Shown here: piece by piece, positions 1 through 32,000 of the stretch
Position numbering within the stretch: the first letter of the stretch is position 1
Layout of the letters: each line of letters opens with the position of its first letter
Assembly: GCA_030149205.1 (NCBI GenBank)
Contig: JASBSB010000007.1
Coordinates: 570,001-602,000, forward strand
DNA from: Candidatus Heimdallarchaeota archaeon
GTDB taxonomy: Archaea > Asgardarchaeota > Heimdallarchaeia > Heimdallarchaeales > Kariarchaeaceae
Length of the DNA stretch: 32,000 nt
Direction of reading: 5' to 3'
Notes under the pieces: generated by a model
What the model was told of the DNA's origin: nothing
Database searches by the model: none
The model's input: only the letters and a program-made list of their open reading frames with translations
Position numbers and translations under genes: made by a program

Positions 1-1365
1 TGAAAGGTTCATGATCAATTTTGCAGTTGATACAACCCCAAATTTAAAAAAATTTAGATCCAAATTCTCATTAGGTGCGTGATTGTTTTCGTCTGGCAAA
101 GCGTAAGGAACCAAAAAGCTTGGGATTTTGAGGTGTTCTGGAAACAGATAGATAGGAAGTGACCCCCCTAACCGTGGTACAATCAGGGGTTCCACTTCGA
201 ATCCACTCCTCACAGCATCAACAATGATATTTAGGTAAGGTGAACTGAGTGTAGAATTAACCGCCTCCATTGGTTGTTCCCACTCTATGCTGAAACTTCC
301 CTCTTTAATTTCGTGTTCTCTTTGCCAATTTGTGATAAAGGTCGAAATTAGTTCTTTCACCTCAGAAGACCTAAGATTTGGTACAAGCCTACAATCTATA
401 CTTGCCGTCACTTCAGAGGGTATAATGGTTCTTCTATCTAATTCCACTCCACCACCTCTGATTCCATTGATATTGAAAGTGGGTAAAAATTGATTCATTT
501 CCATCAAGCTTGCAGCTCTTATTGGTCTAGCCCTGTTGATACCTTTTTCCTCGATTATTTTGTCATAAATTTCTTTCAAATTCCTCAAAGCCTCCCTCTC
601 CTTACTGGTGGGTGGCAAAACCTTATCGTAAAAACCATGTATCTTAGACTCACCATCTGGATTTATCATATCTGTTAAGAGGTCAAGCATAGTTCGAATA
701 GATGATCTTGCCAAACCACCGAAATTACCTGAATGTATATCTTCCCTATTTAATTTCAATTTGATCTGAAATCCAAGAATTCCTCTGACTGATCCAACGA
801 CGCTTGGCTTATCCATACTTAGAGAAGGGCCATCCGAAATATAGACAAAATCAGCATGAAGCAGGTCACCATGATTGGCAAAGAAGTGTGGGAGTGAGTA
901 ACTCCCCACCTCTTCGTCACCATCTAAAACAAATTTTATGTTTATCTTATCAAAAACCTCAAGATATTTTTCATTCAGAAACCTAAGTGCTAAGATATGA
1001 GCATAATGTTGACCTTTGTTATCTGCTGACCCTCTCCCAAACAATTTGCCATTTTCGTCCCACGGAACAAATGGATCTTTTTTCCAAAGTGATAGATCAC
1101 CCTCAGGTTGTACATCATAATGACCATATACCAAAATAGTTGGGTTCTCAGGTGACGAAAGCCTTTCACCAAAAACCACAGGGTTCCCATTCGTCTCATA
1201 AAGCCTAGTCTTAAGATTACAACTCTCTAGTAATGATTTAGCATATTTAGCACATTCTAAGACTTCTTCTTTATGTTTGGATCGGCTTTTCAATTTGATA
1301 TATGTTTTTAATTCCTTTTTATATTCCGTTTTATCTATCCATTCAAGCACTTCTTGTCTAAGCAT
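1..1365 (-). CDS. M20/M25/M40 family metallopeptidase (dipeptidase-like), 3' end truncated by the window edge
   Basis: Not in the ORF track because the stop is off-window. Manual translation from ATG 1365 (MLRQEVLEW...) gave no stops in the stretches read and the motifs LVYGHYDVQP, GRGSADNKGQ, DGDEEVGS, HSGNFGG, GGSLP and HAPNENL. The last motif shows the gene is almost complete. Confidence 0.93.
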   Translation of the reverse strand, partial: MLRQEVLEWIDKTEYKKELKTYIKLKSRSKHKEEVLECAKYAKSLLESCNLKTRLYETNGNPVVFGERLSSPENPTILVYGHYDVQPEGDLSLWKKDPFVPWDENGKLFGRGSADNKGQHYAHILALRFLNEKYLEVFDKINIKFVLDGDEEVGSYSLPHFFANHGDLLHADFVYISDGPSLSMDKPSVVGSVRGILGFQIKLKLNREDIHSGNFGGLARSSIRTMLDLLTDMINPDGESKIHGFYDKVLPPTSKEREALRNLKEIYDKIIEEKGINRARPIRAASLMEMNQFLPTFNINGIRGGGVELDRRTIIPSEVTASIDCRLVPNLRSSEVKELISTFITNWQREHEIKEGSFSIEWEQPMEAVNSTLSSPYLNIIVDAVRSGFEVEPLIVPRLGGSLPIYLFPEHLKIPSFLVPYALPDENNHAPNENLDLNFFKFGVVSTAKLIMNLS

Positions 1366-1494
1366 ATACTCTCAGAGTAAGAGAATTTTATAATTCTTCT
1401 GCATTGGCTAATATTTGAAAAAAAATGCAAATTTAGAGAAAGAGAAACGGTTAAATACTGGCATAAAATACTAAACCATCATATAGGTGATACT

Positions 1495-1869
1495 ATGGAT
1501 GAGGAATGTTATTCAGATCATTTAGAATTTCCAGTAACAGATATTCTTGAAGCTAAGGAATTCTATTCAGAGGTTTTTGGATGGGGAGACAAGATGCAGG
1601 ACTGGGGAGATGAATATGTACTTGTAACGGTTAAACCTGACACCCCAAGTTTTGGAATTGGTCTGGTGAAAAAGATGCCTAAAGAGAAAAATCAGGTGAT
1701 AATAGTTATGCGAACACCAGATATTGAGGAGACCCTAAAGAGGGTTAAAAAAGCAGGTGGCAAGATCACTCGAGAAAAGTTTGAGATTGATCCGGAGGTT
1801 GGGCATGGTGCTTATTTTGAGGATATCTTCGGAAATGTCTGGGGGCTTCATTCACCCCCAAAACAATAA
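1495..1869 (+). CDS. VOC/glyoxalase/bleomycin-resistance family protein
   Basis: HLEFPVTDILEAKEFYSEVFGW ... GGKIT ... YFEDIFGNVWGL; AGGTGA ribosome-binding site just upstream. Confidence 0.88.
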   Translation: MDEECYSDHLEFPVTDILEAKEFYSEVFGWGDKMQDWGDEYVLVTVKPDTPSFGIGLVKKMPKEKNQVIIVMRTPDIEETLKRVKKAGGKITREKFEIDPEVGHGAYFEDIFGNVWGLHSPPKQ

Positions 1870-1951
1870 GTGGTTGTCAACTATAGGAAATTATCAGAAA
1901 AATATGCCTTGATTAAGTGAGTTTAAAAATTCATCTTATCTCAGACTCGTA

Positions 1952-3124
1952 ATGCTATCTGACGTCACAGAAGTTTGGAAACAAATTCAAATAAATTTTA
2001 AATTTTCCTTTACGTTGTTTGTGTTTACCATAATCCTAGGTATTTGGAACAGCGAATCCCCTGCAACTCTCCCAGCAGGCTTTTTACTTATTCATATTCA
2101 CACAGGTACCCTCGCCTGGATCTTTTTCCTTTTATTTACGTTATTTGTAAAATATGCCAATGATTTATCCGAACTGACTGAAAAACAATTAAAGCAGTTC
2201 AAGATGTTTTCTTACTACAACATTGTTGTATTTACACTTTATATTCTTAGTTTCTACTTAGCCTTAAATTTCAACAGTTTAGTTATGTTATTGGCTATAA
2301 TGGCACTACTGGCCTGGGGTGGGATTGTACAGGCAGCAGTACTCACATTCACAATTCTAAGAGGTTTATCAAAGAAGAATACTGGCTTTTATGAGGTTTT
2401 TGCCTCAATGGTCATGGCAGTCTTAGCTGGGGCAGTTGGACTAGAACGAGCAGTCATGCTTGGTTTAAACCGTATGGGTTCTGGTACAGGAGATATCGCA
2501 CTGAGTCATGCAGTTTTTATGAACGTTGGACTTGTTCTTCTTGGTGTTATCGGTTTTCTTCACCTTGCTCTAATTTCTAGAGAAAATTCATTCCTAGGTA
2601 AAATCGAAATGTATTCTCTTATCTTTGCGGCTGTAATGCTTAGTACTTCTTATCGGGTTTATTCCATCCCAATGTTTGTGGTAGGGTATATTCTCTTACT
2701 TTTAGGTCTTGGCCTGTTTTTCTTAGCTTTGATAAAGGAGGGAAACTTATTTGGAAAACTAATGGAAGTTGGAGAGAGCTATCTTGGATGGTCAACCTTG
2801 TTCATAATCATTTATTTTGGAATTCAAACCTACATTTTAACTCTACTACTCAATTCTGGCTTTCCTCTTGTATCAAATATTAACACAGCAGCTTTTCATA
2901 GCTTATATTTGGGTGTGGCTACCAATTTTCTCCTTGGTGCATTTGTGGTTGATTATCTCTCAGAATTAAAGATGTCTAAAATTGTTCTAGCTCTTGTGAT
3001 AATCTTCAATCTTTCATTGTTAGGGTTTATCATTAGTTTACTCTTGAGTACATCATTACATATCGCAGCTCTCATGGGAATAGCATTGTTAATACTGATA
3101 GGTTATTACTTTTCTCAATCATAA
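1952..3124 (+). CDS. Polytopic membrane protein (about 12 TM) of unknown function with three His-containing helices
   Basis: 390 aa, highly hydrophobic; HIHTGTLAW (H48/H50), SHAVFMNVG (H186), FHSLYLG (H316). Confidence 0.7.
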   Translation: MLSDVTEVWKQIQINFKFSFTLFVFTIILGIWNSESPATLPAGFLLIHIHTGTLAWIFFLLFTLFVKYANDLSELTEKQLKQFKMFSYYNIVVFTLYILSFYLALNFNSLVMLLAIMALLAWGGIVQAAVLTFTILRGLSKKNTGFYEVFASMVMAVLAGAVGLERAVMLGLNRMGSGTGDIALSHAVFMNVGLVLLGVIGFLHLALISRENSFLGKIEMYSLIFAAVMLSTSYRVYSIPMFVVGYILLLLGLGLFFLALIKEGNLFGKLMEVGESYLGWSTLFIIIYFGIQTYILTLLLNSGFPLVSNINTAAFHSLYLGVATNFLLGAFVVDYLSELKMSKIVLALVIIFNLSLLGFIISLLLSTSLHIAALMGIALLILIGYYFSQS

Positions 3125-3197
3125 AATATTGTAACTGAATATTTGATACATCTTTGGACTGAAACATATTTAACATAAAGTTTAAACCCTTAAGTAA

Positions 3198-3614
3198 ATG
3201 AACAAAAAAGTTCTTTTTATCTGTACGCATAATTCCGCCCGTTCTCAGATGGCTGAGGGATTAACCAATCATTTCTTTCCAGATGTTCAAGCCTTTAGTG
3301 CAGGAACAGAAAAGACTCGTGTGAAACCTGAAGCAATAGAGGCACTGAAAGAAATTGATATAGATATCAGCCACCACACCTCCAAAACGACCGAGGCCTT
3401 TCTTAATGATCAATTTGATCTGGTTGTCACTGTCTGTGATAGCGCAAAGGAATCTTGCCCTTTCTTCCCAAATGCAAAATTGCGGGCTCATGCTGGGTTT
3501 AAAGATCCCTCTGATATTACAGATCCGAAGGAGAGACTTTTAGCATTTAAAAGAACCCGAGATGAGATTTTAGACTGGTTACATGATAACCTTATGGATT
3601 TACTCGAGGACTGA
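3198..3614 (+). CDS. arsC: Arsenate reductase, thioredoxin-coupled LMW-PTP type
   Basis: CTHNSARSQMAE P-loop, TVCDSAKESCPFFP resolving-cysteine segment, DP motif. Confidence 0.88.
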   Translation: MNKKVLFICTHNSARSQMAEGLTNHFFPDVQAFSAGTEKTRVKPEAIEALKEIDIDISHHTSKTTEAFLNDQFDLVVTVCDSAKESCPFFPNAKLRAHAGFKDPSDITDPKERLLAFKRTRDEILDWLHDNLMDLLED

Positions 3615-4590
3615 AAAACTGAAGAAATACATCCCACGTTAACTTACTAGTCATTAGATCATATTTTGCATCAAAATTTGGGGATGTACACCCTGGGGAA
3701 ATAACTCTAACAAATTGAAATCTGATAGTATGGTTGTTTTTCTCCGCATTCAACATCATTTTATAATCATTGATTGAATCCCCAAACATCACAAGCTGTC
3801 TGATTTCTGGATTCTGGTAAATAAGTTGGTTTAAGGCATAAGGATTAGGTTTAAGCAGGCTTTGTCCATTTTCAACACAATTTTCTATGAAGAATCGAGA
3901 ATCTGGCAAGAATAAATCTTCAATCATATTACTCTCAAGAAATAAGTCTAAATCAACCTTGGGTCTTCCAGTTACCACAGCAAGCTTTACCATTGAAGAG
4001 AGCCTCCTCAAATCATTAAAGTCAACCAATAATTGTTCCTTCATGTACAAGGGGTCCGGGTTAAGGTGTTTCAGATAAGGTATGTTTCCATAAATTTTCT
4101 CAAACATCTCATTACCGTAATAAAACTGCTGGAAAATGTTTTCCAATAAATTTGTTGCCAAAATATCACCATTGTTTTTGAGAAAGACCGGTGGATTAGC
4201 TTGAATTAGGGATAAGTAGCTCTCAGGTTTTGATCCAACTCCATTCAAAAATATCTGAAATTTCTTTACAAAGTCTCCTGTAAGATTTTGTTCTTTGAAA
4301 TTCATCTTTTCATACTTTAATCTATCGAATCGACTGTTATTCCCAGATACAATAGAGATCATAAACAGAATAAACAATGATGCAACATCATAATCTGAAT
4401 TGAATCCTTCAATCTCTTTCACCCTGCAATAATCATCGAGGTTAAAGAGTATATCTGGGATGTTGTTCCATCCTAAGACCTCTGTAAGATAAGTTTCAGC
4501 GGTCTTAATAGCAGCTACACCATAAGAATGCAATGTGCTGACTAAGGTCTCATCCACATCAAATACAAACATGGTGTCAAAATCAGGCAA
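3592..4590 (-). CDS. HAD-superfamily hydrolase (subfamily IA-like); candidate histidinol-phosphate phosphatase
   Basis: Motif I FDVDETL, motif II VVTGRP, motif III LKPNP, motif IV FGDSIND. Start is TTG 4590 or ATG 4572. Confidence 0.85.
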   Translation of the reverse strand: MPDFDTMFVFDVDETLVSTLHSYGVAAIKTAETYLTEVLGWNNIPDILFNLDDYCRVKEIEGFNSDYDVASLFILFMISIVSGNNSRFDRLKYEKMNFKEQNLTGDFVKKFQIFLNGVGSKPESYLSLIQANPPVFLKNNGDILATNLLENIFQQFYYGNEMFEKIYGNIPYLKHLNPDPLYMKEQLLVDFNDLRRLSSMVKLAVVTGRPKVDLDLFLESNMIEDLFLPDSRFFIENCVENGQSLLKPNPYALNQLIYQNPEIRQLVMFGDSINDYKMMLNAEKNNHTIRFQFVRVISPGCTSPNFDAKYDLMTSKLTWDVFLQFFSPRVNP

Positions 4591-4680
4591 TGTTAATTTT
4601 TTAATGTAAACATCTGTTAATTAGGTTCCTATTCACTCATAACTAATCAAAAAAGATGTTCGTTCTTTGTTTGTTAGACA

Positions 4681-4698
4681 AGAAACAAGTGTTTAAAT
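4681..4698 (+). promoter_or_regulatory. Putative BRE/TATA promoter for the his leader and operon
   Basis: Purine-rich AGAAACAAG followed by TTTAAAT (4692-4698), about 25 nt before ATG 4724; spacing fits a leaderless start at the upstream ORF. Confidence 0.45.
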
Positions 4699-4723
4699 CT
4701 TAGTATGAGCAGAACATATTAAC

Positions 4724-4825
4724 ATGAAATGTGGCATTATCAAAGCAAGAGGAAATTTGAACAGTCGAATTCAGAATCTAATTGACCTGGTAAGCCACCA
4801 TCATCATATACATCATCATTTATAA
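4724..4825 (+). CDS. Putative histidine leader peptide (hisL-like upstream ORF), 33 aa: MKCGIIKARGNLNSRIQNLIDLVSHHHHIHHHL
   Basis: Read by hand: ATG 4724, then ...AGC CAC CAT CAT CAT ATA CAT CAT CAT TTA TAA. Seven of the last nine sense codons are His, and the stop is 94 nt before the first his gene. An alternative TTG start at 4757 follows AGAGGA. Confidence 0.75.
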   Translation: MKCGIIKARGNLNSRIQNLIDLVSHHHHIHHHL

Positions 4826-4880
4826 TTTAACGAACTGCATAAAAGAATCAAAAATTATTTTCTATAAAACCAATGTTTGA

Positions 4881-4909
4881 TCTTCTCTGGCTGATAATGC
4901 CACAGAAGA
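4881..4909 (+). promoter_or_regulatory. Stem-loop abutting the hisIE ribosome-binding site
   Basis: TCTTCT-C-TGGC/TGATAAT/GCCA-C-AGAAGA: 10 bp with one mismatch and a 7-nt loop. The 3' arm overlaps GAAGGT (4908-4913); ATG is at 4920. No U-tract follows. Confidence 0.45.
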
Positions 4910-4919
4910 AGGTACCAAC

Positions 4920-5972
4920 ATGATATCGTTAGTCATAGAACAGAATCTTTACGCTTCACTAGAACCTAATATTCGAGAGGTTCTATATATCTGCTTCCCA
5001 CTCACAATTGAAAAGGGGTCTGCTTCATATCCTCTTCCGGAAGATTTCAAAGTTAGATCTGAGAAAAGCCCTGAAGATTGGATAAAAGTCGGAGCAACGG
5101 AAATTTATCTCGATAATACTCAAGAGACGAACTATGGACAATGGAAAGAGATCTACAGTATCGAAGATTTGAAAAATCTCGTCAATCACATCTCAGTCCC
5201 AACAGTAGTTGATTTTCAATCTACTAATTTTGACCCTGTGCTCCTTGAACAATCAATCAAGAATCTACCATCTTTAATCCCTGTAACAATAGTGTTTGAT
5301 TATAAATCGTTAGATACTCTTTTAACCCTTATATCACTGGATCTCGATCTAGGGATACGTGTAAGAAATACTCAAAGCATTACTGAATTGTTGAGGAATT
5401 ATACAAACCTTCTGAAATTTAATTCTGAGAAATTGATTCCTACTGTCACCTTAGATCAAGACTCTCGCTTTCTTATGATGGCCTACTCAAGCCGTGAATC
5501 AGTAGATCTTACAATTGACACTAGGTATGCAACTTATTTCAGTCGATCCAGATCAAGACTTTGGAAAAAGGGTGAAACCTCAGGAAACTTACAACAGATC
5601 ACTAAGATTAGGATGGACTGTGATAGGGATACCTTGGTCTTCTATACCACCCCTCTTGGTCCAGCTTGTCACAGAGGCACATACAGTTGCATTGGAGGGA
5701 AGCAGTTAAGATATAAGGATTTCTTTACAAGAGTCCAAAAGAGAATTATAAACCCAGATCCCAATTCTTATACTCAGAGGTTGATCAAAGATCCAAAACT
5801 TCTTTCAGACAAGATAGCAGAAGAGAGTAACGAAGTAATAAATTACACAGACAAAATGAACTTAGTTTGGGAGATTGCTGACCTCACATATTTTGTATCT
5901 GTACTTATGATCAGGGAAGGTATACGGGCAAAAAACGTTTTACGTGAATTGAAATCTAGGGAGAGAAATTAG
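4920..5972 (+). CDS. hisIE: Bifunctional phosphoribosyl-AMP cyclohydrolase/phosphoribosyl-ATP pyrophosphatase with an N-terminal extra domain of about 170 aa
   Basis: HisI motifs YFSRSRSRLWKKGETSGN, DCDRDTL, ACHRGTYSC; HisE motifs SYTQRL, KIAEESNE, WEIADLTYF. Confidence 0.95.
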   Translation: MISLVIEQNLYASLEPNIREVLYICFPLTIEKGSASYPLPEDFKVRSEKSPEDWIKVGATEIYLDNTQETNYGQWKEIYSIEDLKNLVNHISVPTVVDFQSTNFDPVLLEQSIKNLPSLIPVTIVFDYKSLDTLLTLISLDLDLGIRVRNTQSITELLRNYTNLLKFNSEKLIPTVTLDQDSRFLMMAYSSRESVDLTIDTRYATYFSRSRSRLWKKGETSGNLQQITKIRMDCDRDTLVFYTTPLGPACHRGTYSCIGGKQLRYKDFFTRVQKRIINPDPNSYTQRLIKDPKLLSDKIAEESNEVINYTDKMNLVWEIADLTYFVSVLMIREGIRAKNVLRELKSRERN

Positions 5973-5974
5973 CT

Positions 5975-6967
5975 ATGAATGGTAAGACAAGTTCAACAAT
6001 TAAAATTGGCATTCCATCTAAAGGGAGAATGGGAGAAGAAACCATTGAGTTCCTCAAAAAATGTGGTTTGGAAGTAAAGAGAACAAGACGTAACTATTTT
6101 GCTTCTATTCCAGCCTATCCTGACATCAAGGTGGTTTTACAAAGGCAAGAAGACATTGTAAAAGGGGTCACCTCAGGTCTGCTTGAGATGGGTATCATCG
6201 GATTTGATTTATATACTGAAATTTTGAATAGTGAGGAGAAGAGACAAACAATAGTATTGTTTGACGACCTTGAGTTTGGAAAATGTGACTTAGCAATCGC
6301 AGTTCCTGAGGAATGGGAAATTTCTGATATTACAGAATTTGATCGGTCAAAGGGGTATAGAGTTGCAACAAAATTCACTAACACAACCCAGGAATTTTTG
6401 GATACGCAAAATATCGCTTTTCAATTTGTTGAAGGTGCAGGAACACTCGAAATCTCACCAGCTTTGGGAAATGCAGATTTCATTGTTGATTTGGTATCAA
6501 CGGGCCAAACGCTCAAAGATAACAGGTTGAAACAGATTAACAACGGAAAGATACTCAGTTCACAAGCGATATTTGTTGGAAACAGGACAATCCTGAAATC
6601 AACCCCTGAGGCTTTACACATAGCTAGCGATTTAATAGAAATATTTGCCGCAACATTAAGAGCAGAAAAATTTGTATCTGTATTTGTTAATATGAGGGGA
6701 AATAACAGGCAGGAGATAATTGATCAATTTTTTACTGTGGATGGATTAGAGGGTTTACAAGGTCCTACAGTGTCAGATGTATACACAAAGGACAACGGGG
6801 ACTGGTTTGCGGTTCATCTTGTGGTGGCAAAGAGAAACTTACTCACAGCAATAAAAAACATCAGACAACTCGGAGGTTCTGGGGTTGTTGTTTCGGAGAC
6901 TAATTATATCTTTGAGGAGGAACCAAAGCAGTACACTCTCCTTAAAGAACAGCTTAGGGGTGAATAA
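5975..6967 (+). CDS. hisG: ATP phosphoribosyltransferase, long form
   Basis: GIPSKGRM, VATKF, GTLEISPALGNADFIVDLVSTGQTLKDNRL; C-terminal regulatory domain GLQGPTVS...GGSGV. Confidence 0.96.
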   Translation: MNGKTSSTIKIGIPSKGRMGEETIEFLKKCGLEVKRTRRNYFASIPAYPDIKVVLQRQEDIVKGVTSGLLEMGIIGFDLYTEILNSEEKRQTIVLFDDLEFGKCDLAIAVPEEWEISDITEFDRSKGYRVATKFTNTTQEFLDTQNIAFQFVEGAGTLEISPALGNADFIVDLVSTGQTLKDNRLKQINNGKILSSQAIFVGNRTILKSTPEALHIASDLIEIFAATLRAEKFVSVFVNMRGNNRQEIIDQFFTVDGLEGLQGPTVSDVYTKDNGDWFAVHLVVAKRNLLTAIKNIRQLGGSGVVVSETNYIFEEEPKQYTLLKEQLRGE

Positions 6968-8308
6968 ATGAAGATACTAAACGTTGATGAGGCTCGTAAG
7001 AGCATATTACTAAGAAGGCCTCTGATTGATTATGAATTGCCAGACAGACTAAAAGATGCGATTAAATCAATCTTTGGAAAAGATCTGGATGCAAGGGGTG
7101 TTGTGCTTCAAATAATTGATGATGTTATAAATGATGGAGATAAGGCACTAAAAGACCTAACCAACAGAATTGATGGTGTTCAGATGTCGAATTTCAAAGT
7201 TCAGAGTGATGAATTTGAGAATGCTGAGTTTAACACAGAAAATGACATTTTAGTCGCATTAAAAGAATCAATAACCCGAGTATATAGATTTCATCAGCAA
7301 CAACCTGTTAACTCATGGGTTACTCAGGAGTTAGGTGGAACTCTTGGTCAACTTATACGACCAATTGAAAGAATTGGCTGTTATGTCCCAGGTGGCTCAG
7401 CTCCTCTTCCCTCAACAGTCATAATGAGTATAATTCCTGCAATTGTTGCGGGGGTTAAACAAATTGTTATCACAACTCCTCCTCAAAAATCTGGAGAAGT
7501 TTCCACAGTAATTCTTACAGCAGTGCAATTAATAAGAGAACAATTCCCTGATATAGAACTATCTTTATACAAGGTCGGTGGTGCTCAAGCAATCGCTGCT
7601 ATGGCGTTTGGAACACAAACAATCCCCAAGGTCGATAAAATAGTAGGGCCCGGTAATATTTTTGTCTCGATAGCAAAAAAAGAGGTATTTGGGGTTGTTG
7701 GAATTGATGGAATTGCTGGACCAACAGAGGCCATGATTCTTGCAGATGAATCTGTAAATGCTGATCTGATAGCTGCTGATCTTCTTGCACAGGCAGAACA
7801 TGATCCGATGGCAGTACCCATTCTGGTTACGACCAGCCTAGACTTTGCTTTACTGGTCAACAAATGTGTTGAGAAGCAAGTTGCAGACCTTTCCAGATCA
7901 GAGATAATCAAATCATCTATAAACAACAGGGGTGGAATCGTGTTAGTTGACAGCATTGAACAAGGAATTGTTATAGTCAACGAATTTGCACCAGAACATC
8001 TTTCACTTGCAGTGAAAGGTTATTGGGACATTATTCCCAAGATTCATAATGCTGGAGGTATATTTCTTGGTGAGCTTTCTTGTGAGGTTCTAGGTGATTA
8101 CATCGCGGGACCAAGCCATGTGATGCCCACAGGTGGTTCTGCTAAATATGCCTCACCTTTGAATATATTAGACTTTGTGAAGATCGTCAGTCTCGTTGGA
8201 CTCGATAAGTCAACAGTCCAAAAAATATCTACGCAAGCAGAAACAATAGCCCAATCCGAAAAGCTGACTGCACACGCAGCAGCAGCTAAACTTAGGAGTC
8301 AGATATAA
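6968..8308 (+). CDS. hisD: Histidinol dehydrogenase
   Basis: YVPGG, GGAQAIAAMAFGT, KIVGPGN, AGPTE, DLLAQAEHD, APEHL, GDYIAGPSHVMPT. Confidence 0.97.
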   Translation: MKILNVDEARKSILLRRPLIDYELPDRLKDAIKSIFGKDLDARGVVLQIIDDVINDGDKALKDLTNRIDGVQMSNFKVQSDEFENAEFNTENDILVALKESITRVYRFHQQQPVNSWVTQELGGTLGQLIRPIERIGCYVPGGSAPLPSTVIMSIIPAIVAGVKQIVITTPPQKSGEVSTVILTAVQLIREQFPDIELSLYKVGGAQAIAAMAFGTQTIPKVDKIVGPGNIFVSIAKKEVFGVVGIDGIAGPTEAMILADESVNADLIAADLLAQAEHDPMAVPILVTTSLDFALLVNKCVEKQVADLSRSEIIKSSINNRGGIVLVDSIEQGIVIVNEFAPEHLSLAVKGYWDIIPKIHNAGGIFLGELSCEVLGDYIAGPSHVMPTGGSAKYASPLNILDFVKIVSLVGLDKSTVQKISTQAETIAQSEKLTAHAAAAKLRSQI

Positions 8309-9414
8309 TGATCCCTAGAATTGCAGTACAGTCAATGGAAGCTTATTCTCCATTAAAAAGTCTAAAAGAAATTTCAGAAGAGATAAAGCTCGATGTCAAT
8401 GAAATCGTCAAACTCAATGGGAACGAGAACCCATTTCCATTATCATTTCAAATGACTGATACCATAAACTTAGAAGTATATCCAGACCCAGAGTCGAAGG
8501 TTCTCACTCAAAAGATTGCAAATTTTGTTGGGTTAGCACCAGATCAGGTCTTTGTTGGTGCTGGTGCGGATGAAATAATTGATCTGATACAACGGGCATT
8601 TCTCAATCCAGGTGATAGAGTAATCAGCTTAGAACCAACATTCAGCATGTACGAGTTTTTCTGTAATCTGAACTCGGGAAATTTTATATCAATCCCCATG
8701 AGGAAGGTGGTTAATCTCAACCTATCAGAATATCAAATCCCCACAGACAAGGTGCTGAAGGAGGCAGATAATGCAAAGATGATTTTTCTTAGCTCACCTA
8801 ATAATCCAGATGGGAAGCTGGTCAACAATAATCTTATCTTAGAATTACTACGGAAAGGGGTGCTCGTTGTACTGGATGAGGCCTATATTGAATTTTCACA
8901 TCAATCACCAACAATAAACTTAGTAAATGAGTATTCAAATCTGATTGTCTTAAGAACCTTCAGCAAAGCGTTTGGACTGGCTGGCATGAGAATTGGGTAT
9001 GCACTTCTAAACCCAGAGTTAAAGTTCATCCTCCAGAAGATCAAGCAACCTTATAATGTTACAACATTGTCTCAAAATCTCGCAATAAATGCATTGGAAA
9101 GAATTAAGGAGATACAAGAGAATGTAGAAGTTATAAAAGAGATCAGAGATGAATACTTTCAAAAATTTTCTGAGCTGACTATTCAAACCGACCAATTGAA
9201 AATTCACAGATCAGATGCAAATTTCATTCTAATGGACTTTACTACTCCAAAAATTGCAAGTGAGATTTTCCAGTATCTGAAGCAAGAGGGAGTTCTCGTA
9301 AGATATTACAATAATGAAATACTTAACAGCTCAATACGTGTATCAATCGGGAGAAGGGAACAGATGGAGAAGGTTTATTCTCTTCTCTCAAAAAAACTAG
9401 CGGTGATAAAATGA
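8308..9414 (+). CDS. hisC: Histidinol-phosphate aminotransferase
   Basis: NENP, GADEIID, SPNNPDG, DEAYIEF, RTFSKAFGLAGMRIGY; TAATG coupling to hisD. Confidence 0.96.
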   Translation: MIPRIAVQSMEAYSPLKSLKEISEEIKLDVNEIVKLNGNENPFPLSFQMTDTINLEVYPDPESKVLTQKIANFVGLAPDQVFVGAGADEIIDLIQRAFLNPGDRVISLEPTFSMYEFFCNLNSGNFISIPMRKVVNLNLSEYQIPTDKVLKEADNAKMIFLSSPNNPDGKLVNNNLILELLRKGVLVVLDEAYIEFSHQSPTINLVNEYSNLIVLRTFSKAFGLAGMRIGYALLNPELKFILQKIKQPYNVTTLSQNLAINALERIKEIQENVEVIKEIRDEYFQKFSELTIQTDQLKIHRSDANFILMDFTTPKIASEIFQYLKQEGVLVRYYNNEILNSSIRVSIGRREQMEKVYSLLSKKLAVIK

Positions 9415-10007
9415 CAAGACAAGGAGAAATCAGTCGAAAGACAAAGGAAACAGAAATCAAAGTTGTAATAAACTTGGATGGAGAGGGAAACACGAACATA
9501 TCAACAGGTATTGGGTTCTTGAACCACATGCTCACAGCATTCGCTGTTCATGGAAAATTTAACCTAGAGGTAAAAGCAATTGGGGATCTAGATATTGACA
9601 CACATCACACAGTGGAAGATATAGCCATCTGTCTGGGGCTAGCAATACAACAAGCAATAGGAGAAAAAAGAGGGATTGAACGAATGGCAGATTCCTTTGT
9701 TCCAATGGATGAATCTCTGGTTCGTGTAGTCTTGGATCTATCAGGAAGACCATATTTTGTTAGTGACTTCAAATGGGATTCTCCCTTAATTGGAAGTATC
9801 AGCTCTCAGATCATTAAAACCAGTGAGATTGAACATTTTCTAGAAACCCTTGCCTTCAGATCACTTACCACACTTCACATAAAGGTGTTCTATGGGAGAG
9901 ATGACCATCACATGTCTGAAGCTGTTTTCAAGGCACTTGGGAGGGCATTGTATAAAGCAACTAGGATTGTTGGCACTACTGTTCCCTCATCAAAGGGAAT
10001 ACTGTAA
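9411..10007 (+). CDS. hisB: Imidazoleglycerol-phosphate dehydratase, monofunctional (no phosphatase domain)
   Basis: RKTKETEI, TGIGFLNHML, DTHHTVED, PMDES, DDHHMSEAVFKA; ATGA overlap with hisC. Confidence 0.97.
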   Translation: MTRQGEISRKTKETEIKVVINLDGEGNTNISTGIGFLNHMLTAFAVHGKFNLEVKAIGDLDIDTHHTVEDIAICLGLAIQQAIGEKRGIERMADSFVPMDESLVRVVLDLSGRPYFVSDFKWDSPLIGSISSQIIKTSEIEHFLETLAFRSLTTLHIKVFYGRDDHHMSEAVFKALGRALYKATRIVGTTVPSSKGIL

Positions 10008-10018
10008 GAGGATAAAAG

Positions 10019-10621
10019 ATGATAGCAATAGTTAATACTGGCTCTGGAAATCTAAGATCAGTTCAAAAAGCACTTGAATTATTTTATCCAGAGATTAAGA
10101 TAATTGATACCCCAAAAAGCATCAGTTCAGCAGATGGGATGGTCTTGCCTGGGGTAGGTTCCTTTGGTGATGCAGTTGATACATTAAATGAAATAGATCT
10201 TTTTGAGGAAGTTAAGGAGTTGGGAAAATCCATACCGGTACTTGGAATTTGTCTGGGAATGCAGATTCTTTTTGAGCGATCTGAAGAGTCACCAGATGCT
10301 ACAGGTTTAGGATTGTTAAGAGGAGAGGTTTTAAAACTTCATCCTCTCAATGATACTAATGTCCCACATACTGGTTGGAATCGTTTAATTCCACAGCAAA
10401 AGGAACAGAAGATTGAGAACCTTAAGTACGCCTATTTCAATCACTCATATTACTGCCACCCTGAGGATGAAAATGTTATTGATTATTCTGTTATCCATGG
10501 GGGAAAATATCCCGCGATTATCCAGAAGAGAAATATCTTAGCAACACAGTTTCATCCAGAAAAGAGTAGAGAGAGTGGTGAACAGGTGTTGAAGTATTTT
10601 GTGAGGTCGGTTAGACAGTGA
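10019..10621 (+). CDS. hisH: Imidazole glycerol phosphate synthase glutaminase subunit
   Basis: GSGNLRSV, LPGVGSF, GICLGMQ (catalytic Cys), PHTGWN, QFHPEKS. Confidence 0.96.
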   Translation: MIAIVNTGSGNLRSVQKALELFYPEIKIIDTPKSISSADGMVLPGVGSFGDAVDTLNEIDLFEEVKELGKSIPVLGICLGMQILFERSEESPDATGLGLLRGEVLKLHPLNDTNVPHTGWNRLIPQQKEQKIENLKYAYFNHSYYCHPEDENVIDYSVIHGGKYPAIIQKRNILATQFHPEKSRESGEQVLKYFVRSVRQ

Positions 10622-12210
10622 AGAAAATACTTGTAGCAATAGATCTCATGAACGGAGAGGTAGTCAGACTTAGCCAAGGTGAATTTTCAAATAAGACAGT
10701 CTATTCAAAGACGCCTCTAGATGTAATGAAGAAGTTTGTCTCAGAAGGGGTCGAATGGTTTCATATTGTAAACCTTGATGGAACACAAGCAGAACCGAAA
10801 ATACAACCCAATAATGGAACCAATAATGGAACCAAAACAGGAACTAATAATGAGACTGACGATGACAGTAGGTCTGCCAATTTAACCGTCATAAGACAAC
10901 TGATCAAGTATGGAAAATCAGTTGGGGTCAGTATTCAAATTGGTGGAGGGGTAAGAAATTATACCCAGGTCAAAAAATACCTTGAAATTGGTGTTGACAG
11001 GGTTGTGATTGGAACCTTGGTGTTCAGTGATCCAACTGAATTTAAAAAAATATTATCCGCGTATTCGACTCAAGTAGTCGTTGCTCTTGATGTCTTGGAT
11101 GGAATTGTAAGGGTTCATGGTTGGACTAAATCAACAGAGACAAGCATTGAAACTGCAATCTCTGACCTTCTTTCTCTTGGTGTATCCAACTTTCTTGTGA
11201 CAGACATCAAGAAGGATGGAATGCTGTCAGGAATTAATACTGAACTTTACAGAAAAATTCAATCCCTTTTAGACAGTTCGGAGAGTAAAAAATCAGGGAA
11301 TCACATTGAGATTATTGCTTCTGGGGGTGTAAATTCTCTTGACTCAATTAAATCTGCATTAGAGGTCTGTGGATCTGTTGTCGTAGGTAGGAGTCTATAT
11401 GAGGGAACAATTAACCAAGCTCAACTTGGAAACATAATTTTGGCGTATAACAAAAGCTATCTGACAAAACGAATCATTCCATGTCTTGATGTAAAAAATG
11501 GGAAGGTTGTCAAGGGGGTCAACTTTCTCAATCTCAAAGATATAGGTGATCCAGTCGAGATGGCAATGTACTACAATGAAAAAGGGGCTGATGAGCTTGT
11601 GTTTTTAGATATTACTGCCACAGTTGAAGGTCGAAAAGCAACACTTTCCAAGATACGTGAGGTTGCAGAGACTGTATTCATCCCATTCACAGTTGGTGGA
11701 GGGGTCAAGACACTTGCCGATATTCAAGATATCATTAATGCAGGAGCAGAGAAGGTCGCCATTAATTCGGGAGCGATAAGCAACCCAGAAGTTCTGACTC
11801 AGGGTGCACATAAATTTGGCTCTCAATGCATAGTCTTAGCTGTCGATGTTAAACAAAAAGGTGACACTTGGGAGGTTTACTCTCAGGCAGGAACACAACC
11901 AACAGGGCTTGATGCATTTAGATGGATTGAGAAAGCCATATCTAAGGGAGCAGGTGAAATTCTTGTCACAAGTATAGACAGAGACGGAACCAAACAGGGT
12001 TTCGATTTACAGCTGTTGTCAGAGCTACGAGCAAGATTCAAGGTACCCATTATTGCTTCTGGTGGTGCTGGTCAAGTAGAGCATTTTGCAGAGATATTTG
12101 ACATTGGGATTGATGCAGGATTGGCTGCATCCATCTTTCATGAGAGAGAGATTGAGATTCATACCCTGAAAAGGCTATTGAAAAGTCGAAATGTTAGAGT
12201 AAGAATCTGA
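10618..12210 (+). CDS. hisA/hisF: HisA-HisF fusion (ProFAR isomerase plus IGP synthase cyclase subunit)
   Basis: N-half: [53 protein letters not shown]-half: [46 protein letters not shown]. One continuous 530-aa ORF with a GTG start. Confidence 0.95.
10810..10857 (+). repeat. Four degenerate 12-bp tandem units within the HisA domain ([16 protein letters not shown])
   Basis: AATAATGGAACC AATAATGGAACC AAAACAGGAACT AATAATGAGACT. Confidence 0.85.
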
Positions 12211-12302
12211 GGGCTCTGGGGTAATATATAAAATATAAACGGTTAAAATAATACAACCTCCAACGGAACAAGACTTTTAAATTCGGGCTGAGAATCAGAT
12301 TA

Positions 12303-14531
12303 GTGACCATCAAGTCTTTACTCATCATCATACTCGTGCTGTTCAGTCCAGTTATCATTGTGGAAAGCTTACCAACACCAAGTCAGAATGGTAAAATCAT
12401 AATAATGTCTCCCTCAGGTCCTATACTAGTACCAAATTCTGTTAACAAAAGCAAAGTCATTCCTATTGGGAATAAGGTTCTATTGCAGCCGTATTTTTGG
12501 TTAATGCCAGACACTGGAACCCTTTGGACACAGTTGACAGACTACATTCCTTACTTTAAACAGATAGGCTTTGACTCCCTCTGGTTACCACCTGTGGCAA
12601 AAACACAATCTGGTGATATTGCAAGAGGTGGGTACGAACCCTATGATTATTATGATCTTGGACAATACAATCAAAAAGGAGCTGTTCAAACACGTTATGG
12701 TTCCAGAGCAGAGTTAGAACAGCTAATTCAGGCAGCCAATGACGCAGGCATTGGGACAATCGCAGATGTCGTCATAAACCACAGAGTTGGTGGGTTCCCA
12801 GAAAATAATACATTTACCGGTACAGTCACGAATACAAATTTCATGGAGGTACTCAGCGGAAAGCTGAAGATGAACTATACTGATTTCTGGCCAAACAAGT
12901 ACGGAACTGGCGACAGGTTCCAGTATGGCTCTCTACCTGACATCTCACACTCTGTACCTTATGTCCAATCAGAGTTCGTAAAATATGGGCTCTGGTTAAG
13001 GGATGTCATTGGATTTGACGGATACAGGTTTGATACCGCTCTGGGGATTCCTCCCTTCATGCTTCGATACTGGATGCAAAACGTGACAGGCACTTGGGGA
13101 GCAGCTGAGTATTGGGCAAGATACCCAGAGAGGAATGATATCATGTCTTACATCAAGCAAACAAACAACACAGTTACTGCCTTTGATTTTCCGCTTCTTG
13201 CTCACCTCAGGGATATGACAAATTTCAATGGCTCGTATGACATGAGGATGCTCCCCTTCTCTGGCTTATCTTGGATAAACCCAAAGGCTGTGACGTTTGC
13301 AGTTAACCACGATACATACAGAGATTCGTTCAATATCAAGGCAAACAGACAACTTGCGTATGCATACATCATGACACATCAAGGATACCCTTCTGTTTTT
13401 TGGATGGACTACCTCAATCCAAACCTACATGGGTTTCTCAACACCATAGTTCAGATACACAACCTCTATGCAAAAGGTGACACCAAGCTGCTGTATGTTG
13501 ATCAAGATAATTATGTTGCTCAGAGAATGGGTGATCCTGGGCTGATTATAGCCATCAATGATAACCCCATAACCTCAAAAAGTATTCAGATTCATACCAA
13601 GTGGAACAGTTCGACTCTTCATGAGTTGACTGGGAGATTTGGAAGCATCAAGACAGACAGTTTTGGAAATACAACACTTCAAATACCTCCATCCAACTTT
13701 CTGATTTATTCCACAGGGCAGCCAGTTTCAAATTTGAGCCGGATTGTAGATATCAACTCATTTAGGAGTCCAACAGCTCTAGAGAAAAGAACTGTGGATC
13801 TAACATCTCCCTTCGATGACAAGTGGGGAAATCCAGTATACATGGATAAGATCGGAGATGCGTTTGAAGCACCATTCGATCTTAGTAATCTTTACGCGAG
13901 ATATGATAACAATAACCTGTATGTATCACTAAACTATGACAATCTCTATGATGGACATCAGGGGAAGATCGACTATGGACTTGCCCTCAGCAACAAATTT
14001 GGAGGTGCAATAGATGACCCTGGGCTCCACCCAGACATCAAGTGGGCAGGAACAGACAACAGACCAGATTTCCTGATATATGTTCACACAGATCAAAAAT
14101 CTGATTCATACAAGAGGTACATAACAGGCATCTCCAGTTATGAATGGACTGGAAATGCTTGGAAGAACTCCTCGTTGACATTGACAACAAAAATGGATAA
14201 AATTATTGGAAATGTAGAATTTAAGATTCCTTTGCAACAGCTACAAATTGAGGGACAGGTCTCTCTCAAAGGATTTGCAACCCCCTCGAATTTCACCGGT
14301 GTAAAGGACTCTGTTCCACAGGATCAAACAATAGCAATCCATGGTGGAGAAACATCATGGTTGTTCATGCCACCTTCATTGACACTTGATTATTACTCTT
14401 CCAATTCAAGTGTCACTAGCAAAACATCTAGAAGTTCAACTTCCACGTCGGGAAACCCAATATCTGTTTCTTATGTTGTATTTCTATCACCTGCTATCAT
14501 GATTATTGTTAAGAAAAGGTTATTTAGATAA
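12303..14531 (+). CDS. Secreted/membrane-anchored GH13 alpha-amylase with a C-terminal beta-sandwich (CBM9/DOMON-like) domain
   Basis: Signal peptide; GYEPYDYYDLG, ADVVINHR, GYRFD, AEYW, FDFPL, NHDT catalytic regions; Ser/Thr linker, hydrophobic helix and KKRLFR tail. Confidence 0.9.
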   Translation: MTIKSLLIIILVLFSPVIIVESLPTPSQNGKIIIMSPSGPILVPNSVNKSKVIPIGNKVLLQPYFWLMPDTGTLWTQLTDYIPYFKQIGFDSLWLPPVAKTQSGDIARGGYEPYDYYDLGQYNQKGAVQTRYGSRAELEQLIQAANDAGIGTIADVVINHRVGGFPENNTFTGTVTNTNFMEVLSGKLKMNYTDFWPNKYGTGDRFQYGSLPDISHSVPYVQSEFVKYGLWLRDVIGFDGYRFDTALGIPPFMLRYWMQNVTGTWGAAEYWARYPERNDIMSYIKQTNNTVTAFDFPLLAHLRDMTNFNGSYDMRMLPFSGLSWINPKAVTFAVNHDTYRDSFNIKANRQLAYAYIMTHQGYPSVFWMDYLNPNLHGFLNTIVQIHNLYAKGDTKLLYVDQDNYVAQRMGDPGLIIAINDNPITSKSIQIHTKWNSSTLHELTGRFGSIKTDSFGNTTLQIPPSNFLIYSTGQPVSNLSRIVDINSFRSPTALEKRTVDLTSPFDDKWGNPVYMDKIGDAFEAPFDLSNLYARYDNNNLYVSLNYDNLYDGHQGKIDYGLALSNKFGGAIDDPGLHPDIKWAGTDNRPDFLIYVHTDQKSDSYKRYITGISSYEWTGNAWKNSSLTLTTKMDKIIGNVEFKIPLQQLQIEGQVSLKGFATPSNFTGVKDSVPQDQTIAIHGGETSWLFMPPSLTLDYYSSNSSVTSKTSRSSTSTSGNPISVSYVVFLSPAIMIIVKKRLFR

Positions 14532-14690
14532 TTCTAAGGAGGTTTTCCCCCTCACATCAATGCGTTACTGTGCTTTATTCAATTATTAATCTAGTATTAT
14601 CCAACAGATTAAAGCTTTAGATGACCAGAGGAACATTTACAGATATTTGAACCAAAATGGGTATTGAATTTTTGGTCAAGTTTGAACGGA

Positions 14691-14708
14691 TTGTTAGAGC
14701 TCTAACAA
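14691..14708. promoter_or_regulatory. Perfect 18-bp palindrome, putative operator (distal)
   Basis: TTGTTAGAG|CTCTAACAA; shares TTAGAGCTCTAACAA with the site at 14864. Confidence 0.6.
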
Positions 14709-14863
14709 CTGCTTGGTTGCTTCAATTTTTTGCCTGGTTTAAGTTAAGCTCTTCACAAATGATTTCATTAGAAACATAAATTAAATTGTTTGTGTTCTTA
14801 CATCAATCGCTATATTTATATACTTGTTCTCCCTATCTATAATTAATCAATTGGATGCTCATA

Positions 14864-14875
14864 TTAGAGCTCTAA
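14864..14875. promoter_or_regulatory. 12-bp palindrome, putative operator (proximal)
   Basis: TTAGAG|CTCTAA, between a TATA-like TTTATATA (14815-14822) and the GGTGGT ribosome-binding site of the PadR-like gene. Confidence 0.6.
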
Positions 14876-14889
14876 CAATTGGTGGTAAT

Positions 14890-15375
14890 ATGTGGCTTGG
14901 AATAATAAAACATAATGGAAAAGTGCTATCCCCTGTTGAACTCATCACACTGATGGAAGTTCCAAACTCTGAGGTGATTTCAGCAAAACAGCTTATGGAG
15001 AAAATAGAGATGGAAACATCTTACTGGAAACCAGAGAGAGGAACCATCTATCCCATAATGCACAGGTTAACTGGAATGGGTCTGCTCAAGAAAACAAAGA
15101 CTGAGGGAAACACCCTGGGATTCAGAAGAACTCAGGAGGGAACTGCATTTCTAAGATCAAGCTTTGATGAGATTGCCATCCAATTGGAGGTCTTCGTTAA
15201 GTATTTCAGCTCTGTAGCAGACAGTGCCGTTAAAATCGACCCAATCAAATCTTTGAGGTTTATTGAAAAAATGGAAACGCTGGCTGATGAACTGAAAGTT
15301 AAACTTGCTAAGATCAAGACCAGAGCACATGAAATCGTTGAAGAAGACGACTGGCATGAAATATCAATTGAATAG
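14890..15375 (+). CDS. PadR-like winged-helix transcriptional regulator
   Basis: WKPERGTIYPIMHRLTGMGLL helix-turn-helix followed by a helical C-terminus. ATG 14890 after GGTGGT is preferred over TTG 14824. Confidence 0.75.
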   Translation: MWLGIIKHNGKVLSPVELITLMEVPNSEVISAKQLMEKIEMETSYWKPERGTIYPIMHRLTGMGLLKKTKTEGNTLGFRRTQEGTAFLRSSFDEIAIQLEVFVKYFSSVADSAVKIDPIKSLRFIEKMETLADELKVKLAKIKTRAHEIVEEDDWHEISIE

Positions 15376-15384
15376 GTGAATACA

Positions 15385-15933
15385 ATGGAAAAAGATGACA
15401 TTGAAATTGAAACTGAAGTAGAAGAGACCTTTGAAGATGAAGAGGTCTTTGATGAAATACATGAACACGGCCCCCACGGGCCACACTCCGGCAAGCATGT
15501 CTTTGTGAGAAAAATGAAGGGACCAAGGGGTCCTAAAGGGCCAATGGGTCCAATGGGATTCGAATTTGGATTTAAGGGGCGAAGAGGAGGCAAAGGGAAA
15601 ATGGGTTGCCAATGCATGTCTGGACAAGGAAGAAGAGGTAAGAATTTCCCTGTTAGAGTGGAACAATTACTCAAAGGTGATGATCTAAAAGTCGTTATCT
15701 TTCTCCCAGGAATTGACAAGACAAGTCTCAAGATCAGAGCAAAACCCACACAGTTGGTTGTTGAGGCAAAAAATGCTGAAGAATTCAAAGAGACATTAGG
15801 TGAGGAAGAAATCTCAATACAGCTCAACCTTAAGGATCAGGTAACACCTGAAATGATCAAGGCAAAGTACGAGCTTGGAATTCTCACACTGACAGCTCCA
15901 AGAGTGCTAGGTAAAGAAGTACCTGTGGAATAA
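15385..15933 (+). CDS. Hsp20/alpha-crystallin family small heat-shock protein with a low-complexity N-terminus
   Basis: LKVVIFLPGIDK...AKYELGILTLTAP alpha-crystallin-like domain; GGTGA site 5 nt before ATG 15385 (track start is GTG 15376). Confidence 0.8.
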   Translation: MEKDDIEIETEVEETFEDEEVFDEIHEHGPHGPHSGKHVFVRKMKGPRGPKGPMGPMGFEFGFKGRRGGKGKMGCQCMSGQGRRGKNFPVRVEQLLKGDDLKVVIFLPGIDKTSLKIRAKPTQLVVEAKNAEEFKETLGEEEISIQLNLKDQVTPEMIKAKYELGILTLTAPRVLGKEVPVE

Positions 15934-16079
15934 TCCTCAAAGGCAATAAATACCACGTAAAATAAGAAAAATAATTAGAATATATTAAATTTTACACGAT
16001 AAATTCAAATTAATATTTCAAATTATAAATCCAAATTACTAATAAAAAAATACCCATTACTTAGTTAAAACTTGAATTC

Positions 16080-16385
16080 TCAAAAATCAAGGTCTTCAAG
16101 ATGTTTGATCACCTTGATCAGAGCTTGGAGCACCTCATATTCATCATGGCTGAGATGCCCATCTGATAATGCCTCTGAAAAGGCTGACATCCACATTTCA
16201 TTTCTTAGTTTCTCAAGCCCTAACCTTTCAAAATCTGTGATGATGCCGTCACCCCATGCCTTGTCTAAGATAAGAGCATAGTTAATCAGGGAATCTGTGA
16301 CTACATCCATCAGTCGTGCCTCCTCTTCGGTGATCATTCCATCTCTGAGTACTGGCTCTTTCAGCATCCTCCAGATTTCATCCAC
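16080..16385 (-). CDS. Small acidic helical protein with three DGx[IL][TS]xxE motifs
   Basis: DGMITEEE, DGIITDFE and DGHLSHDE about 30 aa apart. Start is uncertain: GTG, with the frame open upstream but no ATG. Confidence 0.65.
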   Translation of the reverse strand: MDEIWRMLKEPVLRDGMITEEEARLMDVVTDSLINYALILDKAWGDGIITDFERLGLEKLRNEMWMSAFSEALSDGHLSHDEYEVLQALIKVIKHLEDLDF

Positions 16386-16477
16386 GTATTTGTAAAAGAA
16401 TTGGTGATTATAAATCTTACTTAGGAAAGATTGATGTGATCATAAGTTTCTAAGATTATTCCTTAATCCAAGAATCG

Positions 16478-16852
16478 CTAGTTTAGCACTAGCTGACTGA
16501 TCTCAGCCTGGAGATTATACACAACCTGTTTGTTCTTACTAATTTTATAGACGAACGGGTTCGGGGTACTTCTCACCCACATCTTAAACTCCACATCCAT
16601 ATCGAAAGTTCCTGCAGATTCAACACTAAACCTGACAATTGATGAAATTGGTATGGAGTGATACTCCTTCTTACTTCCAGTGAGACCTTGTACGTCGACA
16701 TGAATGACCCGTTTGTCTGTTATCACGAAATAATCCCGAATGAACTTAAATCCCATTCTTATACTCTCTGTTGGTATAAGCAGACTGTTAACCAGTGATT
16801 CTGCCTCTTTGTTCGATATCTGACTTGAATTTCCCATTAAGCGTCCAAGCAT
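16478..16852 (-). CDS. Bacterial-type PH domain protein (bPH_1-like)
   Basis: FKFIRDYFVITDKRVIHVDVQGLTGSKKEYHSIP...FSVESAGTFDMD; ATG 16852 (MLGRLMGN) after AGGGGTG. Confidence 0.85.
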   Translation of the reverse strand: MLGRLMGNSSQISNKEAESLVNSLLIPTESIRMGFKFIRDYFVITDKRVIHVDVQGLTGSKKEYHSIPISSIVRFSVESAGTFDMDVEFKMWVRSTPNPFVYKISKNKQVVYNLQAEISQLVLN

Positions 16853-16998
16853 AATAACACCCCTGAATCCGTAAACCTTAAGGTTTGTGATGAGATTGAA
16901 GTCAAGGGGATTGTTTGCCAATTTGGTAGTGACAAAGCAGTTAAGATGGTTGGGATTTAGAGTGTGATAGTGTATCTCAGGTAAAGTGATGTAAGTAA

Positions 16999-17949
16999 TT
17001 AGCCATTATACGCTGAGCTAAGGTCTGAAATTATAAATTTATTCATCCTAAGAAATGCCTCTGTTACTCTCTTTCGCTGGTCTGCCGTGCCTTCTGACAG
17101 ATATTGATCTAATAGCCTTGGGATAATTTGCCAAGTTACACCATACTTATCATGGATCCAACCACATTGACTTGGTGTACCTCCTTCACTAAGTCTTTCC
17201 CAGTAGAAATCTATCTCCTCTTGACTGTCACAGTATATCATGTGTGAGGTAGCAACAGAAAAATCAAACTTTGGATTTCCATTGATTAATACCATTGGAA
17301 ACTCCTTTATTGTGAGGTTGATTGATATTGCTTTGCCCTTTTGGTCTGCATCTGTGGCCTCTTCTCGATTAACAGAATTAATCCTTGAGTTCCTGAAAAT
17401 TGAAAGATAAAAGTTTGCAGCTTCCTCAGCCTCAGATTTGAACCAGAGGCAGGGGATTATTCGATCGGTTTTTGGGATCAATTCCAGTTCTAGTAATCGG
17501 TTCAGAGATTCATTAAAGCCATCTGCCATCCCTGTGTTTAACATTCCATCACGTGATTCTTTGCTTTTATGAGTGGATAAAGTTCTTATCTTAGTACTTT
17601 CAGGACTTATCTCAATAAATTCGATTGTCTCGGTAACCTCATCATCAGGAAATGGTTCATAGTTGAAGGTCCAAGTTATCTTGTTGATGGGATCGATCTC
17701 TTTAAATTCTCCAAAGAAGACATGTTTCTCCCCGCTCGGTTCAATGTTTATAAATTTCCAATTTCCACCTTTTTTGACCTCCATCTGTTCGACAACTGTC
17801 TCCATCCTTTTCGGGCCCCACCAGTGTTGTATTCCTTTTGGGTCTAGGTAGAGGTAAAACAGTTTGTATCGAGGTATATCTAACACCCTTTCCATTATGA
17901 TCTGTGTGTCTGTCGGGGTGGAAACCTTTAATGAGTTATGAGATTCCAT
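16999..17949 (-). CDS. SRPBCC (AHSA1-like)-VOC (PhnB/3-dmu-9-MT-like) fusion protein
   Basis: N-half: IMERVL...WWGPK...GGNWKF...GW/GF-type terminal helix. C-half: IIPCLWF...AEEAANFY...QCGWIHDKYGVTWQI. ATG 17949 after AGGTGA. Confidence 0.85.
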   Translation of the reverse strand: MESHNSLKVSTPTDTQIIMERVLDIPRYKLFYLYLDPKGIQHWWGPKRMETVVEQMEVKKGGNWKFINIEPSGEKHVFFGEFKEIDPINKITWTFNYEPFPDDEVTETIEFIEISPESTKIRTLSTHKSKESRDGMLNTGMADGFNESLNRLLELELIPKTDRIIPCLWFKSEAEEAANFYLSIFRNSRINSVNREEATDADQKGKAISINLTIKEFPMVLINGNPKFDFSVATSHMIYCDSQEEIDFYWERLSEGGTPSQCGWIHDKYGVTWQIIPRLLDQYLSEGTADQRKRVTEAFLRMNKFIISDLSSAYNG

Positions 17950-18217
17950 GTAGCTATTCACCTATGCACTTCATTGTTACAGAAAAAGTAGTAATTCTCG
18001 AAGATGCAATAAAATATTAGTGAATGTCTATTTAAACCTTTATAGCAGGATTAAAACTGAATCTGGACACATTGATGTTATTTGTTCCAACATTATTCAG
18101 GTGCCATTAATTTTAGTCTTGATTATAAATTGAAATAGGAAGAGAATAAATTAATACTTCTTTTGGTAGAGATAGAGACCTTTGTTTAATATTATGTAAC
18201 TATCCCTCAGGAGAGCA

Positions 18218-18253
18218 ATGTTAAAATCACAAAAAGTCATGAAACAGCGATAA
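18218..18253 (+). CDS. Possible 11-aa upstream ORF MLKSQKVMKQR ahead of the LysW operon
   Basis: CAGGAG 4 nt before the ATG; 3 Lys and 1 Arg codons; stop 58 nt before lysW. Weak evidence. Confidence 0.25.
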   Translation: MLKSQKVMKQR

Positions 18254-18311
18254 AACATATTGTAATAATAATAACATACAGTTTTAATAATAACTTATTG
18301 CTTGAAGAATC

Positions 18312-18521
18312 ATGCAAACACAAGTAAGTGAACAACTAAACGAAATCAATCAATTAATCTTTATCTGCACAGTATGTGACGCTGAGAATGACCTCGAACA
18401 GAGCACAGAAATCAACGAAATTGTTGAATGTATGGATTGTGCAACTGAATTTGAGGTAATCTCATTAGAGCCAATTCAAGTGGTTGAATTAGAACTTTCT
18501 GACGAGGATTGGGGACAGTAA
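18312..18521 (+). CDS. lysW: Amino-group carrier protein LysW with an atypical C-terminal Gln
   Basis: CTVC...CMDC zinc-ribbon pairs, acidic composition, C-terminus GAC GAG GAT TGG GGA CAG TAA = DEDWGQ. Confidence 0.92.
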
Positions 18522-18546
18522 TTCCTTCGGAAGCGAGTTATCCAAA

Positions 18547-19410
18547 ATGAACATTGGATTCATTCATTCCTTAATCAGACCAGAAGAAAAACTACTCCTA
18601 AAAGAATTCGACCGTAAAGGTGTTTCGCCAATAAGAATAGATTCAAGAACCTTTCAGTTTGATTCATCGGCTACAAACATCCAATCAAATGATCTCATCC
18701 TGGAGAAAAATCATTTGGACTCGGTTTTTAATCGATCTTTAAGTTACTCTCAAAGCCTTCAAACCTTGAGGATTTTTGAGAGTCTTGCAGTACATACAAT
18801 GAATTCTTCTGAGGTTTTAGAAAATTGTGGGGATAAGATAAAAACCAGTCTAGCCTTAAAAAATGTACCACAACCTGAATTTGGCGTGGCTTTCTCCATG
18901 GAGGGTGCACTGTCACTAATTGAGCAGATGGGGTATCCTGTGGTTTTAAAGCCAGTTATAGGTTCCTGGGGAAGATTATTATCTAAGATAAATGATAGAG
19001 ATGCCGCAGAATCAGTGTTGGAACACAAATTTACATTGGGAAACTATACACATTCAGTAATTTACGTACAAAAATTTGTGGAAAAAGGAGGGCGAGACAT
19101 TAGAAGCTTTGTTGTTGGGGATGAATGTATTGCTGCAATTTACCGAGACAGTCCTCATTGGATAACTAACACAGCGAGAGGTGGAACAGCCAGCAACTGC
19201 CCTGTGACTGAAGAAATCAAAGAACTGTCGCTAGCCGCAGCAAAGGCAGTTGGAGGGGGTATAGTTGCTATTGACCTCTTTGAATCCCCACAGGGTCTTT
19301 TGGTAAATGAGGTTAATGGAACAATGGAGTTTAAGAACAGTATTCAAACCACTGGTGTGAACATTCCAGAGAAGATCGTTGAATTTTATGTTAATGAGGT
19401 TAGAATGTAA
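18547..19410 (+). CDS. lysX: LysW-alpha-aminoadipate (or glutamate) ligase, RimK/ATP-grasp family
   Basis: [45 protein letters not shown]; the [13 protein letters not shown] motifs match the LysX type as I recall it. Confidence 0.93.
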
Positions 19411-20447
19411 TGGTTGAAGTCAGTATAATTGGAGGGTCTGGATTTGTAGGTGGTGAGCTCTTAAGATTGCTACTTTTTCATCCAGAGGTAACAGTAAAAC
19501 AGGTTACCTCTGAGACTCACAAAGGGAAATTTGTGAAGTCCATACGTCCACACCTTCGACAGGTAACTGATATAAAATTTAGTTCTGTGGCTAATTTACA
19601 GTCATGTGACACTATATTTCTTGCTTTGCCCCATGGAAGGTCTTTTGGACTGATACAACATGTAATTGAAAGCTGCAACAATGTGATTGACCTGAGTGCT
19701 GACTATAGATTAAGATCAGAGAAGGAGTATGAAAGATGGTATGGTGAAAAACATCTATTTCCTGAGCTTTTGAGACGTTTTGTTTATGGTATCCCAGAGC
19801 TGTACAGAAAGGACATGTCTAAATCAAATCTGGTTTCTAGCGCAGGGTGTAACGCCACAGCTTCAATTTTGGCACTTCACCCTATTTTTCAAGAAATTGG
19901 AGACCAAGTAAGAGATGTTGTGATTGATGTAAAGGTGGGAAGTTCTGAGGGTGGTAAATCTTATAATCAGGCAAGCCATCATCCCATCAGGGCAGGTTCC
20001 CTAAGGAGTTATAAGCCAGTGATGCATCGACATTCTGCAGAAATTAATCAGGAGTTATTTTCTACTGATAGATCAGTTTATTTTTCTGCTACGTCCACTA
20101 ACATCGTAAGAGGATTATTAGCAACAAGTCAGGTGTTATTAGAAGATTCAGTCTCTGAAAAAGATGTTTGGAAGATGTTTCGTAAACATTACTCTTCAGA
20201 ACCTTTTATTCGTCTTGTGAATGATAAACAAGGATTGTTCCGTTATCCAGACCCAAAAACACTAGCAGGAAGCAACTTCTGTGATATTGGGTTTGCGAGT
20301 GATCCTGATAATAACAGATTAGTTGTTATCAGTGCCATTGATAACCTCATGAAGGGTGCAGCTGGTCAAGCTGTTCAGGCTTTCAATATTATGCACTCTT
20401 ACGATGAGGTCACTGGTCTGCAATTTCCGGGTTTATATCCTGTGTAG
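19410..20447 (+). CDS. lysY: [LysW]-aminoadipyl/glutamyl-phosphate reductase (ArgC family)
   Basis: GGSGFVGGELLRLL, LALPHG, DLSADYRL, GCNATA (catalytic Cys), IDNLMKGAAGQAVQ. Confidence 0.93.
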   Translation: MVEVSIIGGSGFVGGELLRLLLFHPEVTVKQVTSETHKGKFVKSIRPHLRQVTDIKFSSVANLQSCDTIFLALPHGRSFGLIQHVIESCNNVIDLSADYRLRSEKEYERWYGEKHLFPELLRRFVYGIPELYRKDMSKSNLVSSAGCNATASILALHPIFQEIGDQVRDVVIDVKVGSSEGGKSYNQASHHPIRAGSLRSYKPVMHRHSAEINQELFSTDRSVYFSATSTNIVRGLLATSQVLLEDSVSEKDVWKMFRKHYSSEPFIRLVNDKQGLFRYPDPKTLAGSNFCDIGFASDPDNNRLVVISAIDNLMKGAAGQAVQAFNIMHSYDEVTGLQFPGLYPV

Positions 20448-20456
20448 GGTTTTCTT

Positions 20457-21107
20457 ATGTGTAGACTGTTAAGTTTTATTGCATCAGATTTGATAGATCC
20501 CAGCAAGATTCTAGAGGATTTTGCAAGGGCATGCTCAATCAGTAAAGAGTATCAGGGGCATGGGTGGGGTATATCATATCTTGATACAGAATCGGGGGAA
20601 TGGAAACTTCGTAAGGAGATCAATCCCATATGGGAATCGAACTTTGGGGTGATTCCCCCAACCAACCAGTTTTTCGTTCATGCAAGATCTGCTTTTAAGG
20701 ATGAAGGAATAACCATTGAAAACAATATGCCGTTTGAGGATGAGAATTATATTTTCATCTTTAACGGTGAGCTTAGAGGGGTTAAACTCAATGTGGAAGG
20801 TAGAATAGGTGCAGAGAAGCTCTTTAATTTCATGAAGAAATTTTTCTATCTAGGTGTTGAGGAGGGGATAAGAAAAGCAATGGGGATAGTTAACAAGCGA
20901 ACTCAATACATAAGAGGCAGCAACTTTATGATTTATGACAAGAATACACAAACTCTGTATATTAATTCTAAATTTAATGAAGATTCTGAATATTTTTCAT
21001 TGGAAAGACTAGATATAGAAGGTGGTTTCATCATCTCATCTTTGAAATTTACTGATGGTGATTGGTCTTCCCTGCCAAATAATTCTCTGGAGGTAATCCC
21101 ATGTTAA
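20457..21107 (+). CDS. Class II glutamine amidotransferase-like Ntn hydrolase (EgtC/YafJ/Dug3-like)
   Basis: N-terminal MCR (Cys nucleophile after Met removal), GHGWG, HARSA, ENNMPF, FNGEL; no synthetase domain; overlaps the lysZ start by 7 nt. Confidence 0.85.
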   Translation: MCRLLSFIASDLIDPSKILEDFARACSISKEYQGHGWGISYLDTESGEWKLRKEINPIWESNFGVIPPTNQFFVHARSAFKDEGITIENNMPFEDENYIFIFNGELRGVKLNVEGRIGAEKLFNFMKKFFYLGVEEGIRKAMGIVNKRTQYIRGSNFMIYDKNTQTLYINSKFNEDSEYFSLERLDIEGGFIISSLKFTDGDWSSLPNNSLEVIPC

Positions 21108-23110
21108 TTCTAAAGGTAGGTGGGGGATCTCAGATAAACTTTGAGGAGATCATTCTTGACCTTCATTCCATAGATGAAGAGGTAATTGTTGTCTTAGGTG
21201 CAAACTCGACTCGTTCCAAATTAGCAGAGCTTCAGAACCTAAATCTGGAGACTGTGACGTCTGTCAGCGGTGTCTCTAGTGTTTTAACAACCCCATCTGT
21301 AGTTGATATAATCATGCAATCTTATGCTGGACTTCAAAGTCAGTTGTTTGTCGAGAAATGTCAGCAAAACGGAATCAATGCAATTAGTCTTTCTGGATTG
21401 GATGGAGGACTGATAAAAGGAAAGAAAAACAAAGGGATCAAGGTAGTTATTAATGGAAAGAAAAAGGTTATAAGAGATTTATCTGGTAAACCTGACACGC
21501 TAAATGTCGACCTACTGACGACTCTAATCGATAAAAAGTTTGTTCCCGTAATTACTATTCCCATTATGGGTGAAAATGGAGAGGCATTAAACACAGAAAA
21601 TGATGATATTGTTAGCCTCCTACAAAGAGAACTGTCAGCAGAAAGAGTAATTCACCTCATAGAAGCCCCAGGGATTCTTCAGGACCCTGAAAATGAGGAG
21701 TCTATGCTAACGAATATTAGCCTCATTGAATTGGAGGTGCTGATTTCAACATCCGCTGGGAGATTTAAGCGGAAGCTTTTGTCACTTCAGACCTTAATAA
21801 AACAAAACTGTGAGCAGATTTATATCGGGGACGGGAGAGTCAAGAATCCAATCCAGAAGTGTTTAAATGGTGAATTCACTAAAATTGTTAATACTAATAT
21901 CGAGAAGACAAAAGATTCAGTCGAATGGATAGAACTAGAGGAGAAATATGCCCTTGGTGTATTTCCAAAGCGTAGGGTTGTGATTGAAAGGGGAAAAGGT
22001 GCCAAGGTCTGGGACACTGATGGAAATGAGTATATTGATTGTGTCGGTGGTTGGGGCGTATCGATCTTGGGGCATTCAAATCCTAAAATTGCTGATGTGA
22101 TAAGTACACAATCTAGAAAAATAATTACAGTTCCTTCTTCATTTTACAACCGGACGAGAGCTGAGTTGATGAAAAAACTTGTGGAGATATCTCCAATGGG
22201 GTTGGATCATGTGTTTTTAACTAACTCAGGAACTGAAAGCGTTGAAGCAGCGCTAAAATTTTCAATGATATCTACAGGGCGTGATAAATTCATATCAGCA
22301 GTTAAAGGATTTCATGGTAGGTCATTGGGATCATTATCTGTTACTCACAAGATGAAGTATCGAGAGCCCTTTATGAGTTATTTAAACTCTGATAAGGTGA
22401 CATTTGTTCCATTTAACAGAGAGGACAAGATTCTCCCACTGATAACAAATGAAATAGCGGCAGTTATACTAGAGGTTATTCAGGGTGAAGGGGGAGTGAA
22501 TATTGGAGACGCATCCTATTTTCAGGCAGTGGAGGCAAAATGTCATGAAACAGGAACACTTTTGATAATTGATGAGGTTCAAACAGGTTTCTGTAGAACT
22601 GGCTCAATGTTTGCTACTGACTTAGTTAACATCACTCCTGACATTTTATGTCTTGCAAAAGCAATAGCAGGTGGAGTTCCTATGGGTGCGGTTCTTACGA
22701 ATGATAAGGTGAAAGTATCTGTGGGAAGTCATGGAACTACTTTTGGTGGAAACCCCTTGGCTTGTGCTGTGGCCCTAGAATCTATAAACATTTTAATCAG
22801 TGAAAACATAGCCGAACAGGCAAAAACCAAAGGAAATACGTTTTATCAACTGCTTTCCTCAAGTATCACAGGTTCGAATTTAAAGATCGTAAAAAACATA
22901 AGAAACATGGGGTTAATGATTGGAATAGATTTAAGAAGACCAGTTAAGTCGATAATTGATGCTTTGGATGCACGTGGTGTTCTTACAATGCCTGCTGGTA
23001 CAACAACTTTAAGGTTATTACCACCGGCTGTTATTACTGAAGATGAAATACATCAAGTTGTCGAAGAGATAATTTCTGTTTTAAGAATGACAGATAAAAA
23101 TTCATTATAA
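21101..23110 (+). CDS. lysZ/lysJ: LysZ-LysJ fusion: [LysW]-aminoadipate/glutamate kinase plus class III PLP aminotransferase
   Basis: About aa 1-265 amino-acid kinase (ILKVGGG, SGLDGGLI, LNTEND). From about aa 277, aminotransferase (RGKGAKVWDTDGNEYID, NSGTESVEAA, FHGRSLG, DEVQTGF, LAKAIAGG, HGTTFGGNP). One 669-aa ORF. Confidence 0.93.
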   Translation: MLILKVGGGSQINFEEIILDLHSIDEEVIVVLGANSTRSKLAELQNLNLETVTSVSGVSSVLTTPSVVDIIMQSYAGLQSQLFVEKCQQNGINAISLSGLDGGLIKGKKNKGIKVVINGKKKVIRDLSGKPDTLNVDLLTTLIDKKFVPVITIPIMGENGEALNTENDDIVSLLQRELSAERVIHLIEAPGILQDPENEESMLTNISLIELEVLISTSAGRFKRKLLSLQTLIKQNCEQIYIGDGRVKNPIQKCLNGEFTKIVNTNIEKTKDSVEWIELEEKYALGVFPKRRVVIERGKGAKVWDTDGNEYIDCVGGWGVSILGHSNPKIADVISTQSRKIITVPSSFYNRTRAELMKKLVEISPMGLDHVFLTNSGTESVEAALKFSMISTGRDKFISAVKGFHGRSLGSLSVTHKMKYREPFMSYLNSDKVTFVPFNREDKILPLITNEIAAVILEVIQGEGGVNIGDASYFQAVEAKCHETGTLLIIDEVQTGFCRTGSMFATDLVNITPDILCLAKAIAGGVPMGAVLTNDKVKVSVGSHGTTFGGNPLACAVALESINILISENIAEQAKTKGNTFYQLLSSSITGSNLKIVKNIRNMGLMIGIDLRRPVKSIIDALDARGVLTMPAGTTTLRLLPPAVITEDEIHQVVEEIISVLRMTDKNSL

Positions 23111-23155
23111 TATTAAACGTAACTCAAAACACTTTAAAATTACTAAAAAAACACA

Positions 23156-25591
23156 ATGTTGATTGTGAGTAAGTCCAGCAAAATTTTAAAAGGCATTCTG
23201 ATTATGGTGCTCTTGATAACCACTCCACTTGCGGGAATCTATATTGGTGTGAAAAACACATCTGACCACTTCTACACGAATATGAAATTTCCACAATTAT
23301 CTAAGGCAGTCACTGTTTCTAGAGATAGCAAAGGAGTTCCAACAATATCTGGATCAAATCTTAATGATGTTCTCTTCGTTCAGGGATATGAGATTGCCAG
23401 GGATCGGTTATGGCAGTTGGAATTTTACCGGAGTCTTTCGAATGGGGAACTTTCAAGGATTCTTGGGCCATCTCTTCTTGAGACTGACAAATTCATTCAT
23501 AACATCCTGATTCCAAACGCAAACGAGTACAATGCTGCGCATATCAACTCAACACTTCGATCAATGGTAGAAAGTTATATTGACGGAATTAACAAATTTA
23601 TTTTGGGTCATTTAGACTCTCTTCCATTAGAATTCCAGTTACTTGGGGTAAAGCCCAAACTCTGGCAGGTGAAGGATGTGTTTGGAATGCAAAGTGCAAT
23701 GGCCCTAAATTTTGCATTTGGAGGGTTATCCACAGAGTTACTAAGACAGGACACCATAAAGAAAGTTGGAGTGAAAAAGATGTTAGAGCTATTTCCGGTG
23801 CTGTATCCACCCGCAAGAAAATATTTGTTAAGTCTCAATCACACAACACCATTGCCATATATCAATTCCAAGTTTAATCTAAACAAAATAAAGAGAGCTC
23901 TTTATGGGACAGGATTTTCTTCACAGTTGTTTGCCTCCAATAATTGGGTTGTTTCAGGTGCTAAAACAGTATCGGGACATCCCCTTATATCGAACGACCC
24001 TCACCTTGGACTTGCTGTCCCTGGACTTTGGTATCAGGTAAATCTTGAGACTCCAGAATTTCATGCACAAGGTTTTACGCTTCCAGGAACTCCGTTTGTA
24101 ATTCTTGGACACAATAGGTATGTTGCTTGGGGAGCGACTTCAGGGTTGACCGATGTTGTTGATTTGTATTATCTCAATCAGAATGGTACACATTATTTGG
24201 TCAACAACTCAACTTGGAAGCCATTTCAACTCTTAAAAGAGTATATCCCTCAAAAGGATGGTTCAAATGTTACTGTAGAAATTAAACTCACAGATTTTGG
24301 CCCAATGATGAATCTAACTCAGGGATATTATGCTTTTCAGTGGGTAAACAATATGAAGTATTCCAATAACCAGATCTTTCGGTCAATCTATGATCTGAAC
24401 ACAGCAAAAAGTGTGCAAGACGCACATAATGCACTCAGGTATTTTGAGGTTCCTGGGTTAAATTTTGTTTTGGCAGACGTTCAAAACAACATCGCCTATC
24501 AGTTTGTCGGGAAACTGCCCACAAGGAAAACAGGATTTGGATTGATACCACACAACGGGAGCAACGGTCAGTTTTATTGGAACGGTACGATTCCATACTC
24601 TGAAAACTACTATGTCTTGAATCCATCTTCTCACTTTTTCGCAACAGCAAACGAAAGAGTAGATCCGCGAGAGAAATTTTACATATCTGAGGCATTTGCA
24701 TTAAAATATAGGGACGCTAGGATCTCAGAAGTTTTGGCGAACTTTACTGATTTTAAAACAGATAATCTAGGGAAGTTTACAGTGAATGATATGATGCGAC
24801 TACAAGCTGATGTAAAAACCTTGGTCGCTCAGGATTTGCTTTTGCCAGTGCTCCCATATTTTAATGGACAGATTTCCAAATTAAATAACTCTAATGTCAT
24901 CCAATCAATTAAATTGCTTGACTCTTGGAATCTTCGAATGGACAAAAATCAGATTGCACCAACCATCTTTACAACGTATCGTCTCTTCTATACTCAAATG
25001 ACCTTTTTAGATGATGTTGGACAGGAGATAACCAACGCCCTCTCATACTCAGGTATTCGAGTAATAGCAAATCTGTTAAAGACGAACATTAACAGTCCTT
25101 GGTTTGATATAAATGGAACGAAGAAGAAGGAAAACGGGTATGACATTGCTCTGTTAAGCTTAGAAAAAGCAGTTCAGTATCTTGAGACCCGGTTAGGTAA
25201 GAATATGAATGGATGGAAATGGGGGAGTATTCATCAAACCTACTTTAAACACCCTTTGTCCTCTGTTCCAGAGTTATCCTTTTTGAATATTGGTCCACAG
25301 CCCTCAAACGGTTCTGTTTTTACGGTAAATGCAATATATGGACCGACCTATCATAACGGGAAAATCACCTACAGTGATAACTATGGGCCATCGTTTAGAT
25401 TTTCATTTGAGGTTGAACCGACTTGGAGTAAAACTTATGGGATTTACGCACCTGGGTCGAATGGAGTTTATCTGGATCCAAACTATTCCAGTGGATACAA
25501 TAATTGGTTAAATTTCAAGTATTCTCATTGGACTTTTTCAGCAACTGAAGCACAAAAATCTGCACAATTTATCTATGTTTATTCTCCTTAA
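23156..25591 (+). CDS. Penicillin acylase family (S45) Ntn hydrolase with an N-terminal signal anchor
   Basis: RDSKGVPTI, ARDRLWQLE, SNNW nucleophile, NDPHL, GHN, NFVLAD. Confidence 0.92.
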   Translation: MLIVSKSSKILKGILIMVLLITTPLAGIYIGVKNTSDHFYTNMKFPQLSKAVTVSRDSKGVPTISGSNLNDVLFVQGYEIARDRLWQLEFYRSLSNGELSRILGPSLLETDKFIHNILIPNANEYNAAHINSTLRSMVESYIDGINKFILGHLDSLPLEFQLLGVKPKLWQVKDVFGMQSAMALNFAFGGLSTELLRQDTIKKVGVKKMLELFPVLYPPARKYLLSLNHTTPLPYINSKFNLNKIKRALYGTGFSSQLFASNNWVVSGAKTVSGHPLISNDPHLGLAVPGLWYQVNLETPEFHAQGFTLPGTPFVILGHNRYVAWGATSGLTDVVDLYYLNQNGTHYLVNNSTWKPFQLLKEYIPQKDGSNVTVEIKLTDFGPMMNLTQGYYAFQWVNNMKYSNNQIFRSIYDLNTAKSVQDAHNALRYFEVPGLNFVLADVQNNIAYQFVGKLPTRKTGFGLIPHNGSNGQFYWNGTIPYSENYYVLNPSSHFFATANERVDPREKFYISEAFALKYRDARISEVLANFTDFKTDNLGKFTVNDMMRLQADVKTLVAQDLLLPVLPYFNGQISKLNNSNVIQSIKLLDSWNLRMDKNQIAPTIFTTYRLFYTQMTFLDDVGQEITNALSYSGIRVIANLLKTNINSPWFDINGTKKKENGYDIALLSLEKAVQYLETRLGKNMNGWKWGSIHQTYFKHPLSSVPELSFLNIGPQPSNGSVFTVNAIYGPTYHNGKITYSDNYGPSFRFSFEVEPTWSKTYGIYAPGSNGVYLDPNYSSGYNNWLNFKYSHWTFSATEAQKSAQFIYVYSP

Positions 25592-26766
25592 AAGGACTCA
25601 TTGATGTCAACATCAATAGGTGTAAACATATTCGAGATGGTCATCTCAGTCTTTTCATCAAGCTTTGACCAACCCATTAATCTAAATCTTTCAAAGTTAT
25701 ATCTAGAATAAATGATTTCTGTTAAAGCACGTATGTTTAGTTTCTGACCCTTTTCATTTGATGGAGTTACAGATAGCCTTCCATCCTTTCCTTCAAACTT
25801 CCAAGTCGAGTTGTTGTTTTCTATCCATTCGTCTTCAATCTCAAGGATAACTGAACCGTTTGTCGCTTCAATCCCATTCAAACCTCTTACATCAATTATT
25901 CGTGCCATTGGGGAAGGTACCCAGTCACGTGTCTTTGATTGTGCTTTTAAATCGGGTAACCATGATTCCACCTGTTCTTTTCTTGAGGTTTGAAATTTTA
26001 TGCTCAACACCTGATCTTTATGAGCCTCCATCCACTTTAAAATTGCATATCTACCAACCTCATTAAGAAAGGTAAGTTCTCTCACCTTCATTTCTCCCTC
26101 AAATCCTGTCATCTTGTAATTAACCCAGGCGATTGTTTTGTTATATTCATCTCGAATTGAGAGTGCCCAATAATCTTTAAACGTGTAATGGTCATATCTT
26201 GACCGGTTAAACTTTGCAGCTCCATATAATGTTTCAACTAGATTAGATTTATAATCATAATATTGTTCTAAAACATCAACTAACCTATCCCTTGAGTAAA
26301 TTATACCTTTTGGTAGCTGAATATCCTTAGTTTTGATGTTTCTGGGATTTACCTCCACCTCTTGTATCTGAGGAAGGTTTACATATCCAAATTTCCGATA
26401 AAAACTTTCCCGAAATGGGTATAATGCACTAACATACTGTGAGTTTTTCAACATCTTAGACAATAAGTGCTCCATCAATGCTGTTACATACCCCTTGTTT
26501 CTATGCTCAGGGTTAGTGGCAACACCTGCAACACCACCCATAGGGATGACTTTACCCCTTACATTCTGATCTAAGGGGACTATCGTTCCTGTGGTGACAA
26601 CTTCATTTCCTTTCCAAATCAAAAAAATCTCATCTTCTGTTGTCTCTAAAAATTTCTTTCTATCCTCAGAAATCATTACAGGAGAGGGGGCGAATGCATA
26701 TGTTGTCATCTCCGCTGCAATTAGTTTTTCCTTCATAGTCTTAGCAGGTTTAATCTGAATTGTCAT
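25588..26766 (-). CDS. Eis-like GNAT acetyltransferase
   Basis: GGVAGVATNPEHRNKGY, ALYPF, FYRKFGY; second GNAT domain and an SCP2-like tail. Confidence 0.87.
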   Translation of the reverse strand: MTIQIKPAKTMKEKLIAAEMTTYAFAPSPVMISEDRKKFLETTEDEIFLIWKGNEVVTTGTIVPLDQNVRGKVIPMGGVAGVATNPEHRNKGYVTALMEHLLSKMLKNSQYVSALYPFRESFYRKFGYVNLPQIQEVEVNPRNIKTKDIQLPKGIIYSRDRLVDVLEQYYDYKSNLVETLYGAAKFNRSRYDHYTFKDYWALSIRDEYNKTIAWVNYKMTGFEGEMKVRELTFLNEVGRYAILKWMEAHKDQVLSIKFQTSRKEQVESWLPDLKAQSKTRDWVPSPMARIIDVRGLNGIEATNGSVILEIEDEWIENNNSTWKFEGKDGRLSVTPSNEKGQKLNIRALTEIIYSRYNFERFRLMGWSKLDEKTEMTISNMFTPIDVDINESF

Positions 26767-26878
26767 GATTCTCTATTTTCAGCTATTATTTATTTATAGC
26801 CAAAAGAAAATGAATTAAAAAATTCTTTTTTGACATGCCATTGAAAAGGATTAATTAGGTGAAAAGTTCTCTTAAATT

Positions 26879-28690
26879 ATGTGTGGAATTGCAGGTGTCT
26901 TTGGAACAGATGACAAGACCCTAGTAACAGATATGGTCTCAACCTTTCAAAATAGGGGGCCAGATCACAAAGGTTTTGCAACTACAGATATTGCAGTTCT
27001 GGGGAATGCAAGGTTATCAATTATTGATGTTGCAGGGAGTGATCAGCCAATTTGGGATGAACAAGGGCAAGTCTGCATCGTAGCAAACTGTGAGATTTAC
27101 AATTTTAAATCTGTTAAAGCCACACTATTGGAGAAAGGTCATCATTTTATGACTAATGGTGATACAGAAGTTATTCTTCAAGCTTACCTAGAATATGGAT
27201 TAGATTTTGCTCAATATATTGATGGTATATTTGCAGTCGCTATCCTTGACCTAAACAAGAAAAGATTGGTACTTGCCAGGGACAGGTTAGGAATAAAACC
27301 CCTGTATTACACCTTTGTTAAAGATAAACTATTGTTTGCCTCAGAAATCAAAGCTATTCTTAAATTTCAAGAGATCACTCCAACTTTAAATTATCCTGCT
27401 CTCCAGTGGTTTTTAGAATTAGGATATATTAGCGGGGTTCATTCTCTGTTTGAGGGAATTCAACAATTGCTTCCTGGAACAGTTATGTCTGTGGATCCCT
27501 CTGGGAAAACGATGAAGAAATACTTTAAATTACAAAACGGAACAACAGGTAAATTAGATATAAATATCTTGGACACCTTGATTGATGAGGCAGTAAACTC
27601 ACAACTGATATCAGAAAGACCTTTAGGAATTTATTTATCAGGTGGATTGGATAGTTCCATTGTCGCTTCTTATGCAGCCAAGCATCTTGATAAGGTCATG
27701 ACATTTACACAGAATTTTGGGGAGGTCAATGAAACGGCAAACGCTAGGTTGTTATCTGAGCAAATTGGTGCAGAACATTTTACGCTTAACCATGACCCTG
27801 ATACTGAGATCCGAGATGTGAGGAAGATGCTTTATTTTATGGAACATCCAACTTTTGGAATGTCGGCAACTTACGAATTAGCGCAGTTTGCCAAATCCAA
27901 GGGTAATGTGGTGATGCTTTCTGGTCTTGGCGGTGATGAAATCTTTGGAGGGTACGTCCAACATGCCAGAGCTGCTAAAATTTCTGCTTTTCCTAACATC
28001 CCCCTACTCAGCCGTTCTACAGGCAAGTTATTTGAAAGCTTCAATCAAATGAAACTCTCAAGGTATGCATATTCAATGGGTTCAACACTTGATAAGATCA
28101 GGGCAGTAAAATACTCGGAATCACCAAAGGTGATGAAGGCATTAATCTCAAAAGAATTCAGAGAGGTTCCTGAAACAGAGGTTTTCAATTACAACCCAAA
28201 TAAGGATTTTTTCAAGGTAATGGAGTCTGAGTTGATCTATGGGCAACTTGATGGTAACTACCTGAAGATCGCAGATAGAATGTCTATGGCGGCTTCAATA
28301 GAAATGCGAGTTCCGTTTCTCGATACACCACTTTTGCAATACTCATTAAATCTGCCTCGTACGGACAAAATCAGGAATAATGTGTCAAAATTTGGGTTAA
28401 GAAAGTTAGCTGGTGAACAACTAAGCCTTCCTAAACAGATCATTAAGAAGGGTGAGGATGCTTCGAACAAGGGTGGCTACGGTTTCTCGGCAGCAGAGTT
28501 TTGGAAAGAAAGTCTCGGAGAGTATGTTAAAACCCAATTAGATTCGTCTATAATTCGTGAATACAAGGTTTTTGATGAAAATCAGGTTAAAAATTATCTT
28601 TCCAAGGTGCGTTCCTATGCCCAGATAAGGACACTGTGGCATATTGCCACAACACATGAGCTAATAGATATTTTCCAAATGCAAATTTAA
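26879..28690 (+). CDS. asnB: Asparagine synthase (glutamine-hydrolysing) family amidotransferase
   Basis: MCGIAG, RGPD, RLSIID, NCEIYN (canonical NGEIYN), RDRLGIKPLYY, LSGGLDSS, GGDEIFGGY, DRMSMAASIEMRVPFLD. Confidence 0.9.
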   Translation: MCGIAGVFGTDDKTLVTDMVSTFQNRGPDHKGFATTDIAVLGNARLSIIDVAGSDQPIWDEQGQVCIVANCEIYNFKSVKATLLEKGHHFMTNGDTEVILQAYLEYGLDFAQYIDGIFAVAILDLNKKRLVLARDRLGIKPLYYTFVKDKLLFASEIKAILKFQEITPTLNYPALQWFLELGYISGVHSLFEGIQQLLPGTVMSVDPSGKTMKKYFKLQNGTTGKLDINILDTLIDEAVNSQLISERPLGIYLSGGLDSSIVASYAAKHLDKVMTFTQNFGEVNETANARLLSEQIGAEHFTLNHDPDTEIRDVRKMLYFMEHPTFGMSATYELAQFAKSKGNVVMLSGLGGDEIFGGYVQHARAAKISAFPNIPLLSRSTGKLFESFNQMKLSRYAYSMGSTLDKIRAVKYSESPKVMKALISKEFREVPETEVFNYNPNKDFFKVMESELIYGQLDGNYLKIADRMSMAASIEMRVPFLDTPLLQYSLNLPRTDKIRNNVSKFGLRKLAGEQLSLPKQIIKKGEDASNKGGYGFSAAEFWKESLGEYVKTQLDSSIIREYKVFDENQVKNYLSKVRSYAQIRTLWHIATTHELIDIFQMQI

Positions 28691-28720
28691 CTTCATGGCT
28701 TAACATCAAATAATGCGAAG

Positions 28721-29266
28721 TTGGTGTTACCCAATGTTGAAAAGGTCACATTAAGACTACCTAAATCTCCTTATGTCCCTGATGGATACCTTCCGATTGA
28801 AAATTTAAATATTCTTGTTAAAAGTCCAGAATTTAAACCCTTAGTCCCTAGAGAAGACTTTTCTAAATTTAGGGTAGCCTCTAAATTACTCTTCCTTTGG
28901 GTCGTTATTATTGTTGTTATCACTATCTTGATAGCTTTAGTTAATTATCTTCCATTATTTCCGACTTACGTTGCCTTCTTTCTTTTTGTAACTCCAAATG
29001 CAATATTGTTGTTTTATATAACAGGAGTAATCACCGCGAATATTATACCAATCTGGTTTGGAACCTTAGAATCTGAAACTAATACTGAATTTGTAAAACT
29101 AAAGTACACATTCTTAAAAATCAAAACTGTCAAGATTGAAATTTGTAGACTATTTAACCCAGTTTTACTGGTGAATAGTAATTTGATTTACATGTTGATT
29201 TTAACTGAAGATGGAAATATTTTCTACAGGTATACAATTGGAAGATTACTAAATTTAAGTTATTAA
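28721..29266 (+). CDS. Hypothetical membrane protein (doubtful)
   Basis: The only long open frame in this AT-rich stretch; 2-3 hydrophobic segments; TTG start, no ribosome-binding site, no recognisable motif. Confidence 0.3.
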   Translation: MVLPNVEKVTLRLPKSPYVPDGYLPIENLNILVKSPEFKPLVPREDFSKFRVASKLLFLWVVIIVVITILIALVNYLPLFPTYVAFFLFVTPNAILLFYITGVITANIIPIWFGTLESETNTEFVKLKYTFLKIKTVKIEICRLFNPVLLVNSNLIYMLILTEDGNIFYRYTIGRLLNLSY

Positions 29267-29616
29267 ACTGAGACAATTCGTAATAAAAAGCAGTTAATAC
29301 CATATTTTGATTTACAATAAAATTCAAATATTTTACGAAACAATCAAATCTGAAAACGATTCCTTCATTAATTTTTGTCACATGAAAATTTAAAATTGGT
29401 AATTTTCCCAATAATTGAATCTTCCCAGACTGTGCTGAAATATGGCTTTTTATAAAATTATATGCGGTTTTAAAATGGATATAAGATATTTTATGTAATT
29501 AATAAGTAACAACAAACTTAAAAGAGTTAAAACTTTGAGGAATGTGCGATTTTATCGACACACGGTGATTAAATCAGAAAAAAAGGTACGAGATTTTTCC
29601 CGTAGGAGGATAAAAC

Positions 29617-32000
29617 ATGAAAGTTACAAAATCAAACATAATACTAGTTATCATGCTCTCACTTGTAACAATCGGTATGACGGTGCAGACACTCCCCTTC
29701 ACCACAAATATCGATCCTGTTAAAGAAGTGATCATAAGCTTTGAACCAGCTCAAAGTAATACTGTTTTAGGTAAACTTGCGAGCTATGGTGTAAACATAA
29801 TCGAAAAGTACAACATCATATCTGCTGTTGCTGTGACATTACCGAGTTCTTTGGTTAATGTTGTATCTCAGATTCCTGGGGTAAAATATGTCGAGGACAA
29901 TGCTCATTATACTAAGGATATAACTCCTAATGATCCCCGTTTCAGTGAATTATGGGGTATGTCAAGAATAAAAGCCCCTCAAGCCTGGGATCTAACCACT
30001 GGTTCGAGTTCAGTTCTTGTGGCAGTAATTGATGAAGGAATCGATATCAATCATCCTGATTTAGCTGCTAACATATGGACAAACCCAGGTGAAATTCCAA
30101 ACAATGGAATTGACGATGACAACAATGGATACATAGATGATATTAATGGCTGGAACTTTTTGGACAAGAACAATCTTGTTTATGGTGGAGATCCAACCAA
30201 GGACACCCATGGGACCCACGTTGCAGGGACAATTGGCGCTGTTGGGAACAATGGAATAGGTGTTGTTGGGGTAAACTGGAATGTGAAAATCATGTCCCTT
30301 AAGTTTCTAGGGGCGACCGGTGGTTCTACCACAGATGCAATCTCAGCTGTACAGTACGCTTCAGCTATGGGGGTAAAGATTATCTCAGCATCTTGGGGTG
30401 GTGGTCCATACAATCAAGCTTTGAAGGATGCAATTGATGCTTTTCCTGGTTTATTTGTTGCAGCAGCAGGGAACTCCGCAGCAGACAATGATGCAACACC
30501 TCACTACCCATCTTCTTATACATCAACAAATTTGATATCAGTTGCTTCAAGTACATCAACTGATGGGATGTCATCATTTTCAAATTATGGTGCTACATCT
30601 GTAGATATAGCTGCACCAGGATCCAATATCTTGAGTACCTACCCAGGTAACTCATATAACACAATTTCAGGAACTTCTATGGCAACACCTCATGTTTCAG
30701 GGGCTGCTGCTTTATTGTTGGCTAGGGATCCAACATTAACCACCGCTCAGCTAAAACAGAAACTGATAGATGGAGTTGACGTTGTACCAGCATTTCAAGG
30801 GAAGGTTGTTTCTAACGGTATTTTGAACGTTTATAAGTCAATGACTGGTTCTACCCCACCTCCATCATCAACAAAGACCAGTACATTCACAGGTACAGTG
30901 TCAAGCACAACTGTAGATCAGGTTCACTATTTCGACCTTACAGCAACCGGAACAATCAGTGCTACTCTCTCCTGGCCAGCAGGTCCTGATGTGGACATGT
31001 ATCTATACGCTCCAGGAGTTAACGTATATGGGACTGGGTATGTCACAAGGGCATATACCACCGCAAATCCTGAGACACTTTCCTACTCAGCAACAATAAC
31101 TGGTACATGGGCTATTCGTGTCAACTACTACAGTGGCTCATCTGCCAGTTACACATTATCTGTTACATACCCCGTCTCTGGAACAGTTGATACAACACCT
31201 CCAGCTCAGGTGACTGGTCTGACTGCAAATGCTGTCTCTACATCCCAAATCAACCTGGCATGGAATGCAAACACTGAACCAGATCTTGCAAACTACAAGA
31301 TTTACAGAGGTGGTATTCTTCTCACAAGCACTACAGTTACTTCATACAGTGATACTGGATTGGCTTCTGGCACCAGTTACTCCTATCAGGTCTCTGCTGT
31401 AGATACCTCTACAAATGAGGGACTAAAATCAACAACAGCAACTGCTACAACTCTAACTCCTTCAGATACAACCCCACCAAGTGTGACCATTGTCACTCCA
31501 ACAGGAACAGTATCTGGAACAGTTGTCGTGGAGGCAACAATTACTGATAACATAGGTGTATCCTCAGCAGATTACAGAATTGATACAGGTGTATGGGTTG
31601 CACTTATCAAAGGAACGGGCTCCTCATGGACCGCAAATCTAGATACGACAACTTTGACAGATGCTAATCACACCATTGAGGTCCGAGGACTTGATGCAGC
31701 AGCAAACACTGGAACAGCAACTGGGACTTTCACAGTAAGCAATACTCCACCATCAACTCCTGGTAAATACACCTTCACAGGAACTGTTTCGAGCACATCT
31801 CCTGATCAGGTATTTTATTTTAATGTTACCACAACTGGAACAATCAGTGCAACTCTATCATGGCCAGCAGGTCCTGATGTGGATATGTATCTGTACGCAC
31901 CTGGTGCAAATGTCTATGGGACTGGGTATGTCACAAGGGCATATACCACCGCAAATCCTGAGACACTTTCCTACTCGGCTACTACAACAGGTAAATGGGC
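29617..32000 (+). CDS. Secreted S8 subtilase: signal peptide, I9-like propeptide, catalytic domain, PPC, FN3, Ig-like, PPC; truncated by the window edge
   Basis: Not in the ORF track because the stop is off-window. AGGAGG site, then ATG 29617 (MKVTKSNIILV...). Catalytic triad VAVIDEGID / HGTHVAG / SGTSMATP. The frame is open to 32000. Confidence 0.95.
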   Translation, partial: MKVTKSNIILVIMLSLVTIGMTVQTLPFTTNIDPVKEVIISFEPAQSNTVLGKLASYGVNIIEKYNIISAVAVTLPSSLVNVVSQIPGVKYVEDNAHYTKDITPNDPRFSELWGMSRIKAPQAWDLTTGSSSVLVAVIDEGIDINHPDLAANIWTNPGEIPNNGIDDDNNGYIDDINGWNFLDKNNLVYGGDPTKDTHGTHVAGTIGAVGNNGIGVVGVNWNVKIMSLKFLGATGGSTTDAISAVQYASAMGVKIISASWGGGPYNQALKDAIDAFPGLFVAAAGNSAADNDATPHYPSSYTSTNLISVASSTSTDGMSSFSNYGATSVDIAAPGSNILSTYPGNSYNTISGTSMATPHVSGAAALLLARDPTLTTAQLKQKLIDGVDVVPAFQGKVVSNGILNVYKSMTGSTPPPSSTKTSTFTGTVSSTTVDQVHYFDLTATGTISATLSWPAGPDVDMYLYAPGVNVYGTGYVTRAYTTANPETLSYSATITGTWAIRVNYYSGSSASYTLSVTYPVSGTVDTTPPAQVTGLTANAVSTSQINLAWNANTEPDLANYKIYRGGILLTSTTVTSYSDTGLASGTSYSYQVSAVDTSTNEGLKSTTATATTLTPSDTTPPSVTIVTPTGTVSGTVVVEATITDNIGVSSADYRIDTGVWVALIKGTGSSWTANLDTTTLTDANHTIEVRGLDAAANTGTATGTFTVSNTPPSTPGKYTFTGTVSSTSPDQVFYFNVTTTGTISATLSWPAGPDVDMYLYAPGANVYGTGYVTRAYTTANPETLSYSATTTGKW
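31027..31088 (+). repeat. 62-bp exact repeat, copy 1 (PPC domain 1); copy 2 at 31915-31976
   Basis: TATGGGACTGGGTATGTCACAAGGGCATATACCACCGCAAATCCTGAGACACTTTCCTACTC occurs at both positions; TGGCCAGCAGGTCCTGATGTGGA is also shared (30973 and 31861). Confidence 0.92.

Follow-up and report, generated by a model that had tools for sequence, protein, structure and literature searches.

A short ORF ending in a run of histidine codons upstream of the his operon of an Asgard archaeon, a candidate ribosome-sensed leader

The his operon carried by a Candidatus Heimdallarchaeota genome (assembly GCA_030149205.1) is preceded by a short ORF that closes on a run of histidine codons, raising the question of whether an archaeal ribosome, by its progress through these codons, could inform the operon of the supply of charged tRNA-His. 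Textbooks present leader-peptide attenuation as a mechanism of bacteria, and its usual explanation relies on bacterial intrinsic terminators. No archaeal leader-peptide attenuator was found in the literature searched, consistent with the statement of the initial annotation of this locus that leader-peptide control is poorly documented in archaea, and upstream ORFs from archaeal ribosome profiling have been described as not well characterised (PMC7261190). The locus is analysed here within a 32,000-nucleotide stretch of contig JASBSB010000007.1 (positions 570,001 to 602,000, forward strand), hereafter the window, in whose coordinates all positions are given unless another locus is named.

The host is an Asgard archaeon. 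Its 3.3-Mb genome (12 contigs) has an SSU that scores 1198 bits with the archaeal model against 1010 bits with the bacterial model, and it encodes TBP, ESCRT-II EAP30 (99.8 bits) and a eukaryote-like actin (445 bits). The initial annotation had called the genome apparently archaeal, to be confirmed from ribosomal markers, and had conceded that a bacterial host would reduce the element to an ordinary hisL; the archaeal assignment held, and this refutation does not apply. The main features around the short ORF, called the leader below, are the following.

3592 to 4590, minus strand: HAD hydrolase gene, divergent from the his operon.
4685 to 4698, plus strand: BRE/TATA-like promoter (AACAAGTG TTTAAA), with TTTAAAT at 4692-4698, 25 nt before the leader ATG.
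4724 to 4825, plus strand: leader ORF, 33 codons and a stop, translating to MKCGIIKARGNLNSRIQNLIDLVSHHHHIHHHL.
4796 to 4819, plus strand: His-codon run, four His codons, ATA and three His codons (7 of 8 codons).
4826 to 4919, plus strand: spacer of 94 nt between the leader stop (ending at 4825) and the hisIE start (ATG at 4920).
4909 to 4913, plus strand: weak Shine-Dalgarno-like AAGGT of hisIE, -4.5 kcal/mol against the 3' tail of the host 16S.
4920 to 12210, plus strand: his operon (hisIE, hisG, hisD, hisC, hisB, hisH and a putative hisA-hisF fusion), from ORFs and Pfam matches.

The anatomy of the element is established directly. The run at 4796-4819 reads CAC CAT CAT CAT ATA CAT CAT CAT, the peptide ends in SHHHHIHHHL, and seven of the last nine sense codons are His codons, with hisIE lying 94 nt further on the same strand. 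The initial annotation had described an ORF at 4724-4825 with this ending, a TTTAAAT box 25 nt upstream, hisIE 94 nt downstream, and a mixture of CAC and CAT codons interrupted by an in-frame ATA; every detail held. Its observation that no classic hairpin-plus-U terminator follows the leader also held for the window: a scan for intrinsic terminators returned no terminator-like site after the leader, the longest T run within the 94-nt spacer is 4, and folds show no terminator/antiterminator pair. A scan for sigma-70 promoters and intrinsic terminators yielded nothing useful, and an Rfam search gave only sub-threshold snoRNA-like noise, without any His_leader match even at E up to 10. The seven leader peptides searched, that of the window among them, have no Pfam or NCBIfam match. 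A Logan assembly contig of SRR23576960 is identical across window positions 3420-7472, although whether it is independent of the genome's own reads is undetermined.

The His run is far beyond what chance would produce in this genome, where His accounts for 1.65% of codons. A six-frame survey of the 3.3 Mb identified 11 sites with at least six His codons in nine, and that of the leader is the only intergenic one, the other 10 being off-frame or antisense inside long ORFs. Among 6,914 short ORFs taken upstream of crude gene calls, the leader ranks first for single-residue enrichment (7/10, binomial 8.6e-10), with its own antisense frame in second place. The next nine short ORFs of the ranking were rejected as further cognate leaders, having no matching biosynthetic operon downstream; the genes that follow them code for a peptidase, an amidohydrolase, an acyl-CoA synthetase, an asparaginase, a kinase or unknown proteins. 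A wider leader regulon in this host was thus not seen by this crude enrichment ranking. A Phe-rich short ORF (MPVFNRFSFSKFAFFFKY, about 1408-1464, minus strand), located 42 nt upstream of an M20 peptidase gene, has no obvious cognate logic and likely arose by chance.

Some features of the neighbouring genes may be mentioned in passing. A single ORF of 530 residues at 10618-12210 shows His_biosynth matches in three stretches and is possibly a HisA-HisF fusion, with which these matches are consistent. The N-terminal ~185 residues of HisIE (4920-5474) have no Pfam match; extensions of ~113-125 or ~199 residues are present in Asgard relatives, and metagenomic bacterial HisIE homologues open with a HisA/HisF-like IPSIDL..GK.VQL motif, so the extension may represent a degenerate half-barrel. 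The divergent HAD hydrolase could possibly supply the missing histidinol-phosphate phosphatase, since HisB of the window is dehydratase-only. A minus-strand promoter-matrix site at ~4598-4611 fits a start of this HAD gene at ATG 4573 rather than at TTG 4590.

How the leader would be expressed was addressed with a 14-nt BRE/TATA matrix learned from the first-in-operon genes of the host genome. The site at 4685-4698 scores 6.4 bits, the best plus-strand site of the intergenic region, ranking at the 81st percentile when compared with first-in-operon genes and at the 97th when compared with internal ones; the hisIE ATG scores -0.1 bits, the 9th percentile of first genes. The position of this promoter match is thereby shown. 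Genome-wide, the TATA hexamer peaks sharply at -29/-28 from the ATG of first genes with at least 100 nt of upstream spacer, and that of the leader starts at -32, 3 nt further upstream than the genome mode, from which a 5' UTR of ~3 nt may be predicted. Only 16% of first genes have a Shine-Dalgarno pairing of -6 kcal/mol or better with the 16S tail (GAUCACCUCCU), against 68% of internal genes, the mean pairing energies being -3.0 and -7.4 kcal/mol, respectively. With this sharp TATA peak and rare Shine-Dalgarno pairing, first-in-operon genes of the host appear mostly leaderless. No Shine-Dalgarno-like pairing is present upstream of the leader ATG (-3.0 kcal/mol), as in leaderless first cistrons. 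Since the best promoter match belongs to the leader ATG and hisIE lacks one of its own, the simplest reading, inferred from sequence alone, is that the leader is a leaderless first cistron and hisIE an internal one. The TATA promoter and probable leaderless translation put forward initially fit the spacing and the lack of a Shine-Dalgarno sequence, in the absence of a mapped transcription start.

Further evidence on the ORF comes from relatives. A short ORF with a His-rich C-terminus precedes the first his gene in 20 other Asgard genomes, this gene being hisIE in 17 of the 20 and hisC in 3. These loci and the window all meet the definition that we used for an Asgard his leader group (at least 4 His in the last 10 residues and a stop 70-190 nt before the first his gene). 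The resulting 21 loci span four families (f1, f2, f19 and f20) and seven genera; they are not independent, because 18 of them belong to one family. Leader lengths range from about 20 to 62 codons across relatives, and from 36 to 62 codons in the 17 other hisIE-first loci, where the leader stops 72-99 nt (mostly 85-87 nt) before hisIE and ends in tails such as FSHLHHHQHHK, NSYLHHWLHHE, KFNVHHHHHHHH or AAIHHHH. In the three genomes with the operon order hisC-B-H-F-A-IE-G, the His-tailed ORF precedes hisC, with tails including SEHHHHMHHHC and NPHHHKQHS. The ORF thus tracks the start of the operon and not a particular gene, since it lies before hisC where hisIE is internal.

The association is specific. 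Among 3,167 ORFs of at least 15 codons in 204 kb of fetched loci, 19 carry at least 4 His within the final 10 residues, 18 of them being the ORFs found before hisIE. Of 400 genomes of the phylum, only that of the window and G137, a member of another class, contain the exact pattern CAY x4, ATD, CAY x3, in both cases directly upstream of the his operon; the wider layout (four His codons, AT(A/G), three His codons, one codon and TAA) is likewise restricted to these two among the 400 genomes. Matches with one mismatch to the pattern were discarded as unrelated, being antisense, inside genes or without any his gene nearby. The conservation is concentrated in the tail: close pairs differ at 0-3 positions in the last nine codons against 9-26 in the leader body, where changes are mostly non-synonymous (for example 10 versus 3 synonymous, or 8 versus 1). 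This non-synonymous drift of the body, with the last nine codons nearly fixed, fits a regulatory ORF better than a folded protein. Two predictions accompanied the original proposal. His-rich upstream ORFs in relatives with his operons are indeed present in 20 genomes, without being universal, and synonymous CAT/CAC exchange holds between lineages (for example the window, L021 and L129), the closest pairs showing at most one synonymous change in the tail.

The distribution of the leader also has clear limits. It is absent from 10 hisIE-first loci of the phylum, which have a divergent gene ~185 nt upstream and a longer HisIE N-terminal extension. HisG is present in 45 of 400 genomes of the phylum, and histidine genes are patchy. 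The window's own genus harbors hisG-first operons that are differently organised and have a different upstream element. Since HisG of the window is about as similar to same-genus relatives (53-56% identity) as to another class (50-53%) and gene order differs, horizontal movement of the operon with its leader within Asgard archaea is possible. Two metagenome scans for closer relatives yielded none, and a search of genome contigs recovered mostly bacterial hisIE loci lacking an upstream His ORF.

Other elements were observed upstream of his operons in these lineages. The hisG-first operons of the same genus or family are preceded by Shine-Dalgarno-led mini-ORFs in which one Val-His pair is conserved (MLGGYVHTS, MLGDRVHLV, MLGDCVHICR and MKKGECVHINK), located as follows.

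L017:2600-2860, L018:2150-2410, L019:2108-2370 and L020 ~2320-2400, minus strand: regions of the Val-His mini-ORFs.

The three same-genus loci also have a second upstream box (MSSDYLHHD and similar) with the ability to pair with the first; in two of these loci the boxes are separated by T6-T7 tracts. In G137, the same GGTGAATATGTTCACC motif is present in a 20-codon Shine-Dalgarno-led ORF between the His leader and hisC (L231:5163-5225, plus strand). The Val-His element might serve as another type of His sensor, form a hairpin or be a palindromic site bound by a protein. In family f20 (L121, L125, L128 and others), conservation extends to three elements in the ~100 nt upstream of the leader, namely a AAAACTTTTTTAG box, paired TAGCTA palindromes and a 9-11-bp helix with compensatory changes and one G-U pair that joins positions -21 to -12 with leader codons 11-14. 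With this structured 5' UTR and a GTGA Shine-Dalgarno sequence, the leaders of the f20 family are therefore not leaderless.

The spacer between leader and hisIE is a structured RNA in relatives. Two hairpins are shared by 15 related loci (95.4% of cells paired). Compensatory change is seen at 7 pairs, whereas shuffles give 1.9 and none of the 500 reaches the observed value, and register shifts abolish the signal. One hairpin begins inside the leader stop codon, and the other ends before a U3-4 tract and a GGGGG Shine-Dalgarno sequence. This compensatory pairing indicates a functional RNA and supports co-transcription of the leader with hisIE in these relatives. The window shares none of the spacer sequences of the relatives or of G137. 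It has its own potential pairing partners, listed below.

4730 to 4742, plus strand: arm A of a perfect 13-nt inverted repeat, in leader codons 3-7.
4788 to 4798, plus strand: segment B, local partner of arm A in the ribosome-free minimum-free-energy folds, overlapping the first His codon.
4882 to 4908, plus strand: hairpin (9 pairs, 7-nt loop) abutting the hisIE Shine-Dalgarno sequence, with arm D contained in its loop and 3' arm.
4892 to 4904, plus strand: arm D, complementary to arm A over all 13 nt, 16-28 nt upstream of the hisIE ATG.

A repeat of this length was reached by 2 of 1000 dinucleotide-preserving shuffles, and the duplex of arm A with the region before the Shine-Dalgarno sequence reaches -32 kcal/mol (z -5.6). 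A ribosome stalled on the first His codons would have segment B within its footprint. When such a stall is modelled on any His codon, the probability of A:D pairing rises from 0.23 to 0.91-0.94, and that of the hairpin at 4882-4908 falls in fold modelling from 0.44 in the ribosome-free RNA to 0.00 with the His run masked. The modelled effect on the start region itself is small: the hisIE Shine-Dalgarno sequence gains little accessibility (0.28 to 0.41), and the AUG loses some (0.23 to 0.11). Two more general schemes failed across 18 loci, a general opening of the hisIE start region on stalling (mean 0.44 free versus 0.39-0.41 stalled) and a pairing of the stalled footprint with that region, which is no better than in shuffles (mean z +0.3). 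Conservation of the A:D complement was also rejected; it is peculiar to the window, the remaining 17 loci having a mean z near +0.4, and lacks covariation support. The three-part A/B/D switch is thus a model prediction, plausible and possible, yet weakly supported and resting on one sequence.

We lean modestly towards the view that the ORF is a translated leader that senses the supply of charged tRNA-His by ribosome stalling, an inference made without expression, start-site or ribosome data. In the proposed mechanism, transcription would start ~3 nt before the leader ATG from the BRE/TATA element at 4685-4698, and the leader would be read as a leaderless first cistron. Under scarce His-tRNA the ribosome would stall within the run of seven His codons late in the leader, and with plentiful His-tRNA it would complete the leader and depart. 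In the window, a stalled ribosome may cover segment B (4788-4798) and free arm A (4730-4742), which would pair with its perfect 13-nt complement, arm D (4892-4904), and melt the hairpin (4882-4908) that adjoins the weak ribosome-binding site of hisIE; this gene would then be translated and the transcript would stay coupled. Without a stall the hairpin would form and hisIE would be poorly translated, the naked untranslated RNA being perhaps ended by aCPSF1/FttA or degraded. Three routes remain possible for the output: control at translation initiation, termination of the uncoupled RNA by a factor, or intrinsic termination in some lineages. The output may differ between lineages, because G137 has a hairpin and U8 after its leader and the window has none. 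The ribosome-stalling histidine sensor postulated by the initial annotation has the support that sequence alone can give, the sensing itself being inferred; its non-canonical output (sequestration of the ribosome-binding site, or termination by aCPSF1/FttA) is still inference, with weak RNA modelling on one sequence.

Several other explanations of the ORF should be weighed. It could be translated in a constitutive manner, ribosome loading protecting a leaderless mRNA or boosting hisIE translation without any sensing of histidine. The leaderless promoter position of the ORF, the weak Shine-Dalgarno sequence of hisIE and the lack of a consistent stall-dependent opening of its start region would agree with this. 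A constitutive loader needs no His codons, however, and the His tail is the sole conserved part of the peptide over 21 loci; moreover, the ORF is confined to his operons and no other enriched short ORF of the host precedes a cognate biosynthetic gene, which makes this explanation unlikely. It is equally unlikely that the product is a functional His-rich peptide, supplying, for example, zinc to HisI or HisD, which are metal-dependent. Its His-rich C-terminus could plausibly bind a metal, and the ORF lies beside hisIE in 18 loci, but non-synonymous changes far outnumber synonymous ones in the body, length varies from about 20 to 62 codons, three genomes place the ORF before hisC and far from hisIE, and there is no family match.

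The CAU repeat might also be an RNA or DNA signal, as a pairing partner or a protein site, with an incidental reading frame and control by a protein or RNA factor. AUGAUG lies directly after the His codons in L129, L231 and L233 and is able to pair with them, and conserved palindromes are found upstream in relatives. Against this, the run is always in the frame of the start codon, 20-62 codons remain open in AT-rich, stop-prone DNA, the frame always closes 0-4 codons past the last His, and the interruptions vary (I, M, L, Q, W, C) yet keep frame; we regard this explanation too as improbable. Least credible of all, and very unlikely, is that the ORF arose by chance or that what matters is the Met-rich ORF MMMYMMMVAYQVN on the antisense strand, directed toward the divergent HAD gene. 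This antisense ORF takes second place for enrichment among the short ORFs of the genome, and the AT-rich minus strand has promoter-like matches. Chance is contradicted by the genome-wide rarity of the run, by the specificity of the ORF at the fetched loci and by the occurrence of the exact pattern in 2 of 400 genomes; CAT repeats automatically generate such an antisense frame, and the 20 other loci read His toward the his operon within a long open frame.

A His-sensing leader remains our preferred reading, and it may be compared with known systems. Like enterobacterial hisL (RF00514), the element is a short ORF with seven His codons, just upstream of and co-oriented with a his operon; hisL senses charged tRNA-His through ribosome speed, which for the window leader is inferred. 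Unlike hisL, it resides in an Asgard archaeon behind a TBP/TATA promoter, is probably leaderless, has neither an intrinsic terminator nor a terminator/antiterminator pair, does not match RF00514, and is twice as long, with its His codons at the very end. The closest documented mechanistic analogue, by analogy only, would be the polycysteine leaderless short ORFs of mycobacteria, in which stalled ribosomes block a structure masking the next ribosome-binding site (Canestrari et al., bioRxiv 10.1101/834739). Those ORFs are leaderless first cistrons of a polycistronic mRNA with a run of cognate codons; the window leader has such a run, its place as a leaderless first cistron being inferred from sequence, and the predicted hairpin at 4882-4908 by the hisIE Shine-Dalgarno sequence, with arm A as competitor, would fit this scheme. 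The mycobacterial system, however, is bacterial and senses cysteine. In the window, the arm proposed to counter sequestration precedes the stall site, being located in the 5' end of the ORF, and the modelled gain in Shine-Dalgarno accessibility is small.

Within Asgard archaea, the hisC leader of G137 has 32-36 codons and ends in EHHHHMHHHC, with the same arrangement of four His codons, one other and three His codons, followed by one codon and TAA. It differs from that of the window in preceding hisC and in being followed by a hairpin between the His codons and AUGAUGAU, a 9-bp hairpin with U8 and a second, Shine-Dalgarno-led mini-ORF, an arrangement that, judged from sequence alone, resembles a classical attenuator. 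The two leaders have little sequence in common, and no homology is detectable between them outside the His run. Upstream ORFs of the GCN4/ATF4 type also let the translation machinery report amino-acid status; they act via eIF2 and scanning reinitiation, not through cognate codon runs, and to our knowledge no evidence links this type of control to the window leader.

A bolder reading, which we consider slightly more likely to fail than to hold, is that Asgard archaea have ribosome-sensed his leaders that are mobile and follow the start of the operon, with an output that differs from the bacterial terminator/antiterminator. In the window, this output would consist of a stall-triggered, long-range pairing between the 5' end of the mRNA and the region preceding the hisIE ribosome-binding site, perhaps with factor-dependent termination of untranslated RNA. 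Asgard archaea are the closest prokaryotic relatives of eukaryotes. If the leader senses histidine as proposed, it would represent the first leader-peptide attenuation mechanism described in Archaea, archaeal ribosomes would also serve as amino-acid sensors, and how their signal reaches a eukaryote-like transcription machinery would become a question.

What the first reader, a model, noticed from the sequence alone, without database searches (positions are those of the whole stretch)
18312..18521. LysW carrier ends in EDWGQ, lacking the Glu that normally carries the substrate
Seen: the terminal codons are GAT TGG GGA CAG TAA. Known: LysX/ArgX ligate the substrate amino group to the gamma-carboxylate of the C-terminal Glu of LysW (EDWGE). 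A terminal Gln has that group blocked as an amide. The rest of the operon is intact and translationally coupled, which argues against decay. Inference: the carrier is made as an amide-capped precursor that needs deamidation, or the ligation chemistry differs. GAG and CAG differ by one base, so a sequencing error or private mutation is possible.
Basis: partly seen in the sequence, partly recalled or inferred. Interest (0 to 1): 0.76.

Follow-up and report, generated by a model that had tools for sequence, protein, structure and literature searches.

The report
Glutamine-capped LysW carrier with cysteine hydrolase
The only carrier protein this Asgard archaeon has for building lysine is encoded with its attachment site blocked as glutamine; this is a conserved feature, and a cysteine hydrolase in the same operon most likely unblocks it, much as mycobacteria unblock their Pup tag.

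Summary
Window 18312-18521 encodes a 69-aa LysW zinc ribbon ending EDWGQ (CAG). It is not a sequencing error or a private mutation. All five relatives found in three genera of the same family also end in Gln, using both CAA and CAG, although neutral sites between them are saturated. Two independent metagenome assemblies show the same codon.

The operon is lysW-lysX-lysY-orf216-lysZJ. It has no LysK. Orf216 is a stand-alone Cys2 Ntn hydrolase whose closest fold is EgtC. Its family sits in this position in at least 90 operons across many phyla. Genomes with this operon type lack LysK, so orf216 is probably the release enzyme.

A complex model puts the LysW tail, including Q69, in the Cys2 site (score 0.73, best control 0.00). 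Best reading: the same hydrolase deamidates Gln to Glu and later frees lysine, as Dop does for PupQ.

Two limits apply. 47 of 62 such operons encode Glu. I also found EDWGQ in canonical lysWXYZJK operons of another Asgard genus that lacks orf216. The cap is therefore not tied to this enzyme.

This scan has noted Gln-ended LysW before on other DNA. I found no paper on it in the held library. No biochemistry exists.

The parts
18312..18521 (+). lysW: a 69-aa amino-group carrier protein. It has a zinc ribbon (C19, C22, C40, C43) and an acidic tail ending EDWGQ.
   Evidence: It is the only LysW in the genome.
18516..18518 (+). Terminal CAG (Gln69) codon, where characterised LysW proteins have Glu.
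   Evidence: Gln is kept as CAA or CAG in all family relatives.
18547..19410 (+). lysX: the ATP-grasp ligase that loads the carrier. Its specificity motif is F188-I198-T209-N264-S265, the 'LysX type' (alpha-aminoadipate).
   Evidence: TIGR02144, 326.6 bits. The alignment to Thermus LysX 1uc8 is; the motif definition is from PMC12998189.
19410..20447 (+). lysY (argC-like), the reductase that acts on the carrier-bound acyl phosphate.
   Evidence: TIGR01850, 376 bits.
20457..21107 (+). orf216: a stand-alone class-II-glutamine-amidotransferase-like Ntn hydrolase. It starts MCR (Cys2 nucleophile), has invariant R77 and N103-G104, and has an EgtC-like fold. Proposed roles: LysW deamidase and product-release hydrolase.
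   Evidence: invariant residues; pLDDT 94.4; EgtC TM 0.71-0.78; complex with the LysW tail; occupies the place of LysK.
21101..23110 (+). lysZ-lysJ fusion, 669 aa: an amino-acid kinase plus a class-III aminotransferase.

Best explanation
LysW is made here as a capped pro-carrier. Its C-terminal Gln69 is a gamma-glutamyl amide, which is the same kind of bond that links the finished amino acid to LysW.

The operon's Cys2 Ntn hydrolase (orf216, 20457-21107) binds the EDWGQ tail. Cys2 attacks the gamma-carbonyl, ammonia leaves, and water resolves the thioester. This gives LysW-Glu, which LysX can then load with alpha-aminoadipate using ATP. After LysZ, LysY and LysJ have acted, the same hydrolase cuts LysW-gamma-lysine and regenerates LysW-Glu, replacing the missing metallo-enzyme LysK.

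Shown by the data: the Gln is real, conserved and apparently selected; orf216 has an EgtC-like Ntn fold with its nucleophile intact; it occupies the LysK role by gene order and by the absence of LysK. Inferred: both catalytic activities and their order.
For: (1) Gln is conserved. The window and the five relatives found in its family all end EDWGQ, with both CAA and CAG. Four-fold degenerate sites in lysX and lysY between them are only 22-50% identical, close to random.

(2) It is the sole carrier, in a genome without lysA or ArgJ but with homocitrate synthase (434.8 bits). The pathway therefore depends on it.

(3) orf216 has invariant M1-C2-R3, R77 and N103-G104. The model has pLDDT 94.4. The best PDB matches are EgtC, a gamma-glutamyl-amide hydrolase also crystallised with glutamine (E 5e-12, TM 0.71-0.78).

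(4) Complex model of orf216 with LysW: score 0.73, best of 3 controls 0.00. That mark was reached by 58 of 80 solved complexes and 2 of 110 mismatched pairs; these counts hold only roughly because my own alignments were used. The runs agree in at least 98% of contacts and partner pLDDT is at least 78. The interface is orf216 residues 1-2, 77-81, 91, 102-113 and 117-122 against LysW 64-69.

(5) The order X-Y-orf216-Z-J holds in nearly all of the 90 loci (exceptions such as L051 and L099), and none has a LysK-like hit. Five genomes with this operon, three of them chromosome-level assemblies, have no LysK over the cut-off, and neither does this genome. In one Asgard genome the hydrolase sits at the operon end, where LysK normally lies (L186).

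(6) No column in LysX, LysY or orf216 tracks Q versus E across 7 independent Q clades. This argues that the downstream chemistry is unchanged.

(7) All 6 Gln-ended LysW drawn from a database-wide search whose context could be read lie in this operon type.

(8) Precedent: PupQ is deamidated to PupE by Dop, which is also the isopeptidase that removes Pup (PMC8599861).
Against: There is no biochemistry. orf216 is not specific to Gln carriers: 47 of 62 operons containing it encode Glu, so it needs no Gln substrate to be useful. EDWGQ also occurs in canonical lysWXYZJK operons of four species of another Asgard genus. Those genomes have only weak (22-28 bit) generic class-II-amidotransferase-like hits, which are also present in the Glu-encoding sister. 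Uncapping can therefore happen without orf216. If the cap were merely tolerated, Q and E should interchange freely, yet each state persists within its clade. The model does not explain that. The complex score is the model's own confidence, not a measurement.
Confidence: 0.55

Rival explanations
1. The Gln is converted to Glu by some other enzyme, not orf216. Candidates are a general amidase, the ArgE/DapE-family deacylase elsewhere in the genome, or LysK in LysK-type operons. In that case orf216 would only release the product.
For: EDWGQ occurs in lysWXYZJK operons without an orf216 orthologue, so another route exists in nature. This genome has an ArgE/DapE-family deacylase on another contig (TIGR01910, 239 bits against cut-off 217.6). 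Most orf216-type operons encode Glu.
Against: orf216 is the one amidohydrolase conserved in the operon of every Gln-ended relative. Its fold family hydrolyses gamma-glutamyl amides and binds glutamine. The complex model puts Q69 next to Cys2. The penicillin-amidase gene downstream (23156-25591) is absent from the relatives' loci.
Confidence: 0.2
2. The ligation chemistry differs. LysX joins the substrate to the alpha-carboxylate of the terminal Gln, as RimK-family ligases do, so no deamidation is needed.
For: LysX belongs to the RimK alpha-L-glutamate ligase family (TIGR00768, 289.5 bits). The only free carboxylate on a Gln terminus is the alpha one.
Against: No LysX column co-varies with Q versus E across 7 independent switches. 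The window's LysX has the same F-I-T-NS motif as Thermus LysX. E and Q alternate between related operons whose LysZ, LysY and LysJ stay alike, although those enzymes would face a different linkage geometry. An Ntn gamma-glutamyl hydrolase would be a poor fit for releasing an alpha-linked product.
Confidence: 0.1
3. The Gln-ended protein is not a working carrier. It is a decoy, a regulator or a decaying gene.
For: As encoded, it lacks the gamma-carboxylate that the known chemistry uses.
Against: It is the only LysW in a 93.5%-complete genome that lacks the diaminopimelate route. The whole operon is intact and syntenic in relatives whose synonymous sites are saturated. Gln itself is kept through CAA/CAG turnover.
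Confidence: 0.05
4. Sequencing error or private mutation (GAG read as CAG).
For: The two codons differ by one base.
Against: The source has depth 80.8 with no variant. Two independent assemblies carry the same codon. Five relatives carry Gln.
Confidence: 0.01

Closest known systems
LysW/ArgW amino-group carrier protein pathway (Thermus thermophilus LysWXZYJK; Sulfolobus; Thermococcus kodakarensis)
   Same: A zinc-ribbon carrier with an acidic EDWG tail. The neighbouring genes are LysX, LysY, LysZ and LysJ. LysX carries the Thermus-type F-I-T-NS motif, and homocitrate synthase is present in the genome.
   Different: The terminal residue is encoded as Gln, not the Glu that carries the substrate. 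There is no LysK; an Ntn cysteine hydrolase sits between lysY and lysZ. lysZ and lysJ are fused.
LysK, the [LysW]-lysine hydrolase (M20 metallopeptidase, TIGR01902 / NF003367)
   Same: The proposed job of orf216 is the same: cutting the gamma-glutamyl isopeptide that holds lysine on LysW. In one Asgard operon the Ntn gene occupies LysK's terminal position.
   Different: The fold and mechanism are unrelated: a Cys N-terminal nucleophile rather than a di-metal centre. No LysK-like sequence occurs in 90 orf216-type loci or over the cut-off in 6 such genomes.
EgtC, the ergothioneine-pathway Ntn amidohydrolase (PDB 4ZFJ, 4ZFK, 4ZFL)
   Same: The best structural match (TM 0.71-0.78). Both have a Cys2 nucleophile and share the GxGWG, RSA, PF and NG motifs. 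EgtC hydrolyses a gamma-glutamyl amide and binds free glutamine.
   Different: Only 17-19% identity. The EgtC equivalog scores 26.7 bits against a cut-off of 218.65. The gene context is LysW, not ergothioneine genes. The presumed substrate is a protein C-terminus.
Pup and Dop of Actinobacteria (PupQ/PupE; Dop is both deamidase and depupylase)
   Same: The logic is the same. A small protein is ligated through the gamma-carboxylate of its C-terminal Glu. It is encoded as Gln in some lineages and Glu in others. The enzyme that cleaves the gamma-glutamyl isopeptide also deamidates the Gln form (PMC8599861).
   Different: The parts are not homologous. Dop and PafA are glutamine-synthetase-like, whereas here the enzymes are an ATP-grasp ligase and an Ntn hydrolase. 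The purpose is amino-acid biosynthesis, not protein tagging. The dual activity is proven for Dop and only inferred here.

Membership tests
LysW / amino-group carrier protein | Zinc ribbon with two CxxC pairs that matches the family profile | tested here: met
   C19, C22, C40 and C43 are invariant in 31 sequences. PF21344 scores 38.4 bits against cut-off 27. The stricter TIGR01206 equivalog scores 41.1 bits against cut-off 53.2, so it is not reached.
LysW / amino-group carrier protein | C-terminal EDWGE, with a terminal Glu whose gamma-carboxylate takes the substrate | tested here: not met
   The protein as encoded ends EDWGQ. D66, W67 and G68 are invariant but the last residue is Gln. Whether the mature protein ends in Glu cannot be tested here.
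LysW / amino-group carrier protein | Encoded next to LysX, LysY, LysZ and LysJ | tested here: met
   The same order is found in five relatives.
LysW pathway with LysK release | An M20 [LysW]-lysine hydrolase (LysK) in the operon or genome | tested here: not met
   The best TIGR01902 match in the genome is 105.5 bits against cut-off 163.1, on another contig. It scores better as a generic ArgE/DapE deacylase.
Class-II glutamine amidotransferase-like Ntn hydrolases | N-terminal Cys nucleophile directly after Met1 | tested here: met
   M1, C2 and R3 are invariant in 31 homologues.
Class-II glutamine amidotransferase-like Ntn hydrolases | Four-layer Ntn fold with an Asn-Gly oxyanion element | tested here: met
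   Model pLDDT 94.4. Foldseek probability is 1.00 to EgtC, 1te5, 3mdn and the GlmS and PurF glutaminase domains. N103 and G104 are invariant and align to EgtC's NG.
EgtC (ergothioneine biosynthesis) | Scores as the EgtC equivalog and lies with egt genes | tested here: not met
   TIGR03442 scores 26.7 bits against cut-off 218.65. The neighbours are lys genes.
Pup/Dop-type cap-and-release logic (works like, not membership) | One hydrolase both deamidates the Gln-ended carrier and cleaves the gamma-glutamyl isopeptide | not testable with these tools
   There is only indirect support: the fold, the docking of the tail at Cys2 and the absence of LysK.

The most novel reading that the evidence does not exclude
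The Gln cap is not a tolerated mutation but a selected licensing step. New carrier molecules become usable only after the pathway's own release hydrolase has acted on them. That would be a convergent counterpart of PupQ/Dop inside amino-acid biosynthesis. The cap would then be present in about a tenth of LysW families and would be served by two unrelated hydrolases, Ntn and LysK.
Probability: 0.3. Interest if true: 0.75.

Novelty: new variant of a known kind. Interest (0 to 1): 0.62.

Why it matters
Every characterised LysW/ArgW pathway attaches its substrate to a genetically encoded terminal Glu and releases the product with the metallo-enzyme LysK. Two things differ here, and in thousands of database proteins. 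An EgtC-like cysteine hydrolase takes LysK's place, and about one in ten LysW families encode Gln at the attachment site.

If the hydrolase both uncaps and releases, this adds an undescribed maturation step to a core amino-acid pathway. It would also correct the annotation of a family with about 3,000 clusters now labelled 'class II glutamine amidotransferase' or 'hypothetical'. It would be a second, independent case of the PupQ/Dop design.

There is a practical consequence for metabolic reconstruction. These genomes would otherwise be scored as lacking the last step of lysine synthesis and as having a dead carrier.

Tried and rejected
- **First word-indexed protein search.** Searching with LysW returned only the query itself. 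The exhaustive search was needed.
- **Literature.** I found no paper with 'EDWGQ'. Nothing linked LysW with amidotransferase or Ntn hydrolase terms, or with Asgard, Thaumarchaeota or Ignavibacteria. A LysX/LysW hit in a Desulfovibrio paper concerns unrelated genes with the same names.
- **RNA.** No RNA holder was listed among public runs, so nothing can be said about expression.
- **'Gln only where orf216 is present'.** This was my first idea and the claim of two earlier notes. I rejected it after finding four Asgard species with EDWGQ in lysWXYZJK operons.
- **Co-adaptation.** I looked for LysX, LysY or orf216 residues that switch with Q/E. The best column is a conservative C/S change seen in 5 of 7 Q clades.
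- **Penicillin-amidase gene (23156-25591) as helper.** It is not present in the relatives' loci.
- **Virus collection.** A scan for phage-borne Gln-ended LysW-like proteins found nothing.
- **Ammonia-oxidising archaea.** Earlier notes report Gln-ended LysW there. I could not reach them with the genome tool from this window's phylum, so that claim is untested here.
- **Mis-incorporation of Glu at Gln codons via Glu-tRNA(Gln).** I considered this and dropped it. The same Gln ending occurs in MAGs labelled Gammaproteobacteria. From general knowledge, that group has a glutaminyl-tRNA synthetase; I did not check this.

Full report
**Observation.** The ORF at 18312-18521 (+) encodes a 69-aa protein ending SDEDWGQ, with last codons GAT TGG GGA CAG TAA. 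It is a LysW-type zinc ribbon: PF21344 scores 38.4 bits against a cut-off of 27. The stricter TIGR01206 model scores 41.1 bits, below its 53.2 cut-off. The ORFs that follow are closely spaced or overlapping (families):
- lysX, 18547-19410 (TIGR02144, 326.6 bits)
- lysY, 19410-20447
- a 216-aa ORF with no Pfam match, 20457-21107
- a lysZ-lysJ fusion, 21101-23110

**Not an error or a private mutation.**
- The probable source run covers the site at depth 80.8 without a variant.
- Contigs from two other studies cover 18505-18760 and 18395-18624. They differ from the window nearby, at 18546, but not at 18516-18518.
- Five of ten other genomes of the same family, from three genera, have a LysW that is 39-51% identical, and every one ends EDWGQ. 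The gene order lysW-X-Y-orf216-Z(J) is the same in them.
- Within the family the Gln codon is CAA in three genomes and CAG in two, and the preceding Gly codon also varies.
- Four-fold degenerate sites in lysX and lysY are only 22-50% identical between members, close to the random expectation.
- If Q and E were interchangeable at saturation, the chance that 4-6 lineages all keep C rather than G at the first codon position is roughly 0.01-0.04. This is my own crude estimate from the base composition. It suggests that Gln is selected in this family.

**The organism and the pathway.** Earlier notes of this scan call the genome a Heimdall-group Asgard archaeon. Two of my results are consistent with that. 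The genome encodes a true actin (PF00022, 444.9 bits; none of 14 control prokaryotes match). A 51%-identical orf216 homologue is labelled Candidatus Kariarchaeaceae.

| Gene or feature in this genome | Result |
|---|---|
| LysW | one copy only |
| lysA | none |
| ArgJ | none |
| Homocitrate synthase | over cut-off, 434.8 bits |
| Ornithine carbamoyltransferase | present |
| LysK | none over cut-off; best M20 protein 105.5 bits against 163.1, scores better as a generic ArgE/DapE deacylase |

Aligned to Thermus LysX (PDB 1uc8), the window's LysX has F188, I198, T209 and N264-S265. This is the F-I-T-NS 'LysX type' motif associated with alpha-aminoadipate (PMC12998189). The operon is therefore most likely the sole lysine route, and it depends on this Gln-ended carrier.

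**The 216-aa protein.**
- It starts MCR. M1, C2, R3, R77, N103 and G104, among others, are invariant in 31 homologues.
- The AlphaFold model is confident: pLDDT 94.4, pTM 0.91.
- Its best PDB matches are the ergothioneine Ntn hydrolase EgtC in apo form, with glutamine, and with its gamma-glutamyl substrate (E 5e-12, TM 0.71-0.78, 17-19% identity). Other stand-alone class-II amidotransferase-like proteins and the glutaminase domains of GlmS and PurF follow.
- Profile alignment shows shared GxGWG, RSA, PF and NG motifs.
- It is not EgtC itself: TIGR03442 scores 26.7 bits against 218.65.
- The family is large, about 2,988 clusters at 90% identity. Databases name it 'class II glutamine amidotransferase', 'hypothetical' or, wrongly, EgtC.

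**It stands in for LysK.**
- A scan of one genome per species found 467 relatives in Ignavibacteriota, Binatota, Calditrichota, Gammaproteobacteria, Gemmatimonadota, DPANN archaea and other groups.
- In nearly all of the 90 loci examined the order is lysX-lysY-orf216-lysZ-lysJ.
- A bona fide LysK used as query finds nothing in these 90 loci, 1.07 Mb in total.
- Five genomes with this operon, three of them chromosome-level assemblies, have no LysK over the cut-off, and two have no M20 match at all at E ≤ 1e-10.
- In one Asgard genome (L186) the hydrolase lies after lysJ, exactly where LysK lies in canonical operons.

**Does it act on the LysW tail?** A complex prediction of orf216 with LysW, both supplied as 31-row alignments, scored 0.73, with the best of 3 controls at 0.00. 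That mark was reached by 58 of 80 solved complexes and 2 of 110 mismatched pairs; the counts hold only roughly because my own alignments were used. The runs agree in at least 98% of contacts and the partner's pLDDT is at least 78. The interface joins orf216 residues 1-2 (the nucleophile), 77-81, 91, 102-113 (the NG element) and 117-122 to LysW residues 64-69 and part of the ribbon. Trp67 makes the most confident contacts. I know of no solved complex of this kind, so recall of a known structure is unlikely. The result is still a model, not a measurement.

| Sample | Glu-ended | Gln-ended |
|---|---|---|
| orf216-type operons with a readable LysW | 47 | 15 |
| Asgard LysK-type clusters outside this family: LysW genes (some clusters carry two) | 24 | 4 |
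| Asgard orf216-type clusters outside this family | 0 | 1 |
| Gln-ended LysW from a database-wide search with determinable context | not applicable | 6 of 6 in orf216-type operons |

- On a tree of LysX+LysY+orf216 with 60 rows, the Q/E label needs 7 changes, and starred branches force at least 6. Shuffled labels need 12.8 on average, and 0 of 500 shuffles were as low. The window's family forms an all-Gln clade with 99% support.
- The Asgard census covered 301 genomes of the phylum, 46 of which have a LysW.
- The four LysK-type Gln cases are four species of one genus. Their operons are 93-94% identical to each other, and their last gene is a clear LysK (TIGR01902, 296.7 bits). Two sister species, 78-82% identical, encode Glu.
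- Those genomes contain only weak generic class-II-like hits of 22-28 bits, which are also present in the Glu-encoding sister.

The cap is therefore more frequent in orf216-type operons in these samples but is not exclusive to them, and orf216 does not need a Gln carrier.

**Is the ligase chemistry altered?** Across the seven independent Gln clades, no column of LysX, LysY or orf216 switches with the terminal residue. The best case is a conservative C/S position in 5 of 7 clades. The window's LysX also keeps the Thermus-type motif. This argues that LysX still sees a Glu gamma-carboxylate, which requires prior deamidation.

**Mechanism proposed.** A terminal Gln is chemically LysW-gamma-NH2. 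It is the smallest member of the class of bonds that the release enzyme must cleave, alongside LysW-gamma-Lys.
1. orf216 binds the tail and forms a gamma-glutamyl thioester on Cys2 as ammonia leaves. Water then gives LysW-Glu.
2. LysX, LysZ, LysY and LysJ then act as in Thermus.
3. orf216 releases lysine by the same chemistry.

In LysK-type operons with Gln, LysK would have to play the same double role. The documented precedent is Pup. It is encoded as PupQ in some Actinobacteria and PupE in others, and Dop is both the deamidase and the isopeptidase (PMC8599861). I put this reading at 0.55.

One thing it does not explain is why each lineage keeps its own state. A merely tolerated cap should flip freely. 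The persistence of Gln here hints at a function, perhaps a licensing step, that I cannot identify.

**Earlier work.** I found no paper in the held library describing a Gln-ended LysW or an Ntn hydrolase in LysW operons. Subscription journals are largely outside that library. This scan has noted the same phenomenon before on other DNA:
- Two notes say the cap occurs only with the Ntn hydrolase. My Asgard data contradict that exclusivity.
- Other notes report Gln-ended LysW with LysK in ammonia-oxidising archaea. That prompted my search for LysK-type cases. I confirmed such cases in Asgard archaea but could not test ammonia oxidisers.

Noticed in passing
L155-L158 (four Asgard genomes of one genus); sister species L159 and L167: Canonical lysW-X-Y-Z-J-K operons whose LysW ends IEGEDWGQ (codon CAA). 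Two sister species have IEGEDWGE at the same locus. These genomes also carry a second, Glu-ended LysW cluster.
   Followed up: partly
L186:2770-7962: One Asgard genome has a third LysW cluster, Gln-ended, in which the Ntn hydrolase lies after lysJ in LysK's usual position. A 167-aa homocitrate-synthase fragment sits between lysY and lysZ.
   Followed up: partly
L021:8001-8168, L015:8001-8168: LysW-like zinc ribbons ending EDWGQ lie on contigs that look like phage. These contigs have long runs of small unannotated ORFs, a TROVE/Ro60 gene and glycosyltransferases, with no LysX nearby. A scan of the virus collection with one of them found no relatives.
   Followed up: partly
L146, L149, L151, L152, L154, L160, L163, L166, L172, L173, L175, L176, L179, L191: Glu-ended LysW-like genes in other Asgard genomes have no LysX within the fetched flank. 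Several contigs are short, so this may be partly an assembly effect.
   Followed up: no
window 21101-23110: lysZ and lysJ are fused into one 669-aa ORF. The same fusion appears in some, but not most, orf216-type operons of other phyla.
   Followed up: no
window 23156-25591: An 811-aa penicillin-amidase-family protein (another Ntn hydrolase; PF01804, 596 bits) starts 45 nt after lysZJ. It is absent from the relatives' loci, so it is probably unrelated to the operon.
   Followed up: partly
window 4920-12210: A histidine operon with unusual fusions. A 350-aa HisIE has a roughly 185-aa N-terminal extension with no Pfam match. A 530-aa protein has His_biosynth matches consistent with a HisA-HisF fusion.
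   Followed up: no
L202:197-1342, and the gap of about 1.2 kb between lysW and lysX in many Ignavibacteriota loci: In L202 homocitrate synthase sits between lysW and lysX. This ties at least that orf216-type operon to lysine synthesis rather than arginine synthesis. The gap gene in the Ignavibacteriota loci was not identified.
   Followed up: partly
tree: The window's family has an operon type that is otherwise mostly bacterial or DPANN, while most other Asgard genomes searched have LysK-type clusters. This suggests transfer of the whole operon between domains.
   Followed up: no
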